Made by a program: the position numbers and the translations under genes
Part shown: piece after piece, positions 1-64,000 of the stretch
Position numbering within the stretch: the first letter of the stretch is position 1
Layout of the letters: every line of letters begins with the position of its first letter
Notes under the pieces: generated by a model
Seen by the model: the letters and a program-made list of their open reading frames with translations, nothing else
What the model was told of the DNA's origin: nothing
The model's database searches: none
DNA from: an uncultured Chloroflexia bacterium
GTDB taxonomy: Bacteria > Chloroflexota > Limnocylindria > Limnocylindrales > CSP1-4
Assembly: GCA_963763775.1 (NCBI GenBank)
Contig: CAVXPZ010000004.1
Span: 96,001 to 160,000 of the forward strand
DNA length: 64,000 nucleotides
Reading direction: 5' to 3'

Positions 1-1513
1 CTCCCCCAACGCCACGTGGCCGGCCGTGAAGAAGGCGCTCAAGGGCGCCAGCCTCGTGATCTACATGGGCCACGGCAACGGGTTCCCGAGCCGGTACCGC
101 GACAGCCTGTACCCGCCGACCCAGAACGGCTTCGGGTTGAACCCGCAGGCCGGGACGAACGACAACACCACGCATCAGTACTTCGGGGAGAGCCGCGTCG
201 CGAGCGTCGACCTCGCGCCCGACGCCGTCGTCCTCCTCAACCATCTCTGCTATGCCAGCGGCCTCTCGGAGCCGGGGCTCGCGGAAGGGACCCTCGACCA
301 GGCCAAGCAGCGGGTCGACAACTTCGCGGCCGGGTTCATCCGGGCCGGCGCATCCGCGGTCATCGCCGAGGCGTACACCAGCCCGTCCCGGTACGTCGCC
401 GCGATCCTGGGCAGCCACCGCACGATCCAGTCGATCTGGAACACGTCGCCCACGGCGAACAGCAACACGTTCGCGTACGCGAGCGAGCGCAGCCCCGGCT
501 ACGTGGCCGAGATGGACCCCGTGAACGTCACCTCCGGCTTCGAGCGCTCGATGGTGCTCAAGCAGGGCCTCGCCTCGAGCGACGTCCAGGCCGGCGCGCG
601 CGGTACGCGACTCGGCACGACCGGCGGGTTCTCCACGGGCGACCCCGGCCTCCCGAGCCTCACGGCGACGGGCCTGCGACTCTCGGTCCCGACGATCCTC
701 GGCGCGACCAGCGTCAGCCGGCGAGCCGATCTGAAGCTGCCGTTCAGGATCAAGGACCGCGGCCGGCTGCCGAAGGTGCTCGAGGCGAGTGTCCGCTGGG
801 ATCCCGTCGACGTGGCCACCGGCGCAGCCGTGCCGTCCACGACCACGACCTCGCCCAGCCCGACGCTGCTGCTGCCCTCCAGCCCGCCCACGGACCTCGA
901 TCTGGTCGCCGCGGAGCAGACCGGCACGCTCGTCGCACCAGCCGCCCTGACGATCGGCAAGAAGAACCTCTCCATGGGCGTGAGCCTGCCGTCAGCGCCC
1001 GGTCGCTACCGCATGACGATCACGCTCCACGACCGCGATGGCGTGGCCTATGACGGCGCCACACAGGCACTTCTGCCCACGCTCATCGTCCGCGTCACGG
1101 GCGACCCGGACGGTGCGGTCCTTGCCGCGCCATCGAACACGCTGGCAGCCGGGTCCCATGTCTCGCTACCGGTGCGAGTCGTGAACCTCGGGACCGCGGC
1201 CTGGGGTCACGACCGCGTGAAGAACACCAGGGACCCGGACCGGATGTCGCCGGCGCTCGCCGCCGAGCTCGTCGGTCACTGGATCGCCCTCGGCGACGGG
1301 GCGGTCTTGACGATCCCCGCTGAGGTGAGCACGACACTCGCCCCCGGCCTCGCCCCAGGCGCGGAAGCCGACGCCCCGATCGACATCGACGTCCCGACCG
1401 TTCCCGGCGACTACATCCTGCTGCTCGACGTCGTGACGCCCGAGCACGGCTCGCTGACGGCCGTCGGCGTCGCGCCGACCATCGTCCGCGTCAAGGTCGT
1501 CGCCCCGGGCTGA
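1..1513 (+). CDS. Secreted caspase/gingipain-like (clan CD, CHAT-like) peptidase-domain protein with C-terminal Ig-like domains; probably 5'-truncated by the window edge
   Basis: ORF 26..1513 with the frame open upstream to the window edge; strand-His-Gly (VIYMGHGNG), strand-Cys (VVLLNHLCYASG) and CHAT-like FAAGFIRAGASAVIA; C-terminal V.N.G...W...LAPG...PG.Y.L Ig-like pattern. Confidence 0.6.
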   Translation, partial: SPNATWPAVKKALKGASLVIYMGHGNGFPSRYRDSLYPPTQNGFGLNPQAGTNDNTTHQYFGESRVASVDLAPDAVVLLNHLCYASGLSEPGLAEGTLDQAKQRVDNFAAGFIRAGASAVIAEAYTSPSRYVAAILGSHRTIQSIWNTSPTANSNTFAYASERSPGYVAEMDPVNVTSGFERSMVLKQGLASSDVQAGARGTRLGTTGGFSTGDPGLPSLTATGLRLSVPTILGATSVSRRADLKLPFRIKDRGRLPKVLEASVRWDPVDVATGAAVPSTTTTSPSPTLLLPSSPPTDLDLVAAEQTGTLVAPAALTIGKKNLSMGVSLPSAPGRYRMTITLHDRDGVAYDGATQALLPTLIVRVTGDPDGAVLAAPSNTLAAGSHVSLPVRVVNLGTAAWGHDRVKNTRDPDRMSPALAAELVGHWIALGDGAVLTIPAEVSTTLAPGLAPGAEADAPIDIDVPTVPGDYILLLDVVTPEHGSLTAVGVAPTIVRVKVVAPG

Positions 1514-1540
1514 CGCCGACGCCTGACCGCGATCGCGACG

Positions 1541-2086
1541 TCAGCGGCTCGCCAGCGCCTCCGCCCGCAGTTTCGCCAGGTACGCCGACGCTTCCTTGTA
1601 GTTGGGCCACGTCACGTCGTGCTCGTACGGGACCGGCGTGTCATGGAGACGGTGACCACCGTCGGGCAGGACCCCACTCGGGCCGGCGGCACGAAGCAGG
1701 TCCACGTCGAGGGTCGCGAGGTCCGCCCCGAGCTGGTGGGCCAGCGCCAGATAGTGCGCGTCGTACGCGGTCAGGCCGTAGCGCTCGATGTGGTCGACCG
1801 TCAGCAGCAGCAAGGTGCGATCCGGATCGATCGTCGTGATCGCCAAGTCCTCGAGGGCATCGACGGCTCGAAGCATCTCCTCGCTGGAATAGCGATGCTT
1901 CCGAGCCAGCGGGTTCAGGACCTCGATCCAGAACAGGGAAGGGACGAGCATCTCGCGATCGAGTCGTGCCCATCCAGCGATCGAAGCGCGGATGCCCGCG
2001 GCGGCGGGCTCGTCGCGAACGACCGCGATGCCGACCGACGCATCAAGGACGACGGGTGGCAGCTCGCTCGGCGACGCTTCGGTCAC
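1541..2086 (-). CDS. vapC: Type II TA toxin, VapC/PIN family
   Basis: PIN motifs VVLDAS, EVLN, LTAYDAHYLALA, LATLD; overlaps the upstream antitoxin by 4 nt. Confidence 0.9.
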   Translation of the reverse strand: MTEASPSELPPVVLDASVGIAVVRDEPAAAGIRASIAGWARLDREMLVPSLFWIEVLNPLARKHRYSSEEMLRAVDALEDLAITTIDPDRTLLLLTVDHIERYGLTAYDAHYLALAHQLGADLATLDVDLLRAAGPSGVLPDGGHRLHDTPVPYEHDVTWPNYKEASAYLAKLRAEALASR

Positions 2087-2397
2087 GACTCGACCTCCTT
2101 CGGAGGGTCATCCCGGTCGCGATCCATGCGGATGGCCTCGGCGGCATCCGGGTCGCCCGGTCGAGGCGGGTACTTCTCCCGCATCTCCTTGCCGAATGCC
2201 GTGAGTCGATCAAGGGCCTCCAAGCGGCGTTGACGGATGGCGTCGCGCTCCTCGGTCAGCCGACGACCGTCCTCGACCGACACCAGGTACGCCAGCGGCC
2301 GATGGTCCCGCTCGATGGCGATCCGTTCGCCCGCCGACGCAGCGTCAAGGATCTCGCCGAGTTTCAGGCGCAGCTCCGTGGCGGTGATGGTCCTCAT
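2083..2397 (-). CDS. Phd/YefM family antitoxin
   Basis: N-terminus MRTITATELRLKLGEILDAASAGERIAIER..RPLAYLV is typical of Phd/YefM; directly upstream of the PIN toxin. Confidence 0.9.
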   Translation of the reverse strand: MRTITATELRLKLGEILDAASAGERIAIERDHRPLAYLVSVEDGRRLTEERDAIRQRRLEALDRLTAFGKEMREKYPPRPGDPDAAEAIRMDRDRDDPPKEVES

Positions 2398-2433
2398 GGC
2401 TAGTCATACTAATCAGTCATCATAGCCTGTCAA
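2398..2433 (-). promoter_or_regulatory. Sigma70-type promoter of the TA operon with probable autoregulatory operator
   Basis: Minus strand TTGACA(2433-2428)-N16-TAGTAT(2411-2406), 8 nt before ATG; GGCTA..TAGCC inverted repeat and duplicated AGTCAT overlap it. Confidence 0.65.
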
Positions 2434-2452
2434 GGCGTAGGATGCCCCCGAT

Positions 2453-3076
2453 ATGACCGAATCCAACGCTGTTCCGGGCTTCGTCCCGAGCCACAACGGG
2501 CTGCACTTCGCCAACCGGTTCGAGTCGGGACCGACCGTCCGGCTCGGCTTCCTGGACCCTCGGATCGTGGGCATCGGCGACGCATCCGCCGGCCTCTGCG
2601 GCGGCATGTGCTGGTTCGTCCGCGAGCGGTTCGAGGCCGGTGTGGCGATCCCGGGCGACCAGGCGGCACCAGCGAACGGCTCGCCGCTGTTCCAGGCCAT
2701 CGTGCGCCGCCAGGTGCTGTCGCTCGACTGGCTGCGTGGCCCGCTCCGCTTCTGGCTCGCGTCCGGGATGGGTGCCGGTCCTGCGGCGCAGCGCACCCGC
2801 GAGACCGAGTGGCCGAAGCTCCGGGCGGCCATCGATCAGGGGCACCTGCCGATGCTCGGGCTCATCCGCCATACGGGCTGGAACCCGTTCGGCCTCAGCC
2901 AGGACCACCAGGTGCTGGCGTTCGCCTACTCGACCGACGGGCCGACCGGCTCGACGACGATCCGCGTCTACGACCCCAACTGGCCGGACCGCGACGACGT
3001 CACGCTCACCATCGACGCGTTCGGCCTGCGCCAGAACTCCGGCGAGCCGCTGATGGGGTTCTTCGTCCAGACCTGA
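2453..3076 (+). CDS. Hypothetical protein with papain/C39-like Cys-His-Asp motifs
   Basis: GLCGGM, DHQVLAFAY, IRVYDPNWP; TAGGAT -10-like box just upstream. Confidence 0.6.
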   Translation: MTESNAVPGFVPSHNGLHFANRFESGPTVRLGFLDPRIVGIGDASAGLCGGMCWFVRERFEAGVAIPGDQAAPANGSPLFQAIVRRQVLSLDWLRGPLRFWLASGMGAGPAAQRTRETEWPKLRAAIDQGHLPMLGLIRHTGWNPFGLSQDHQVLAFAYSTDGPTGSTTIRVYDPNWPDRDDVTLTIDAFGLRQNSGEPLMGFFVQT

Positions 3077-3107
3077 CGCCGGCCGGGCCCCCAAGCACCG
3101 GCCGGCG
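3077..3107. terminator. GC hairpin between convergent genes (probable terminator)
   Basis: CGCCGGCCGG-N11-CCGGCCGGCG; no U-tract. Confidence 0.45.
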
Positions 3108-3117
3108 CGGCTCTCGG

Positions 3118-6100
3118 CTACTGGGTGGCGTTCGCGATCTCGAGGTTCTGTGCGGGGAGCGTCGCGCCGCGATCCCGGATGATCGATGACTGGATGACGG
3201 CCGGCTCCCACCGATACGAACCGGGCGTCACCACGCGCGCGATGTAGCGGAGCTGGTGGACCGGGTTGCGGTCGCGCGTGACGCAGAAGTCCACGCGCTG
3301 ACCGTCGACCCGGAACGGGTACTCGTAGCGAGGCGACGGCGCCTTCCTCGTCCCCGGCGTCCCAGCCCGCGGGTCGCCCGAGCGGCCGCCAGGCCGGACG
3401 GAACAAGGTCCGTCACCAACCAGCAACCGTCGTCGGCACCGCTCCCCAACCCGACGTACAGGTCCACGATCACGAGGCCGTCGGCGGGGATCGGTCCCAG
3501 CCGGCTGGACCTCTCGCCGGAAGGTGGTCACGTCGTCGCCGTGCAACGACTTGGGATCCAGCGGCCCCTCCCAGCTCGTCGTCACGATGACCGACCCGCT
3601 GACCGGCGCGATCGCGGCGCCGGCCAGTTGCGCGGGTGTCAGCGACAGCCAGCTCGGGGACTCGGGAGCGATGGCCACTCGTTTCGTGGCGCCGTCCACC
3701 GTCACGGTGGCGGCGGCATCCTGACCCGGCACGCGCTCGGCCCACGAGCGTGCGGCGATCGCGCGCGGCAGGTCGATGAGCGTGTCCGTCGGAGGGTTCG
3801 CCGCGACATAGGCGTCCATGTCGGCCGCCAGCGGGTCCCCGAGCCCGGCTGCGACCATCCCCAGCAGGGCCGTGGTCGTGATGCTGGTCTCGCGGTCGTC
3901 GAGCGAGAGACGGACCCACGGTCCCTGGCGCTCGCCGTCGGCGGCGAGGATCTCGTGCTCGAGTTGCTCGGCGTACGTCTCGTCGCCGGCCGCCAGGGCG
4001 GCCACGGCGAGCCACGTCCGGTCGATCGGCGTCGCCCGCGAGAAGCGAGCTGCGGTGCGGACCTGGTCAAGGACCGGCTCGCCGAGCGCGGCCAGGCCGG
4101 CGAGCGCCACCGCGCGCCGAGCGCGCGGCTCGGCGGGCTCGCTGTAGATCGAGTCGATGAACCCGCGGAGGCCCTCGCGATCGATCCGCTGGTCGTTCGA
4201 CAACGCCGCCAGCACGGACATCTCGAGGTCCGGCGAGGCGTAGGGCAGGAGCGCCACGCCACCGCCCGGCTGCTGGAACGCCGTGACGTCGGTATCCGTG
4301 GTGCCGAGCCAGTCGGCCGGCATCGCGAAGTCGTCGCGGAGGGTGTCACGGGCGATCCGCGCCGCCAGCGCGTCGTCGACGCGACCCGTGCCGCGATCCG
4401 CGATCGAGAGCAGGATCGGCACGACCCGCCCGCGACCGCCGTCCGACAACGCGATCGTCGTGAACCCCGATGTCCCGCTCGGCAGGGTGAAACCGGTCGT
4501 CAGCGGCGCGCTCGTGGTCCGTCCCTGGACCGCACGGGTGTCGACGACGTGGATGGTGCGGATGAGGGTGTCCTTGAGCGTCGCGGCACCGGTCCCGCTC
4601 GTGGCCGCGACGGTGATCCGGTGGTCGCCCACCTTCAACGCGGGCAACGTGACACTGGCCGCGGCGAAGGCCGGCGCCGAGACCGTCGTGCCGCCGAGCC
4701 CCAGCGATGCGGCCGTGACCGTGAACGACACCGGCGCGCCCGTCCCGAGCGCCGAGCCGTAGCCACGCATCCGCAGGACGGGCGTCTCGCCCGTCAGGTA
4801 CTCGGGCGCGATCGCGGTTTCGACGAAGAACGGCTTGCCGACCGGGATCTTCACGGTCGAACCCCCGGCGTCGAGGCCACGGTCGAGGCCGGAGGCGACG
4901 ACACGCCACGACGTCAGGTCGTCTGACGTGTCGAACTCGACCGACGCCGTCCCGTCCGATGCGGTGTCCACGACCTTGAACAGCAGCCAGTCGCGGAAGT
5001 CCTCACGGTCACCACCGCCGCCGCCCGTGTCCCCGCCTTCGCTGCCGGTACTAGGCGCACGATGCGACCAGGCCGTGGCGATGACCCCGTCGCGCACCCA
5101 CGAGTAGAGGGAGTCGAGGATGTCGATGTCGTTGGCGGCGCCGATCGCGTAGAGCTTCTCGTCCACCGCCTGGACGAGCACCGTGGCGGCCACCGGATGT
5201 CCGCTCGGATCAGTCGTCCGGATCGCGATCCGGACGTGGCCCCCGGGCTCATATCGCGCGGCGTCCGGGGTGAGCGCGACCTGGAGTCGGCGGTCCGCGG
5301 TATCGAACTGCGCGCCGTACACATCGCTGACTTCGTAGGCCTTGCCCGTGAACCGGACGCCGCGGATATCGGCATTCGGCACCCAGGATCGCGGGAATGT
5401 CACAGCGAAGGCCGGGCCATCCTGCACGCGCACGGTCCGGACGCCCTGGTGCGCGACGGTGAAGAGGTACCGATCGACCGACGGGACCGGGTGGCCCGCC
5501 GTCATCGTGACGTGCACGCGATCGCCGATCGAGTACGACACGCCGTTCCCGTTCGGGTCCGTGGGGACGACGAGCCGCGGCGATGCGTCCTGGAAGTCGA
5601 CCTGCGATGCCGACGCGTCCGTGGTCGTCTCGACCTGGCGACCGGCCTCATCCGTGTACCGCGCGAGGATCCGGTACGACCGCTGTCCGCCGGTGACCTG
5701 CATGACGAGCCGATACGTCCCGGCCGCGTCGGTCGTCACCGTTCGGTCGCCGAGCTTCACGTCGCGCTCGCCGTACTCGTAGACGGGCGCGGCGCGCTTG
5801 GTGACGAAGTCGTAGGTCGTCCCGATCTTGTGCCGGGTTGGGATCACCTCGGTGATCGTCAACGTGACGCGTGCCCCGGCGCGCGGCGCCCCGGCCGGGT
5901 CGACGCCCCAGTCTCCGACGTCGGCGGTCGCCATCCTGGCGAAGTCGACATCGTTGACCGTCCCGGTGACCGTCAGGGACCGACCGTCAAGGCCGGCCGA
6001 CGCGCCGACGAGCGCGGTCGAGCGGAAGACCGCCACCGATGTGTGCCCCATGATGCTTGCCTCTTCCGGCAGCGTCGGCGAGGCGGTGATGTCCTGCCAG

Positions 6101-8214
6101 ATCCACTCGCTGGCGTCGTACTCGACCGCCGGGAGCGAGGTTTGGATGGTTGCCGCGGCCGTGCCGTCGGCGCCGGTTCGAGCCGGCTTGCTGTCGATCG
6201 TCTGGCCCTCGCCGTCGCCACTCGCCGCGACCTGGAGGTCGACGCCGCCGACCGGCGTCCCCTCGAAGAAGTTCGCCTTGACGGCCGCGGTGACCGCGGT
6301 CCCCACCAGGACGGCCCGCTGGTCCGTGGACATCTCAAGGGTGTAGGCGGGCTTGACGACCGTGCCGACCTCGAACCAGGTCGTCGTCACCTCGACGCCG
6401 TCCGCGACCAGCACGACGTTGTACGTCCCGGTCGGCAGGTCGGAGAACGCCATCTGCGTCGAGAACATCCCGGTCGACCGTGGCGTGACCTGCTGGACGA
6501 GGATCGGCACGCCGGCCGGCGAGTCCATCTCGACATGCTGCAGCCGCAGCTCGACGCGCTTCGGCGCGACACCGTCGCGCGCCCGGAGGACGCCCCACAC
6601 GTTGGCCTTGTCGGTCGCGCGCAGGAGCTGCCGGTCCGTCGCGAGGACGTGCCACCAGCGATCCGCCGTGTCGGTGCCCGTCGGCATGCCCGACTCGCAC
6701 TTGCTGCACACGGACGAGCCGCCGATCGGCACGAACACCGCTCGACCGGCACCGTCGCGGACGATCAGATAGAAGGGCGCAGGGTTCGAGCTCGCGACCC
6801 GCATCGACCGTGGTGTCGTCGAGACCCGCAGCCCGTCGGCGTCGGTCCGGCCGAGGGCGGTGCCGCCGAGCGTGACGCTGGCATGGTTCACCGGCTTGCC
6901 GTTCGAGATCGAGTTGACCCACACGACGGTGCGGGTATCGCTGACGAGCGCGTATGCCGCGAGGTCGGTGACCTGGATCAGGACCTGCTCGCGCAGGCCC
7001 GCGTGCGTCATCGTCAGGATGTAGGAGCCGGCCTTCAGGGACGACGGCAGCTGGATCCACCAACGCGTGTCGCCCTGGATCGTCGAGTGGCGGACCGCCG
7101 CTGTGGCCCGGAGGACCAGCGTGAGGCCACTCGTGGCGACGGGCGCGCCGCCTGACCGGGCCCAGTCTGGGGCCGATTCGAGTCGGGTGTCGGCGGCGGT
7201 CGCGGCCTTGAGCCCGTCGAGCCGATGCACGGTGACCGGCAGGGTCTTCGGGGCCGTGATCCGGTCGTCGCCGTTCGCGTCGTAGAACTGGATCGGGATC
7301 GCGATCGAGTCGCGCGTCCCGACGTCGGCGAGGCGATCGAAGATCGCGAGCCGATCGGCATCGGGACCGGGGCCCTTCGTCTCGAAGCGCACGGTCACGT
7401 CCCGCCCGAGCGACTGACCTGTCCCCGGGAGCGGCACGCCCTTGTGCAACGTGACGGTGTAGAGGGTCGAGGCCTTCAGCCGGCTGGACGGCACGAACGC
7501 GACGACACGACCGTGGACCTCGAAGCGGCCCGCGACGCTGGGGCGGATCTTGAAGGCGGCCTTGACCGCGTCCGCGGTAACGCCGGGCTGGTCGAACGTG
7601 AACTCGATGCCGGTGTCGCGCGGGACATCGGTCGACTCATCGGATGGCAAGGTCCCCACGACCCGGAGGGGCGTGGCGGCGGTCACGGCCCATGCCCGCG
7701 CGATGGAGCCGTCGGCTCGATGGAGCGTGAACCGATACGTGACGCCGGCGGTGAGGCGGCTGGTGGGCCGCAGGAGCATCGCGTCGCCATCGGGCGTCGC
7801 GGGCTGGAGCCGAAGGGCCGGCTGGACCTCAAGGTGCGACGCGAGCGTGGCGACCGGCGAGCCATCGAGGCTCGTGAGGCGGAAGGCCGTGTCGGTGGCG
7901 GCGCCGGCGGCGCCGTGCCTGGTCGGGACGAGCGACGCGATCGGTTTGCTCGTCGTGAGCTCGACGGCCGACCACCCGGTCGAGTCGATGACCGGCGATG
8001 TCGCGTCGGGTGCGTTCGGGTCGGGCGACCCTGCGGGCCCGTTGGGCAGGCTCGCGCTGGGGTTGGTATCGACGACGGCCGTCGTGGGCGTCGGCGATGG
8101 CGTCGGCGACCCGCAGGTGCCGGCGACAAGGGCCGTCAGGACGGTCAGGAGGAGAAGACGGGAGGCGCTGCGGTGCGCTCCCTGGGACCCTGGATCGCCG
8201 GCGAGCTTCGCCAC
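3118..8214 (-). CDS. Alpha-2-macroglobulin-like (YfaS-type) lipoprotein with N-terminal Ig-like domains; compensating frameshifts near the C-terminus
   Basis: Lipobox-like LVAGTC; SbsA-like Ig repeats; TDR...R; VDEKLYA; bait-like GGDTGGGG followed by REDFRD..F and DDLTSWRV; C-terminal Y.ARVVTPGSY; ORF 3228..3473 supplies a missing segment. Confidence 0.8.
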   Translation of the reverse strand: MAKLAGDPGSQGAHRSASRLLLLTVLTALVAGTCGSPTPSPTPTTAVVDTNPSASLPNGPAGSPDPNAPDATSPVIDSTGWSAVELTTSKPIASLVPTRHGAAGAATDTAFRLTSLDGSPVATLASHLEVQPALRLQPATPDGDAMLLRPTSRLTAGVTYRFTLHRADGSIARAWAVTAATPLRVVGTLPSDESTDVPRDTGIEFTFDQPGVTADAVKAAFKIRPSVAGRFEVHGRVVAFVPSSRLKASTLYTVTLHKGVPLPGTGQSLGRDVTVRFETKGPGPDADRLAIFDRLADVGTRDSIAIPIQFYDANGDDRITAPKTLPVTVHRLDGLKAATAADTRLESAPDWARSGGAPVATSGLTLVLRATAAVRHSTIQGDTRWWIQLPSSLKAGSYILTMTHAGLREQVLIQVTDLAAYALVSDTRTVVWVNSISNGKPVNHASVTLGGTALGRTDADGLRVSTTPRSMRVASSNPAPFYLIVRDGAGRAVFVPIGGSSVCSKCESGMPTGTDTADRWWHVLATDRQLLRATDKANVWGVLRARDGVAPKRVELRLQHVEMDSPAGVPILVQQVTPRSTGMFSTQMAFSDLPTGTYNVVLVADGVEVTTTWFEVGTVVKPAYTLEMSTDQRAVLVGTAVTAAVKANFFEGTPVGGVDLQVAASGDGEGQTIDSKPARTGADGTAAATIQTSLPAVEYDASEWIWQDITASPTLPEEASIMGHTSVAVFRSTALVGASAGLDGRSLTVTGTVNDVDFARMATADVGDWGVDPAGAPRAGARVTLTITEVIPTRHKIGTTYDFVTKRAAPVYEYGERDVKLGDRTVTTDAAGTYRLVMQVTGGQRSYRILARYTDEAGRQVETTTDASASQVDFQDASPRLVVPTDPNGNGVSYSIGDRVHVTMTAGHPVPSVDRYLFTVAHQGVRTVRVQDGPAFAVTFPRSWVPNADIRGVRFTGKAYEVSDVYGAQFDTADRRLQVALTPDAARYEPGGHVRIAIRTTDPSGHPVAATVLVQAVDEKLYAIGAANDIDILDSLYSWVRDGVIATAWSHRAPSTGSEGGDTGGGGGDREDFRDWLLFKVVDTASDGTASVEFDTSDDLTSWRVVASGLDRGLDAGGSTVKIPVGKPFFVETAIAPEYLTGETPVLRMRGYGSALGTGAPVSFTVTAASLGLGGTTVSAPAFAAASVTLPALKVGDHRITVAATSGTGAATLKDTLIRTIHVVDTRAVQGRTTSAPLTTGFTLPSGTSGFTTIALSDGGRGRVVPILLSIADRGTGRVDDALAARIARDTLRDDFAMPADWLGTTDTDVTAFQQPGGGVALLPYASPDLEMSVLAALSNDQRIDREGLRGFIDSIYSEPAEPRARRAVALAGLAALGEPVLDQVRTAARFSRATPIDRTWLAVAALAAGDETYAEQLEHEILAADGERQGPWVRLSLDDRETSITTTALLGMVAAGLGDPLAADMDAYVAANPPTDTLIDLPRAIAARSWAERVPGQDAAATVTVDGATKRVAIAPESPSWLSLTPAQLAGAAIAPVSGSVIVTTSWEGPLDPKSLHGDDVTTFRREVQPAGTDPRRRPRDRGPVRRVGERCRRRLLVGDGPCSVRPGGRSGDPRAGTPGTRKAPSPRYEYPFRVDGQRVDFCVTRDRNPVHQLRYIARVVTPGSYRWEPAVIQSSIIRDRGATLPAQNLEIANATQ

Positions 8215-8471
8215 GATCGCGCCACCCTTCGGGCCGGCGGGCGTTGGTGGTCCGTGTTGATCCGACCCGCCCTACGACGTGCGGGGCGCGGGAGTCGTGA
8301 CTCGCGCCTCGCAAACGCAGCATGGACGCTCGTGGCACGAATGGCTAGAGCCGGTCGGCAGGTTGGCGGTCATGTCACGGTCAAGTCCACCCTCACCTCC
8401 TAGTTATGTGCCGTACCAAGGCTGTCGGGATCCACGACGCCCAGCGATATCGCTGTGTCTATCCTGGCGAC

Positions 8472-11400
8472 GTGGCAGAGGACTTCATCGAGGGTCTCTA
8501 CGAAACCCTCCTCACCGATACCCTTCGGACTCGCATTGAGGCGGCTCGTGCCCTTGGATGGGTCATTGAAGTCGACGAGGTTGGCAAGTCCGAACTGCCC
8601 GAGCTGCTGGCACGTCACGTTCAAGACGAGCTTCGCCGATCCATCGCCAACACTGGCGCCAGCGACTCAGAGCGTCGAGCCTCACAGATCGCCCTGACGA
8701 ACCGCGTTTTGGCACTCCTTCGTGGCGGGGCGATGGCCGAGGAAGACGTCGACCCTTCGGCCCAGCTACTCGTGGAAGCGCGCAGACCTGGGGCCAGAGG
8801 TAACGGGCGGACCAATCGACCGGGGATATCGCTGAGCTCGAGCGCGCTCTTGGTCAACGGGCGGAATGACTTCCAAATTGGCAACGAGGTCGGGCGCGAG
8901 ATCGAAAGCGCCGACCGAATTGACCTCGTATGTGCGTTCGTCCGTTTCGCGGGCTTGCGCTTGATCCGATCGCAACTGCAGGACTTCCTGCTGAGTGGCG
9001 GGCAGATGCGAGTGATCGCAAGCGTCTATACGGGCTCGACGCAACGACGGGCAATCGATGAACTGGTCGGCCTTGGGGCCAAGGTCAAGATCTCGTACGA
9101 GACGTCCCAAACAAGGCTGCACGCGAAGGCGTGGCTGTTCCGACGCGACTCGGGGTTCTCCACCGCGTATGTCGGATCGTCCAACTTGACCCGCTGGGCG
9201 CTCCTGGATGGGCTCGAGTGGAACATCCGAGTCAGCCAAGTCGACAACGCTGGAATCGTCGATCGCGTCGCGGCCACGTTCGAGCAGTACTGGAATGAGG
9301 TCGAATTCGAGTCATACGACCCGCGCGTTGACGCCGAGCGCCTCGATCGCGCCCTCAATGCCCAGAAGGGTGAGCGCGGCGAGGCGGCGGAGTTCTTCGC
9401 GTCTGCATCACTTGAACCAAAGCCGTTTCAGCAGGAGATGCTGGAAGCGCTTGCCGCCGAGCGCCAGCGCGGGCACATGCGCAATTTGGTGGTGGCTCCG
9501 ACAGGAACCGGCAAGACCTGGGTGTCGGCCTTCGACTACAAGCGACTCCGCGGTCAAGGTCTTGATCGGCTGCTTTTCGTCGCTCATCGGGACGAAATCT
9601 TGTTGCAGAGCCAGCAGGTCTTTCGCTGGGTCTTGAACGACATGTCGTTTGGAGAACGACACGTTGGCTCCGAGCGGCCAGTCGTGGGCGAACACGTCTT
9701 CGCGTCGATCCAGTCGCTCAGCCGGCGGCTTGACGACATTCCGCCCGATGCGTTTGACGTCGTCATTGTCGACGAGTTCCATCACTCCGAAGCTCCGACG
9801 TACCGCAAGCTGCTGGATCGGCTGCATCCAAAGGTGCTTCTTGGTCTGACTGCGACGCCCGAGCGGTCCGACGGCCAGGACATCATTCATTGGTTCGACA
9901 ACCGCATTGCCTGTGACATGCGTCTCTGGCAGGCCCTCGACCAAGGACTCCTTTCGCCATTCCACTACTTCGGCGTCGCAGACGGTACTGACCTTCGAGG
10001 CGTGGCCTTTGATCGTGGTCGATACGTGCCGGGCGAACTGGAAGGGCTATACACAGGCGATCACATCCGCGCCCGCCGAATCCTGGACGCCGTCGAGGAA
10101 TGGATCTTGGATCCGACCAAGATGCGAGCTCTTGGGTTCTGCGCCGGGGTCGCGCACGCCAGGTTCATGGCAGATCAGTTCAGCGAAGCCGGGCTGCCGG
10201 CGATCGCTCTTGATGGCGGGTCGCCACGGGACCTCCGCCTGAGCGCCGTGCGACAACTTCGTCGCGGCGAGCTCCGAGCCATCTTCACGGTCGATATCTT
10301 CAATGAGGGGGTCGACATTCCTGAGGTGGACACGCTTCTGCTCCTGAGACCGACGGAGAGCGCGACGGTATTTCTCCAGCAGCTCGGCCGAGGCCTGCGG
10401 TGGGCGGAGGGCAAGAGCGTCCTCACTGTTCTCGACTTCATCGGACAAGCGAATGCGAACTACCGGTTCGATATCCGATATCGGGCAATCACCGGTGGAA
10501 CAAGGCAGCAACTCGGGAGGTCGATCGAGGCCGGTTTTCCACTCATGCCGCCCGGATGCGCCATTCGTCTGGACGAGATCTCGCAGAAGATCGTGCTCGA
10601 CAACATACGGACGAGCCTCCGAACTGGACGCCGTGCGATCGTCGAGGACCTGCGTGGACTCCCGGTTGACACCACCCTCCCGGAATTCTTGAACGAGAGT
10701 CACTTTGAGCTCGAGGACGTCTACGCGGATGTCGGTCAGACCTACACGGCGCTGAGGCGCGCCGCTGGCCATCTCCGGGACACGGCCGCGCCGGTCGAGA
10801 CGGCCGGCGGTCGCGCATTCAGCCGTCTGCTTCACCTCGACGACGAGGAACGACATGAACATTGGTCGAGGTTCCTTGGCGGCGCACCGCTTGAGACCGA
10901 CACAGACACCCGCAAGGGTCGCCTTGACCTCATGCTTTTCGCAGCACTTGGGTACAGCCTGCGGCCGATCTCCGAGCTCACGGGGTCGCTCGAAGCCTTT
11001 CGGAAGAACGAACATCTCGCCGAAGAACTGCATCAGCTCCTGGGCGTTCTTCGTGACGCCAGTCGTAGCGAGTCTCGCCCAATCGATGCCCGCGGAGTGG
11101 TCCCCATTCAGTCACACGCGACGTACGCACTCTCCGAGCTAATGGCCGGCTACGGACGAGTTAGCAGGGGCGTGCTCGTGGCGCCACGAGAAGGGGTGGC
11201 GTACGTGCCCGAGCATCAAACGGACCTCTTGTTTGTAACCTTGAACAAGGCTGACGAGGACTATTCACCTACGACTCGCTACCAGGACTACCCAATCTCG
11301 CCGACGATGTTTCATTGGGAATCGCAATCCGGGACATCGGTGGCATCCATCACCGGCCAGCGCTACATCAATCACGTGGCTCGGGGCTCGAAGGTAGTGC

Positions 11401-11573
11401 TCTTCGTGCGCGAGAACCGGCGGGATGGCCGGGCCATCTCCAGCCCGTACGTCTGCCTTGGGACAGCGAGACTCGTTAGATACGAGTCGGAAAGGCCAAT
11501 TCGAATTGTGTGGGAGCTAGATCGGCCGATGCCGACCGAGTTGTTCCAGTCAGCAAAGGTCGCGGCTGGCTAG
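8472..11573 (+). CDS. SauUSI-like type IV restriction enzyme: PLD nuclease + SF2 helicase + DUF3427
   Basis: RLHAKAW and GSSNLT (PLD); APTGTGKT, DEFHH, GLTATPER, NEGVDIP, QQLGRGLR (helicase); C-terminal YSPTTRYQDY...FHWESQS (DUF3427); visibly lower GC than the flanks; GTG start at 8472 preferred to 8406. Confidence 0.85.
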   Translation: MAEDFIEGLYETLLTDTLRTRIEAARALGWVIEVDEVGKSELPELLARHVQDELRRSIANTGASDSERRASQIALTNRVLALLRGGAMAEEDVDPSAQLLVEARRPGARGNGRTNRPGISLSSSALLVNGRNDFQIGNEVGREIESADRIDLVCAFVRFAGLRLIRSQLQDFLLSGGQMRVIASVYTGSTQRRAIDELVGLGAKVKISYETSQTRLHAKAWLFRRDSGFSTAYVGSSNLTRWALLDGLEWNIRVSQVDNAGIVDRVAATFEQYWNEVEFESYDPRVDAERLDRALNAQKGERGEAAEFFASASLEPKPFQQEMLEALAAERQRGHMRNLVVAPTGTGKTWVSAFDYKRLRGQGLDRLLFVAHRDEILLQSQQVFRWVLNDMSFGERHVGSERPVVGEHVFASIQSLSRRLDDIPPDAFDVVIVDEFHHSEAPTYRKLLDRLHPKVLLGLTATPERSDGQDIIHWFDNRIACDMRLWQALDQGLLSPFHYFGVADGTDLRGVAFDRGRYVPGELEGLYTGDHIRARRILDAVEEWILDPTKMRALGFCAGVAHARFMADQFSEAGLPAIALDGGSPRDLRLSAVRQLRRGELRAIFTVDIFNEGVDIPEVDTLLLLRPTESATVFLQQLGRGLRWAEGKSVLTVLDFIGQANANYRFDIRYRAITGGTRQQLGRSIEAGFPLMPPGCAIRLDEISQKIVLDNIRTSLRTGRRAIVEDLRGLPVDTTLPEFLNESHFELEDVYADVGQTYTALRRAAGHLRDTAAPVETAGGRAFSRLLHLDDEERHEHWSRFLGGAPLETDTDTRKGRLDLMLFAALGYSLRPISELTGSLEAFRKNEHLAEELHQLLGVLRDASRSESRPIDARGVVPIQSHATYALSELMAGYGRVSRGVLVAPREGVAYVPEHQTDLLFVTLNKADEDYSPTTRYQDYPISPTMFHWESQSGTSVASITGQRYINHVARGSKVVLFVRENRRDGRAISSPYVCLGTARLVRYESERPIRIVWELDRPMPTELFQSAKVAAG

Positions 11574-11576
11574 CTT

Positions 11577-11843
11577 CTACCAGGCAAGCCCCAGGCCGGG
11601 GTAGCGGTCCGCGAGTTCGTCGAGGGTGAACGAGGCGACGCCGAGGCGGGCTTCGGTGCCGTCCAGGTCGGTGATGACGGCGTCGGCCAGGAGCTCCGTG
11701 TCACCCGGTCGGAGCTCGACCTCCTCGAGAACGAGGCGGACGATCTTGGGGAGGCTGGACTCGACCTCCTCGCGAATCTCGGCGCCGTGGACGTGGATGA
11801 CGAGATTGAGTGCCCATCGACGGCTTGCGGATCCCATCGTCAC
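11577..11843 (-). CDS. Small hypothetical protein
   Basis: 88-aa ORF, GAGG RBS before GTG, host-like codon usage, convergent with the helicase gene. Confidence 0.5.
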   Translation of the reverse strand: MTMGSASRRWALNLVIHVHGAEIREEVESSLPKIVRLVLEEVELRPGDTELLADAVITDLDGTEARLGVASFTLDELADRYPGLGLAW

Positions 11844-12189
11844 GCGTACCTCACATGTTCAGCGTTGGCTCTCCCAAAGCTGCGGCGGCAGTCGCACCAC
11901 CCGGCGCTGGATATCCGGCCGCAGCCCTCGGTGTCCGCGCCGTGAAACGTCACTAGGTGACCGCAATCGCAGCACACGTCGACCGGATGCCAGTCGACCG
12001 CAGCTCCGCAACGCCGACAGTAGATCGGGTCGTCGACGGCATCGCTTCGCGACGGACCACACGATCGGGACCTGCACCGCCATGTGGATCATCGATCATC
12101 GATCGAGCGTGCCACGATCCGGCGAGATCGTCGATCGGGCAAATGCGCTGGCTGCAGGCGGAGAACCGAGCCTACAACGGCGTCCCCCG

Positions 12190-13441
12190 CTAGAACGGCG
12201 TCCCGTTGAACGGCGCAGCCGACACCGCGAACAGCGCGTCGGCGTCGGCGATGGCGCCGGGGCGGCATTCGGTGACGCGGTTGGCGCGGGCCAGGTCGCC
12301 GAAGCGGACGGTGCCGAGGTAGTTCGCGGCAAGGTCGCGGATGTCGAGTGCGAGGTCTGCCGCTGTCGCGGCCGCGGCCGGCTCGACGGAGCCCACGCCA
12401 TCACCCGAAACGTTCAACCGCCATCGACCCGCGTTCTCGGGGCAGAACTCGTCCGTCACATCGAACACCAGCTCGCCCGGGCCGCGATACCGCCGCGCCT
12501 CGAGCGCGCCCTTCAGGTCGATGATCCGCAGCCACAGGCTGTCGCCGATACCCAGGTTCAGGCGGCGCGGCTCGGTGACCATGAGCGAGAGCGGCAGCGG
12601 CACCGCCCCGCGCTCGGTCTTGACCGTCGCGATGAGATCGAGCGAGAAGATCCACTGCCACATCGCCTGCTCGGCGCCGGCGTCGAGGCCGAGCAGCTCC
12701 AGCACGAAGACGACGCCCTTCGGGCCGAGCGCGTCCCAGTCCGCGCGGATGCGGTAGATCGCGTACGCCCGCGCCTCGCCGTCGCGCTCGAGCACCGCCC
12801 GGATCTTGTGCCCGTTCCCGGCGCGCATCCACTCGGCGTCCTCGAGCATGTGGTAGCGCCATTTCGCGTGGGTTCGGCTCAGCGAGCCGTTGATCGACGG
12901 CCGGCGCGCGTCGTAGATCGCCGATGCCAGCTCGACCGCTTCGTCGCGCTCGACGATGCGGACCTCGCCCTGGCCCTCCACCGGCCGGCTGAACGTGATC
13001 CTGTCCTTCGGCGCCTCCATCCGGGTCGAGAGCGTGGCGATCGCGTACCCGAATCGCTGATAGATCGCCGCCTCGGACGCCTGGAGGACCGCGACGGGCT
13101 CGCCGCGGTCACGCGCCTGCTCGAACAGGTCGACCATCATCTGGCGGAGGATCCCGCGACGCCGATGCGTCGGCGACACGCCGACCAGCGTGATACCGGC
13201 GGCGGCCACCTCGCCACCTCCGGGCACGGTCATCCGGAACGAGATCGCGCCCGAGCAGCCGACCGCGGTGTCGCCGTCGAACGCGCCGATGACTCGGTCG
13301 ATCTCGATGACGTGGTGCTCGTTCTCGAGCTCGGCTTCGGACCACAGCTCGCCGAAGGCGAGTTCGAGCGGCTTGAGGATCGTCGCGGAGCGTGTCCTCG
13401 GTGGCCGTGCGGATCGTGATCGCGCTGGTCGCGTCTGGCAT
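12190..13441 (-). CDS. Eis-like GNAT acetyltransferase with SCP2-like C-terminus (frameshift near N-terminus)
   Basis: VGVSPTHRRRGILRQM, ASEAAIYQRFGY, LWLRIID, D.FCPENAGRW; N-terminus MPDATSAITIR lies in another frame. Confidence 0.85.
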
Positions 13442-13473
13442 CTGCGCATCGTGCCACGCGCACGTCGCGTGGG

Positions 13474-16325
13474 TCAGACCTTGGGAAGTTCCTGCGCGTC
13501 GGTCTGGGCCGGCGCGAAGAGGTCGCCGATGCGCTCCGACCCGCTCCGGGAGGTCGCGGATCGTCCATCGGTCCGGTCGCAGGTCCGGGTCGTCCAGCTC
13601 GTCCCACGTGATCGGGGCCGAGACCGGAGCGCCGGCCGCCGGCCGCACGGCATAGGGCGCCACGAGCGTCTTGATCGAGGCGTTCTGCGTGTAGTCGAGG
13701 CGGGCACGGCCCTTGCGGGCCTCCTTGGCCCACTCCCAGGAGATGAGGTCCGGGACGGTCGCGCCCACCGCGCGCGAGACGCGCTCGACCCAGGCGCTGG
13801 TGTCGGCGAACTCGTACTTCGGGACGATCGGGATCCACACCTGGACGCCGCGTTTGCCCGTGACCTTGGGGTAGCCGCGGACGCCGAGATGGCCGAGCGC
13901 GGTCCGGTAGAGGCGCGCGAGCACGAGGGTCTCGTCCCAGGTCGTCTTCTCCCCGGGGTCGATGTCGATCAGCGCGAACGTGGGTCGCCAGGCGTCTGGG
14001 AGGCGGCCGGTCCAGGCATGGATCTCGAAGCTCGCCTGGTTGCCGAGCCAGCACAGCGCGGCGGCCCGGTCCGCGATGAGATGGTCGTTGGCGCTCCGGT
14101 CCGCCCGGCCGTCGACGCCGGTCTCGTGCCAGCGGCGCAGCCACTTCGGGGCGGTCTCCGGGATGTCCTTCTGCCAGAACCCGGGCGAGCCGGCACCGTT
14201 GGGGAACCGCTGGAGGTTGAGCGGCCGCTCCGCAAGGTGGCGGAGCATCGTGGGGGCGATCCTGGCGAAGTAGCCGATGAGCTCGCGCTTGGTGATCGGG
14301 CCAGCCGCGACGTCATCGGGGCGATCCGCCCGTGGCTCGAAGAGCGGCTTGTCGAGGTTCGTCAGCTTCAGCTCGTCGGCGCCGACGCGCCAGACGCCTT
14401 CCTTGCCGAGCGCCGCCAGGGCGGCGAGCTCGTCCTCGGTGACACGCCAGTCGTCGGGGACGATGGCCGGTGCCGCGGCGGCGGCGGCGCCCGCGGTTGC
14501 CGCGGCGGCGGAGCCCGCCGGTCGCGCGGCGGCGGAGCCCGCGGCGGCGGACCGCCGGCGCCAACGAGGTTGCTACGCTTTCGTAGTACGAAATCGCACG
14601 ATCATCGCCGGGCGCGGGACGGCCCGGAGCAGGGCCTGGCGCTGGCGGCTGCGCTGGCGCCTCACGCTCGGCGGCACGGACCGCCGACGTCGTGGCGACC
14701 GCGGTCTCGCGAGCGACGGTGGTCGGGTCGCGTCCCGCCTCGATGCCCTTGAAGGCGGCCTGCCGAACCATCCCGTCGCGCGACCAGCCGCCCAGCTCGG
14801 CACGGATCACCAGCTCGGGCCGGGTCCATGTCACGCCACCCAGGTCGCCGCCCCAGCGGCCCTTGTAGTCCTTGGGCGGCGGCGGGTCGAACGGCGGCGC
14901 GTCGGTCGCGAGCGGTCCAAGGCGCGCCAGCAGGTCCTTGCGGATCGCGCCCGTGAACCCCGACCCGACCTTGCCGCTGAACCGCAGCTTGCCATCCTCG
15001 TAGACGCCGACGACCACGGCTCCGAGATCGCGGGCGTTCCCCTCCCCCGGCGTCCAGCCACCCACGACGAGCTCCTGTTCCGGTCGCACCTTGAGCTTCA
15101 GCCAGGCGTTCGTGCGTTTCCCGGGCTCGTACCGGGAGCGGCGCAGCTTGGCGATGACGCCCTCGAGGCCCTGCGCCTCCGCGGCGGCGTAGAACGCGAG
15201 CCCCTCGCCGTCGACGTGCGAGGCGAACCGGACCCTCGGGTGCGGCTTGAGCACGCTCTTGAGCAGGCGCTTGCGGTCCTCGAGCGGCACGTCCAGCAGC
15301 GATCGCCCATCGAGGTACAGCAGGTCGAACGCCTGGTACACCAGCCCGGGCGCGCCCTTCTCGCCGAGCCGCGACTGCAGCAGCGAGAAGTCCGGCCGCC
15401 CGGCGTCGTCGATCGCGACGACCTCGCCGTCGACGATGGCCTCGCGCGCCTCGATCCAGGACGGTGGCGTGAGCAGCCGCGGGAAGTACGTCTCGGCGTC
15501 CTTGAGGTTCCGGGTCCAGAGGCGGACCTTGCCGTCCGCCACGACCGCCTGCACGCGATAGCCGTCCCACTTGATCTCGAACAGCCAGTCCGGGTCGCTG
15601 AACGCCTTCGACGCGAGGGTCGCGAGCATCGGCTCGATCCGCGTGGGCAGCGGCGCGCGGACGGCGCCCGCGAGGTCGATCTCGGCGGTCGCGGCCGGCA
15701 TCGTGCCGATCCACAGGGCGTCGCGGTCGGCCTTGACGTCGTCGTTCGTGCGGCCCGTCTTGACGCTCTGCGGGTGATCCTCGGCGTCCCATCCCGGGAT
15801 CGACTCCGGGCCCTTCTTGTGGATCAGGAGCCACTGCTCGGCCTCGTCGTCCTCGAAGGCGCGGGCCGCGGGATCGTCGCCCTTGTGTCGTCGGCCGCTG
15901 GTCCGGACGATCGTGAAGCGGCCCTGCACCTTGTCGCCGTGGAGGCGGAACTTCAGCTCGCCGTCCTGGACGGCCCGCCTCGGGTCGAGCGTCGGCGCCT
16001 CGGGCTCCCATGTGCCCCAGTCCCAGACGATCACGTCGCCGGCGCCGTACTCCTTGGCGGGGATCACTCCCTCGAAGTCGAAGTACTCGATCGGGTGGTC
16101 CTCGACGTGGACCGCCATCCGGCGCGTGGCCGAGTCGAGCGTTGGCCCCTTCGGCACGGCCCACGAGACCAGGACGCCGTCGATCTCGAGGCGGAAGTCG
16201 TAGTGCAGGCGTGTCGCGCGATGCCGCTGCACGACGAACCGCCCGGTCGTCGGCACGACGCTGGCGGGCGCCGGCTCCGGGGTCTTCGCGAAATCACGCT
16301 TGCGCCGATATTCCTCGAGGGGCAT
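13474..16325 (-). CDS. ligD: NHEJ DNA ligase D (phosphoesterase-ligase-polymerase), split by frameshifts near 14560 and 13545
   Basis: YRRKRDFAKTPEP, QRHRATRLHYDFRLE (PE); EIKWDGYR, EGVIAK, WLKLK (ligase); KLTNLDK, RFPNG, IDIDPG, KVTGKRG, DYTQN, APYAVR (primase-polymerase). Confidence 0.9.
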
Positions 16326-16398
16326 CAGGCCGTCAGTGTGCCATTCCTTTGAGGACCCACAAGACGCTGCCAGGACGGGCTCCTAGCGTGCTGGCGAG

Positions 16399-18102
16399 GT
16401 GCTTGTCAGCGTCGTCATCCCGACGTACAACCCGGGGCGGTATCTCGATGCCGGCATCGCCTCGCTCATGGCCCAGACGCTGCCGTCTGATCAATTCGAG
16501 GTCGTCATCGTGGACGACGGGTCGACGGATGGCACTCCCGCCCACCTCGAGGCGCTGGCGACGGAGCACTCGAACATCCGCGTCGTCCTGACCGAACACT
16601 CGGGCTGGGCCGGCCGCCCGCGAAACGTCGGCATCCACCATGCCCGAGGCGAGTTCATCCAGTTCATGGATCAGGACGACCGCCTGGCCCCGGACGCGCT
16701 CCGCCGTCTCGTCGCGACGGGTCGGCGGAACCATTCCGACGTCGTGCTCGGCAAGTCGACCTCGGACTTCCGCGGCGTCGCCCTGTCCGTGTTCGCGAGG
16801 AACCGCGACGCCTGCACTATCTACGACTCGCCCGTCATCAATTCGCTCACGCCGCACAAGATGTTCCGTCGCGCGTTCATCGAGCAGCATGGCCTCGCAT
16901 TCCCCGAGGGTCGGCGTCGACTCGAGGACCAACCATTCGTCCTGAAGGCGTACTTCGCCGCAGCCGTGATCTCGATCGTCGCCGACGCGCCCTGCTACTT
17001 CTACCTGGGACGGGACGACCGCGGGAATGCCGGTTCGACGCGGATGGAGCCGGTCGGCTACTACGAGAACGTCCGCGAGGTCATCGACATCCTGCTCGCC
17101 AATACCGAGCCCGGCAAGGACCGAGACCGACTCATGCGACGGTTCGCTCGAGTCGAGTTGTTGAATCGCCTGAGCGGCCCGTACTACGTCCGCTGGCCAT
17201 CCGAGTTCCGACAGGCCGTGTACGAGAACGTCCGATCCGTGTATCTCGACGTCGTCCCCGAGTCGGCCGAAGCGGACCTCGGGGCTGTCGGGCGACTGCG
17301 TGCCCGGCTGCTTCGCGACGATCGACCCGACGCCCTCCTGGAGCTCGCGACGAGGATGCTGGACCTGCGGGCGGTCACCCGGGTCGAGTCTGCCCACTGG
17401 ACCGATGGTCGGCTCCTGATCGCCTTCACGGCCAGGATCGAGTTTGCCGATGGCTCGCCGGTCGAGCTCATCCGTCGCAGCGGGCGCACGCTGCTCGATC
17501 CGCGACTGACGGACGAGGTCGTGGACCTGCCGTTGGACGTCACTGACGCCGTCGGAAGCGTTCGCGTCGGGGTCGTGCTGCACGAGCGAACGACCCACGT
17601 CGAGTGGGCGGTGCCATCGAAGGTCGCGCTCGCGCGCCTCGACGGCGGCGGCGACCCGGACGGTGCGTCGCCGATGCCGCTGGCCTTGCGTGGCGAGATC
17701 GGCATCGATCCACAGACCGTCGCCGTCGGTCGACCGCTGGCACCCGGCGAGTGGGACATCCGCTTGCGCGTTGCCGCGTTCGGTCTCGACGTCGCTATCG
17801 GATTGGGGTGTGACCCGGACCCTGACGATGCCGTGCAGGCCGTCCCGCCGCTCTTCCACGCACCAGGTCGGCTCGTCTCCCTTCGCCGGTCGAACGCCCA
17901 CGGCACCGAGTTGGCGGTCGAAGCGGTCGATGGCTTGCCCGTCGGCATCGAGGTCTACCGCCCGCCCCGACCTGGCGCTGTGGCCCGCCTGCGACGCTCG
18001 ATCGTTCCCGGGGCCTGGCGGCTCTACGACCGCCTGCCGCCTCGCGCGCGGCGGCGGACTGCCGCGATCGTCCGCCGCCTCCGCGTGCTGGCCAAGGGCT
18101 AA
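16399..18102 (+). CDS. Glycosyltransferase family 2 (TarS-like)
   Basis: VSVVIPTYN, VDDGSTDGT, GRPRNVG, FMDQDD, LEDQPF. Confidence 0.85.
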   Translation: MLVSVVIPTYNPGRYLDAGIASLMAQTLPSDQFEVVIVDDGSTDGTPAHLEALATEHSNIRVVLTEHSGWAGRPRNVGIHHARGEFIQFMDQDDRLAPDALRRLVATGRRNHSDVVLGKSTSDFRGVALSVFARNRDACTIYDSPVINSLTPHKMFRRAFIEQHGLAFPEGRRRLEDQPFVLKAYFAAAVISIVADAPCYFYLGRDDRGNAGSTRMEPVGYYENVREVIDILLANTEPGKDRDRLMRRFARVELLNRLSGPYYVRWPSEFRQAVYENVRSVYLDVVPESAEADLGAVGRLRARLLRDDRPDALLELATRMLDLRAVTRVESAHWTDGRLLIAFTARIEFADGSPVELIRRSGRTLLDPRLTDEVVDLPLDVTDAVGSVRVGVVLHERTTHVEWAVPSKVALARLDGGGDPDGASPMPLALRGEIGIDPQTVAVGRPLAPGEWDIRLRVAAFGLDVAIGLGCDPDPDDAVQAVPPLFHAPGRLVSLRRSNAHGTELAVEAVDGLPVGIEVYRPPRPGAVARLRRSIVPGAWRLYDRLPPRARRRTAAIVRRLRVLAKG

Positions 18103-18998
18103 CCCAGCCGCAGGTCCGGGATGACCTCGTCGATGAACCGCCGGTACGTGCCCATCGTGTCGAAGTTGACCTGGAAGTGGGACACGCCGTGGTCGATCAT
18201 CGTCTGCATCTCGCGGACGACGTCCGCTGGCGTGGGGCCGAACGGGCGGAACAGCGCGTCCGGGTAGAAGGAATGCACGTAGGTCGGCTCGAAGGTCGAT
18301 GCGTCGTCCGGCATCGAGACGTCGATCCCGGCGGTCAGCGTGATCTCCTCGAACGGTCGGCCGATGGCCTGGCAATGCGCCTTCAACGTCTCGTACGGCC
18401 CTTGGTACATGGCATCCCACGGGCCGTCCCAGTTCCACCAGTCCGCGAGCCGGGCCGTGACACCGAGCGCCTTCGGCCCGTTGGTCCCGACCATGATCGG
18501 GATCGGCGGGTCGGGGCGCGGTTCGCAGTACGCGTTCTCCACGTGGTAGTACGTGCCGTGGTAGGTCGCCGGCGACTGCGTCCACATCGTCCGGATCAGC
18601 TCGATGGTCTCGGCCAGCTGCGCCACTCGGACGCCCGGGGTCGGGTAGTCGTAGCCGTAGGCGCGGTACTCCTCGTCGTGCCAGCCGGCCCCGAGGCCGA
18701 GGATGAACCGGCCGCCGGTCAGGTGCTGCAGCGTGGCCGCCATCTTGGCCAGGAGGGCCGGGTTCCGGTAGCTCTGGCTCAGGACGAGGTGGCCGTAGCG
18801 GAACCGCGGAAAGGCGGCGGCGAGGTACGCGAGCTTCGTCCAGCCCTCGTCGACCGGGTCGGCATCGAACTGGAGGTGGTCGGAGATCCAGACCGTGGTG
18901 AACTCGGGCGGCGCCATCTCGAGGACGGTCCCGATGTGGTCCATGAGGCCCACGCCGTCCGGCGGCTCAGGAAAGCCCTGGAAACCGAGGTCCGCCAC
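18099..18998 (-). CDS. LLM-class flavin-dependent oxidoreductase
   Basis: WISDHL, YRNPALLAKMAATL, GRFILGLGAGW..EY, PIMVG. Confidence 0.9.
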   Translation of the reverse strand: MADLGFQGFPEPPDGVGLMDHIGTVLEMAPPEFTTVWISDHLQFDADPVDEGWTKLAYLAAAFPRFRYGHLVLSQSYRNPALLAKMAATLQHLTGGRFILGLGAGWHDEEYRAYGYDYPTPGVRVAQLAETIELIRTMWTQSPATYHGTYYHVENAYCEPRPDPPIPIMVGTNGPKALGVTARLADWWNWDGPWDAMYQGPYETLKAHCQAIGRPFEEITLTAGIDVSMPDDASTFEPTYVHSFYPDALFRPFGPTPADVVREMQTMIDHGVSHFQVNFDTMGTYRRFIDEVIPDLRLG

Positions 18999-19129
18999 GT
19001 CCCAACCTCCGGTGCTGACTGATCCCCGCGATCTTCACAGCCTAGTCGGCGCGCGTCGCCGGAGGTGGCCGTTGCGTGGGGCGGCGATGCGCAACGGGAT
19101 CGTCCCGATGTGGGGTCTGCGGCCTCGGA

Positions 19130-20095
19130 TCAGGCGGACTTGCGCCGGCGGGCGGGCTTGGCGTTCTCGGCGGCGGCGTCCTCGGCCCCGGTGTCTTCGG
19201 TCTCGGCGGCCTCGGCTGCGTCGTCCTTGGCCTTCGCGGCCGTCTTGGCCTTGGCCGTCTTGGCGGCCTTCGCGTCCGCGACGGACACCGGCGCCTCGTT
19301 GCTCGCCTCGCGCTTGGCCTTCGCGTCGGCGACCGACGCCTCGAGGGCGGCCATCAGGTCGATGAGGTTGCCGGTCTCCTCGGGCTGCTCGATCTCGACC
19401 GTCTCCTGGCCCTGGACCTTGGCCTCGATGATGGTCTCGAGCGCCTCGCGGTACTCGTCCTTGTACTGCGCGGGGTCGAACTCGCCGGTCATCGCCGACA
19501 CGAGCTGCTGGGCCATCGCGACCTCGGCCGGCTTGAACGTGAAGTCCTCGTCGGGGAGGTCGAGCTCCTTGGTCGAGCGGATCTCGTCGGGCCAATGGAG
19601 TGTCGTCAGCAGCATCGTGTCGCTGAACGGGTCCAGCGCCGCGAGCGCCTCGCGGTCCTTGATGACGACCTTGCAGATCGCCGTCAGGCCGTCCGCTTCC
19701 AGCACGGACTTGAGCAGGTAGAACGCCTTGCGGCCGATCTTGTCGGGCTCGAGGTAGTAGGCGCTCTTCACGAACCGCACCGCCGCGTCATCGCGCTGGG
19801 CCTTCGTGAACTGCTCGATCTCGATGGAGCGGACCGTCTTGAGCGGGACGCGGTCGAGGTCCTCGTCCGTGATCACGACGTACTCGCCAGGCGAATACTC
19901 GTAGCCCTTGACGGTGTCGCCGCGGGAGATCGGCTCGTCCTCGACCGGGCACCAGACCTTCATCTGGATCCGCGACAGGTCGTCCTTGTGGAGCATGTTG
20001 AAGCTGATGCCCTTCGACTCCGTCGCGAGGTACAGCTTCACCGGGATGGTGACCAGCCCGAACTGGATGGCCCCCTTCCACATCGCTCGCGCCAC
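19130..20095 (-). CDS. ku: NHEJ Ku protein
   Basis: MARAMWKGAIQFGLVTIPVKLY, KGYEY, YYLEPD, FDPAQYKDEY, DLMAALEAS; Ala/Lys-rich tail. Confidence 0.95.
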   Translation of the reverse strand: MARAMWKGAIQFGLVTIPVKLYLATESKGISFNMLHKDDLSRIQMKVWCPVEDEPISRGDTVKGYEYSPGEYVVITDEDLDRVPLKTVRSIEIEQFTKAQRDDAAVRFVKSAYYLEPDKIGRKAFYLLKSVLEADGLTAICKVVIKDREALAALDPFSDTMLLTTLHWPDEIRSTKELDLPDEDFTFKPAEVAMAQQLVSAMTGEFDPAQYKDEYREALETIIEAKVQGQETVEIEQPEETGNLIDLMAALEASVADAKAKREASNEAPVSVADAKAAKTAKAKTAAKAKDDAAEAAETEDTGAEDAAAENAKPARRRKSA

Positions 20096-20250
20096 GGCAC
20101 AACCTCAGGCTTCGCGCCGATCGCCCACGAGTCTCCGGCCCAGGGCTGTCGGGACCGTCACCTTAGCGCACGAGCGCAACCAGCGACGTCGACGCGGCGG
20201 CGCCGAGCGTCAAAGCGACGTGACAGCCGCGACCGGACGGGACGGCGGTC

Positions 20251-22713
20251 CTACCTCGCGACGAGGAGCGCGTCGAGCTGGGCGGTCCCGGATGTGACCA
20301 CCTTCAGCGAGATGCGGTGGGCGCCCACGCTGCCGAACGCCGCGGTGTAGACGATGCGGTGCGGGTGGTACGCACCGCTGCGCAGGTTCACGGTCCGCTT
20401 GTAGACCCCGTCGACGTAGACGGCGATCTTCGCGCGACCCGGACCGATCGGCGCGACGACCGAGACGCTCCGGCCGGTGAACGAGGACGACATCACCGAG
20501 CCCTTTCGCGTCGAGCCGTGCAGCGTCTTGCGGATCGCGACGCCCGACGTGGTCCGGCCCCAGGCGGGCGAGTACTTGATCGTCGATGATCGATCATCGA
20601 CGATGCCGACGGTGATCGGGTTGGTCGGGGCGACCCAGTCGCTCCAATTGCCGACGCCGTCCTTGGCGCGGAGGCGGGCTTCATACGTGGTGCCGACCGC
20701 GAGCGCGCGGGTCAGCGAGCGCGCGGACGCGGCCAGGGAGGTCGCCGTGCCCCACTCCCCGCCGTCGGCGCGGAGCTGGATCTGGTACCCGCTGATACCG
20801 GTCGACGGGTCCGTCGCGGCGGCCCACGTGAAGGTGATCGGCGCGCGGGTGTTGCTCGCGGAGCCGCCGCTGACCGTGGGCCGCGCGGCGTGCGCCGTCG
20901 GCTTGTCGTTCTCGACCACCACGGTCGCCGTCGCGGTGTCCGTGCGGCCCTGATTGGTCGCTGTGACCGTGAGGCGGTACGTGCCGGCGGGCGTCGGGTC
21001 TGGCGCGGTCACGCTCAGGCTCGTGCTGTTCGCGGTCCAGCCCAGCAGGCTCGACGTGGCGAGGGTCGCCTTCCAGCCGGCCGGGATGTCGGACACGGCC
21101 AGCCGGACGCGCTCGAAGAACGTGGTGCTTCGCGACAGCGTGATCGGCACGACGGTCACCCCGCCTGGCTCGCCCAGGAGCGGCGGGGTCCCGGCGGCCA
21201 CCGAGAACGTCCCGAGCGGGCCGATCCGGGAGACGTCGAGCAGCTTCTCGTGCTTGGAATCCGGGTCGGTGGAGGTCTTCCAGTCGAGGTTGCCGAGGTA
21301 CTGGAGCGCCTCCTTGACCTCCTTCGGCGTCGCGTTCGGACGACTCGACTTGTAGAGCGCGACCGCGCCGGTGACTGCCGGGGCCGCCATCGACGTGCCC
21401 GAGGAGTAGGCATAGGTCGGTCCCGGCTTGGTGGACCAGATGCATTTGCCCGGGGCGATCAGGTCGACATCCGCGCCGTAGTTGCTGAAGTCCGCGAACG
21501 TGTCGTCCTTGTCGTAGCCGCCCCACGAGTAGCAGCGCTTGCCGCCCAGGCCGCCTGGCTTGCCATCCGTATCGGCCAGGGCCGAGACCGTGATGACCTC
21601 GTCATACGAGGCCGGGATCTTGTGCGACGCGTTAGCGTGATCGTTCGCGGCCGCCGCGACCACCGTGATGCCACCGGCGACGAGCCGGCAGATCGCCTGG
21701 TGGAGGATGTCCTTGTTCGTCTTGCCGCAGTTGTGGTCGTCCGACCCGGCCTTCGCCACGCTCATGTTCACGGCCTCGAAGAGCGGCCGCGAGGCGTCGT
21801 GGGGATCGCGCTGCGCCAGGATCCAGTCGAGCCCGCAGACGTACCACGAGAGCTTGCCGTAGCCGTCGGCGTTGAGGATCCTGACCGCCCACAGCCGGGC
21901 GCCCGGGGCGACGCCGACGACGCCGATGTTGTTGTCGAGCGCCGCGACCGTGCCGGCGACGTGCGTCCCGTGGCCGTTCGCGTCGGCCCAGTTCGAGCGG
22001 TTCGTGGTGGAGCAGTTGTAGCCACCGGCGATGTTGAGGTCCGGATGCGGTCCGATCCCCGTGTCGACGATGGCGACATCGGCATCGACGCGCTGGTCCG
22101 AGCCGTCGATGGCGGCAACGGTCGAGGTCCGGGCTCCGACCCGGGCGACGCCGGTCGGGATCGTCTGCGCGGTGATCTTGATGATCTCGTCGGGCACGAC
22201 CGCGACGACGTTGGGGTCGCGGGCGAGCGCGCGGCGCTGGGCCAGGTCGAGATGCGCCGTGAAGGCGTGCGCCACCTTGGTGAACTCGCGGCCGGCGTCG
22301 ATGCCGTCCGTGACCTCGTGCTTGTCGACGACCTCGGCCGTGTCCGCGGTCGACTTGAGGACGACGATGTACTGGCCCGCCACGCTGAGGCCGCCGTTGG
22401 GCGCCGAGGCCGCGGGCTTCGTCGGAACGGGCGTGGTGCCATCGGGTGCGGCGTCGGGCGTCGTCGCCGGGTTCGGGTCCGGGGTCGTGGCCGGGTCCGC
22501 GACGGGCGGAACCACCGGGTCCGGGTTCACCGCAGGCGTGGGATCGGGTGCCGACGTCGGGTCGGCGGCCGGTGATGGATCGGGGGTCGGCGTGGGCTCG
22601 ACCGTCGGCGGATCCGAGGGTGTCAGCGCCGGATCGGGCTCCGCCGCGCTCGCCGGACCGGCCGAGAAGACGACCAGGGCAGCGAACAAGATGGCGGGGA
22701 GCCGGCGACGCAT
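20251..22713 (-). CDS. Secreted S8 subtilisin-like peptidase (Pro-rich linker, I9 propeptide, Fn3-like and jelly-roll C-terminal domains)
   Basis: Signal peptide MRRRLPAILFAALVV; VAIVDTG, HGTHVAGT, GTSMAAP triad; GGAG RBS. Confidence 0.9.
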   Translation of the reverse strand: MRRRLPAILFAALVVFSAGPASAAEPDPALTPSDPPTVEPTPTPDPSPAADPTSAPDPTPAVNPDPVVPPVADPATTPDPNPATTPDAAPDGTTPVPTKPAASAPNGGLSVAGQYIVVLKSTADTAEVVDKHEVTDGIDAGREFTKVAHAFTAHLDLAQRRALARDPNVVAVVPDEIIKITAQTIPTGVARVGARTSTVAAIDGSDQRVDADVAIVDTGIGPHPDLNIAGGYNCSTTNRSNWADANGHGTHVAGTVAALDNNIGVVGVAPGARLWAVRILNADGYGKLSWYVCGLDWILAQRDPHDASRPLFEAVNMSVAKAGSDDHNCGKTNKDILHQAICRLVAGGITVVAAAANDHANASHKIPASYDEVITVSALADTDGKPGGLGGKRCYSWGGYDKDDTFADFSNYGADVDLIAPGKCIWSTKPGPTYAYSSGTSMAAPAVTGAVALYKSSRPNATPKEVKEALQYLGNLDWKTSTDPDSKHEKLLDVSRIGPLGTFSVAAGTPPLLGEPGGVTVVPITLSRSTTFFERVRLAVSDIPAGWKATLATSSLLGWTANSTSLSVTAPDPTPAGTYRLTVTATNQGRTDTATATVVVENDKPTAHAARPTVSGGSASNTRAPITFTWAAATDPSTGISGYQIQLRADGGEWGTATSLAASARSLTRALAVGTTYEARLRAKDGVGNWSDWVAPTNPITVGIVDDRSSTIKYSPAWGRTTSGVAIRKTLHGSTRKGSVMSSSFTGRSVSVVAPIGPGRAKIAVYVDGVYKRTVNLRSGAYHPHRIVYTAAFGSVGAHRISLKVVTSGTAQLDALLVAR

Positions 22714-22774
22714 GGGCGCTCCATCGTGCTGGGGCATCGGGAGGAGCACGGGCCATCTGGCGTCCTCCGCGCTC

Positions 22775-23000
22775 CTACCCAGTCTCCCCCACGAGGCAAG
22801 TCGTGCCTACCGCCCCTTCGTCCCGGTACCCACTAGCCCCTCCGGGCGAGCCGAGAGGCCGATCTGACGGCGGCCGGGAGATGTCGTGCCTGCAGGGATC
22901 GAGGGAGCCGCCCGGCACACGGGCAGGACGGTCCTCACCCCAGGGATGCGGCTCCCGCCTCAGGACTTCGCGAGGTGGACATTCGCCGACGGACGGGTAG
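22775..23000 (-). ncRNA. Putative structured leader RNA or riboswitch-like element upstream of the S8 peptidase (partial c-di-AMP riboswitch resemblance)
   Basis: Terminal pairing CUACCC-GUC/GAC-U-GGGUAG; perfect 9-bp GGGAGCCGC/GCGGCUCCC stem; UGGGGUGA and CCGUCAG segments. Confidence 0.4.
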
Positions 23001-23670
23001 CGGGGCGGCAGACGTGACGACGTCGTGGCAGCGATCTCGCGCTCGCCCGGCGAACCCGCGTCGACCGAGACCGGATCGTGGCTGGCCTGGACTTCGGCGG
23101 CGGTCGGCCAGGGCCGTCGGTCTCGCGGTGTACGAGTAGGTCGTGAAGAACGTTCCGCAAACCGATCCGAGACACCGGTGAAATGCTCCGTGCCGTCGCG
23201 CGGAAGCGCGACTGTTCGGGTCGACGTGGTTTCGACACGTGTCGATACCCAGCAGCCGACGAGGCGCCGGCGGCATAGCCGCGATCGCCACGCTCCCTGC
23301 GGCCGCAGGTACCGGAGGATGCTCGCCGATGACCACGACGGAGCCAGCCGACGCAGCATGCCGGACGAGCACGAAGGCGGCGATGGTCGATGGCGGTCGA
23401 AGTCTGAGCACCTCACGGCGTTGCGAAGTCACGGTGTGGCTTCCTGGCGGCCAGGGCGGACTCGCCATTCACCCGGCCGAGCTGGGCGACCGGACGGCCG
23501 CGGGCCGTCGGGCGCCGGGCCTCTGCTCTCTCCGTCGCGGGCATCGTCGGAAATCGACCCGATGCCTCACAAGTGGGAAATCGGTCACCGATCGGGCGAT
23601 TCTTGCCACTCCGGGGTGGGAGCGATCGCGTTCATGGCCGCCCGTTTCGGACGAGCCGGACGCCGTCTGA

Positions 23671-24701
23671 CTAGTTGTCGGTCGCGACGATCGGGGCGTA
23701 CTTCCGCCGGTAGGCAGACGGCGTCATGCCGGTGGTCCGCTTGAAGAGCCGGCGGAAGAAGCGTCGGATCCTCATAGCCCACCGAGTACCCGACGTCATC
23801 GACGCGTGCCGCGATCCGGTCTCGAGGAGCTGGCGTGCCTCCTCGATCCGCACGGCGTGGACATAGTCGATCGGCCGACGGCCGGTCGCCGCCGCGAAGC
23901 GACGGGCGAACGTCCGGCTGGTCAGACCCGAACGCTCGGCGATCGGCGGCGACCGGGTTCGAGGCGCGCGTAGTTCTCCGAGATCCACTCGAGGCATGCC
24001 CGGATCACGGCGTCATCGGTCCGGGTCAGCCGCGTCATCGCCGTGAACGGCAACTGCCCGTCCTCGTGTCCTGCGAGGAGGTAGACCTTCGCGGTCCGCG
24101 ATGCATGTTCCGGGCCGCAGAACCTCGCGATCAGGCGGAGGGCCAGGTCCTGCCACGAGGTGACGCCGCCAGCCGTGATCAGGCCATCGTCTTCGCTCGA
24201 GAGGTCCAGGATCGCTCCGGGCTACGAACCGGATCTTCGGGTAGGCGGACTCGAACAGCTCCCGGTACGCCCAGTGGCCGGCACACGACCGACCATCGAG
24301 CAGGCCCGACTCGGCGAGGAGCAGTGAGCCCGTGCACACGGTGGCCACCAGGGTGCCGCGACCGTGCATCCGTTGCAGCCATGCCGTTTCGACGGCGAAG
24401 CGATCCCCGGGCGGCGTGTCGATGGGCGTGTACATGTCGCAGACGACCACTGCGTCGACATCGTCGACGTCCGCGAGGGCCGCGTGCGGTTCCACGGGGA
24501 TGCTCCCGAAGCAGCGGAATGGCTCCGCGCGATGCCGCGACGATGGAAACGTCGAGCAGCGGGTCACCGGTCGTCGGCCGCGGTCATGTCCGGCCACATC
24601 GGGCCGACGGACATGAGCACGTCGTAGAGCCCGTAGAGGACCGACGCGGACGTCTCCGGCGCCGCGAGGAGCGCGATGCGAGGTCGGCGTGTCGGTGTCA
24701 T
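23671..24701 (-). CDS. GlxA-family (DJ-1/PfpI + AraC) transcriptional regulator, several frameshifts
   Basis: ATVCTGSLLLAESGLLDGR, RTFARRFAAATG, RIEEARQLLE, GYED, FRRLFKRTTGMTPSAYRR spread over several frames. Confidence 0.8.
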
Positions 24702-24800
24702 GTTTGTCCCGACTCTGTGGATTTCGACTCTTCCAGCATGGCAGCCCGACATCGAGACTGTCAGCGTCCAGCGACGACGATCGAGGGCGAGGGAACGATC

Positions 24801-26198
24801 ATGACGTTCGAGGCCCCGGCCGCCGCGAAGCTGCGCTCGACGCGTCCGGGGACGGGTGCTGGTCCGAGGGCGACCCGGACTACGATGTCGCTCGCCGCGT
24901 CTGGAACGGCATGATCGACAAGCGTCCCGCGCCTCATCGTGCAGGCGTGCCGGCGCGGATGACGTCGCGCCGACGATCGCGTTCGCCCGCGAGACTGGGC
25001 CTGCCGCTCGCGATCCGTGGCGGGGGCCACAACGTCGCGGGCCACGGGACCGTGGATGACGGGATCCTCCTGGACATGGGCCGCCTGACGGCCGTCGAGG
25101 TCGACCCCGACACGCGACCGGTCCGCGTCGGAGCGGGAGCGACCCTCGCCGACATCGATCGCGCGACCGAGCCCTTCGGGCTGGCGGTGCCGGTCGGGGT
25201 GGTTTCCGGGACGGGCATCGCCGGCCTCACGCTCGGCGGTGGCGTCGGCTGGCTCACCCGCCGATACGGGCTGACCATCGACAACCTCGTCGAGGCTGAC
25301 ATCGTCCTCGCCACGGGCGAGCTGATCCGGGCGAGCGCCGAGGAGCACCCGGACCTGTTCTGGGGCCTGCGCGGCGGCGGCGGCAACTTCGGGGTCGTGA
25401 CCTCGTTCACGTTCCGCGCCCACCCACTCGGCCCGGAGGTCTTCGCCGGCACGCTCATCTACGAACGCCCGCGCTGGGACGCTGCGCTCGCGCGCCTACG
25501 CGGAGTGGACGGCCGACGCCCCCGACGAGGTGACCACGCTGATCACCTTCATGGTCCCGCCCGTCGACTGGGAGCTGGGTGACCGCGTGCTGATGTTCCT
25601 CGGCTTCGCGTGGGCGGGACCCGATCGGCGCGAGGGCGAGGCGGTGATCGGCCGACTGCAGGCCGCCTGCCCGCCTGACGTCGCGGTCACGGACCCGACA
25701 CGCTGGGTCACGTTCCAGTCGGCGTTCGATGCGGCGATGCCGAAGGGCGTCCGCGCGTACTGGCGAAACGCCTGGTTCGAGCGAACTGGACGGCGACGTC
25801 ATCGACGCCCTGACGGAGGGCTGCGGAGCGCAATCGTGGTTCGGGACGGCCGCGGACCTTCACCACATGGGCGGGGCGTTCGGGCGGGTCCCGCGAGGAC
25901 GCCACCGCGTTCCCGGATCGGTCAGCCTCGTTCTGGCTCAACATCTACGGGTTCTGGCCCGATGCCGCAGACGACCCGGCGCGCATCGCCTGGGTCAAGG
26001 CGTTCTCCGACGCCGTTCGGCCGCACGCCATGACCAAGCAGTACGTCAACTTCCTGGGCGAGGACGACGACCCCGCGCTCCAGAAGGCGTTGTCCGTCTA
26101 CGGGCCGTCGAAGCTGGATCGGCTGCGGTCGCTCAAGCGCCGCTACGACCCGCAGAACCTGTTCCGCGATCAACCACAACATCCCGCCCGACGCCTGA
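24801..26198 (+). CDS. FAD-binding oxidoreductase (BBE/vanillyl-alcohol oxidase family), several frameshifts
   Basis: YDVARRVWNGMIDKRP, IRGGGHNVAG, GLTLGGGVGWL, LFWGLRGGGGNFGVVT, YVNF, KRRYDPQNLF..NHNI. Confidence 0.85.
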
Positions 26199-26218
26199 GG
26201 TCGGCCGGGCTCTCCTGC

Positions 26219-27508
26219 CTAGGTGGTGGAGATCTCGGCTTCGGCCTCGGCCACCTTGAGCAGGATGTTCGAGCGCATGGTCTCGAGCCCGGTCCAGACC
26301 GCCTTGGTCGCGTTCGAGATGGACGTCAGCGAGGCCTTCAGCGTCCGAACCTGGTCGAGCTGCTCGCGGATCCCCGTGAGCGCGGCCGCGATGGCCGCGG
26401 GGTCGAGCTCGACCTCGTGCTCGGCGAGCGACGTCAGCGCCAGGAGGCGCGCCAGGCGGACCGCCGCCTCGAGCGTGGCCGGCTCCGGCCCGTCCGGGTC
26501 GACGACGCAGTAGACGTCGTCGCCGACGAGGCTGAACGGCGCGACCCCGGCCGGCGCGTGGGCCGGCGTGAAGATCGCCAGTCCCACGGCCGCGCCGCGG
26601 TTCTCCTTCGCCTCGCGAAGCTCCTCGCGGATGGCCCGCATCGACATCGGGCGGTCCTTCGCCTCGATGACGACCCGAAGGTCGCAGCCGCGCGCCACCC
26701 GCGCGTCGACGGTCAGCACGAAGTCGCCCTTCTTGGATTTGAGCACGGCCCCGGTCTCCGTGCCGGTCCGGTCCAGGAGGTCGCCCGCGCCGCGGGCCAG
26801 CTCGCCGAGCATCGTCTCGAGGAGGTCCTCGAAGTCGGCACCCTTCGCCGCGGACTTGGCACGCTCGGCGCCGCGGGCCGCGGCGGCGGCCTCGATGGCG
26901 ACCAGCCGCTCCTCGAGGCTCTTGAAGCCCGCCGTCATCTCCATCCGGAACTGGTGCATCGGCGAGTTGAGTCGCGTCGGGTCGAGGAGATGGGCCAGCT
27001 TCGAGGCATCGCCGTCGAAGTAGGTCTCGAGCATCCGGCCGATCCGGCCGATGGCGCTGTCGCGCTTGGTCTCGTCGAAGAGCTCGTCGACCATGCCCCG
27101 CAGCGCCCCTCGGTCGCCGAGGAAGCGCTCGAGCGTGCGGGGCAACCGCCCGTCGCCGTCGGCGAAATTGGTCCGGAGCGTCTGCTCCAGCGTCGCGGCG
27201 GCCCGCTCATTGACTTGCTCGGCCTGGCGCACGAGACGCTCGAACTCGGCCTTCACGACATCGACGTTGACGGTGACGCCCGCGTCCTGGAGCGCGAGCA
27301 GGCCGATGCGCAGGCCGCGCTCGACCAGGGCGGGGCGGTCGTCGCCGGGCCGCTCGGCCAGGAAGCCGGCGAGCGCGGGGTCCGTGACGACGAGCCGCTC
27401 GATAAGGATCCGGTCGCCGTCGAGGCGGACGCGGGTCGGCAACGAGGTGGGTTCCGCGCTCGGCACGGAAGTCGGCGTTGGCAGCGGTCGGATGACGGCG
27501 GTGTCCAT
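26219..27508 (-). CDS. Coiled-coil PD-(D/E)XK nuclease-fold protein (RmuC/DUF2130-like)
   Basis: Long helical N-terminus, then KGADFE...TG...KKGDFV...VIEAKD restriction-endonuclease-like motif. Confidence 0.65.
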   Translation of the reverse strand: MDTAVIRPLPTPTSVPSAEPTSLPTRVRLDGDRILIERLVVTDPALAGFLAERPGDDRPALVERGLRIGLLALQDAGVTVNVDVVKAEFERLVRQAEQVNERAAATLEQTLRTNFADGDGRLPRTLERFLGDRGALRGMVDELFDETKRDSAIGRIGRMLETYFDGDASKLAHLLDPTRLNSPMHQFRMEMTAGFKSLEERLVAIEAAAAARGAERAKSAAKGADFEDLLETMLGELARGAGDLLDRTGTETGAVLKSKKGDFVLTVDARVARGCDLRVVIEAKDRPMSMRAIREELREAKENRGAAVGLAIFTPAHAPAGVAPFSLVGDDVYCVVDPDGPEPATLEAAVRLARLLALTSLAEHEVELDPAAIAAALTGIREQLDQVRTLKASLTSISNATKAVWTGLETMRSNILLKVAEAEAEISTT

Positions 27509-27515
27509 GTCCGGC

Positions 27516-27550
27516 ACGTTGACGGTGCGCCGTGACACCTTGCGTGTCAC
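27516..27550 (-). promoter_or_regulatory. Palindromic operator and probable leaderless promoter of the RmuC-like gene
   Basis: GTGACAC-N5-GTGTCAC (27532-27550); minus strand TGTCAC-N10-CAACGT-N7-ATG. Confidence 0.5.
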
Positions 27551-27646
27551 TTCCGATCGCCGGTTCTCGATCCGCGTCCTATCATGTCGCGGCCGCCGCG
27601 GCGATCGAGCCACGACGTGCCTGCTCACGACCGTCGTCGAGGGGAC

Positions 27647-29779
27647 ATGTCTCGCGCTCGCGCTCCACATCGCCTTGCCTCGCGGACCGCCACGCTCATC
27701 GCTGCCATCGGGTTGGTCGCGGCCATCGTGACGCCGGCCCTCGCCGCGGATCCGACGACGCCTCCGCGACGCTCCGAGGCCCTCCGGCCCGACCGCCCGG
27801 CGTGGGATGCCGCCACAGCGCAACCGGCGACGCTGGCGGTCACGGGCACGCAACTGATCGTGCGGTTCCGCGACGGATCGAGCGGCGCCGAGCGGCGCCG
27901 CGCCACGGCCCTCCCCGGCGTGACCCGCCTCCAGGACCTACCGTCGAGCGGCATCGCGGTCGTGCGCACGGCCGACGCGGACCCGGCCGCCGCGATCGCC
28001 GCGATCGAGGCGGATCCCCGGGTCCTCGACGTCACGCTCGACCACCAGTTCTTCCGCGACGACGACCCCCAGGGCGAGTCCTTCTGGTCCGAGCAGTGGG
28101 GCATGGACAACACGGGCCAGCTGATCTACCAGGGCAAGGCCGGGTCCGCGGGGCGCGCCAACATCGATATCGACGGGCTCCAGGCGCTCGGCGTCACCGA
28201 GGGCGACCCGAGTGTCGTCGTCGCGGTGATCGACGACGGCGTCGATTTCAGCCATCCGGACCTAGCCGGGCGCGCGTGGACCAACGCGGGCGAGACCGGC
28301 ACCGACGGTGATGGCAACGACAAGCAGACCAACGGCATCGACGACGACGGCAACGGCTACATCGACGATGTCCACGGCTGGGACTTCTGCAACAACGACA
28401 ACACGGTCCACGACTTCGACGAGGACTTCCACGGCACCCACGTGGCCGGCACGATCGCCGCGTCGCTCGACGGCGAGGGCGTCGTCGGCGTCGCGCCGCA
28501 GGTCCAGATCATGGCGCTCAAGTTCATCAACGGGACGTCCGGGTGCGGCCACGAGTCGCAGGCCATCAAGGCGATCGCGTACGCCAAGCACTTCGGCGTC
28601 CGGATCGCGAACACGTCCTGGGGCGTCCGCGCGAGCAAGAACGCCATCCCGGCCCTCAAGAGCGCCATCTCGCACTCCGGGATGCTCTTCGTGGCGTCGG
28701 CGGGCAACTACGGCATCAACAACGACACCGATGCCTTCCCGGCGTTGCCGGCCACTTACGACCTATCCAACGTCCTGTCGGTCGCCGCGGTCGACAACCG
28801 GGGCCGGATGCCGGCCTTCTCGGACTACGGCAAGAAGACCGTCGACATCGCGGCCCCGGGCGTCGGCATCCTGAGCAGCCTCCCGGGCGACTCGGACTTC
28901 CCGGATCCGCACTGGGGCTGGCTCGACGGGACGTCGATGGCTGCGCCGCACGTCACGGGCGTCGCCGCCCTCGTGATCTCGCAGCTCCCCGGCCTCGCAT
29001 CGAACCCCGCGGCCGTCAAGGCCCGGATCCTCGCCACGGGCAAGTCGGTCGCGGGCGCGCGAGGGCGGACCACGAGCGGCAAGATCGTCGACGCGTTCCG
29101 CGCGGTGGACATCGATGGGCCGACCGCCGAAGCGCCGAACGCGTTCGGGTTCGCGCGAGGCTCCATCCTGGGCCGCTCGACGGTCCGGGCGCACGCCGGG
29201 TGGCCCGCCGCGACCGACGACTTGACCGGCGTCTCCGCCTATCGCGCGGGCCAACGCACGGATTCCGGTGCGTGGACCACCCTCGTGAGCGAGACCACGG
29301 CTCGCTCGGCATCGTCCACCTTGAAGCTCCGCCACCTCGCGACGTTCCGGGTCCGAGCCAAGGACGTGTCGGGGAACTGGGGCGCCTACGTGAGCGGGCC
29401 TGATGTCCGACCGTCGGTCGCCCAGGAGACCGGCGCCGGCGCGGTCTACGCCGGCGGGTGGAGGCACTCGCGGAGCTCGTCCTGGTCCGGGGGCACCACC
29501 CGCTACGCCCGCAAGGCGGGGGCGACGGCCACGTTCACCTTCAACGCCCGGGCCTTCGCCGTGGTCGCCCCGAAGGGCCCGACACGCGGCTCGTTCCGCC
29601 TGTACATCGACGACGTGTATGCCGGGACGATCTCGCTGAATCGGTCGTCGTCGCAGGCCCGGGTGCTGGTCGCGACGAAGACGTGGACGGACCTCGGCGA
29701 CCACACGGTGAAGATCGTCGTGGTCGGGACGGCGCATCATCCGCGCGTCGACGTGGACGCCCTCGTCCTGATGCGCTAG
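27647..29779 (+). CDS. Secreted S8 serine peptidase with C-terminal Fn3-like/jelly-roll domains
   Basis: VAVIDDGVD, DDDGNGYIDD..GWDF, HGTHVAGTI, GTSMAAPHV; GAGGGG RBS. Confidence 0.9.
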   Translation: MSRARAPHRLASRTATLIAAIGLVAAIVTPALAADPTTPPRRSEALRPDRPAWDAATAQPATLAVTGTQLIVRFRDGSSGAERRRATALPGVTRLQDLPSSGIAVVRTADADPAAAIAAIEADPRVLDVTLDHQFFRDDDPQGESFWSEQWGMDNTGQLIYQGKAGSAGRANIDIDGLQALGVTEGDPSVVVAVIDDGVDFSHPDLAGRAWTNAGETGTDGDGNDKQTNGIDDDGNGYIDDVHGWDFCNNDNTVHDFDEDFHGTHVAGTIAASLDGEGVVGVAPQVQIMALKFINGTSGCGHESQAIKAIAYAKHFGVRIANTSWGVRASKNAIPALKSAISHSGMLFVASAGNYGINNDTDAFPALPATYDLSNVLSVAAVDNRGRMPAFSDYGKKTVDIAAPGVGILSSLPGDSDFPDPHWGWLDGTSMAAPHVTGVAALVISQLPGLASNPAAVKARILATGKSVAGARGRTTSGKIVDAFRAVDIDGPTAEAPNAFGFARGSILGRSTVRAHAGWPAATDDLTGVSAYRAGQRTDSGAWTTLVSETTARSASSTLKLRHLATFRVRAKDVSGNWGAYVSGPDVRPSVAQETGAGAVYAGGWRHSRSSSWSGGTTRYARKAGATATFTFNARAFAVVAPKGPTRGSFRLYIDDVYAGTISLNRSSSQARVLVATKTWTDLGDHTVKIVVVGTAHHPRVDVDALVLMR

Positions 29780-29823
29780 GTCCGCCGGCCGCCGCGCCCG
29801 ACCCCAGGGAAGCCTCGCCCGCC

Positions 29824-30192
29824 TCAGCTCCCCCGGTAGGTCGTCATCGAGTACGGCGCGAGCAGCAGCGGCACGTGGTAGCTGCGGGTCGGGTCGGTGA
29901 TGCGCAGCTCCACCGCGAGCTTCGTGAAGAACGTGACGTCCTCGTGCGCGACGTCGAACTCGAGGCGGTAGTCGCCGGCCGCGAGCGGGCGGTCGAGGAG
30001 GTCGCGGACGCGCCCGTCGCCGTCGGTCAGGGCCTGCGTCATCCGGATCGGCTTCTCGCCGACGTCGAGCCGGTAGAGCGTCACGTGGACGCCGACCGCG
30101 GGCGTGCCCCGCTCGGTGTCGAGGACGTGCGTCGAGATCGTGGGCCGGGTCGGCAGGGTGGCATCGGGGGCGTCGCTGGGCTGGGCGGCCAC
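29824..30192 (-). CDS. uraH: 5-hydroxyisourate hydrolase
   Basis: STHVLDT..G.PA, TDGDGR, YHVPLLLAPYSMTTYRGS signature. Confidence 0.95.
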   Translation of the reverse strand: MAAQPSDAPDATLPTRPTISTHVLDTERGTPAVGVHVTLYRLDVGEKPIRMTQALTDGDGRVRDLLDRPLAAGDYRLEFDVAHEDVTFFTKLAVELRITDPTRSYHVPLLLAPYSMTTYRGS

Positions 30193-30206
30193 GCTATCCT
30201 CCGCGG

Positions 30207-30630
30207 ATGGGAACGTTGCGCATCGAGGTCGGCGACCTCCACTTTAGCGCCCGCTGGGACCCGGCCGCTCCCCGGACGATCGACGCCATCCGGCGGATGC
30301 TCCCGATCGAGTCGAAGCTGATCCACTGCCGCTGGACCGGCGAGTCCACGTGGATCCCGTTCGGCGACTTCCGGCCCGGGCCTCGAGTTCGAGAACCACA
30401 CGTCGCACCCGGCCCCGGGCACGCTCGCGATCTACCCGGGCGGCATCAGCGAGTGCGAGATCTTCTTCCCGTACGGCGGCTGCACGACCGCCTCGAAGGT
30501 GGGACAGCTGGCCGCGAACGTGTTCGCGTCGGTGGTGCCCGACGACGGCTGGGACGACCGCCTCCGCGAGGTCGGCCGGCGCTGCCTGTGGGACGGTGCC
30601 CAGACGATCCGGATCAGCGAGGTCGAGTGA
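30207..30630 (+). CDS. DUF3830 (cyclophilin-like fold) protein, one frameshift near 30381
   Basis: APRTIDA..RMLP, IHCRWTGESTW, ENHTSHPAPG.LAIYPGGISECEIFFPYG, SKVGQLAAN, LWDGAQ; stop overlaps the next GTG. Confidence 0.8.
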
Positions 30631-32030
30631 CCGACCTGGTCATCCGCGGCGGGACGGTCGTCACGGCCGCAGGGTCGCGGCGGGCGGACGTCGCGGTCCG
30701 CGGCGGCGTCATCGAGGCCGTGGAGCCGGACCTCAGCGGACCGGCGGCGGCCGCGGCCGAGGTGGTCGACGCGACCGGGCTGCTGATCCTCCCCGGCGCG
30801 GTCGATGCGCATACGCATACGCGCGTCGCCTCGGACCAGCACCCTGACCGGTTCTTCCAGGATTCGATCGCGGCGGCGTTCGGCGGGACGACGACCTTCC
30901 TCTCGTTCAACAACCCGGGCACGGGGTCGTCGCCCGCGGCGGAACGGTCGCTTCGCGTCGGCGTCCGGGAGTGGCGAGTCGCGACGGACGGCGACAGCGC
31001 CGTCGACGTCGGGCTCGCCCTGGCGGTCAGCGGCCATGCGGAAGACCCGCTCGCGGAACTCCCCGCGACCATCGATGCCGGCGTCGCCACCTCCAAGGCG
31101 TTCATGGTGTTCGACTTCCGGCTCGAGGACCGGCGGCTCTTCGAGGCGATGCGGGTGATGGCCCGACGCGGCGGCATGCTCCAGGTCCACTGCGAGGACC
31201 CCGTCCTCCTTGACGCCGCGGTCGCGGACGCGCTGGCGCGCGGCGACACGGCGCCACGCTTCCACGCGACCACCCGGCCGCCGTACGTCGAGGCCGTGGC
31301 CACGGCGCGGGCCCTCGCCTTCGCCCGACAGGCCGACGCACCCGTGCATGTCGTGCACCTCTCGTCGGCGGCCGCGCTCGACGAGGTCCGTCGCGCCAAG
31401 GCGGCCGGCGTCCGGGTCACGGCCGAGACGTGTCCGCACTACCTCGTCCTCACGGACGACCGATACGACGACCCCGACCCGGCGGTGTGCGCTCGCTACG
31501 TGATCTCGCCGCCGTTGCGGTCAGCGGCGGACCGCGACGCCCTGTGGGCCGGGCTCGCGGACGGCTCGCTGGACCTCGTCGCCACCGACCACGTCGCCGA
31601 CCGCCTCGACACGGAGAAGGCCGAGGCCGCGCGCGGCGTGCCCTTCGACCGCATCTCGAACGGCGCGCCCGGCATCGAGACGCTCCTGACGATCCTGTAC
31701 GGCCAGGGCGTGGCCGCCGGCCGCATCACCGTGGAACGGATGGTCGACCTCATCGCCACGACACCGGCCCGGCGGTTCGGCCTGGCGCGCAAGGGCGAGG
31801 TCGCCGTCGGCAAGGACGCCGACCTCGTGCTGTTCGACCCGCTGGCGCGCCGGACGATCCGCGCGGCGGACCTCCATCACACCAGCGACTACACGCCGTA
31901 CGAAGGGCTGGACGTCGCGGGAGCGGTCCGCTCCGTGTTCGTGCGCGGGAGCGCGGTCGTTCGCGACGGCGCGTTCGTCGGCCAGCGCGGCCACGGCCGG
32001 TTCATCGAGCGAGGGCCGATCGGAGCCTGA
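30627..32030 (+). CDS. Cyclic amidohydrolase (dihydropyrimidinase/allantoinase family)
   Basis: LPGAVDAHTH, GGTTT, SKAFM, HCED, HVVHLS, ETCPHYL, SPPLR, ATDH, DADLVLFDP. Confidence 0.85.
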   Translation: MTDLVIRGGTVVTAAGSRRADVAVRGGVIEAVEPDLSGPAAAAAEVVDATGLLILPGAVDAHTHTRVASDQHPDRFFQDSIAAAFGGTTTFLSFNNPGTGSSPAAERSLRVGVREWRVATDGDSAVDVGLALAVSGHAEDPLAELPATIDAGVATSKAFMVFDFRLEDRRLFEAMRVMARRGGMLQVHCEDPVLLDAAVADALARGDTAPRFHATTRPPYVEAVATARALAFARQADAPVHVVHLSSAAALDEVRRAKAAGVRVTAETCPHYLVLTDDRYDDPDPAVCARYVISPPLRSAADRDALWAGLADGSLDLVATDHVADRLDTEKAEAARGVPFDRISNGAPGIETLLTILYGQGVAAGRITVERMVDLIATTPARRFGLARKGEVAVGKDADLVLFDPLARRTIRAADLHHTSDYTPYEGLDVAGAVRSVFVRGSAVVRDGAFVGQRGHGRFIERGPIGA

Positions 32031-32614
32031 GCGCCGGGCTCTCGCCGAGCATGACGTCGAGCCCGAGCATGATCCATCCGACGCCGTTGAGGGCGATGCC
32101 GATCAGCGAGATCGGGCCGAAGATCGTCGGGTTCGCCTCGGACGTCAGTCCGAGCCGGTCGATGCCGAGGATGGCAAGGGTCGACCCGACGGCGAGCGCG
32201 AGCGCGCCCCACCGCGTGACAGCCCCGAGTCGCCACGTCACGAGCCCGAAGACGGCATCGGTCAGCCATAGCGCGATGCCGCCGTAGAACAGGACCAAAC
32301 CTTCGTCGCCGGCGAATGGATGCCACGGCCCGTTCGGCAGGATCACCGCGCGAAGCAGGTACAAGGATGTTCGCCGCGATGGCGGCCAGCGCCACGACGC
32401 GCGCGAGGTTGGGCGATCTGGCCACTTGTCTCCGATGGACGGCGGCCACGACGGCGATGGATCCGAGGAGGTAGAGCGCGAGCCGGACATCGTTGACTCC
32501 GGCCGGGATCCCGACGACGAACGCCGCCAGGAGGACGGAGCCGGCGACGACCCCGGCCGCGCCGAGCAGGCGGGTCGGCATGGACAGCGACGAGGCTCCG
32601 GTTCGAGCGGTCAT
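32002..32614 (-). CDS. Membrane protein (frameshifted), second gene downstream of PadR
   Basis: Hydrophobic helices split between ORFs 31889..32614 and 32002..32490; AAGGAGG RBS. Confidence 0.6.
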
Positions 32615-32645
32615 CGATCGTCCTCCTTCGACTCCCTCGCCGAGG

Positions 32646-33377
32646 TCAGGCGGACATCGTCGCCGGTCGGTCGAGGCGGACCGCCTGGACGCCGAGCGTG
32701 AGCCAGCCGAGCGCGAAGCAGGCCATCCCGACCGGGATCAACGCCCCGACGTGGAGGAACGCCTCGCTGAGGATGACGACGATCCCGACGCCGATGAGCG
32801 CCGCGCCGACGCGCGACAGGACCCGCGTCCGGTACGTCACCGCCGCGAACAGCCCCGAGCCGAGCATGACGGTCACGACGCCGATGAACCAGAGGCCCCA
32901 GAACCCGTCGCCGCCGATCATGACCGACCCGGCATACCCCGCAAAGAACACGACGGTGCCGATCGCGGTGACGGCAAAGGCCACCCAGATGGCGCCGGGA
33001 TGGCTTCGAGCCTGGAACGCGCTGAGCCCGGCCACGGCGACCAGCAGCACGATCATGCCGACCATCAGCATGGCGACCGGCAGGTCGCCGCTGACGTCGC
33101 CCACGACGCCGATGCTGAGCAGACCGCCGACCGCCCACAGGACGGCGCCGAGGATGGCGGCGAACCCGCCGATACGAAGCGACATGGGAAAACCCCTTCC
33201 TTGTGCTGTGGAGGCGGCGCCGTGTCGGCGCGACCGGAGTCGCGCATCGAGGGCGCCGAGGAGGATGTCCGCCACGTCGTACGGTCCGAGCGGGCGCTCC
33301 TCGAGGATCGCCAGGAACTCGTCGCCGTAGCGTTCCCGCCATCGCGCGGGGTAGCAGCGGACCAGCAGTGATCTCAT
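32646..33377 (-). CDS. PadR-associated membrane protein
   Basis: N-terminal LLVRCYPARWRERYGDEF motif typical of PadR-linked membrane proteins, followed by several TM helices. Confidence 0.75.
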   Translation of the reverse strand: MRSLLVRCYPARWRERYGDEFLAILEERPLGPYDVADILLGALDARLRSRRHGAASTAQGRGFPMSLRIGGFAAILGAVLWAVGGLLSIGVVGDVSGDLPVAMLMVGMIVLLVAVAGLSAFQARSHPGAIWVAFAVTAIGTVVFFAGYAGSVMIGGDGFWGLWFIGVVTVMLGSGLFAAVTYRTRVLSRVGAALIGVGIVVILSEAFLHVGALIPVGMACFALGWLTLGVQAVRLDRPATMSA

Positions 33378-33697
33378 GGTTCGAGCTCGTGGAGCTGCCG
33401 CAGGCCCTGTCGCGCGAACGCCGTCAGGCCCTGGAGCTGATCGGCCAGCATCGAGGCGCCGATCGCGGTGAGGCGGTATGGCCGCCGTCGGTCGACCGGT
33501 GTGAGGGGTTCGATGAATCCCTCGTCCTCGAGGCGCGCCAGCGCCGCGTAGAGGGTGCCGGCACCCATCGGCCGGCCGCTCCCCTGTTCGACGTCCTGCA
33601 TGATCGCGTAGCCGTGTTTCGGCCCGTCGCTCAGGCTGACGAGGATGAGCAGCGACGGCTCGGTGAACCGTCCGAAAGCCGGGGTGTCGGCGCGCAT
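33374..33697 (-). CDS. PadR-family transcriptional regulator
   Basis: LILVSLSDGPKHGYAIM, GTLYAALARLE, RRPYRLT. Confidence 0.92.
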   Translation of the reverse strand: MRADTPAFGRFTEPSLLILVSLSDGPKHGYAIMQDVEQGSGRPMGAGTLYAALARLEDEGFIEPLTPVDRRRPYRLTAIGASMLADQLQGLTAFARQGLRQLHELEP

Positions 33698-33719
33698 CTG
33701 GACTCCACTATTACGACTG

Positions 33720-33767
33720 TCGATATATCGATGCGCGATATATACGCTTCTGTCCGTGGCGTGTCAA
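33720..33767 (-). promoter_or_regulatory. padR promoter with overlapping palindromic operator
   Basis: TTGACA(33767-33762)-N17-TATATA; ATATATCG-N5-CGATATAT at 33723-33743. Confidence 0.75.
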
Positions 33768-33920
33768 GGGGTACGGCAGGGTTCTCGTGCGCGGATCGTC
33801 GGAGCGATGTCGCGCGGCCGACATCGATCGGGTGTCGCAGGACATCACGACGCGCAACGGCGACGACCTATGGTTCAACCAGGCCGAACGAACGGCGGGT
33901 CAGCGAGAAGGGGAACCGAG

Positions 33921-34151
33921 ATGGGCGACCAGGACACGATCGGACCGGAAGAGGGCTTCAGGATGAAGAATGTCCCCGGGCCGGAGGAGGCGGCGGCCAA
34001 GAAGGCCATCCCGGACACCGAGGACGTCGAGGGTCACACGTACGCCAAGTGGAGCGCGGTCCCGGACGGCGCAGGCCCCGACGACGCGGCGGCCAAGAAG
34101 GCCATCCCCGACGACGCGGGTCCGGACGAGGCGGCCAAGAAGCACCTGTAG
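33921..34151 (+). CDS. Small acidic repeat peptide (76 aa)
   Basis: GAAGGGGA RBS, host-like codons, own terminator; repeats [13 protein letters not shown] / [13 protein letters not shown] / GPDEAAKKH. Confidence 0.75.
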
Positions 34152-34166
34152 CCTCCCGCCACTCGA

Positions 34167-34194
34167 GAGCCGGTCCACCAGGGCCGGCTCTTTC
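34167..34194 (+). terminator. Intrinsic terminator of the small peptide gene
   Basis: GAGCCGGTCC-ACCA-GGGCCGGCTC-TTTC. Confidence 0.7.
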
Positions 34195-34205
34195 GATTCC
34201 GAGCC

Positions 34206-34354
34206 CGGCACGGAACCGTGCCGTCCGACGAAGGTATGCGTCCGGAGAGGCTGCTCCGCCGACGATCGGTCGGGGCGCGTGCCACGCGTCACTGGAACGG
34301 GCCGATCGCGGCCGCGCTGCCCCGTTCCGACGCCCGATGGCACGGATCCGTGCC
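34206..34354. repeat. Two copies of a 16-bp palindrome GGCACGGAWCCGTGCC (REP-like)
   Basis: 34207-34222 GGCACGGAACCGTGCC and 34339-34354 GGCACGGATCCGTGCC. Confidence 0.6.
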
Positions 34355-34396
34355 GACGCCGGCGACGCGGAGACCGATCGACCCGACCGCCACGGC

Positions 34397-35988
34397 CTAC
34401 TCCAGCAGGGCGTACGCCCGCAACGTCAGGAACTCGGCGAAGTCGTCGTCGAGCACCAGGCGGTCGAGCAGATCCGTCGCCTCGATCAGGCGGCCCTCGC
34501 CCGGACCGTCGGGGCCGCGCAGCCGCGCCAGCTCCTCGTCGCGGATCGGCGGCGTATCGCTCCGGCGTGAACGGCGCGCCGTCGTCGAGCTCGACCGCCT
34601 GCGTGATCCAGAGCCACAGCTGCGACCGGCTGATCTCGGCGGTGGCCGCATCCTCCATGAGGTTGTCGATCGCGGCCGCGCCCACGCCGCGCAGCCACGA
34701 GTCCAGGTACGCCAGCGCGACCCGGATGTTCGCGCGGACCCCAGCCTCGGTGACGCCACCGCCGTCGACCGTCAGATCGAGGAGCGCATCGGCCGCCACG
34801 TCCACGTCGTCGCGCGACCGGTCCTTCTGGTTCGGCCGCGCACCGAGCACGCCGTCGAACACCTCCATGGCCACGGGCACGAGGTCCGGGTGCGCCACCC
34901 AGGTGCCGTCGAAGCCGTCGCGGCTCTCCCGCTCCTTGTCGTCGCGGACCTTCGCCAACGCTCGCTCGGTGACCTCGGGGTCGCGCCGGTTCGGGATGAA
35001 CGCCGCCATCCCGCCGATGGCGTGCGCGCCGCGCCGATGGCAGGTCCGGACCAGCAGCTCGGTGTAGGCGCGCATGAACGGCAGGGTCATCGTCAGCAGC
35101 GACCGGTCCGGCGACTCGAGCGACGGTGACGTCCGGAACTTCTTGATCGCGCTGAAGAGGTAGTCCCAGCGGCCCGCGTTGAGCCCGGCGGCGTGCTCGC
35201 GGAGCTCGTACAGGATCTCGTCCATCTCGAAGGCGGCGAGGATCGTCTCGATCAGCACGGTCGCCCGGATCGACCCCCGCGGGATCCCGATCGCGGCCTG
35301 GGCGTGGACGAACACCTCGTTCCAGAGCCGCGCCTCGTGGTGGGACTCGAGCTTGGCGAGGTACAGGTACGGGCCGCTGCCGGCCGCCAGGGCCGCGGCG
35401 CCAGAGTGGAAGAGGTACAGCCCGGCGTCGAACAGCGACGCCGACACCGGCACGCCGTCCACGAGCACGTGCGACTCCACGAGGTGCCAGCCCCGTGGCC
35501 GGACCACGAGCGTGGCGCGCTCCCCGGCGGGCGCGAGCCGGTATGACTTGCCCTCCGGCGAGTCGAACGTGAGAGTCCCGCGCGTCGCTGCGGCGATCGC
35601 CGCCTGCCCGGCGACGACGTTCGCCCACGTCGGCGACAGCGCGTCCTCGAGGTCGGCCATGAAGACCCGGGCGCCGGAGTTCAGGGCGTTGATCATCATC
35701 TTCGGCTCGGCCGGGCCGGTGATCTCGACCCGTCGGTCGTCGAGGTCCGCCGGAGCGGGCGCCACGGTCCAGTCGGACTCGCGGACGTCAGCCGTCGCGA
35801 CGAGGAAGTCCGGGCGTACGCCCGCGTCGATCTCGGCCTGGCGCTCGACACGGCGTCGCAGCAGGTCCAGCCGCACGGCCCCGAATCGGCGCTGGAGGTC
35901 GGCGACGAACGCGAGGGCGTCGTCGGTGAGGACCGCGTCCTGGTCCGGGACGACCGGACCGCGGAGCGTCGACCCCGGGGACGGCCAT
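34397..35988 (-). CDS. aceB: Malate synthase A (frameshifts near both ends)
   Basis: [77 protein letters not shown]. Confidence 0.93.
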
Positions 35989-35995
35989 CAGTCGC

Positions 35996-36847
35996 TCACG
36001 GGCGGTCGTCGCCCCGGCGGACGGTCGCCTCGATCAGCCCGTGCGGCTCGCTGGTCGCGACGTAGACCTGTTGAGGGTTCGTCATCCCGAACGGGGACAG
36101 GTCCGCCAGCCAGTGGTGCAGGTTGGGGAGCACCATGCGGACCGCCTGGAGCTCCTCGTGCCGCTCGAGCATCGCCTTGGCCATGATCCAGATCGATGTC
36201 TGGACACTCGGGCTGTCGTGGTCGGCGAACACCTCGAGGAGCGTCGAGCGGACGGCCGCGTAGGTCGCATCGAAGTCGATGTCGGGCGACCCGTACGCCC
36301 AGATCGCGGTGAGCTTCGTCGCCATCAGCCGATCGTCGGTCTCGGCGAGCGTGGTGTACCGGTCGCGCGGGAACCCGCTGAACCCGGAGCGGGTCGTCTT
36401 CATGACGATGAGATCCTCGACGCCGGCCTCCACCAGCGTCCCATCGCGCGTCGCTGCCACGGTCGCGACGCGCGTCCCCTCGCCCGTCCGCACGAAGGCG
36501 TCGGGCGCCACGGCGCCGTCGACGTCGAGCGGGCGCCAGCCGTGCTCGCGCACGTTCACGGTGGCGCGGTCCACCTGGGACTCGACGAGGAAGTGGCGAG
36601 CGAGGTCGGTCGCGTAGGCCTCGATGGAGCCCGCGAGGTGCTCGACGGCGAAGGCGTACGCCGTGTTCTTCATCGTGTCGGTGGCGATGACGTGGGCGTT
36701 GTCGCCGTCCGTGTGGGCGGCCGTGAAGTCGCCCTCGAGCGCGATCGCGATCGTCAGGTCGTGGATGCCGTGCGGCGTCGTGTCGCGGCCGACGCGGACG
36801 AGCCGGATCGCGGCCTTGCCGTAGCGGTTCGCCCCGAGCTCGATCAC
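35996..36847 (-). CDS. pucL: Uricase (factor-independent urate hydroxylase)
   Basis: YGKA, ATDTMKNT, KTTRSGF.GF.RDRYTTL.ET.DR, SPSVQ, PNLHH, PHGLIEATV. Confidence 0.93.
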   Translation of the reverse strand: MIELGANRYGKAAIRLVRVGRDTTPHGIHDLTIAIALEGDFTAAHTDGDNAHVIATDTMKNTAYAFAVEHLAGSIEAYATDLARHFLVESQVDRATVNVREHGWRPLDVDGAVAPDAFVRTGEGTRVATVAATRDGTLVEAGVEDLIVMKTTRSGFSGFPRDRYTTLAETDDRLMATKLTAIWAYGSPDIDFDATYAAVRSTLLEVFADHDSPSVQTSIWIMAKAMLERHEELQAVRMVLPNLHHWLADLSPFGMTNPQQVYVATSEPHGLIEATVRRGDDRP

Positions 36848-37374
36848 CGCGACGCCTCCTTCGCCCCTGCGTCTGTCGCCTCGGCCAGTCTGGCATGACG
36901 GTCGCGGGCGATGTCGACGACCGCGTCGAGGGCGCGCCCGATCTCAGCGTCGCGGTCTGCCGTGAGCGCGGCCTCGAAACCCGGCAGGAGCGCGCTCCGG
37001 GGACGGCCCGCGACGAAGACGCAGTAGCGGAACCCGAATCGCGCCTCGTACGCGTCGTTGAGCGCGGCGAACTCGGCGGCGAGGTCCGTGACATCGCCGT
37101 GCTCGTAGCCCTGCTCCCCGAACGACAGCGCGGAGACCGAGCCCGGCGGAGCCCCGAGCCGCGGGTGGGCATCGATGAGCTCGAGCTGCTCGGGCTCGGG
37201 CATCGCGTGGGCGATGCGGCGTGCGGCGTCGAACAGGGCATCCGGGGTCGGGAACGGGCGCGCAGCCGCGAGTCGCGCGAGGAACCGGGGCGCCCCCTCG
37301 AAGAGCGGCGCCATCTCCGCGACGAAGGCTTCCGCAGCCGGCCCGTCGGGCGGTCCGTCCGCCGGCTCGGTCAC
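36844..37374 (-). CDS. uraD: OHCU decarboxylase
   Basis: LFEGAP, AHPRLG, S..EQG, LNDAYEARFGF, IARDR. Confidence 0.9.
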   Translation of the reverse strand: MTEPADGPPDGPAAEAFVAEMAPLFEGAPRFLARLAAARPFPTPDALFDAARRIAHAMPEPEQLELIDAHPRLGAPPGSVSALSFGEQGYEHGDVTDLAAEFAALNDAYEARFGFRYCVFVAGRPRSALLPGFEAALTADRDAEIGRALDAVVDIARDRHARLAEATDAGAKEASR

Positions 37375-38240
37375 CAGCCGCCGACCTCGCGGATCAGGCG
37401 GTGGAGGATCCGGGCCGCGACGATGCGCCGGTACTCGGCGGTCGAGCGGACGTCGTCGATCGGGTGGAGCTCGCCCGCGAGCGTCTCGGCGGCGAGGTCC
37501 GCGGTCTCGGGTGTCGGGAGGCGGTCCTCGAGGATCGCCTCGGTGGCGCGGGCACGGATCGGGGTCGCCGCGACCGAACCGAGCGCGAGACGCACCGAGC
37601 GCCAGGCCGTGGTCTCGCCGCCGTCACGCCACGACAGCGCCATCACGACCTTGCTGATCGACTGCGCGCGACGCGTCCCGACCTTGCGGAAGCGGACCTC
37701 ACGGGCCGCGGCGATCGGTACGCGGACGCGCAGGATGAGCTCGTCGGGTGCGAGGGCCGTCCGCCGGTATGCTGGCCAGAAGGCCTCCGCCGCCACGACC
37801 CGCTCGCCGCGGGCGCTCCCGAGGACGAACTCGGCGTCGCTCGCGAGGAGGACCGGCAGGGTGTCACCGGCCGGCGAGGCATTCGCGGCGTTCCCGCCGA
37901 GCGTCCCGCGGTTCTGGATCTGGGCCGCGCCGATCGTGGCGGCCGCCTGGACCAGTCCGGGGAGATGCTCGCGGCAGACCGCGGAGCGCCGGATCTCGGT
38001 GTACGTCGTGAGGGCGCCCAGGACCACGGCGCCACCATCGAGCGTGATCCCGCGCAGCGCATCGAGATGCCAGAGGTCCACGACCCGGGCCGGTGGCTCG
38101 CCGAGCTCCCCGGTCAGGGCCACCATCAGGTCCGTGCCGCCGGCGATCGGCCGGGCCGGCTGGGTGCCCGGGTCGCCCGCCATCGCGGCGTATGCGGCGG
38201 CCAGACTGCGTGGGCTGCTGACGGGCGGCTCGACCGGCAT
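37371..38240 (-). CDS. Xanthine dehydrogenase FAD-binding subunit
   Basis: IAGGTDLMV, GALTT, IGAAQIQNRGTLGGN..NASPAGD, PIDDVRSTAEYR. Confidence 0.9.
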   Translation of the reverse strand: MPVEPPVSSPRSLAAAYAAMAGDPGTQPARPIAGGTDLMVALTGELGEPPARVVDLWHLDALRGITLDGGAVVLGALTTYTEIRRSAVCREHLPGLVQAAATIGAAQIQNRGTLGGNAANASPAGDTLPVLLASDAEFVLGSARGERVVAAEAFWPAYRRTALAPDELILRVRVPIAAAREVRFRKVGTRRAQSISKVVMALSWRDGGETTAWRSVRLALGSVAATPIRARATEAILEDRLPTPETADLAAETLAGELHPIDDVRSTAEYRRIVAARILHRLIREVGGW

Positions 38241-38246
38241 GACCGC

Positions 38247-38528
38247 CTACGCCCCGCCCCCGGCCCCGCCGCCGCCACGACGTCGCCGGCCGACCAGCAC
38301 CAGGACCAGTGACGCGATGATCCCGAACCCGACGGCGAGCTGCGTCGGCGAGACGACGATCCTCGGGTCCGAGCCGGCGGGGGTCGCGGCGTCGGCAGCC
38401 GGCGGGCTTCCGGCCGGCGCGGGCGGTCGTCGCGGCGTCCTGTGGGCGACCCCGTCTCCTCGGGCGGGTGCGGCCCGCGGCCGTTCGTGGGGACGGACAC
38501 TCGGTCGGTCTCCGGGTTCATCGATCAC
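38247..38528 (-). CDS. Small Pro-rich protein with C-terminal TM helix inside the xdh operon
   Basis: GGAG-containing RBS before GTG; tail QLAVGFGIIASLVLVLVGRRRR. Confidence 0.55.
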   Translation of the reverse strand: MIDEPGDRPSVRPHERPRAAPARGDGVAHRTPRRPPAPAGSPPAADAATPAGSDPRIVVSPTQLAVGFGIIASLVLVLVGRRRRGGGGAGGGA

Positions 38529-38985
38529 CTCCCGCCGCGAGCGCGATGGCCTCCACGATCTTCGTGTAGCCCGTGCATCGACAGAGATTGCCCGCGATCG
38601 CCTCGCGGATGGCATCCTCGTCCGCCCGGCCACCGCCGTCGAGGTAGGCCCGGGCCGCCATCAACATCCCGGGCGTGCAGATGCCGCACTGGGCACCGCC
38701 GGCCACGAGGAACGCGGACTGGAGCGCGTCGAGCGATCCGGCGCCCGGGGCGAGGCCCTCGACCGTGCGGATGGCGACCCCGTCGACCTGGCAGACCGGG
38801 ACGAGGCACGAGTCGACGGGCACGCCGTCGAGCAGGACGGTGCACGCGCCGCACTCCCCTTCCCCGCACCCTTCCTTGGTCCCGGTGAGCGCGAGGTCCT
38901 CGCGGAGGACGTCCAGCAGACGGCGCATCCCGGGGACGTCCACCTCCGCCGGCGTCGCGTTGACCGTGAATCGATAGGTCGTCAT
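38518..38985 (-). CDS. Xanthine dehydrogenase (2Fe-2S) subunit
   Basis: GTKEGCGEGECGACTV, QCGICTPG, GNLCRCTGY. Confidence 0.93.
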   Translation of the reverse strand: MTTYRFTVNATPAEVDVPGMRRLLDVLREDLALTGTKEGCGEGECGACTVLLDGVPVDSCLVPVCQVDGVAIRTVEGLAPGAGSLDALQSAFLVAGGAQCGICTPGMLMAARAYLDGGGRADEDAIREAIAGNLCRCTGYTKIVEAIALAAGGDR

Positions 38986-41339
38986 CGGGGGGCGGGCGCC
39001 GAAGCGCCTGACGTCGAGCCGCCTGGCTCGGATGCGCCCGGCGGGAGGGGCGCGATCGCGGGCACGGCCGCCATCGCGGCGAGGATCCGCTCCGGGCTCG
39101 CCGGCAGGTCCGCGATCCACACGCCGGTCGCGTCCGCGATGGCCGCGACGACCGCCGGCGCCCCGACGTCCATCGGCAGCTCGCCGACGCCCTTGGCCCC
39201 GTGCGGCACGCCGGAGAATGGGGCCTCCACGAGGATCGTCGAGATCCGCGGCGCGTCGAGCGCGGTCGGGATGATGTACGTGGCCAGTCGGTCGTTGAGG
39301 TACCGGCCGTCGCGCAGCTTGATCTCCTCGATGGTCGCGTAGCCGATCGCCTGCAGCGTGCCGCCCTCCACCTGGCCTTCCGCGAGGACCGGGTGGATGA
39401 CCCGGCCGACGTCGTCGGCGGCAACGACATCGCGGACATGGACCTCGCCCGTATCGAGGTCGACATCGACCCGGGCGACGCAGGCCGCCCAACCGAAGGC
39501 GGGATAGGCGTCGCCGCGGTAGGTCGCGTCGTCGAAGTCGATGCCCGGGTACGGCTCGAAGCGCTCGTCGATCCGGATCGCACCGGTCGCTCGGGCGTGG
39601 TCGCGGTAGACGGCGGCGAAACGACCGTCGGTCGCACCCTCGACCTGGTCGCGCAGCCGGCGAGCGGCCTTGATGACCATCCCGCCGACGACCATCGCGG
39701 TCCGGGACGCGACCGTCGGCCCCGAGTCCGGCACGATCGCGGTGTCCTGCGGGGCCACCTCGACCTCTTCGGCGGTCACCCCGAGCGCCTCGGCCGCGAG
39801 CTGCGGGAAGATGGTCTTCGTCCCCTGCCCCATCTCCGTGGACGCGGTCAGGATCCGGATCCGGCCGTCGGCGGTGAGCTCCAGCGACACCACCGACGCC
39901 AGCTTGACCTCGCCGGAGCCGGTGAACCCCGCGCCGTGCCACGCCAGGGCGAGGCCGATGCCGCTCGCGACCCGTTGGCGCTCGGTCCGCAGCGGCGAGC
40001 CCGGGATCGTGCCGCTGCCGGCGCGCTGGCTTCGGTCCCGGCCCGTCCGGGTCCGCAGCCGCTCGAACTCGGCGGCCTCGGCCGCGCGCTCGAGGACCTC
40101 CTCGCCCGCGACGCTCTCGCGGAGCACCTGGCCGGTCGGGGTGGTGTCCCCGAGGCGGTAGACGTTCCGGCGCCGGATCTCCAGCGGCGACAGGCCGAGC
40201 CGCTCCGCGATCCGGTTGAGATGCGTCTCGGTGGCGAACTCCACCTGCGGGGCCCCGAAGCCGCGGAACGCGCCGTTCGGCGGGGTGTTGGTCCGGGTCG
40301 CCCGCGCGCGGATCCGGACGTTGGGGCACCGGTACGGACCGCCCGAGTGCAGCGCCCCGCGACTGAGGACCACCGGGGTCAGCGTGCAGTACGCGCCGCC
40401 GTCCATGACGACCTCGATGTCCTGGGCGAGGAGCCGGCCGTCGGCGGTCACGCCGGTGCGGTGGCGGATGATCGCCGGGTGCCGTTTCGTGGTGGCCGCG
40501 ATGTCCTCGTGGCGGTCGTAGATCATCCGCACCGGACGCTCGGCCTTGAGCGACAGGAGCGCCGCGTGCAAGGCGATCAGCGAGGGGTACTCCTCCTTGC
40601 CGCCGAACCCGCCGCCCGTCTCGGCCTGGATGACTTGCGCCTGCTGGTCGTCGATGGCGAGGCCACGCTTGAGCGCTGTATGGACGTAGTACGGGCACTG
40701 GAGCGAGCCCGTGACCGAGACGCCGCCATCGTCCCGTGGCACGGCGATCATCGCGTTGTTCTCGATGTAGAGCTGCTCCTGGTGGCCGACGCGGTACTCC
40801 GCTTCCAGCACGTGGTCCGCGGCGGCCATCGCCGCGTCGACGTCGCCCGTCTCGATGTCGTAGTGGGCGAACGGGTGATCCGAGACCAGGGGGTCGAAGA
40901 CCGCGGGGAGCGCCTCCGTCCGGACGGTCAGGGCATGACGGGCGGCCCGCAGGGTGGCCCGGTCCGGGGCCGCGAGGAGGACGAGGGGCTCCGCGTGGTG
41001 CTGGATCTCGCCGCCCACCGGGACCAGGATCGGCTGGTCGGCCTTGATCGAGCTGACGACGTTGTCGCCCGGGACGTCCGCGGCCGTGACGACGACGACC
41101 GACGACCAGTCGAACGACGGGTCCAGGTCCACGGCGAGGAATCGGGCGTGGGCGTCCGTCGAGCGGATGGTCGCGCCGTACCAGGCGCCGGGGACGACGA
41201 TGTCGTCGGCGTAGAGCGCCGCGCCCGTCAGTTTCGCCGGGCCCTCGCGGCGCGGCGGCGGGAGGCCGCGCGCGCGACCGGGGACGACCGTATCGGGCTT
41301 GACGACGAGCGCGCCTGGCGGCTCGATCCGGGACGTCAT
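38982..41339 (-). CDS. Xanthine dehydrogenase molybdopterin-binding subunit
   Basis: KLTGAALYADD, QEQLYIE, GGGFGGK, TTKRHP, AFRGFGAPQ, MGQG, TVASR, GQVEGG, AKGVGELP. Confidence 0.92.
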   Translation of the reverse strand: MTSRIEPPGALVVKPDTVVPGRARGLPPPRREGPAKLTGAALYADDIVVPGAWYGATIRSTDAHARFLAVDLDPSFDWSSVVVVTAADVPGDNVVSSIKADQPILVPVGGEIQHHAEPLVLLAAPDRATLRAARHALTVRTEALPAVFDPLVSDHPFAHYDIETGDVDAAMAAADHVLEAEYRVGHQEQLYIENNAMIAVPRDDGGVSVTGSLQCPYYVHTALKRGLAIDDQQAQVIQAETGGGFGGKEEYPSLIALHAALLSLKAERPVRMIYDRHEDIAATTKRHPAIIRHRTGVTADGRLLAQDIEVVMDGGAYCTLTPVVLSRGALHSGGPYRCPNVRIRARATRTNTPPNGAFRGFGAPQVEFATETHLNRIAERLGLSPLEIRRRNVYRLGDTTPTGQVLRESVAGEEVLERAAEAAEFERLRTRTGRDRSQRAGSGTIPGSPLRTERQRVASGIGLALAWHGAGFTGSGEVKLASVVSLELTADGRIRILTASTEMGQGTKTIFPQLAAEALGVTAEEVEVAPQDTAIVPDSGPTVASRTAMVVGGMVIKAARRLRDQVEGATDGRFAAVYRDHARATGAIRIDERFEPYPGIDFDDATYRGDAYPAFGWAACVARVDVDLDTGEVHVRDVVAADDVGRVIHPVLAEGQVEGGTLQAIGYATIEEIKLRDGRYLNDRLATYIIPTALDAPRISTILVEAPFSGVPHGAKGVGELPMDVGAPAVVAAIADATGVWIADLPASPERILAAMAAVPAIAPLPPGASEPGGSTSGASAPAPR

Positions 41340-41436
41340 GCGGCGGGCGACCCTCCTCGAGGTCCGAGGGTACCATCGGGAGGACCGTCCGGACCCGGTG
41401 CGCACCGCTCGGCACCGAACCTCACCGGATGACCCA

Positions 41437-41452
41437 ACCCGTTGCAACGGGT
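41437..41452. promoter_or_regulatory. Perfect 16-bp palindrome between the divergent xdh operon and GGDEF gene (candidate operator)
   Basis: ACCCGTTGCAACGGGT. Confidence 0.45.
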
Positions 41453-41561
41453 CACCGGCAAAACGTCCCGGCGTCTTCCCGATTCAGTCCCTTCGCGGTC
41501 ACGCGGCCCTATAGTCGAAGGCCCTGGCCCGCATCATCTTCAGGAGTCATCAGCCCGGACC

Positions 41562-42311
41562 ATGGACCTGTCACAGGACACCCTTCTCGCCATCCTCGCC
41601 GCGGTGCTCATCGCGGACATCCTCGTCGTCGCCATCGCCCTCATCTGGACGCGATACCAGCAGCGCCGCGATCGGGCCGGTACGGCCATGCCGGTCGCGC
41701 CTGCGACGCCCCCTCGACCCATCACCGGAGCCACCCCGATGACCAGCCGTGCCTACCCGGCCGCGACCGCGATCAACGACCCCACGACCGATCCGCTGAC
41801 CGGTCTGCTCATGGCCGGGGCCTGGTCCCGGATCATCGTCGACGAGGAGGCCAGGATCCGGCGCTACCACCGGCCGGCGACCGTCGTCATCATCGAGATC
41901 GAGGGGCTGGACCGACTCGTCGCCCGCCTGGGTCCTGGCTCCGTCGACCGGATCGTGCCGGCCGTCGCCGACACGCTTCGGCGAGGGGCGCGCGAGGCGG
42001 ACCACGTCGCGCGGCTCGCCACGGGCCGGTTCGCGATCCTGATGCCCGAGACCGACGAGATCCTCGCGATCAACTACGTCGAGCGCGTCCGAAAGGCCTG
42101 CGACCTGTGGCTGGAGTCCGGCGCGGTGTCGCTGCGGCTGGCCATCGGCTGGGCGAGCTCCAGCGGTGACGGGTCGCTGGTCGACGCCGAGGCCCTGGCC
42201 ACGGACCGGATGTACGGCGAACTCCGTCGAGTTTCGCGTGGCAACAACCCCGACGCGAGCGGCGGCGCGGCTCCGACCAACGGCGGCATGGAGCCAGCGT
42301 TCGGCGGCTAA
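41562..42311 (+). CDS. Membrane-anchored degenerate GGDEF-domain protein
   Basis: N-terminal TM helix; DPLTGL; GGDEF position reads ATGRF; RxxD I-site (READ) retained. Confidence 0.8.
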   Translation: MDLSQDTLLAILAAVLIADILVVAIALIWTRYQQRRDRAGTAMPVAPATPPRPITGATPMTSRAYPAATAINDPTTDPLTGLLMAGAWSRIIVDEEARIRRYHRPATVVIIEIEGLDRLVARLGPGSVDRIVPAVADTLRRGAREADHVARLATGRFAILMPETDEILAINYVERVRKACDLWLESGAVSLRLAIGWASSSGDGSLVDAEALATDRMYGELRRVSRGNNPDASGGAAPTNGGMEPAFGG

Positions 42312-42324
42312 GGACAGCAGCGGG

Positions 42325-42458
42325 GGCCTCACCGCGCCGGGCCGCGGCAGGCCTCACCGGGCCGCGGCAGGCCTCACCGGGCCGCGCACGCCGCCACCGC
42401 GCCGGGCCGCGGCGCCGCGACCTCGCCGGGCCACGGCGCCGCCACCTCGCCGGGCCAC
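42325..42458. repeat. Tandem repeat array, 6 copies of CCGGGCCRC core, period 20-25 bp
   Basis: Cores at 42337, 42357, 42377, 42402, 42426, 42450. Confidence 0.85.
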
Positions 42459-42461
42459 TGT

Positions 42462-42572
42462 CAGTACCGGTTTCGTGAGATTCACGCTCAGACTGGTGCC
42501 AGACCGACATCAGATCGTCTGATTCGGCTGCAGTCCACGCTCGGCTGTCGCGAATCCGTCACCGTCAGTACC
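42462..42572 (+). repeat. Left arm of a ~111-bp diverged inverted repeat
   Basis: Blocks CAGTACC / GAGATTC / CGACA / GATTCGGC / CTGTCG / GTACC are collinear with the reverse complement of 43496-43606. Confidence 0.75.
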
Positions 42573-42664
42573 GTAGGCGGTCGCTCCGGGCGACTGGGCG
42601 GACGGGACCGACCTGCCGGATCGGGATAACCGACGGTGCAGCCTCGAGTGGTTGACTTCCGCCC

Positions 42665-43462
42665 ATGCTTCGGAAGTCCTTCGGCCAGGTGTGCTTCGAG
42701 ACCAGGGTCGCTCTCGACTTGAGTCAGACGCAGCTCGCCGCCCGGGCCGGCGTCACCCGAAGCTACATCGGACAGGTCGAGCGCGGCGACGCCAACATCA
42801 CGCTAGACCGGCTCGTGTCGGTCGCCAGCGCCCTCGGCATCGAGGTCGCGTTCGACCTTCGGCCGCCGACCATCATCGGGCGCCATCCGGGTCAGTCGGA
42901 CATCGTCCACGCCTGGTGCTCCGGCCATGCCGATCGGCGATTGCGCGCGGACGGCTGGTCGACGGCGCGGGAGGTCGAGGTCGTCCATGGTCGATCGCAC
43001 GGGTGGATCGACCTGCTCGCCTTCGATCATCGGACCGGCACGCTGCTGATCATCGAGATCAAGACGCGGCTGGACGATCTCGGCGCCGTCGAGCGGCAGA
43101 TCGCGTGGTATGAGCGAATGGCGTGGGGCCTCGCGCGCGATATCGGGTGGGAGCCCCGGCGGGTCGCGACATGGCTGCTCGTGCTTGCGAGCGACGAGGT
43201 CGATGCATCGTTGCGCATCAATCGGTCGGTCATCGATCGAGCGTTCCCGTCTCGCGCCGTTGAGATGACGGCCGCCCTCGCCGTGCCCGAGCGTCTCCGG
43301 CCTGGGGCTCGCGGGCTGGCGTTGATCGACCCCGCCGGGCACGGCCGGCGCTGGCTGATCCGCTCCCGTCTGGACGGGCGCCGAACGCCGGCGCGCTACG
43401 CGGACTACGCGGCGGCGGCCGCGAGAGTGTCGGGGCAGAAGACCGGGGCGCGACGTCGATGA
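42665..43462 (+). CDS. XRE-family HTH fused to a PD-(D/E)XK-type nuclease-like domain
   Basis: RVALDLSQTQLAARAGVTRSYIGQVERG (HTH_XRE); E-V...GWIDLLAF...LIIEIKT...QIAWY (D..ExK). Confidence 0.8.
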   Translation: MLRKSFGQVCFETRVALDLSQTQLAARAGVTRSYIGQVERGDANITLDRLVSVASALGIEVAFDLRPPTIIGRHPGQSDIVHAWCSGHADRRLRADGWSTAREVEVVHGRSHGWIDLLAFDHRTGTLLIIEIKTRLDDLGAVERQIAWYERMAWGLARDIGWEPRRVATWLLVLASDEVDASLRINRSVIDRAFPSRAVEMTAALAVPERLRPGARGLALIDPAGHGRRWLIRSRLDGRRTPARYADYAAAAARVSGQKTGARRR

Positions 43463-43495
43463 TGATCGGCGTCGCCCCTGCGAGGGTCGGGGCTG

Positions 43496-43606
43496 GGTAC
43501 CCCTAGTTGCCGATCGCCGACAGACGCCTCGAGGTCACCCGCCGAATCGACAGGAATCTGTCGATCCCTGGTCTCAGCACGCTCGAATCTCGCGGTTCGG
43601 GTACTG
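43496..43606 (-). repeat. Right arm of a ~111-bp diverged inverted repeat
   Basis: Reverse complement begins CAGTACCCGAACCGCGAGATTC (17/22 identical to the left arm start) and ends GTACC at the same offset. Confidence 0.75.
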
Positions 43607-43639
43607 GGAGTTCCCTCGCATGTGAGCGAGGACGGACCG

Positions 43640-43722
43640 GCCCGTCGGGCGGTTACGGCCCCTCGGGCGGGACCAGCCCCGTCGGGCGGGACCAGCCCCG
43701 TCGGGCGCGGAACGGCCCCGTC
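43640..43722. repeat. Tandem repeat array, ~5 copies of GCCC(C)GTCGGGCG, period 18-20 bp
   Basis: Units at 43640, 43658, 43676, 43695, 43715 (last partial). Confidence 0.8.
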
Positions 43723-43777
43723 TCTGCCGGTCGGCAAGGACGAGGCCGAGGAGCGCAACCGCGGCGGCGACCGAGGG

Positions 43778-45217
43778 CTACCCCGCGTTGATCTCCGCCG
43801 GCACGAGCCCCTCCCCCTCGGGATGGGCCGGCGCCGCGCCGATGATCACCTCCCGGCGGGCTCGACCCGGCAGGGCCAGGGCCACCAAGGCTCCGACGCC
43901 GACGACCGCCGCCCCGACCCACACGGCCGGGACCAAGCCGTCCACGAACGCGGTCGGCGACACGTACGAGCCGTTGGACGAGAACACGCTGGCCAGGACG
44001 GCGACGCCGAACACGCCGCCGATCTCGCGGATCGTGTTCGTCGCCCCGGATGCCTGGCCCTCCTCGATCCGGTCGACCGACGAGAGCACGACGTTCGCGA
44101 TCGGGGCGAAGAACAGCCCCATCCCGATGCCCGCGAGCACGAACCCGGGGACGAGCACCGGATACGCCACGGTCGGCGTCGTCACGGCCGCGATCCAGGC
44201 GAGGCCGGCGGAGAGGGCCACCATGCCGGCCACGAGGATCGGCCGGCCGCCGATGCGCCCGGCGAGGACGCCGGCGAGCGGCGCCACGATCGCGGGCATC
44301 GCGGTCCACGGCAGGGTGCGCAGCCCCGACTGGAACGGGCTCAGGCCCTGGACGATCTGGAAGAACTGGACGAGGAGGAACACGGCGCCGAAGACGCCGA
44401 AGTACATGAGGAACGACACCACGTTGGCGGCCGTGAAGCCGCGGCTGCGGAAGAACCGGAGGGGAAGCATCGGCGACGCGGTCCGCGCCTCCCACGCGAG
44501 GAACAGCGCCATCAGCACCGCCCCGATCGCGAGCGCGGTGATGATCTGCGGGTCGGTCCAGCCAAGGTCGTTGCCGTGGATGACGCCCCACACGAGGGCG
44601 AACAGCCCGGCGCTCACGAGGCCGAGCCCGGGCAGGTCGAGGGCCCCGTCGGGACCGTAGGACTCGGTCAGCCGGAAGGTCGAGAGCACGATGGCGACGA
44701 TGCCGATCGGAACGTTGAGCCAGAAGATCCAGTGCCAGTTCACGCCTTCGGCGATGGCGCCGCCGACGAGCGGGCCGATCGCGATCGCCAGGCCGGCGAT
44801 ACCGCCCCACGCGCCGAGGGCGACCGCTCGTCGCTCGGGCGGGACCGCGCCCGACAGGATCGTCAGGCTCAACGGCGTCACGAACGCGCCGCCGACGCCC
44901 TGGATGGCGCGCGCGACGATGAGGAGATCGCTCGACGGCGCGAGCGCGGCCGCCGCGGAGCCCGCGGTGAAGATCACCAGGCCGAGGATGAACATCCGAC
45001 GACGACCGAACCGGTCGCCGAGGGCGGCGCCCGTCAGCAGCAGGACCGCGAAGGTCAGGGTGTAGGCGTTGACCATCCACTCGAGCGCCGACAGCGAGGC
45101 GCCCAGGTCGGCCTTGATGACGGGCAGGGCGGTCGTCACGACGAGGTTGTCGAGCGCGACCATGAACAGGGCGACGGAGGTGATGGCGAAGGTCCATCCG
45201 GTCCGAGACAACCGCAT
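43778..45217 (-). CDS. DHA2-family MFS efflux transporter
   Basis: FMVALDNLVVTTALP, LGDRFGRRR, GPLVGG, WHWIFWLNVPIG; 14-TM pattern. Confidence 0.93.
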   Translation of the reverse strand: MRLSRTGWTFAITSVALFMVALDNLVVTTALPVIKADLGASLSALEWMVNAYTLTFAVLLLTGAALGDRFGRRRMFILGLVIFTAGSAAAALAPSSDLLIVARAIQGVGGAFVTPLSLTILSGAVPPERRAVALGAWGGIAGLAIAIGPLVGGAIAEGVNWHWIFWLNVPIGIVAIVLSTFRLTESYGPDGALDLPGLGLVSAGLFALVWGVIHGNDLGWTDPQIITALAIGAVLMALFLAWEARTASPMLPLRFFRSRGFTAANVVSFLMYFGVFGAVFLLVQFFQIVQGLSPFQSGLRTLPWTAMPAIVAPLAGVLAGRIGGRPILVAGMVALSAGLAWIAAVTTPTVAYPVLVPGFVLAGIGMGLFFAPIANVVLSSVDRIEEGQASGATNTIREIGGVFGVAVLASVFSSNGSYVSPTAFVDGLVPAVWVGAAVVGVGALVALALPGRARREVIIGAAPAHPEGEGLVPAEINAG

Positions 45218-45234
45218 CGATCGATCCCCTTCCT

Positions 45235-45252
45235 AGTTAGTAGTCACTAAGT
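45235..45252. promoter_or_regulatory. TetR operator upstream of the MFS gene
   Basis: Reverse complement ACTTAGTGACTACTAACT, 16/18 identical to the site upstream of tetR. Confidence 0.75.
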
Positions 45253-45261
45253 ACTGTGGCG

Positions 45262-45291
45262 AAAAAAGGGGCCGTCCCGACCCGGGACGGC
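45262..45291 (-). terminator. Intrinsic terminator after tetR
   Basis: Minus strand GCCGTCCCG-GGT-CGGGACGGC-CCCTTTTTT. Confidence 0.8.
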
Positions 45292-45310
45292 ACGTGGGCA
45301 AGCGGCGAGG

Positions 45311-45877
45311 TCATCGGACAGCGGCGAGTCCTCCCGCAGCGGCGAAGCTGTAGTCGGCGACCTCGGCCATCTCGCGGCCGATGGCCGCGGCCGTGTTCAT
45401 GAGCATGCCCAGGCCGAACCACGCCTCGAGGGTCTGGTCGTCGGCGCCGGACAGGTCGCGGACGCTCTGGTAGATGCGGTTGAACTCTTCGCCGACGACC
45501 TCGCGGATCTCCGGGTCGCCGCACGCCGCGTAGGCCTGCAACTGGCAGAGGAGCAGCTCGCGGTCGAGCAGGAGCGCGCAGTACGAGCGGCCGATCGCTT
45601 CGAGGACGTGCCGGGTGGAGGGATCCTCGACGCGGGCCTGCCGGCCGACGGCTTCGAACGTGGTCCGCGTCCGTCCGAACCCGTGCCGGATCGCCGCCAG
45701 GAAGAGGTCCTTCTTGGTGCCGAACAGCTGGAACAGGTACGGCTGGCTCACGCCGGAGCGCCTGGCGATGGCCTCGGTCGAGGTCCCGTAGTAGCCGGTC
45801 TGCGCGAATTCGATCATCGCGGCAGCGACGACGGCATCACGACGCTCGTCGGCGGTGAGTCGGGTGGTCGGTGTCAT
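45311..45877 (-). CDS. TetR/AcrR-family regulator
   Basis: AAMIEFAQTGYYGTSTEAIARRSGVSQPYLFQLFGTKKDLF. Confidence 0.93.
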   Translation of the reverse strand: MTPTTRLTADERRDAVVAAAMIEFAQTGYYGTSTEAIARRSGVSQPYLFQLFGTKKDLFLAAIRHGFGRTRTTFEAVGRQARVEDPSTRHVLEAIGRSYCALLLDRELLLCQLQAYAACGDPEIREVVGEEFNRIYQSVRDLSGADDQTLEAWFGLGMLMNTAAAIGREMAEVADYSFAAAGGLAAVR

Positions 45878-45884
45878 GCGCGTA

Positions 45885-45902
45885 ACTTAGTGAGTACTAA
45901 GT
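45885..45902. promoter_or_regulatory. TetR autoregulatory operator
   Basis: ACTTAGT-GAGT-ACTAAGT palindrome 7 nt upstream of the ATG; TTGACA on the minus strand at 45912-45907. Confidence 0.8.
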
Positions 45903-45975
45903 CGCATGTCAACCCCGGCAGATGACGACCCGGGCCGAGCCGGGCGGAGCCGACGGGGGAAACGAGCCGAGACGG

Positions 45976-47578
45976 TCAGTCGCGGCCCAGTCGGATCCCT
46001 CGCCCGGGCGTGGCCCCCGTGTGTGCGCCGTCGTCGACGACCACCGTGCCGTTGACGATGACGTGCTCGATGCCGTCGGGATACCGCCGCGGCTCGTCGT
46101 AGGTCGCGTTCGAGCGCACCGTCGCCGGGTCGAAGACGACGATGTCGGCGAAGGCGCCGTCCCGGAGCACGCCCCGGTGACGCAGCCCGAGGCGTGCCGC
46201 GGCCGCGCCGGTCATCTTGCGGATCGCCTCCTCGAGCGAGAGCCTCGCCTCGTCACGCACGAACTGGCCGAGGATCCGCGGGAACGAGCCGTAGGTCCGC
46301 GGCGCCGGCTTCTCGCCGAGGAATGTCGAGTCCGTGCCGACCATCCCGACGGGGTGCGCGACGAACAGCGGCAGCGTCTCGGCCATCGGCCCGCTCGTGA
46401 CCTGAGCGACCCCGAGCCGCTCCGAGAGCAACAGGTCGCAGATCGTGTCGACCGCGTCGCGGCCGGTCTCGGTCATCACCTCGGCGAGCGTCCGCGACTC
46501 CCAGCGGAGGTTGTCCGACTGCGTGAACGCCCCGAGGCGCAGGTCGGCCCAGCCGGCCGGCCCCGTGTAGGCGGCGCCGCGCGCCGCGATCTCGACGCGG
46601 ACCCGGTCGCGCGCGGACCGGTCGGCGAGCCTCGCCTTCAGCGGCCCCGGTCCGCCCTCCTGGATCCACAGCGGCAGCTGGATCAGCAACCGGGTGCTGG
46701 CCCATTCGGACGGGTAGGTGTCGAAGGTGACGTCGAGCCCTTCCGCGCGCGCGTCGTCGATGAGGGCGAGCAGGCGGTCCGCCGGTCCCGGGTGCGTCTC
46801 GCGGTGGTAGAAGTGCGTGATGTGCGACGGGCGCGTCGGCGCGTCGCCCGATCTCGATCGCCTCGCGGAACGGGTCGAGATAGCGGTCGCCGAGCGCGTA
46901 CCGCACGTGCGTGTGGTAGATGCCGCCGGCCCGGCCGGCCTCGGCCGTGAGCGACGCCAGCTCCTCGGTGGTCGCGAACGCGCCGGGCGGGTAGTCGAGG
47001 CCGGAGCTGACGCCGACCGCGCCATCCGCCATCGCCTCGCGGAGCCGCCCGCGCATCCGGTCGACGGCGGTGGCGTCGGCCGGGGTGTCCTCCCAACCCA
47101 CGGCGTCGATCCGGAGGGCGGAATTGCCCACGAGCGTCCCGATGTTGACGCTGACCGTGCCGTCGAACCGGGCGAGGTAGCTCGCGACCGAGTCCCAGTC
47201 CAGGTCGATCTCCGGCCGCCCGTCGAGGCCGGCGTCGAGCTCCACGAACGCCTCGAGGTCCGCACGCGACGCGAACGGGGCGAACCCGTTCCCGTCGACC
47301 CCGACGATCTCGGTGGTGATGCCCTGGCGGACCTTGGGCTCGTGGCGCGGCTCCGCCAGGATGACGAGGCCGCCGTGGCTGTGCAGGTCGATGAACCCCG
47401 GCGCCACCACCCGTCCCGTGGCGTCGATCCGGCGACCGACACGCTCCGGCAGGTCGGCATCGGGCGCCAGGAGCCGCAGCCGCTCCCCGTCGACGACGAC
47501 ACTCCCGGCGCGCCCCGGAGCGCCCGTCCCGTCGACGATCGTCCCGCCCGTGATCAGGAGATCCGCGTGGTCAGCCAC
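45976..47578 (-). CDS. N-acyl-D-amino-acid deacylase-family amidohydrolase (frameshift near 46826)
   Basis: VAPGFIDLHSH, QGITTEIVG, SSGLDYPPG, HTHVR, FDTYP, RTYGSFPR, ADIVVFDP. Confidence 0.85.
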
Positions 47579-48947
47579 GTCCTGGACCGTCGCCGACCCG
47601 CGCGCCCGGGCCGGCCAATCGTCGGCCGCGAACCCACGCACCGCGCACCATGTCCGGATGCGCGCGGAAGATCAGGCGGCTCATCAGGTCCTCGGGGTCA
47701 TCGTCGGTGATCCCCGGGACGGGAGCGACCAACGACGGGTCGACGAGGATGAAGTCCGCCTCCTTGCCGAGCTCGATCGACCCGATCCGGTCCCCGAGCC
47801 CGAGGGCCAGCGCGCCGCCGAGCGTCCCGATGCGCAGCCAGTCGAGCGGGCCGAGCACCGGCCCGCCGCCGCGCCCGGCGACCTCGAGGGCGTTCTTGGC
47901 ATACGCACCGACGCGCATCGCGGTGAACATCGAGAGGTCCGGCCCGCCCGCCACATCCGAGCCCAGGCCGATCCCGAGGCCGGCCTCCAGGTACCGGCCG
48001 AGCGGCATGACCCCCGACGCGAGGAACAGGTTCGACGCCGGGCAGTGCGCGATGCGCGTGTCGGTCTCGACGAGGCGGGCGATCTCGCGGTCCGACAGGT
48101 GGACCGCGTGCGCCAGCACGGTCCGCGCCCCGAGCGCACCGGCACGGTCGTAGACGTCGACGTAGTCGCGGGCCTCGGGAAAGAGCCGCGCGACTTCCGC
48201 GATCTCGCCGCGGTCCTCGGAGACATGCGTCTGCCAGTAGGCGCCCGTCGAGGCGGCGAGGGCGGCGGACTCGCGCAGGAGGTCGGCGGTGCACGAGACG
48301 GCGAACCGCGGGGTGACGGCATAGCGGAGTCGGTCGTCATCGCGGCCATGCCAGCGCGCGATCAGGTCCGCGGTCTCGCGCAGCGTCCGGTCGAGGATCG
48401 TGGCCGGGTCGATCGTGTCGTCGTACGTCCCCCGATCCATCATCACCTTGCCGACGATCGCGCGGATCCCGTGGGCCTCGGCGGCACGGAACGTCGCGTC
48501 GAGGCTCGCCTCGTACACCGCACCGTAGACGAGGGCCGTCGTGGTCCCGGCGGCCGCGAACGCCTGCCAGGCGAGCGGCGCCAACCGCTCGGCCGTCGCC
48601 TCGTCGAAGCCGCGCTCCAGCGGGAAGATGTACCGCTCGAGCCAGGTCAGCAGGTCCAGACCGGCGCCGAGGCCCGCGTTGGGGAGCTGCGGCAGGTGCG
48701 CGTGGAGGTCGACCATGCCGGGCAGCACGACCCACGGGCGGAGGTCCACCGCCGCAGCGCGCTCGGCGCCGGAGCGCCCGGCCGCCGCGCCAGCCGACAC
48801 GATCCGCCCGGTCGCGTCGACGTCCACGATCGCGTCCGCCTCGTGGCGGGTGCCGCCGCCGTCCAGCGAGGTCAGCAGCCGCGCCCGGATCGAGAAGGGC
48901 GGCGCCGCGGGGAGCGACGCCACGCGGGCGCCGGTCGACGACGTCAT
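47571..48947 (-). CDS. guaD: Guanine deaminase
   Basis: PGMVDLHAHLPQ, LLTWLERYIFP, AVTPRFAVSCT, QTHVSE, LAHAVHL, HCPASNLFLASG, GLGSDVAGG. Confidence 0.88.
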   Translation of the reverse strand: MTSSTGARVASLPAAPPFSIRARLLTSLDGGGTRHEADAIVDVDATGRIVSAGAAAGRSGAERAAAVDLRPWVVLPGMVDLHAHLPQLPNAGLGAGLDLLTWLERYIFPLERGFDEATAERLAPLAWQAFAAAGTTTALVYGAVYEASLDATFRAAEAHGIRAIVGKVMMDRGTYDDTIDPATILDRTLRETADLIARWHGRDDDRLRYAVTPRFAVSCTADLLRESAALAASTGAYWQTHVSEDRGEIAEVARLFPEARDYVDVYDRAGALGARTVLAHAVHLSDREIARLVETDTRIAHCPASNLFLASGVMPLGRYLEAGLGIGLGSDVAGGPDLSMFTAMRVGAYAKNALEVAGRGGGPVLGPLDWLRIGTLGGALALGLGDRIGSIELGKEADFILVDPSLVAPVPGITDDDPEDLMSRLIFRAHPDMVRGAWVRGRRLAGPGARVGDGPGRG

Positions 48948-50320
48948 GCGCCGCCCACGGCCGTCGCCACGACCTCGAGGGCCTCGTCGAGCCGCTCCTC
49001 GGTGGTCCTCGGACTCAGGAACGCGAAGCGGATCGTGACCCGGCCGTCGAGCGAGGTGGTCGAGACCTGGAACCGACCCGTGGCATGCAGCGCGGCGACG
49101 ATCCGTTCCGTGGCGGCGTCGCCGGCCGCGGCCCGGAACGTGACGACCGACGTCGCCGGCGGCGACCCGACCTCGATGCCGTGGATGGTGGCGAGACCGG
49201 CATGGGCTCGTTCCGCGAGATCGAGCATCCGGTCGAGCTCGCGAGCGAACGCCGCGGTGCCGTGCAGGTGGAGCGGGAACCAGATCGCCGCGCCGCGGTA
49301 GGGCCGCGTCAGCTCCGGGCCGCGCTGGAAGTAGTGCGGGAGCCCCTCGACCGTGGGGACGTCGCGCAGGTACGCACCGGATCCCTCGTGCGCGTCGACG
49401 AGCGTCGCCGGGTCGCGGACGAGGAGGGCGGCCACCCCGTACGGGAGGAACAGCCCCTTGTGCGCATCCACCGTGACGGAGTCGGCGCGCTCGATGCCGG
49501 CGAGCCGGGCACGGCCTCGGTCGGTCAGCTGGAAGAAGCCCCCGTACGCGGCGTCGACGTGGAACCAGGCGCCTGAGGTCGCCGCGATCTCGGCGAGGTC
49601 CCGCAGCGGGTCGATGGCGCCGGTGTCCGTGCTGCCAGCGGTACCCACCACGAGGAACGGCGACCGGCCGGCCGCCTCGTCCGCGGCGATGACCGCCCGG
49701 AGCGCGTCGGCATCGCACCGACCGAGCGCGTCCACCGCGACGACCCTGACGGCCGAGGGATCGATGCCGACGAGGCGGGCCGCCTTGGCGACGGAGTGGT
49801 GCGCCCGTTCCGAGACGTACATCGTCGGCGAGCCGCCGGGCCGGGCGTGCGCCCGTGCGGCGACGATCGCGGTCTGGTTGGCGAGCGATCCGCCGGACAG
49901 GAAGACCCCGCCTGACCCGTCCGGCAGCCCGAACACCGACGCGAGCCAGCGGAGCACCCCCTCCTCGATGGCGACGAGTGCGGGCGCTTCGAACGCGGCG
50001 CCGGTGAACCCGTGGGCACCGGCCGCGAGGAGCACGGCGACCACGCCGCTGTCGAGGGCGCCGTTGGGGATGAAGGCGTAGCTCCCGGGCGACGTCTTGT
50101 CCCATCCCGTCGTCGCGGCGTCCACGAAGCGGTCGAGGAGGTCCGAGACCGGCTCGCCGCCGGGTGGCGGTGGCTGGAGCAGGGCGTCGATCAGGGCCGG
50201 ATCGGTGGCCCGGAAGGCATCGGAGCCGGCTCGCCGGTCGTGGATGCGCTCGAGCGCATCGAACACGTCGGTGGTGAGCGTCCGTCGCGCGGACGCGTCG
50301 AGGTCGAGCGGGCGATCCAC
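48944..50320 (-). CDS. Group II PLP-dependent amino-acid decarboxylase
   Basis: SGGSLANQTA, AHHSVAKAA, GTAGSTDTGAIDPL, HVDAAYGG, DSVTVDAHKGLF. Confidence 0.88.
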   Translation of the reverse strand: MDRPLDLDASARRTLTTDVFDALERIHDRRAGSDAFRATDPALIDALLQPPPPGGEPVSDLLDRFVDAATTGWDKTSPGSYAFIPNGALDSGVVAVLLAAGAHGFTGAAFEAPALVAIEEGVLRWLASVFGLPDGSGGVFLSGGSLANQTAIVAARAHARPGGSPTMYVSERAHHSVAKAARLVGIDPSAVRVVAVDALGRCDADALRAVIAADEAAGRSPFLVVGTAGSTDTGAIDPLRDLAEIAATSGAWFHVDAAYGGFFQLTDRGRARLAGIERADSVTVDAHKGLFLPYGVAALLVRDPATLVDAHEGSGAYLRDVPTVEGLPHYFQRGPELTRPYRGAAIWFPLHLHGTAAFARELDRMLDLAERAHAGLATIHGIEVGSPPATSVVTFRAAAGDAATERIVAALHATGRFQVSTTSLDGRVTIRFAFLSPRTTEERLDEALEVVATAVGGA

Positions 50321-50350
50321 CCGCGAAGGCTAGCAGGGGCGACGACGCCC

Positions 50351-50542
50351 CTAGCGCTTCTTGCCGCGAACCTCGAAGAGGTGGGCCGTCCACTCGGAAC
50401 CGCCGCGGTCGATCGTCGCGGAGCTGCCGTGCCAGCCGCACGTGCACGTGATCGTCTGATCGCGGTGCTTGTACTCGTCGATGACGTGCTTGAAGGGCTC
50501 GGCGACGGGCGTGGAGGGCTTCAGCGGGGGGCGACTGTTCAC
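50351..50542 (-). CDS. Small putative zinc-binding protein
   Basis: AGGAG RBS before GTG; H...CTCGW...W..H. Confidence 0.6.
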   Translation of the reverse strand: MNSRPPLKPSTPVAEPFKHVIDEYKHRDQTITCTCGWHGSSATIDRGGSEWTAHLFEVRGKKR

Positions 50543-50679
50543 AAAGACTCCTGCACGACGAACGACGGACACGCGGTGCGTGGGGGGTCCCTCATTGTAC
50601 TCCAGATGACCCCTGACCGCCGGCTCCGATGCCCCTGGCGACAAGAGCCGCGCGTCGATCGACGGCGCGCGGCCACCCG

Positions 50680-52258
50680 TCAGTCCGGCGACAGGTGATA
50701 CCCGAGCCGCCGACCGACTCGCGTGAGCTCGCGAAGCCACGCCGGGACCGGCTCGCCGAGCTCCTCGGCCGCCTCGCGCCGGACGATCGCCTCGCGGATG
50801 ACTCGCGCGCCGGCGTACCGGAATGGCTCGGGCGGGAACGCCTTCGCCCGCCCGCCGAGCAGGACCGACGGCGCCAGGAGGTCGTCGTCCGGTGCCTCGA
50901 TGCCCATCGGGCGGACGGCCAGCCCGGCGAGCAGCCGGCCCATGACGAGCGATGGGCCGACGCCGTTCCCCGAGTAGCCGTGCGCGAAGTGGATCGGCCG
51001 ACCCGGCAGACTGCCCACCGTCGGGAGATGGTCCGCCGCGATGTCGATCGGCCCGCCCCAGGCGTCCTCGATCCGGACGTCGCCGAGCGACGGGAACAGC
51101 CGCCGCAGGCCCGCCGCAGCGCGGGCGGCCGCGAGACGGTCGTCGGTGAAGGTCGGCCCGATCCGGCCGCCGAACCCGGCCCGTCCGCCGCCCCCGCCGA
51201 TCGCGATGCGGCCGTCCCGCGTCGTGCGCAGGTAGTGGAGCGTGAACCGCGCGTCGGCGAGGCCCTCGCCGCCGGTCCAGCCGATCTCGGCGAGGCGGTC
51301 CGGGATCGGCTCGGTGAGCACGATGTAGCTCGACCAGGTCACGAGCCGGCGGCCGAAGGACGGCCACGCGGCGGCCCACGCGTTCATCGCGACGACGGCT
51401 GAGCCCGCGAGGACCTCGCCGTCACCGGCCGCGGACGTCGTCCGGATCCGGACCGGTCGATCGGCTCGGCGGTCGGCCGCGACACGGCGGCCGCGGGTCC
51501 CTCGCGGCGGTGCCGCGCGACGACGTCCAGCCCCGAGACCGCCGGTCCAGCCGGGCCGCTCCCCGTCCAGTTCGACGACGCGGGTGCCCTCGTGGATGAC
51601 GATGCCGCGCTCGAGGGCGACGCGACGCAGCCCACGGGCGAGCAGCGCCGGCTGGACGGTGGCCGCACCCGGCATGAACGCGCCGGCGCGCAGCACCGGG
51701 GAGGTGACGCGCGCCGCGACCTCGGCCGGCGAGAGCCCGACGTACCGGTCCCCCACCCCCAGACGCTCCGCGGCCGCGACCCCGCTGGCCCAGCGATCGT
51801 CCTGCGCCGGCGCGGCGCTCGCCGAGATCGAGCCGGCCTTCGTGTACCAGGCGTCGACGCCGTGCGCGGCGCACCACGCCCCGATCGCGTCCACCGCGCC
51901 GTCCATCGCCACGCCGACCTGGAGCGCACCGCCCTCGCCATAGCGCTCGACGAGCGTCGGCAGCTCGTCCCACCAGCTCGTCACGAAGCCGCCGTTCCGA
52001 CCCGACGGTCCTCCGCCGCAGATATCCGCCTCCAGGAGGACGATCCGGGCGTCCGGCGCCAGGTCGCGGATCCGGAGCGCGGTCCACAACCCGGTGTACC
52101 CGCCGCCGAGCACGACGACGTCCGCGGTCGTCATCCCGCGGAGCGGGGGCGCGCCCTCGCCGGGCGCGCCCGGCTCGACCCGACACGCCCTCGGCAGCCA
52201 GGGCCTCGCGCAGCCACCATGCCCGCCGCGACGCGCTGGGTCGGATGCCGGCCAGCAT
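50680..52258 (-). CDS. FAD-dependent oxidoreductase (DAO/PuuB-like), frameshift near N-terminus
   Basis: WWLREALA N-terminus; GGGYTGLWTA, SGRNGGF, VQPALLARGL, WGGPID, GYSGNGVGPS. Confidence 0.85.
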
Positions 52259-52260
52259 GG

Positions 52261-53313
52261 TCAGTCGCCGGACGGCAGCAGGTCGGTCTGGAGCACGTCG
52301 TCGACCGTGACCGGCTTCGGGACGAGCCCGAGCTTGGTCATGTACGCGATCGACGACGTCCAGCCATCCGGATCGAGCGCACCGAGCCCGTGATCGACCT
52401 GCGACGGACCCGACCACGCGTCGATGGTCGCGTTGAGGATCGCCGACTGCGTGTCACTGGCGGAGGCCAGATCCGGGACGGCCTTGTAGGCCGCGTCGAG
52501 GCCCTTCTGGGGGTCCTTCGTGATGTCGTCCATCGCCCGGAGCGTCGCGGCGGTGAACGCGGCGATCGCATCGTGCTTCGCCTTGATCGTGTCCACGCCG
52601 CTGATGAGCCCGGGACCCGGGAGGGGGGTGATGTCGTCGACGTGGAGGACGGTCGCCTTCTCGCCGCTGAGCTCGAGCTGGATGGGCTCGTTGTTCGAGA
52701 ACCCGGTCGCCGCGTCCACGGCGCCCTGCATGACGGCGGCGAGCTGGCCGAAGTCCGGGTATTCCACGATGGTCACATCGTCCGGCGTGAGGCCGGCTGA
52801 CCCGAGGAGCGCCTGGAGCATGACCCAGGACGAGCCGTACTTGCCGGGGATGCCGATCTTCTTGCCCTTGAGGTCCGACGCGTCAGTGATCCCGGCCGAG
52901 GACTTCGCGAAGACGATCGACGGGAACTGGCCGTAGAGCGTGGCGAGGTACTTGATCGGGATCCCCTGGCTGACCGCCGGGATGACGCTGGTGCCGTCCG
53001 AGATGCCGAGGTCGAGCGCCCCCTGGCCGACGAGCGTCACGAGGTCCGGGTCGATCTTGTTCTGGAACTCCACCTGGAGACCGGCATCCGCGTAGTACCC
53101 GGCCTGGTCGGCGAGGTAGAAGGGCGCGAACTGGACGCTGGGGAGGTAGCCGAGGCCGACGTTGAGCTTCGTCGTGGCCGGACTCGCCGCGCTCGGCGCG
53201 GACGACGCTCCAGAGGCCGGCACGGAGGCCGACGGGCCGCCGCCGGTGCACGCCGCGACCACGAGGGTCATGGCGAGGGCGGACAGGGCGGCGAGACGGG
53301 AACGCGATGGCAC
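52261..53313 (-). CDS. NMT1/THI5-like ABC substrate-binding lipoprotein (RibY-like)
   Basis: Lipobox VVAAC; GYLPSVQFAPFY, DLKGKKIGIPGKYGSS, NNEP. Confidence 0.8.
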   Translation of the reverse strand: MPSRSRLAALSALAMTLVVAACTGGGPSASVPASGASSAPSAASPATTKLNVGLGYLPSVQFAPFYLADQAGYYADAGLQVEFQNKIDPDLVTLVGQGALDLGISDGTSVIPAVSQGIPIKYLATLYGQFPSIVFAKSSAGITDASDLKGKKIGIPGKYGSSWVMLQALLGSAGLTPDDVTIVEYPDFGQLAAVMQGAVDAATGFSNNEPIQLELSGEKATVLHVDDITPLPGPGLISGVDTIKAKHDAIAAFTAATLRAMDDITKDPQKGLDAAYKAVPDLASASDTQSAILNATIDAWSGPSQVDHGLGALDPDGWTSSIAYMTKLGLVPKPVTVDDVLQTDLLPSGD

Positions 53314-53348
53314 GAGGACCTCCGATCGATACGGGTGACTGGGGAAGC

Positions 53349-54098
53349 TCACCGGGCACCGACGAAACGGCGCTCGGCGAGGACGACGACGAGATAGAGC
53401 GCGATCCCGACGAGGGCGATCGTCAGGAGGGTGGCGAACATCAGGGGGATGTCGAAGAGCGACCCACGGGCGAGGTTGACGAGCACGCCGAGGCCCTTGT
53501 CGGCGCCGGCCCACTCACCGACGATCGCCCCGACCACGGCGAGCGTCACGCCGACCCGCAGCCCGCCCAGGATCGACGGCAGCGCGGCCGGGATCTCCAG
53601 CGTGAGCAGCACCTGGCGCGGCGTCGCGCGGAGCGCGCGGCCCAGCTCGAGGAGGCGCGCGTCGACCGCCCGGATCCCGACCATGGTCGCGACGGCCACC
53701 GGGAAGAAGACGATCACCGAGCAGATCACGACCTTGCTGACGAGCCCAGGCCCGAACCACAGCGCGATGAGCGGTGCCAGCGCGAGGATCGGCGTGGCCT
53801 GGGCCGCGACGAGGTACGGCGACGCGATCCGCTCCACGAGCGTGCTGCGAGCGAGCGCGTAGCCCGCCACGAGCCCGCTGCCCGCCCCGACGGCGAGGCC
53901 GAGGAACACCTCGAGGAGCGTCGTGGCGAAGTGCGGCAGGATCGTGCCATCCGTCCACGCTCCCACGAACCGCTCGAAGACCGTCTCGGGCGGCGGCAGG
54001 ATGAACGGCGGATAGCCGGTGATCACGACCACGGCCTTCCACACGATGACGAAGACGACGAACGCGCCGACGACCGGGAGCACCACGCCGCGCCTCAT
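53349..54098 (-). CDS. NitT/TauT-family ABC permease (RibX-like)
   Basis: ILPPP, QATPILALAPL..LWFG.G, EIPAALPSILGGLR, GAIVGEW. Confidence 0.88.
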   Translation of the reverse strand: MRRGVVLPVVGAFVVFVIVWKAVVVITGYPPFILPPPETVFERFVGAWTDGTILPHFATTLLEVFLGLAVGAGSGLVAGYALARSTLVERIASPYLVAAQATPILALAPLIALWFGPGLVSKVVICSVIVFFPVAVATMVGIRAVDARLLELGRALRATPRQVLLTLEIPAALPSILGGLRVGVTLAVVGAIVGEWAGADKGLGVLVNLARGSLFDIPLMFATLLTIALVGIALYLVVVLAERRFVGAR

Positions 54099-54862
54099 GA
54101 GGCGAACTCCAGGTGCGAGCGGATCGCGGCCGCGGTCCCCGACGCGACGCCGCCGTCGAGCACCTCGATCGAGCGAGGCCGGGGCACGCTGACCGGGATG
54201 TCCGCGACGACTCGGCCGGGACGCGGCGAGAGCACGATGACGCGGTCGGCCACGAGGATGGCCTCGGCGATGCTGTGCGTGACCATCACGATCGTCGTCG
54301 CGGCCCGCTCGCCGAGGCGGAGGAGCTCGAGGTCGAAGCGCTCGCGCGTGAGCGCGTCGAGCGCACTGAACGGCTCGTCGAGCAGGAGGAGCTCCGGCGC
54401 CATCGCGAGGGCCCGGGCGAGCGCGACGCGCTGACGCGTCCCGCCCGACAGCTCGGAGGGTCGAGCCGAGAGGGCGATCGACTCCAGGCTCACCAGGTCG
54501 GCCAATTCGTCGAGCCGCCGGGCTCGGCGCTCCTCGGGCCAATCGGCGAGCTCCAGCGGGTAGGTGATGTTCGCCGCGGCCGTCCGCCACGGAAGCAGCC
54601 GAGGCTCCTGGAAGACCAGGCCGATCCGCGGGTCCGGGCCCGTGATGGCCTGGCCGTCGAGCTCGACCGAGCCGCGACTCGGGACCAGGAGGCCGGCGAT
54701 GGCGCGAAGCATCGTGGACTTGCCACAGCCGTTGGGCCCGATCAACGCGACGATCTCACCGCCGTCCACGACGAGGTCGATGCCGTCGATGGCGACATGG
54801 CTGCCGCGGTCGCGAGTGGCGAACTCGACGGCCACGTCCGTCAGGCGCAGCTCCCCGCTCAA
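54095..54862 (-). CDS. NitT/TauT-family ABC ATP-binding protein
   Basis: GPNGCGKST, VFQEPRLLPW, LSGG, LLLLDEPFSALD, VTH. Confidence 0.92.
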   Translation of the reverse strand: MSGELRLTDVAVEFATRDRGSHVAIDGIDLVVDGGEIVALIGPNGCGKSTMLRAIAGLLVPSRGSVELDGQAITGPDPRIGLVFQEPRLLPWRTAAANITYPLELADWPEERRARRLDELADLVSLESIALSARPSELSGGTRQRVALARALAMAPELLLLDEPFSALDALTRERFDLELLRLGERAATTIVMVTHSIAEAILVADRVIVLSPRPGRVVADIPVSVPRPRSIEVLDGGVASGTAAAIRSHLEFAS

Positions 54863-56331
54863 CGGGCACCGCCCGACGACGGGGCGAGCGGTCGAAGGAT
54901 CGGCGCCGTCGCCGGGTACAGGGCGACGTACGCCTCGAACAGCCGGTCGTAGACGTCCGCCTTCGAGGGGTCCGGCGAGATCCGGTGGTCGACACCCGTC
55001 ATCGCCCCGATCGCCGAGCGGACGTCCGGGTGCGCTCCGACGCCCACGGCACCCAGGATCGCCGAGCCGAGCACCGCCGTCTCGAGCACGCGCGGGACCG
55101 CGACCTCGAACCCGGTGACGTCCGCCTTGATCGCGTTCCAGGCGTCGCTGCGCGCCGGACCGCCGCAGGTCCGCATCTCGGTCACGCGGACACCGGCCGC
55201 GAGCATCGGCGCCGAGACGTGCCGGATCGCGAGTGCCGACGCCTCGAGGATCGCCCTGGCCAGGTGGCCGCGGCCGTGGGCGAGCGTCAGGCCGGCGAAC
55301 ACGCCACGCGCCGACGGGTCCCAGACGGGCGATCGCTCCCCGGCGAGGTACGGGAGGAAGACCAGGCCATCGGCGCCCGGCGGCGTCGCCGCCGCCTCGG
55401 CCAGCAGGACCTCGGTCGTGACGGTCCCGCCGAGGATGGCGTCCCGATACCAGTCGAGGGCACGGCCCGTGGCCGCCATCGCGGCACCCACGCTGAACAG
55501 GCCGGCGAGCGGCGCCGGCGTGACGAACCCACCCGGCACGTCCACCGGCCGGTCCCAGTAGACCCCGAACCCGCCCGCTGCGCCGCCAGGATCGAACGCA
55601 TCGCCGGCCTCACGAAGACCCGCACCGTGATAGCTGGCGAACGCGTCCACGGTCCCCCCGACCACCGGGATGCCGGTCCGGAGGCCAAGGGCGTCCGCCG
55701 CGGCTGCGGTCAGCTCGCCCACCCGCTCACCGGTCCGTCCCACGGGTGGCAGCTTGGCCGCGGGGACGCCGGCGTCGGCCGCCACGCTCGGGTCCGGGAC
55801 GAGCTGGTCCGGGATGAGCGGCGCGCTCGCCACGCCCGCGAGCCGGAACGCCAGCCACTCCCAGGTCGAGAGGTACCAGCGCGTGACGGCAGCCACCGCC
55901 GGCTCGTGCCGCTCCACCCACAGCGCCGCCGGGAGGCCGCCCAGCGCCCAGCCGCGGATCCCGGACGTCGCCGCCAGCTCCTCGGCCTCGGCGGTCGATC
56001 GAGTGTCCAGCCAGGTGATCGCGGGACGGGACGCTTCCCCGCGGTCGTCGACCGCGACGAGCGTCGGCCCATGGCCGTCGACGCCGATGGCGATGACGTC
56101 GGCGAGTGCCGCCGGGTGCAACGAGCGCACCGCGCTCACGACCGCCGACCACCACGCCCCGGGATCCTGCTCGGCCCATCCGGTGTCCGGCCCGACGGCC
56201 ATCTGGTACCCCGCCCGACCCAGCCCGAGCAGACGACCGTCGAGCGTGACGAGGCCCGCCTTGACCTCGTTCGTCCCGAGGTCGATGCCGAGGACGGCTG
56301 ACTGCCGGCGGTCCGCCTCGCGCGCGCTCAT
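54859..56331 (-). CDS. FGGY-family carbohydrate kinase (xylulokinase-like)
   Basis: LGIDLGT, EQDP..WW, ITWLDTR, FLPYLAGERSP.WD, GGPARS..W..IKADV. Confidence 0.88.
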   Translation of the reverse strand: MSAREADRRQSAVLGIDLGTNEVKAGLVTLDGRLLGLGRAGYQMAVGPDTGWAEQDPGAWWSAVVSAVRSLHPAALADVIAIGVDGHGPTLVAVDDRGEASRPAITWLDTRSTAEAEELAATSGIRGWALGGLPAALWVERHEPAVAAVTRWYLSTWEWLAFRLAGVASAPLIPDQLVPDPSVAADAGVPAAKLPPVGRTGERVGELTAAAADALGLRTGIPVVGGTVDAFASYHGAGLREAGDAFDPGGAAGGFGVYWDRPVDVPGGFVTPAPLAGLFSVGAAMAATGRALDWYRDAILGGTVTTEVLLAEAAATPPGADGLVFLPYLAGERSPVWDPSARGVFAGLTLAHGRGHLARAILEASALAIRHVSAPMLAAGVRVTEMRTCGGPARSDAWNAIKADVTGFEVAVPRVLETAVLGSAILGAVGVGAHPDVRSAIGAMTGVDHRISPDPSKADVYDRLFEAYVALYPATAPILRPLAPSSGGAR

Positions 56332-57281
56332 CGCGACCGTCCGAGTGCCGGGGACAGGGTGGCTTCGTCGAGGGTCACGACGGCCTCCGCTGTCGCGACG
56401 TCGGTCACGAGCGTGCGGACGACGCCGGCGCGGAGGGCCCCGAGGATCGGCCGGACCTTGTTCTCGCCCGAGGCCACGCCGATCGCGACCGGGACACGCC
56501 CGAGTCGGCGGGCGTCGAAGGCGATGACCCGATCCCGCAGGGCCGGACAGACGAACCGGCCGTCGAGGTCGAACGGCGCGACGAGGACCTCGCCGACGGC
56601 GTCGCCCTGCTCGAGCTCCTTCTCGACCTTGCGTCCGACCGTGGCCGCGCTCCAGGCGGGGCCGCCGATGCCGAAGAGCGCGACGTCCAGCCGGTCCCAC
56701 AGGTCGAGGACGGCCTTCAGGCCCGCATGCGAGGTCAGCGCCCGTTTCGTGGCAGCGTCGTCGACCAGTCCCGGGGCCATGAGGCCATGCGGCTGGGCGC
56801 CGAGCACCTCGGCCACGCGCCGGTACGGCTCCCGTTCCGGGCCGGTCGACCAATACCCGCCACAGAGCGGGACGACCGTGGCGGCGACCGGACTCGCGGA
56901 TTCGTCGAGGGAATCGGTCGTCGCCGAGACCGATGCCCCGTCACCGATCCCGACGACCTGGCCGTCGCGGACGGCCGCCCGGAGGAGTTGCGCGGCCAGC
57001 CGGCCCACCATCCGGCGGGTGAGGTCCTCCGGTCCGGCGATCGTCGGGGCCAGCGCGACCTGGTCGAGGCCGTAGCTCGCCCGGAGGGCCTCGGCCGCCG
57101 GGCTCTCGGCCGTCGTCGAGTCGATGATCCGGATCTCGACGATGCCCTCGGCGCGAGCGCGCTTGAGGAGGCGCGAGACCTGCGGACGCGTGACGCCGAG
57201 GAGTGCCGCGATCTCGCCCTGCGTCTCACCCAGCTCGTAGTAGAGCCGGCTGGCCCGGACGAGCTGCTCGAGATCGCTCAT
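56328..57281 (-). CDS. SorC/LsrR-family sugar-binding transcriptional regulator
   Basis: ASRLYYELGETQGEIA..LGVTRPQVSRLL..AR.EGIVEIRI; ALFGIG; GENKVRPILGAL; LVTD. Confidence 0.92.
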   Translation of the reverse strand: MSDLEQLVRASRLYYELGETQGEIAALLGVTRPQVSRLLKRARAEGIVEIRIIDSTTAESPAAEALRASYGLDQVALAPTIAGPEDLTRRMVGRLAAQLLRAAVRDGQVVGIGDGASVSATTDSLDESASPVAATVVPLCGGYWSTGPEREPYRRVAEVLGAQPHGLMAPGLVDDAATKRALTSHAGLKAVLDLWDRLDVALFGIGGPAWSAATVGRKVEKELEQGDAVGEVLVAPFDLDGRFVCPALRDRVIAFDARRLGRVPVAIGVASGENKVRPILGALRAGVVRTLVTDVATAEAVVTLDEATLSPALGRSR

Positions 57282-57303
57282 CGCGGGTCCCGAGGACGGT
57301 GCG

Positions 57304-57329
57304 GCACAGATGTACTGAACAGATGTGCA
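57304..57329. promoter_or_regulatory. Candidate operator for the SorC-type regulator
   Basis: Tandem imperfect palindromes GCACAGATGTAC and TGAACAGATGTGCA upstream of the regulator. Confidence 0.55.
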
Positions 57330-57379
57330 TGCATGCGATGCGCATGATACACGGCCCTCGCGAGCCTGGGTGCCTCGGC

Positions 57380-58832
57380 TCAGGCGGGCGGCAGCGCCGC
57401 CAGCGCGGCCCGGGCTCGCGCGGCCTGGAGCGGGTCGAAGCTCGGGTCGAGGTCGAGGGCCCGCTGCAGGGTCGTGCGGGCGTCGGCGGTCCGGCCGAGG
57501 GCCAGGTCGATCATGCCGGCGTGGTACAGGACCTTGGCATCGACCGTCCCGAAGGCGAGCGCCGAGCGCATCGCCGCGTCCGCGTCGGCGGGACGGCCGG
57601 CCGCGAGCAGGGCCCAGGCCATCGCGTCGTAGCCGTAGACGTCCTTGCGGGTCGCCAGCTCGGACTCGGCCAGCCGGACCGCGCGATCGGGCTCGAGGCC
57701 GTGGTTCGCGAGATACAGCGCCAACGTCCGGTCGTACACGTTCGCCGCTTCGCCGGAGAGCTTCGCGATGGCCTCGACCGTGGCGAGGTCCGTCGACGCC
57801 CGACGGGCGTCGCCCGGGCTGTCCGCGGAGCGTGTACAGGTCGCCGCGTCGGGCGAGGAACTCGGGCTGCGGCACGATCGCGATGGCGGCGCTGAGCTGG
57901 GTGATCGCGCCGTCGAGATCGCCGTCGGCGGCCGCGACCCGAGCCAGTCCCGAGCGGGCCAGGAACGAGCCCGGATCGGCGACCAGGGCCGCGGCATACG
58001 CCTTCGCGGCGCCGGGTCGGTCACCGGTCGAGATCAGCACGTCGGCCAGTTGATAGCGGTAGAACGCGGCGCGCTCGCCCTCGGCGCCCTCGGCGACCGA
58101 GGCGTCGACGGCGGCCCGGACCTGGCGGACTGCCGTGGCGGTGTCGCCCGTGATGAACGCGAGATGCCCGAGCCGGCCGAGGATCGCCGCCGACGGCGCG
58201 ACGCGCTCGGCGTGCGTGTAGGCCGCCGTGGCCGCGACGACATCGCCCAGCTCCAACTCGGCGTCACCGAGGGTGGCGAGCGCGACCGGGTCGGCGGGCT
58301 GGCGGGCGAGGACGGCCCGGGCCTGGTCGGCCGCATCCGTGAACCGGTGCAGGGACACGAGGACGCTCCCGCGGTACCCGAGCGCGGCCGCGTTCGTCGG
58401 GTCGCGGCGGAGGGTCGTCGCGAACGCCGCCTCGGCCGCCAGGTAGGCGCTGAGGTCGCCCGTCGCGCGAGCGAGCTCGATCTGCGAGATGCCGAGCCGG
58501 TTGGAGCTGATGAAGTCGTCGGCGTCGAGCGCGACGCGCTGCCCCCAGAAGTCGACGTCCGCGCGGATCCGGGCCACGTCATCGGCTCGAGCGATCCCCT
58601 CGGTGGCGCCGTCCCCGGCACCGTCGTTCGAGCCGAAGGAGATGGTCCCCGGGTCGAGGTCCCCGACCGTCGGCTCCAGGGGGTCCGCGACCGTCGGACG
58701 GATGACCGGCGGCGTCACGGCGATCCTTGTCGCGACCTGGCTGACGATCACGATCGCCACCATGGCGCCCACGACCGCGAGCGTGCGGGTGCGGAACGAT
58801 CGACGAGGTCGGGAGGCGGTGGCGGAGAGCAT
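57380..58832 (-). CDS. TPR-repeat protein associated with DUF4331 (frameshifts near 57810-57830)
   Basis: N-terminal TM, TPR helices; C-terminus RKDVYGYDAMAWAL...VLYHAGMI...ALDLDPSF in ORF 57380..58024. Confidence 0.8.
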
Positions 58833-58920
58833 CGGTCAGCGTCCTTCGCGTGTGCGTGTCTGAGGTTGGGGTGCCCCGCCCGGGCCGATCGGCGCCGGAC
58901 GGGGCGAGCCAGGCGCTGCC

Positions 58921-60114
58921 CTAGTGGGGCATCGCCAGGTAGGGGAACGTGGACGTGAACGCGGCATCGTTCGCGTCGACGCCGTCGCTCGTGACCGCGC
59001 CGTTCGTGACCAGGCCGAACTCGGCGTTGATCACGTCGTCGGACGGCTTGCGGCCGTTGAGGAACCCGGCGGGGTCGCCGAGCTTGATGGTCAGGGTGTC
59101 GGGCAGCAGGACGTTCGCGAGCCCGTTGATCTGGCCGGCCGTGTACGGGGTGGCCCCAGCGTTGGTCAGGACCGCGCCGAAGGCGTTGAACACGGCGACC
59201 GTGGTGTCCTTCATCGTGGACCGGTCATCGGCCGGGTTGAGGAGGTTCTGGAGATCCTTCTCCGAGTCGGTGATGTTGAAGACGGTGTTGATCGCGGGAC
59301 GACCCATCCGGTCGATCCGCTGCCAGCCGCCGTTCTTCTCGATCGAGGTCGTGGCCCAGACGCCGACGGTCTTGCCCTTGCCGCCGAGCTTGGAGTCCGG
59401 CAGGTTGAGCACGATGCTGCTCACGTTGGTGCCGGCGAACGTGTCGGTGCCGGTGAAGCAGCTGAGCAGGTTGGCGTTCGAGTCGGTGTCGTCGAGCGCG
59501 CAGTTCGTCGAGTCGCCGGCGGAGCCCAGGTCGAGCTGGCCGTCGAGCAGCCGCGACTTGAGGTGCTTGAACCCGACGAGGTCGAAGAAGAACGGGTCGT
59601 CGCGCGGGCCGGCGAAGGCCCGGCCGCCGCCGCTCACGTTGGCCACACGCGTGGTGCCGCCGTAGCGTGAGGTGGTGCCGGTCGCGACCGTGGTGCCGGT
59701 CCATGCGGTGGCCCGAGCCGCCGCGCCGGTCGCTCGCTTGACGTGGAACGTCTGGCTGACGGTGCCATCGCTGTAGTGCTTGAGGTTCGTGAAGCGGACC
59801 TTGTAGGCGATGTCGGCACGGGCGTCGCCGTTGGTGTCGACCTTGATCTCGTAGAGCGTGTTCCCGCGGAACTTGGCGCCCTTCGAGTCGGCCGGCGCGG
59901 TGAGCGGGTTGACGTTGAGCGCCAGGGCGGTGCTGCTGCCGCTGGTCCGCCAGGCGTAGAGGTCCGTGATGTCGACGCGGGCGTCGATCTTCACGAGCGG
60001 TGAGTCGAGGTGGTCGGCGGCGCCGACCGCGAGCGGCCCTGCGCCGATCGCGGCGATCGCGCCGGCCATGGCAAGGGCGCCGGCGGCGCCGAGGAACTTC
60101 GTAGGTGTTCGCAT
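58921..60114 (-). CDS. Secreted DUF4331 family protein
   Basis: AADHLDSP, DITDLYAW, FAGPRDDPFFFD, GTNV, DRMGRPAINT, NGRKPSDDVI, FPYLAMPH. Confidence 0.88.
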   Translation of the reverse strand: MRTPTKFLGAAGALAMAGAIAAIGAGPLAVGAADHLDSPLVKIDARVDITDLYAWRTSGSSTALALNVNPLTAPADSKGAKFRGNTLYEIKVDTNGDARADIAYKVRFTNLKHYSDGTVSQTFHVKRATGAAARATAWTGTTVATGTTSRYGGTTRVANVSGGGRAFAGPRDDPFFFDLVGFKHLKSRLLDGQLDLGSAGDSTNCALDDTDSNANLLSCFTGTDTFAGTNVSSIVLNLPDSKLGGKGKTVGVWATTSIEKNGGWQRIDRMGRPAINTVFNITDSEKDLQNLLNPADDRSTMKDTTVAVFNAFGAVLTNAGATPYTAGQINGLANVLLPDTLTIKLGDPAGFLNGRKPSDDVINAEFGLVTNGAVTSDGVDANDAAFTSTFPYLAMPH

Positions 60115-60302
60115 GGAACCCGTGGGCCTCCAAAGTGGGATCGAGCCGGGATCCGGCTCGTGGTGTCTTGCGCGTCCCGAGGTGCGCCGTGAGCGCAGCG
60201 GTCTACTCGGGTTCGGCCATCGGCGGTCCTCCATCCCCCGGACCGACGATCGATCCAGGTGCTCCGACGCCGAGCGGCAGGGGTCTCGGCAGGTCGGCCG
60301 GG

Positions 60303-60329
60303 ATACGCAGCCCCGGGACGGACGGATGA
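60303..60329 (-). promoter_or_regulatory. Candidate ECF (SigK-like) promoter for DUF4331-TPR
   Basis: Minus strand TCATCC-N16-CGTA about 190 nt upstream of the ATG. Confidence 0.45.
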
Positions 60330-60379
60330 ATGCGCGGTGATGACGGGCACGGAGCCCAGGCGGGCGGCGCGTCGAGGAC

Positions 60380-61756
60380 CTAGAGGACGCGCCCCGGGTT
60401 CAGGATCCCGAGGGGATCGAGGGCGGCCTTGATGGCGCGCATCACCCGCATCGCGTCGGGACCGCGCTGCTCCTCGAGCCACGCCCGCTTGGCGATCCCG
60501 ACACCGTGCTCGCCGGTGATGCTGCCGCCGAGCCCGATGGCCGCCCGGTAGAGGTCCGTCCGGACGGCATCGGTCTTGGCCTCGCCCTGCGGGTCGCCGC
60601 GCTCGAGGACGAGGTCCGGGTGCAGGTTGCCGTCGCCGGCGTGCCCGAAGGTGCCCATCTGGACGTCGTGCTTCGCGGCGATCGCCTCGATGGCCCGGAG
60701 CATGTCCGGGACACGCGCCCTGGGCACGCTGACGTCCTCCATCCGGACCTCGCCAAGCCGCTCGAGCGCGTAGTGCGCCATCCGCCGCGCCTGGCGGAGC
60801 CAGTCGGCCTCCTGGGCATCCGCCGCGCGGATCACGTCCGTGGCGCCCGCGATCCGGCAGACCGCCTCGGCGCGGGCCATCTCATCGGTGGCGGCGGCGC
60901 CCGGCATGTCGGACTCGACCATCAGCATCGCGGCCGCCGTGCGGTCCAGGCCGAGGTCGTTCATGTCATCGACCGCGGCGATCGTGAAGCGGTCAAGCAG
61001 CTCCAGCGTCACCGGGGTGAGCCCGGCCGCGGCGATCGCGCTGACGGCATCGCCGGCGCTTTCCAGCGTCGGGAAGAACGCCAGCATCGTGGAACGTGGC
61101 GGCGGCATCGGCCGGAGACGGAGCGTCGCCTCCGTGATGATCCCGAGCGTCCCCTGGCTGCCGATGAGCAGGTGCGTCAGCGAGTACCCGGCGACGTCCT
61201 TCACGTTCTTGCCGCCCGTCCGGATCACGGCCCCGTCGGCCATGACCACCTCGAGCGAGAGGACGGCGTCGCGGGTCTGACCGTACTTGACGCAGCACAG
61301 CCCGCCGGCGTTGGTCCCGAGGTTGCCGCCGATCGAGCAGATCTCGTACGACGCCGGGTCGGGGGCGTAGAACAACCCGTCCTTCGCGACGATGGCCTTC
61401 AGCGCCGCGTTGATGATCCCGGGTTGGACGACGGCGACGAGGTTCGCCGTGTCCACCTCGATGACCTTGTCCATCGAGGTGAAGGCGATCGTCAGCGCCC
61501 CCTCGATGCCGGCCGCGCCGCCCGAGAGGCCGGTCCCGGCGCCACGCGGCACGATCGGCACGCGGTGCTCGGCCGCGAGCCGCACGAGGGTCGCGACCTG
61601 GGCGGTCTCGGTCGGGAGCGCGACGGCACCCGGCAGCTCGCCCCGCAGGTACGCGGTCTCGTCGGTCCGGTACGCCTCGCGGTCCAGCGGGTCCGTGAGG
61701 AGCCGGAGGTCCGGGAGCTGGTGGCGCACGGCCTCGACCAAGGGTCCGATGGTCAT
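60380..61756 (-). CDS. FAD-linked oxidase, GlcD/D-lactate dehydrogenase family
   Basis: PRGAGTGLSGGA, PDPAS, GGNLGTNAGG..CVKYG, GSQGTLGIITE, GHAGDGNLHP, GEHGVG, LNPG. Confidence 0.9.
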   Translation of the reverse strand: MTIGPLVEAVRHQLPDLRLLTDPLDREAYRTDETAYLRGELPGAVALPTETAQVATLVRLAAEHRVPIVPRGAGTGLSGGAAGIEGALTIAFTSMDKVIEVDTANLVAVVQPGIINAALKAIVAKDGLFYAPDPASYEICSIGGNLGTNAGGLCCVKYGQTRDAVLSLEVVMADGAVIRTGGKNVKDVAGYSLTHLLIGSQGTLGIITEATLRLRPMPPPRSTMLAFFPTLESAGDAVSAIAAAGLTPVTLELLDRFTIAAVDDMNDLGLDRTAAAMLMVESDMPGAAATDEMARAEAVCRIAGATDVIRAADAQEADWLRQARRMAHYALERLGEVRMEDVSVPRARVPDMLRAIEAIAAKHDVQMGTFGHAGDGNLHPDLVLERGDPQGEAKTDAVRTDLYRAAIGLGGSITGEHGVGIAKRAWLEEQRGPDAMRVMRAIKAALDPLGILNPGRVL

Positions 61757-61794
61757 GGCGGCCAGTGTAGGGTGACCGGGGTAGGATTCGCGCC

Positions 61795-63192
61795 ATGCGA
61801 ACCGCCCACGTCGCCGGGCTCGCCCTCGTCGTCGGGCTGGCGATGCTCGGCCTCCCGTCGTCAGCGGTGTCCGCCGCGAGTGCCGCGAGTGCCCCGACCA
61901 CCGCGAGCGCGGTGGTGCCGGCGGCGTCGTCGCCGGTCGGCGTGCGCGACATCGTCGCCGGGTCCGTCGGACGGACCAGCCTGCACCTCACCGCGACGTA
62001 CGACGCCCGCCTGAAGCTGTCCTGGGCACATCACCGGATCCGGGTCGATGCGCGACTGGCTGTGACGAACACGTCGGGCGGCCCGATCGACCGCCTCGAG
62101 CTCAACACGATCGCCGCGCGGCTCGGCGCGATCCAGCTCGACCCGGTCACGGTGGACGGCGTCGCGGTCAAGGCGACGCGCAGCGACCAGACGATCGTGG
62201 TCCCGCTCGGCGGCGTCCTGCCCGACGGCGGCACGACGCAGGTCCGCGTGCGGTTCGGGGCGACGCTGCGGACGAACCTGACCGGCTCGAACTGGCTCTT
62301 CGCGAAGGCCAACGGGATCGCCGACCTGTACCGCTGGCTCCCGTGGGTCAGCCGCAAGACTCGCTTCAGCCGCCCGAACCATGGCGACCCGTTCGTGACG
62401 CCGTCGAGCCCGTCCGTCCGCGTCACGGTGATCACGGATCGCCAGCTCGTGATCGCCACGACGGGCGACCGTGTCAGCGTCAGCGCCGACGGCCTGACCA
62501 AGGTCTACCAGGCGCACGACGTGCGCGACTTCACGGTGACGGCCGCGACCGACTACCGGACGACCGAGCGCCGGGTCGGCGACAACGTCGTGCGAGTCTT
62601 CTACCGTCCCGGGGCGCCGGGCGCCGCGATGCTCGACGCGGCCGCCGATGCCTTCAAGGTCTACGAGGCGAGATTGGGCGCCTACCCCTATCCCGTCTTC
62701 CGAGTCGTCCAGTCGGCCGGGGCGTACGGCATGGAGTCACCGGGGCTCGTCTGGATCCCGACCGGCGCGCCGCGGGCCAACCTCCGCTACCTCGTGGCCC
62801 ACGAGACGGCGCACCAGTGGTTCTACGGCATCGTCGGGAACGACCAGGCGCGCGAGCCGTTCACGGACGAGGCGGCCGCGGACTTCATGGCCCGATACGT
62901 GACGGGCACGAAGCGCGCCAGCCGATGCTCGACGGGACGGCTCGACCTCGACATCTACCACTACACGTCCGCGTGCTACTACGAGCGCGTCTACATCCAG
63001 GGCGGCAACCTGCTGGACACGGCCCGCACGCGCATGGGCTCGGCGGCGTTCTGGGCGGCGCTGCGCGGCTACGTATCGGCGCATCGCTTCGGGCTGACCA
63101 CGACCAAGGCGCTGCTCCAGGCGCTCGACGACGGCACGCCGAAGGATCTTGGCCGCACGCTCTTCGCCCCGCGGTTCCCGCGGATCTACTGA
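61795..63192 (+). CDS. Secreted M1-family (gluzincin) metallopeptidase
   Basis: Signal peptide; YGMESPG, HETAHQWFYGIVGNDQ, DEAAA, YIQG. Confidence 0.88.
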   Translation: MRTAHVAGLALVVGLAMLGLPSSAVSAASAASAPTTASAVVPAASSPVGVRDIVAGSVGRTSLHLTATYDARLKLSWAHHRIRVDARLAVTNTSGGPIDRLELNTIAARLGAIQLDPVTVDGVAVKATRSDQTIVVPLGGVLPDGGTTQVRVRFGATLRTNLTGSNWLFAKANGIADLYRWLPWVSRKTRFSRPNHGDPFVTPSSPSVRVTVITDRQLVIATTGDRVSVSADGLTKVYQAHDVRDFTVTAATDYRTTERRVGDNVVRVFYRPGAPGAAMLDAAADAFKVYEARLGAYPYPVFRVVQSAGAYGMESPGLVWIPTGAPRANLRYLVAHETAHQWFYGIVGNDQAREPFTDEAAADFMARYVTGTKRASRCSTGRLDLDIYHYTSACYYERVYIQGGNLLDTARTRMGSAAFWAALRGYVSAHRFGLTTTKALLQALDDGTPKDLGRTLFAPRFPRIY

Positions 63193-63196
63193 GGGC

Positions 63197-64000
63197 TCAG
63201 CGCTCGCCGTCGGCGAGGCGTCCGTCCGCCGCGAGCGCCTGCGGCATCTGCCGGAACGACGCCGGGAGCCAGGGCCGCCAGGCTCGCCAACCCGCCACGA
63301 GCCAGGCCGAGACCGTGCGCTCGCGGCGACCCCAGCGGAATCCATACGCCTCGCGGACCGACGCCGGGAGCAGCCCGATCGACGGCCACATCGTCCAGTC
63401 GTAGAGCGCGGCCGGGATGGGCAGGCTCGCCGAGACCGCCGGGCAACGGCGGATGCACGATGACCTCGGCAAGCTCGCGCGCGAGCGGCCCGACGCGGAC
63501 CGGGCCGTCCGGCCCGAGCATCCGCTCGAGGTAGCCCTCGAAGGCCGCAAGGTCGGCGGGCAGCATCGCCTCGGGCACGCCGAACGCCCGGCCGACGGGC
63601 CGGGTCTCCGCGTAGAAGGCGGCGCGACGCTCGGGTGAGACAGGCCCGAGCCAGGCGTCGTTGGCGACGATCGTGGCATCGACGAGCGTGGCGTGGACCC
63701 AGAGCGACAGCTCCGGGTCTCGCGCGGCGTAGCCCCGTCCGGTGATCGCCCGATGCAGGGCGTTGAGCCGGCGGATCTCCGCCCGGGCCTCGGGCGCCGA
63801 CCCGTACACGATCGTGAGGAGACTCCGGAGCGTGCCCTGGAGCCGACGCCACGGATCCGCGCGGAAGTCCGAGTGGTCGTCCACGCCCGCGGCGACGGCG
63901 GGGTGCGCGATCTGCATGAGCAGGGCCCGCGGGCCGGCTCCGAGCAGCAGCATCGCCTCGCGGTTCAGCCGCCAGGCCTCGGAGTCGGGGCCGTAGAGGC
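63197..64000 (-). CDS. Oxygenase MpaB-family (DUF2236) protein; start beyond the window, frameshift near 63430
   Basis: YGPDSEAWRLNRE, RALLMQIAHPAVAAGV..HS.F, YAARDPEL.LWVHATL, GLLPASVREAYG. Confidence 0.85.

What the first reader, a model, noticed from the sequence alone, without database searches (positions are those of the whole stretch)
42462..43606. HTH-nuclease gene enclosed by ~111-bp diverged inverted repeats: candidate non-canonical mobile or selfish cassette
Seen: 42462-42572 aligns almost without gaps to the reverse complement of 43496-43606. Conserved blocks sit at the same offsets: CAGTACC (1-7), GAGATTC (16-22), CGACA (44-48), GTC-GATTCGGC (56-67, one 1-nt shift), CTGTCG (84-89) and GTACC (107-111). 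Each arm carries GTACC twice, 104 bp apart, and has internal CGACA/TGTCG complementarity. The only enclosed gene is an XRE-HTH fused to a PD-(D/E)XK-like domain; there is no DDE, HUH, serine or tyrosine recombinase. Inference: block-wise conservation looks like protein-binding or structural sites under selection, so the protein may bind and cut its own ends, or the arms may be REP-like elements or ncRNAs it propagates.
Basis: partly seen in the sequence, partly recalled or inferred. Interest (0 to 1): 0.82.

Follow-up and report, generated by a model that had tools for sequence, protein, structure and literature searches.

The report
Nuclease gene flanked by cognate repeats
The two "arms" are copies of a 120-base palindrome-like repeat scattered through this soil bacterium's genome, and the gene between them encodes a DNA-binding nuclease that travels with such repeats across its relatives, which looks like an undescribed kind of selfish repeat-plus-enzyme partnership.

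Summary
They are two diverged members (window 42454-42573 and 43496-43615) of a 119-123-nt pseudo-palindromic repeat family. It has 16 copies in this genome and matches in 45 of 100 other genomes of the genus.

The enclosed gene encodes a C-protein-like XRE HTH fused to a PD-(D/E)XK nuclease. Its residues E103, D116, E131 and K133 are invariant in 34 homologues.

The cassette is an insertion. Nine relatives have the GGDEF and MFS genes adjacent without it.

Gene and repeat co-occur: both 36, gene only 15, repeat only 9, neither 40 (odds ratio 10.7). Of 80 homologue loci, 48 have a repeat directly beside the gene.

Repeat subfamilies differ in their terminal palindromic boxes, and box type tracks the HTH recognition helix.

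Best reading: a REPIN-RAYT-like selfish partnership built on an unrelated enzyme. Binding, cutting and the joining step are inferred, not shown.

The scan noted the same family earlier on other DNA (e1-1261582). My three literature searches found no description.

The parts
41442..42311 (+). Left neighbour: GGDEF-domain gene (289 aa). It converges on the cassette and is not part of it.
   Evidence: Pfam GGDEF E 2.4e-10. Its orthologues lie directly beside the MFS gene in 9 relatives.
42332..42458 (.). GC-rich tandem array (periods 20 and 24) between the GGDEF stop and the left arm. It behaves like a minisatellite and is probably not a functional part.
   Evidence: Tandem Repeats Finder. A soil-metagenome contig skips 105 nt of it (42339 to 42445) and then runs into the left arm.
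42454..42573 (.). Left arm: a 120-nt copy of the dispersed pseudo-palindromic repeat. It is degenerate and its orientation is ambiguous.
   Evidence: Solo-only profile E 2.6e-14, minus 44.0 against plus 34.7 bits. R1 gives 82.5 bits, but this arm was in the training set. Bounds.
42574..42664 (+). 91-nt spacer between the upstream repeat and the start codon, presumed to be the 5' control region.
   Evidence: Similar spacing of about 80-100 nt in homologue loci L105 and L108. No sigma-70 consensus was found by the simple scan.
42665..43462 (+). Gene for a 265-aa protein. It has an XRE/C-protein-like HTH (residues 1-60), a linker (61-79) and a PD-(D/E)XK nuclease domain (80-250).
   Evidence: E103, D116, E131 and K133 are invariant in 34 homologues. 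AF2 pLDDT is 92.6.
43496..43615 (-). Right arm: a 120-nt copy of the repeat, 33 nt after the stop codon, in minus orientation.
   Evidence: Solo-only profile E 1.3e-19, minus 61.2 against plus 22.8 bits. 13 of 14 solo copies favour this orientation.
43633..43722 (.). GC-rich tandem array (period 19) between the right arm and the MFS stop.
   Evidence: Tandem Repeats Finder.
43778..45217 (-). Right neighbour: MFS transporter gene (479 aa). It converges on the cassette and is not part of it.
   Evidence: Pfam MFS_1 E 2.1e-64. Orthologues at 84-92% identity lie beside the GGDEF gene in relatives.

Best explanation
The cassette is one unit of a lineage-specific selfish system of uncultured Chloroflexota labelled Candidatus Limnocylindrales. 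The system pairs a nuclease gene with its own family of dispersed repeats.

Each repeat is about 120 nt long. It is bounded at both ends by a roughly 15-nt palindromic box, here GGTAC-N5-GTACC, with box centres about 106 bp apart. It has a conserved core: GAGCGTGG, then GATCGACA-loop-TGTCGATC, then CCACGAGG.

The protein is a dimer. Its C-protein-like HTH reads the boxes of its cognate repeat subfamily. Its PD-(D/E)XK domain cuts at or near them.

Any DNA bounded by such boxes can then spread into short spacers behind genes. That covers a solo repeat, a gene-less doublet, or repeat-gene-repeat. The last kind of event placed this cassette between the convergent GGDEF and MFS genes.

Shown here:
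- the repeat family and its bounds;
- the insertion;
- co-occurrence of gene and repeat, and their fixed adjacency;
- the fold and the invariant catalytic residues;
- subfamily-specific boxes that track the recognition helix.

Inferred:
- binding of the boxes by the HTH dimer;
- cleavage;
- mobilisation in trans;
- how the ends are rejoined. A PD-(D/E)XK domain has no known strand-transfer activity, so host repair or copying from a filled site is assumed.
For: Repeat family. There are 16 copies of 119-123 nt in the own genome, all between my GC3-based gene calls or overlapping only a call's probably over-extended start, and most within about 130 bp after a gene's 3' end.

Insertion of the cassette. 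I examined 29 relatives' MFS loci. In 9 the GGDEF and MFS genes converge with about 65-250 bp between the alignment ends and no such gene. In 19 there was no GGDEF gene within the flank. One had a distant homologue. The window's gap is 1466 bp.

Solo copies are insertions too.
- The site of C1:1435466 has a 73-bp gap in G017 against 205 bp here.
- The G089 C88 site has about 12-57 nt in three relatives (G007, G015, G011) against about 287 nt in G089.

Co-occurrence in 100 genus genomes: both 36, gene only 15, repeat only 9, neither 40. The odds ratio is 10.7 and Fisher p is 1.3e-7, uncorrected for kinship. The nearest relative by MFS identity (G017, 92%) has neither.

Adjacency.
- 48 of 80 homologue loci have an R1 match directly beside the gene, and 17 have one on both sides.
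- 22 of 71 loci have flank self-similarity above the 99th percentile of 200 control genes.
- The upstream copy is in gene orientation in all 14 loci that could be called.

Cognate subfamilies. In G089 the gene copy L118 is flanked by GGTCA-N7-TGACC-type repeats. This type has 17 further copies in that genome at 73-96% identity. Another gene copy there is flanked by the GGTAC type.

Recognition helix against box type, over about 25 loci:
- TRSYI..ERGDA goes with GTACC;
- RGYxAN goes with GCGCC;
- ..ELG goes with GTTCC in 4 of 5;
- SRPxI goes with GTCAG.

Protein.
- HTH_3 E 8e-14.
- The HTH resembles C.AhdI at Z 10.9, 44% identity over 62 residues.
- The nuclease domain resembles 2okf at Z 9.0 (rmsd 3.5, 119 aligned) and 1y88 at Z 8.2 (rmsd 3.0, 107 aligned).
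- The invariant residues are E103, D116, E131 and K133.
- The homodimer model scores 0.72 against a best control of 0.00. That mark was reached by 20 of 30 proteins solved as pairs of one chain and 1 of 23 solved as single chains. The runs share at least 88% of contacts and partner pLDDT is at least 85. The interface lies in the HTH domain.

Mobile-element signs.
- Up to 5 copies in one genome, and frameshifted copies in G024.
- A gene-less doublet in G089.
- Many database homologues sit on 1-1.5 kb contigs.
Against: - No binding, cleavage or transposition has been observed.
- PD-(D/E)XK enzymes cut but do not join, so a nuclease-only transposon has no precedent that I know of.
- No target-site duplication or exact border could be read, because the intergenic DNA of the species compared does not align.
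- 15 genomes have the gene without an R1 match, 9 have R1 matches without the gene, and 32 of 80 loci show no adjacent R1 match. Part of this may come from incomplete genomes and from a model trained on one subfamily.
- Solo copies in this genome are old, with mean pairwise identity of 60%. There is one gene copy, so nothing shows current activity here.
- The arms beside the gene are the most degenerate copies.
- The helix-box correlation is not corrected for shared descent, and L126 is an exception.
- The dimer pass may reflect likeness to solved XRE and C-protein dimers.
- The pairwise arm similarity alone is reached by 2% of control genes.
Confidence: 0.55

Rival explanations
1. Homing into repeats. 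The repeats are the nuclease's target sites rather than its passengers. The enzyme cuts a solo repeat. Repair that copies from a filled locus (repeat-gene-repeat) drops the gene into the cut repeat and leaves a repeat on each side. Solo repeats are left behind when the two flanking copies recombine.
For: - Flanking copies are mostly direct repeats and can be nearly identical. L118 has a direct score of 153 and its copies are about 95% alike.
- The upstream-type and downstream-type copies in G089 each have solo relatives.
- PD-(D/E)XK homing endonucleases exist (recalled, from no call).
- This model needs only a nuclease.
Against: - It cannot create repeats at new loci, yet repeats are insertions at sites that are empty in relatives.
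- None of the 9 relatives with the GGDEF-MFS site shows a solo repeat there.
- In the window the two arms are only 46% alike, and each is closer to other copies.
- 5 of 14 callable loci have inverted flanks. Simple copying would not give that.
Confidence: 0.15
2. Self-regulated solitary restriction-like or defence nuclease. The HTH is a fused controller (C) domain. The repeats beside the gene are its operators. Solo copies are decoy or regulon sites. The cassette is moved by something else.
For: - The HTH is closest to R-M controller proteins: C.AhdI Z 10.9 at 44% identity, and C.BclI.
- PADLOC Control_protein models match at E 2.5e-11.
- A PADLOC Type II REase model matches over the HTH part only.
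- The upstream copy has a fixed orientation and distance to the start codon, as an operator would.
Against: - No methyltransferase or other defence gene is in the cassette. The neighbours are GGDEF and MFS genes.
- The nuclease part matches no PADLOC family.
- An operator role does not explain a second copy after the stop codon.
- It also does not explain 14 solo copies behind unrelated genes, near-identical recent copies in G089, or gene-less doublets.
Confidence: 0.15
3. Unrelated neighbours. The repeats are ordinary MITE or REP-like terminator elements spread by another enzyme. They merely pile up in the same kind of intergenic spacers as this gene, which is a plain regulator.
For: - The repeats favour short spacers behind genes, as does the cassette.
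- 9 genomes have repeats without the gene.
- All database names for the protein are 'XRE family transcriptional regulator'.
Against: - Odds ratio of 10.7 for co-occurrence.
- Repeats directly adjacent at fixed distances in 48 of 80 loci, in different genomic contexts.
- Box type follows the recognition helix.
- The catalytic residues are invariant.
- With about 16 copies in 3.3 Mb, two copies within 100 bp of one gene is not expected by chance.
Confidence: 0.06
4. Chance. The arm similarity is an accident of GC-rich intergenic DNA.
For: The pairwise score of 24 is reached by 2% of 200 control genes.
Against: A profile built without the arms finds both at E 1e-14 to 1e-19. The same architecture recurs in dozens of genomes.
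Confidence: 0.01

Closest known systems
REPIN-RAYT systems (REP doublets and REP-associated tyrosine transposases)
   Same: Both have a dedicated enzyme gene flanked by copies of its own dispersed palindromic repeat. In both, the repeats lie mostly behind genes and between convergent or tandem genes, and repeat and gene co-occur. For RAYT this comes from the abstract of PMC3733652 (outline read) and from the listing abstracts of PMC3337134 and PMC5581495.
   Different: - The enzyme here is an XRE-HTH plus PD-(D/E)XK nuclease, not an HUH/Y1 transposase.
- The repeats are 120 nt with 15-nt palindromic boxes at both ends, not 20-40-nt hairpins with GTAG or CGTC tags.
- The gene is patchy and can be multi-copy, with up to 5 copies and pseudogenes. 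The listing abstracts describe RAYTs as single-copy and vertically inherited.
- The flanking copies are more often direct than inverted.
Restriction-modification controller (C) proteins such as C.AhdI and C.BclI
   Same: The HTH domain is their closest structural and sequence match: Z 10.9, rmsd 2.5, 62 residues aligned, 44% identity. PADLOC Control_protein models match at E 2.5e-11. The predicted dimer forms through the HTH. The presumed sites are palindromic.
   Different: The HTH is fused to a nuclease. No methyltransferase lies nearby. The presumed sites sit in a mobile 120-nt repeat present many times per genome.
PD-(D/E)XK fold proteins: XisH-like 2okf (entry title: fdxN element excision controlling factor) and AF1548 (1y88)
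   Same: The C-terminal domain has the same alpha-beta-beta-beta-alpha-beta core. 2okf_B gives Z 9.0, rmsd 3.5, 119 residues aligned. 1y88_A gives Z 8.2, rmsd 3.0, 107 aligned. The E...D...ExK residues are present and invariant.
   Different: Those proteins have no N-terminal XRE HTH. No Pfam nuclease family matches above its cut-off; the only hit is NucS_C at E 0.004.
MITEs with an autonomous parent, and composite transposons
   Same: Short non-coding elements with inverted termini, insertion polymorphism, gene-less derivatives, and a gene-bearing unit bounded by two element copies.
   Different: There is no DDE, serine, tyrosine or HUH enzyme. Each flank is a complete element rather than one end of it. 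No target-site duplication could be read.

Membership tests
REPIN-RAYT | The enzyme is an HUH/Y1 (IS200/IS605-like) tyrosine transposase | tested here: not met
   Pfam finds only HTH families and a weak NucS_C hit. The model shows an XRE HTH plus a PD-(D/E)XK fold.
REPIN-RAYT | The repeats are 20-40-nt REP hairpins, often as inverted doublets | tested here: not met
   The repeat unit is 119-123 nt with terminal 15-nt palindromic boxes. The REP definition is taken from the abstract of PMC3733652.
REPIN-RAYT | The gene is flanked by its own repeats, and repeats co-occur with the gene | tested here: met
   48 of 80 loci have an adjacent repeat. The cross-table is 36/15/9/40.
REPIN-RAYT | Single copy per genome and vertical inheritance | tested here: not met
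   There is one copy here, but up to 5 matches at E<=1e-30 in G024 and 4 in G089. The gene is absent from the nearest relative G017. The cassette is an insertion relative to 9 relatives.
PD-(D/E)XK nuclease superfamily | An alpha-beta-beta-beta-alpha-beta core carrying the acidic and lysine motif (E...D...ExK) | tested here: met
   AF2 model with pLDDT 92.6 and elements H80-95, E99-108, E111-121, E126-133, H139-159, E166-174. Z 9.0 to 2okf and 8.2 to 1y88. E103, D116, E131 and K133 are invariant in 34 sequences.
PD-(D/E)XK nuclease superfamily | Metal-dependent phosphodiester cleavage | not testable with these tools
   This needs an enzyme assay.
XRE / HTH_3 family | A match to the Pfam HTH_3 profile above its gathering score | tested here: met
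   51.9 bits against a cut-off of 23, residues 14-61.
Type II restriction-modification system with C protein | A cognate methyltransferase beside the nuclease | tested here: not met
   The 1466-bp gap holds one gene, and the neighbours are GGDEF and MFS genes.
Type II restriction-modification system with C protein | A controller-type HTH | tested here: met
   C.AhdI at Z 10.9 and 44% identity. PADLOC Control_protein at E 2.5e-11.
Classical IS or MITE | A DDE (or serine, tyrosine or HUH) transposase in the autonomous copy | tested here: not met
   No such family appears in Pfam or NCBIfam for the only enclosed gene.
Classical IS or MITE | Target-site duplication at the borders | tested here: inconclusive
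   Filled and empty sites were compared at three places. The intergenic DNA is too diverged between species to place the borders to the base.
Structured non-coding RNA | A conserved secondary structure with compensatory changes, or a known Rfam family | tested here: inconclusive
   The only Rfam match is a chance-level one at E 3.9 outside the arms. RNAalifold keeps 3 pairs. My palindromic structure has 71.9% of cells paired against 70.6% when shuffled, with the covariation score reached by 15 of 500 shuffles. Single copies fold end to end with z from +0.6 to -6.1.

The most novel reading that the evidence does not exclude
This would be a new class of prokaryotic mobile element whose only protein is a sequence-specific HTH-PD-(D/E)XK nuclease. 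A dimer reads the palindromic boxes at the two ends of a 120-bp module, about ten helical turns apart. It cuts there, and host repair does the joining. Solo modules, doublets and the gene-bearing unit would then all move. Protein and boxes co-evolve into mutually exclusive subfamilies, giving a natural series of matched nuclease and site pairs.
Probability: 0.3. Interest if true: 0.9.

Novelty: new variant of a known kind. Interest (0 to 1): 0.78.

Why it matters
If the protein really acts on its repeats, a repeat-plus-dedicated-enzyme partnership has arisen a second time with an unrelated enzyme, in a little-studied soil phylum.

It would show how a plain nuclease with a DNA-reading domain can sustain a population of repeats.

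The matched recognition helices and boxes would form a ready-made natural series of sequence-specific nuclease and site pairs.

There is also a practical point for annotation. More than 800 database proteins named 'XRE family transcriptional regulator' carry an unrecognised, apparently active nuclease domain. Their repeats break assemblies into 1-1.5 kb contigs.

Tried and rejected
Searches and scans that found nothing useful:
- Blastn-short with either arm found no other copy in the genome. That negative was misleading, because a profile of four arms found them.
- Rfam showed nothing relevant.
- The promoter and terminator consensus scan of 42250-43850 found nothing.
- PADLOC and NCBIfam matched only the HTH part.

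Structure of the repeat:
- RNAalifold on the 16 copies gave only the central GAC/GTC pairs.
- My hand-drawn palindromic structure gave weak covariation, and its second helix was mis-registered.

Ideas tested and dropped:
- I asked whether the two pairs of repeats 2 kb apart on contig C3 were further cassettes. They lie behind paralogous ECF-sigma and PD40-repeat operons, so I rejected that.

Borders:
- Exact borders and target duplications could not be read at three filled-versus-empty comparisons.

Sequencing runs:
- Only small shares were found (at most 0.12) and only contigs were available.
- No contig bridged an empty site.
- The one RNA run covered only the GGDEF gene, so nothing can be said about excision or expression.

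Literature (no supplements were consulted):
- Three searches gave no listed title or abstract describing an HTH-PD-(D/E)XK gene with its own repeats (15, 12 and 15 papers listed).
- I read only the outline and abstract of PMC3733652, plus listing abstracts.

Dropped data and corrected slips:
- I dropped one row (L197) from the counts, because my slice of its upstream flank was wrong.
Full report
**1. The observation**

As a pair the arms are poorly alike. Ungapped identity is 53 of 111. The local alignment of the flanks scores 24, against 14.1 +/- 2.2 for 300 shuffles (maximum 22) and 14.4 +/- 2.3 for 100 dinucleotide shuffles (maximum 23). Real DNA is a harder control. Of 200 random genes of similar size in the same genome, 2% have flanks that reach 24 in inverted orientation. 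On pairwise evidence alone the finding would be marginal.

**2. What the arms are**

The closest homologue with full flanks (L005, 56% identity) also has a roughly 111-nt inverted pair, with score 37 and z 11.7. A profile of those four arms found further full-length matches in the window's own genome.

After putting all copies in one orientation, the family is sharp. It has 16 copies of 119-123 nt, mostly 120 or 121, plus one weak 17th. The consensus is:

`CGGTACTGnCAGTACCGGTTCC..GACA.CCGAGCGTGG...GATCGACA-loop-TGTCGATCC...CCACGAGG...GTCGCGAAACGGGTACTGGCAGTACC`

Each end is a 15-nt palindromic box, GGTAC-N5-GTACC. The two boxes are inverted copies of each other, and the centre is another palindrome.

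A profile built from the 14 copies outside the cassette finds the right arm at E 1.3e-19 and the left arm at E 2.6e-14. The refined arms are 42454-42573 and 43496-43615.

The arms are the most degenerate members. They are 46% identical to each other but 58-64% identical to their nearest solo copies.

The solo copies lie between my GC3-based gene calls, or overlap only a call's probably over-extended start. Most are within about 130 bp after a gene's 3' end.

The element is nearly symmetric, so it reads as both a direct and an inverted repeat. The right arm is clearly in minus orientation. The left arm is ambiguous.

**3. The cassette is an insertion**

I examined 29 relatives' loci holding the MFS orthologue.
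- In 9, the GGDEF and MFS genes converge with only about 65-250 bp between the alignment ends, often with a terminator-like hairpin, and no HTH-nuclease gene.
- In 19, there was no GGDEF gene within the 1.5-kb flank.
- One had a distant homologue.

Here the gap is 1466 bp. The nearest relative by MFS identity (G017, 92%) has the empty site. It has no close homologue of the gene and no repeat match at all.

Solo repeats are insertions too.
- The site of C1:1435466 has a 73-bp gap in G017 against 205 bp here.
- A solo copy in G089 sits in a spacer of about 287 nt. That spacer is about 12-57 nt in three relatives.

The intergenic DNA does not align between species, so borders and target duplications could not be read.

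**4. The protein**

- Pfam gives HTH_3 at E 8e-14 and only a weak NucS_C hit at E 0.004.
- An AlphaFold2 model built on 34 homologues has mean pLDDT 92.6. It shows an HTH at residues 1-60, a disordered linker, and an alpha-beta-beta-beta-alpha-beta domain at 80-250.
- The HTH is closest to restriction-modification controller proteins. C.AhdI gives Z 10.9, rmsd 2.5, 62 residues aligned and 44% identity. PADLOC Control_protein matches at E 2.5e-11.
- The C-terminal domain matches PD-(D/E)XK folds. 2okf gives Z 9.0, rmsd 3.5, 119 aligned. 1y88 gives Z 8.2, rmsd 3.0, 107 aligned. Foldseek also lists the R2 endonuclease and SduA. These Z values are middling by the tool's own note.
- E103, D116, E131 and K133 are invariant in all 34 sequences. 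This is the classic motif and argues for an active enzyme.
- A homodimer model passes: score 0.72 against a best control of 0.00. That mark was reached by 20 of 30 proteins solved as pairs of one chain and 1 of 23 solved as single chains. The runs share at least 88% of contacts and partner pLDDT is at least 85. The interface lies in the HTH domain. Because XRE and C-protein dimers are solved, this pass may only reflect that likeness.

**5. Gene and repeat go together**

A covariance model of the 16 copies (R1) matches 45 of 100 other genomes of the genus. At most 35 candidates were scored per genome, and both strands count. Close homologues of the protein (E <= 1e-30) are in 51 of the same 100.

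From the two full lists of matching genomes:

| | repeat present | repeat absent |
|---|---|---|
| gene present | 36 | 15 |
| gene absent | 9 | 40 |

The odds ratio is 10.7 and Fisher p is 1.3e-7. This is not corrected for kinship, and many genomes are only 60-90% complete. None of 16 genomes of the sister family has the protein.

At the loci themselves:
- 48 of 80 homologue loci have an R1 match directly beside the gene (E <= 0.05), and 17 have one on both sides.
- In an overlapping earlier set, 27 of 40 had at least one adjacent match at E <= 0.01.
- Without any model, 22 of 71 loci have flanks more alike than the 99th percentile of control genes. One row was dropped from that count.
- The upstream copy is in gene orientation in all 14 callable loci. 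The downstream copy is direct in 9 and inverted in 5.
- Distances are conserved, at roughly 90 nt before the start and 30-70 nt after the stop.

**6. Cognate subfamilies**

The flanking repeats of different homologues keep the same plan but have different boxes. The types seen are GGTAC/GTACC, GTTCC/GGAAC, GCGCC/GGCGC, GTCAC/GACAC, GGTCA/TGACC and GTGCA/TGCAC. Each type is palindromic and is repeated at both ends.

In G089 the gene copy L118 is flanked by GGTCA-N7-TGACC repeats that are about 95% alike. Seventeen further copies of that type lie in the same genome at 73-96% identity. They include a gene-less doublet whose two halves match the upstream and downstream copies. There the element is about 160 nt, with two boxes per end. 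Another gene copy in G089 is flanked by GGTAC-type repeats.

Over about 25 loci the recognition helix (residues 28-43) sorts with the box type:
- TRSYI..ERGDA with GTACC (2 loci);
- RGYxAN with GCGCC or GCGTC (5 loci);
- ..ELG with GTTCC (4 of 5 loci; L126 is the exception);
- SRPxI with GTCAG (2 loci).

This fits the HTH reading the boxes. It could also reflect shared descent of gene and flanks.

**7. Hairpin or duplex site?**

Single copies fold end to end as imperfect hairpins, with z from +0.6 to -6.1. RNAalifold keeps only three central pairs. Covariation on my palindromic structure is weak: 71.9% of cells paired against 70.6% when shuffled, with the covariation score reached by 15 of 500 shuffles. 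Rfam has nothing relevant.

Boxes that change together with the protein, and a predicted HTH dimer, point to recognition of duplex palindromes rather than an RNA. Cruciform or single-strand forms are not excluded.

**8. Mechanism**

Most likely (0.55) the protein binds the boxes of its own repeat subfamily and cuts there, and box-bounded DNA spreads. Spreading units would be solo repeats, doublets and the gene-bearing unit. The window's cassette is one such insertion, now old and degenerate. The joining step is unknown.

Rivals:
- homing into repeats by repair copying (0.15);
- a self-regulated solitary restriction-like nuclease whose operators are the repeats (0.15);
- unrelated MITE-like repeats that merely share spacers with the gene (0.06);
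- chance (0.01).

**9. Comparison, novelty and limits**

The architecture works like REPIN-RAYT, but it fails that family's defining tests for enzyme, repeat type and copy-number behaviour.

All named database homologues are called XRE regulators. One carries the label Candidatus Limnocylindrales. Of the 156 genome stretches confirmed, the best 80 are listed, and nearly all of those carry Chloroflexota-type labels (Candidatus Limnocylindrales, uncultured Chloroflexia, Chloroflexota).

Three literature searches listed nothing that describes such a system. I read only one outline and abstract.

The scan's own index holds an earlier report of the same family in another genome, with the same closest-known system. 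I saw it after reaching my reading.

Everything about binding, cutting and movement remains inference.

Noticed in passing
window 42332-42458 and 43633-43722: GC-rich tandem arrays (periods 20/24 and 19) sit just outside both arms. One soil-metagenome contig carries the left array 105 nt shorter (42339 joined to 42445) and then runs into the left arm, so the array varies in copy number. The empty site of G017 has its own unrelated 27-nt tandem repeat.
   Followed up: partly
G000 contig C3:822408-830982 (locus L063:5409-13983): Four repeat copies within 8.6 kb, all in one orientation. Each lies behind one of several paralogous ECF-sigma and PD40-repeat-protein operons. The repeat may have been duplicated along with the operons.
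   Followed up: partly
G000 C4:82981-83571 (13 kb before the window) and C3:341222-341443: Distant paralogues of the protein (27% and 38% identity). Similar matches at about 30% identity are found in most genus genomes searched (20 of 24 had a match at E <= 1e-5). Some have their own significant flank similarity (L018 z 7.3, L027 z 5.2). I did not examine whether they have their own repeat families.
   Followed up: no
G024 C1:470238-470979 and C3:1053862-1054621: Homologues split over two overlapping frames, so apparently frameshifted copies. G024 has 12 matches in all.
   Followed up: no
G089 C130:10893-11233 and C6:112-440: Pairs of repeats about 100 nt apart with no gene between them. In C130 the first copy matches the upstream type and the second the downstream type of the gene-bearing unit on C78, as an internally deleted unit would.
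   Followed up: partly
protein database hits: Many close homologues come from contigs of only about 1-1.5 kb, the size of one repeat-gene-repeat unit. This suggests the repeats break metagenome assemblies.
   Followed up: no
window 39201-41432 (+) and 45922-46950 (+): Two long open frames near the cassette gave no Pfam match at E <= 0.01. In this GC-rich DNA, other long frames overlap the first on the other strand, so the gene calls there are uncertain.
   Followed up: no
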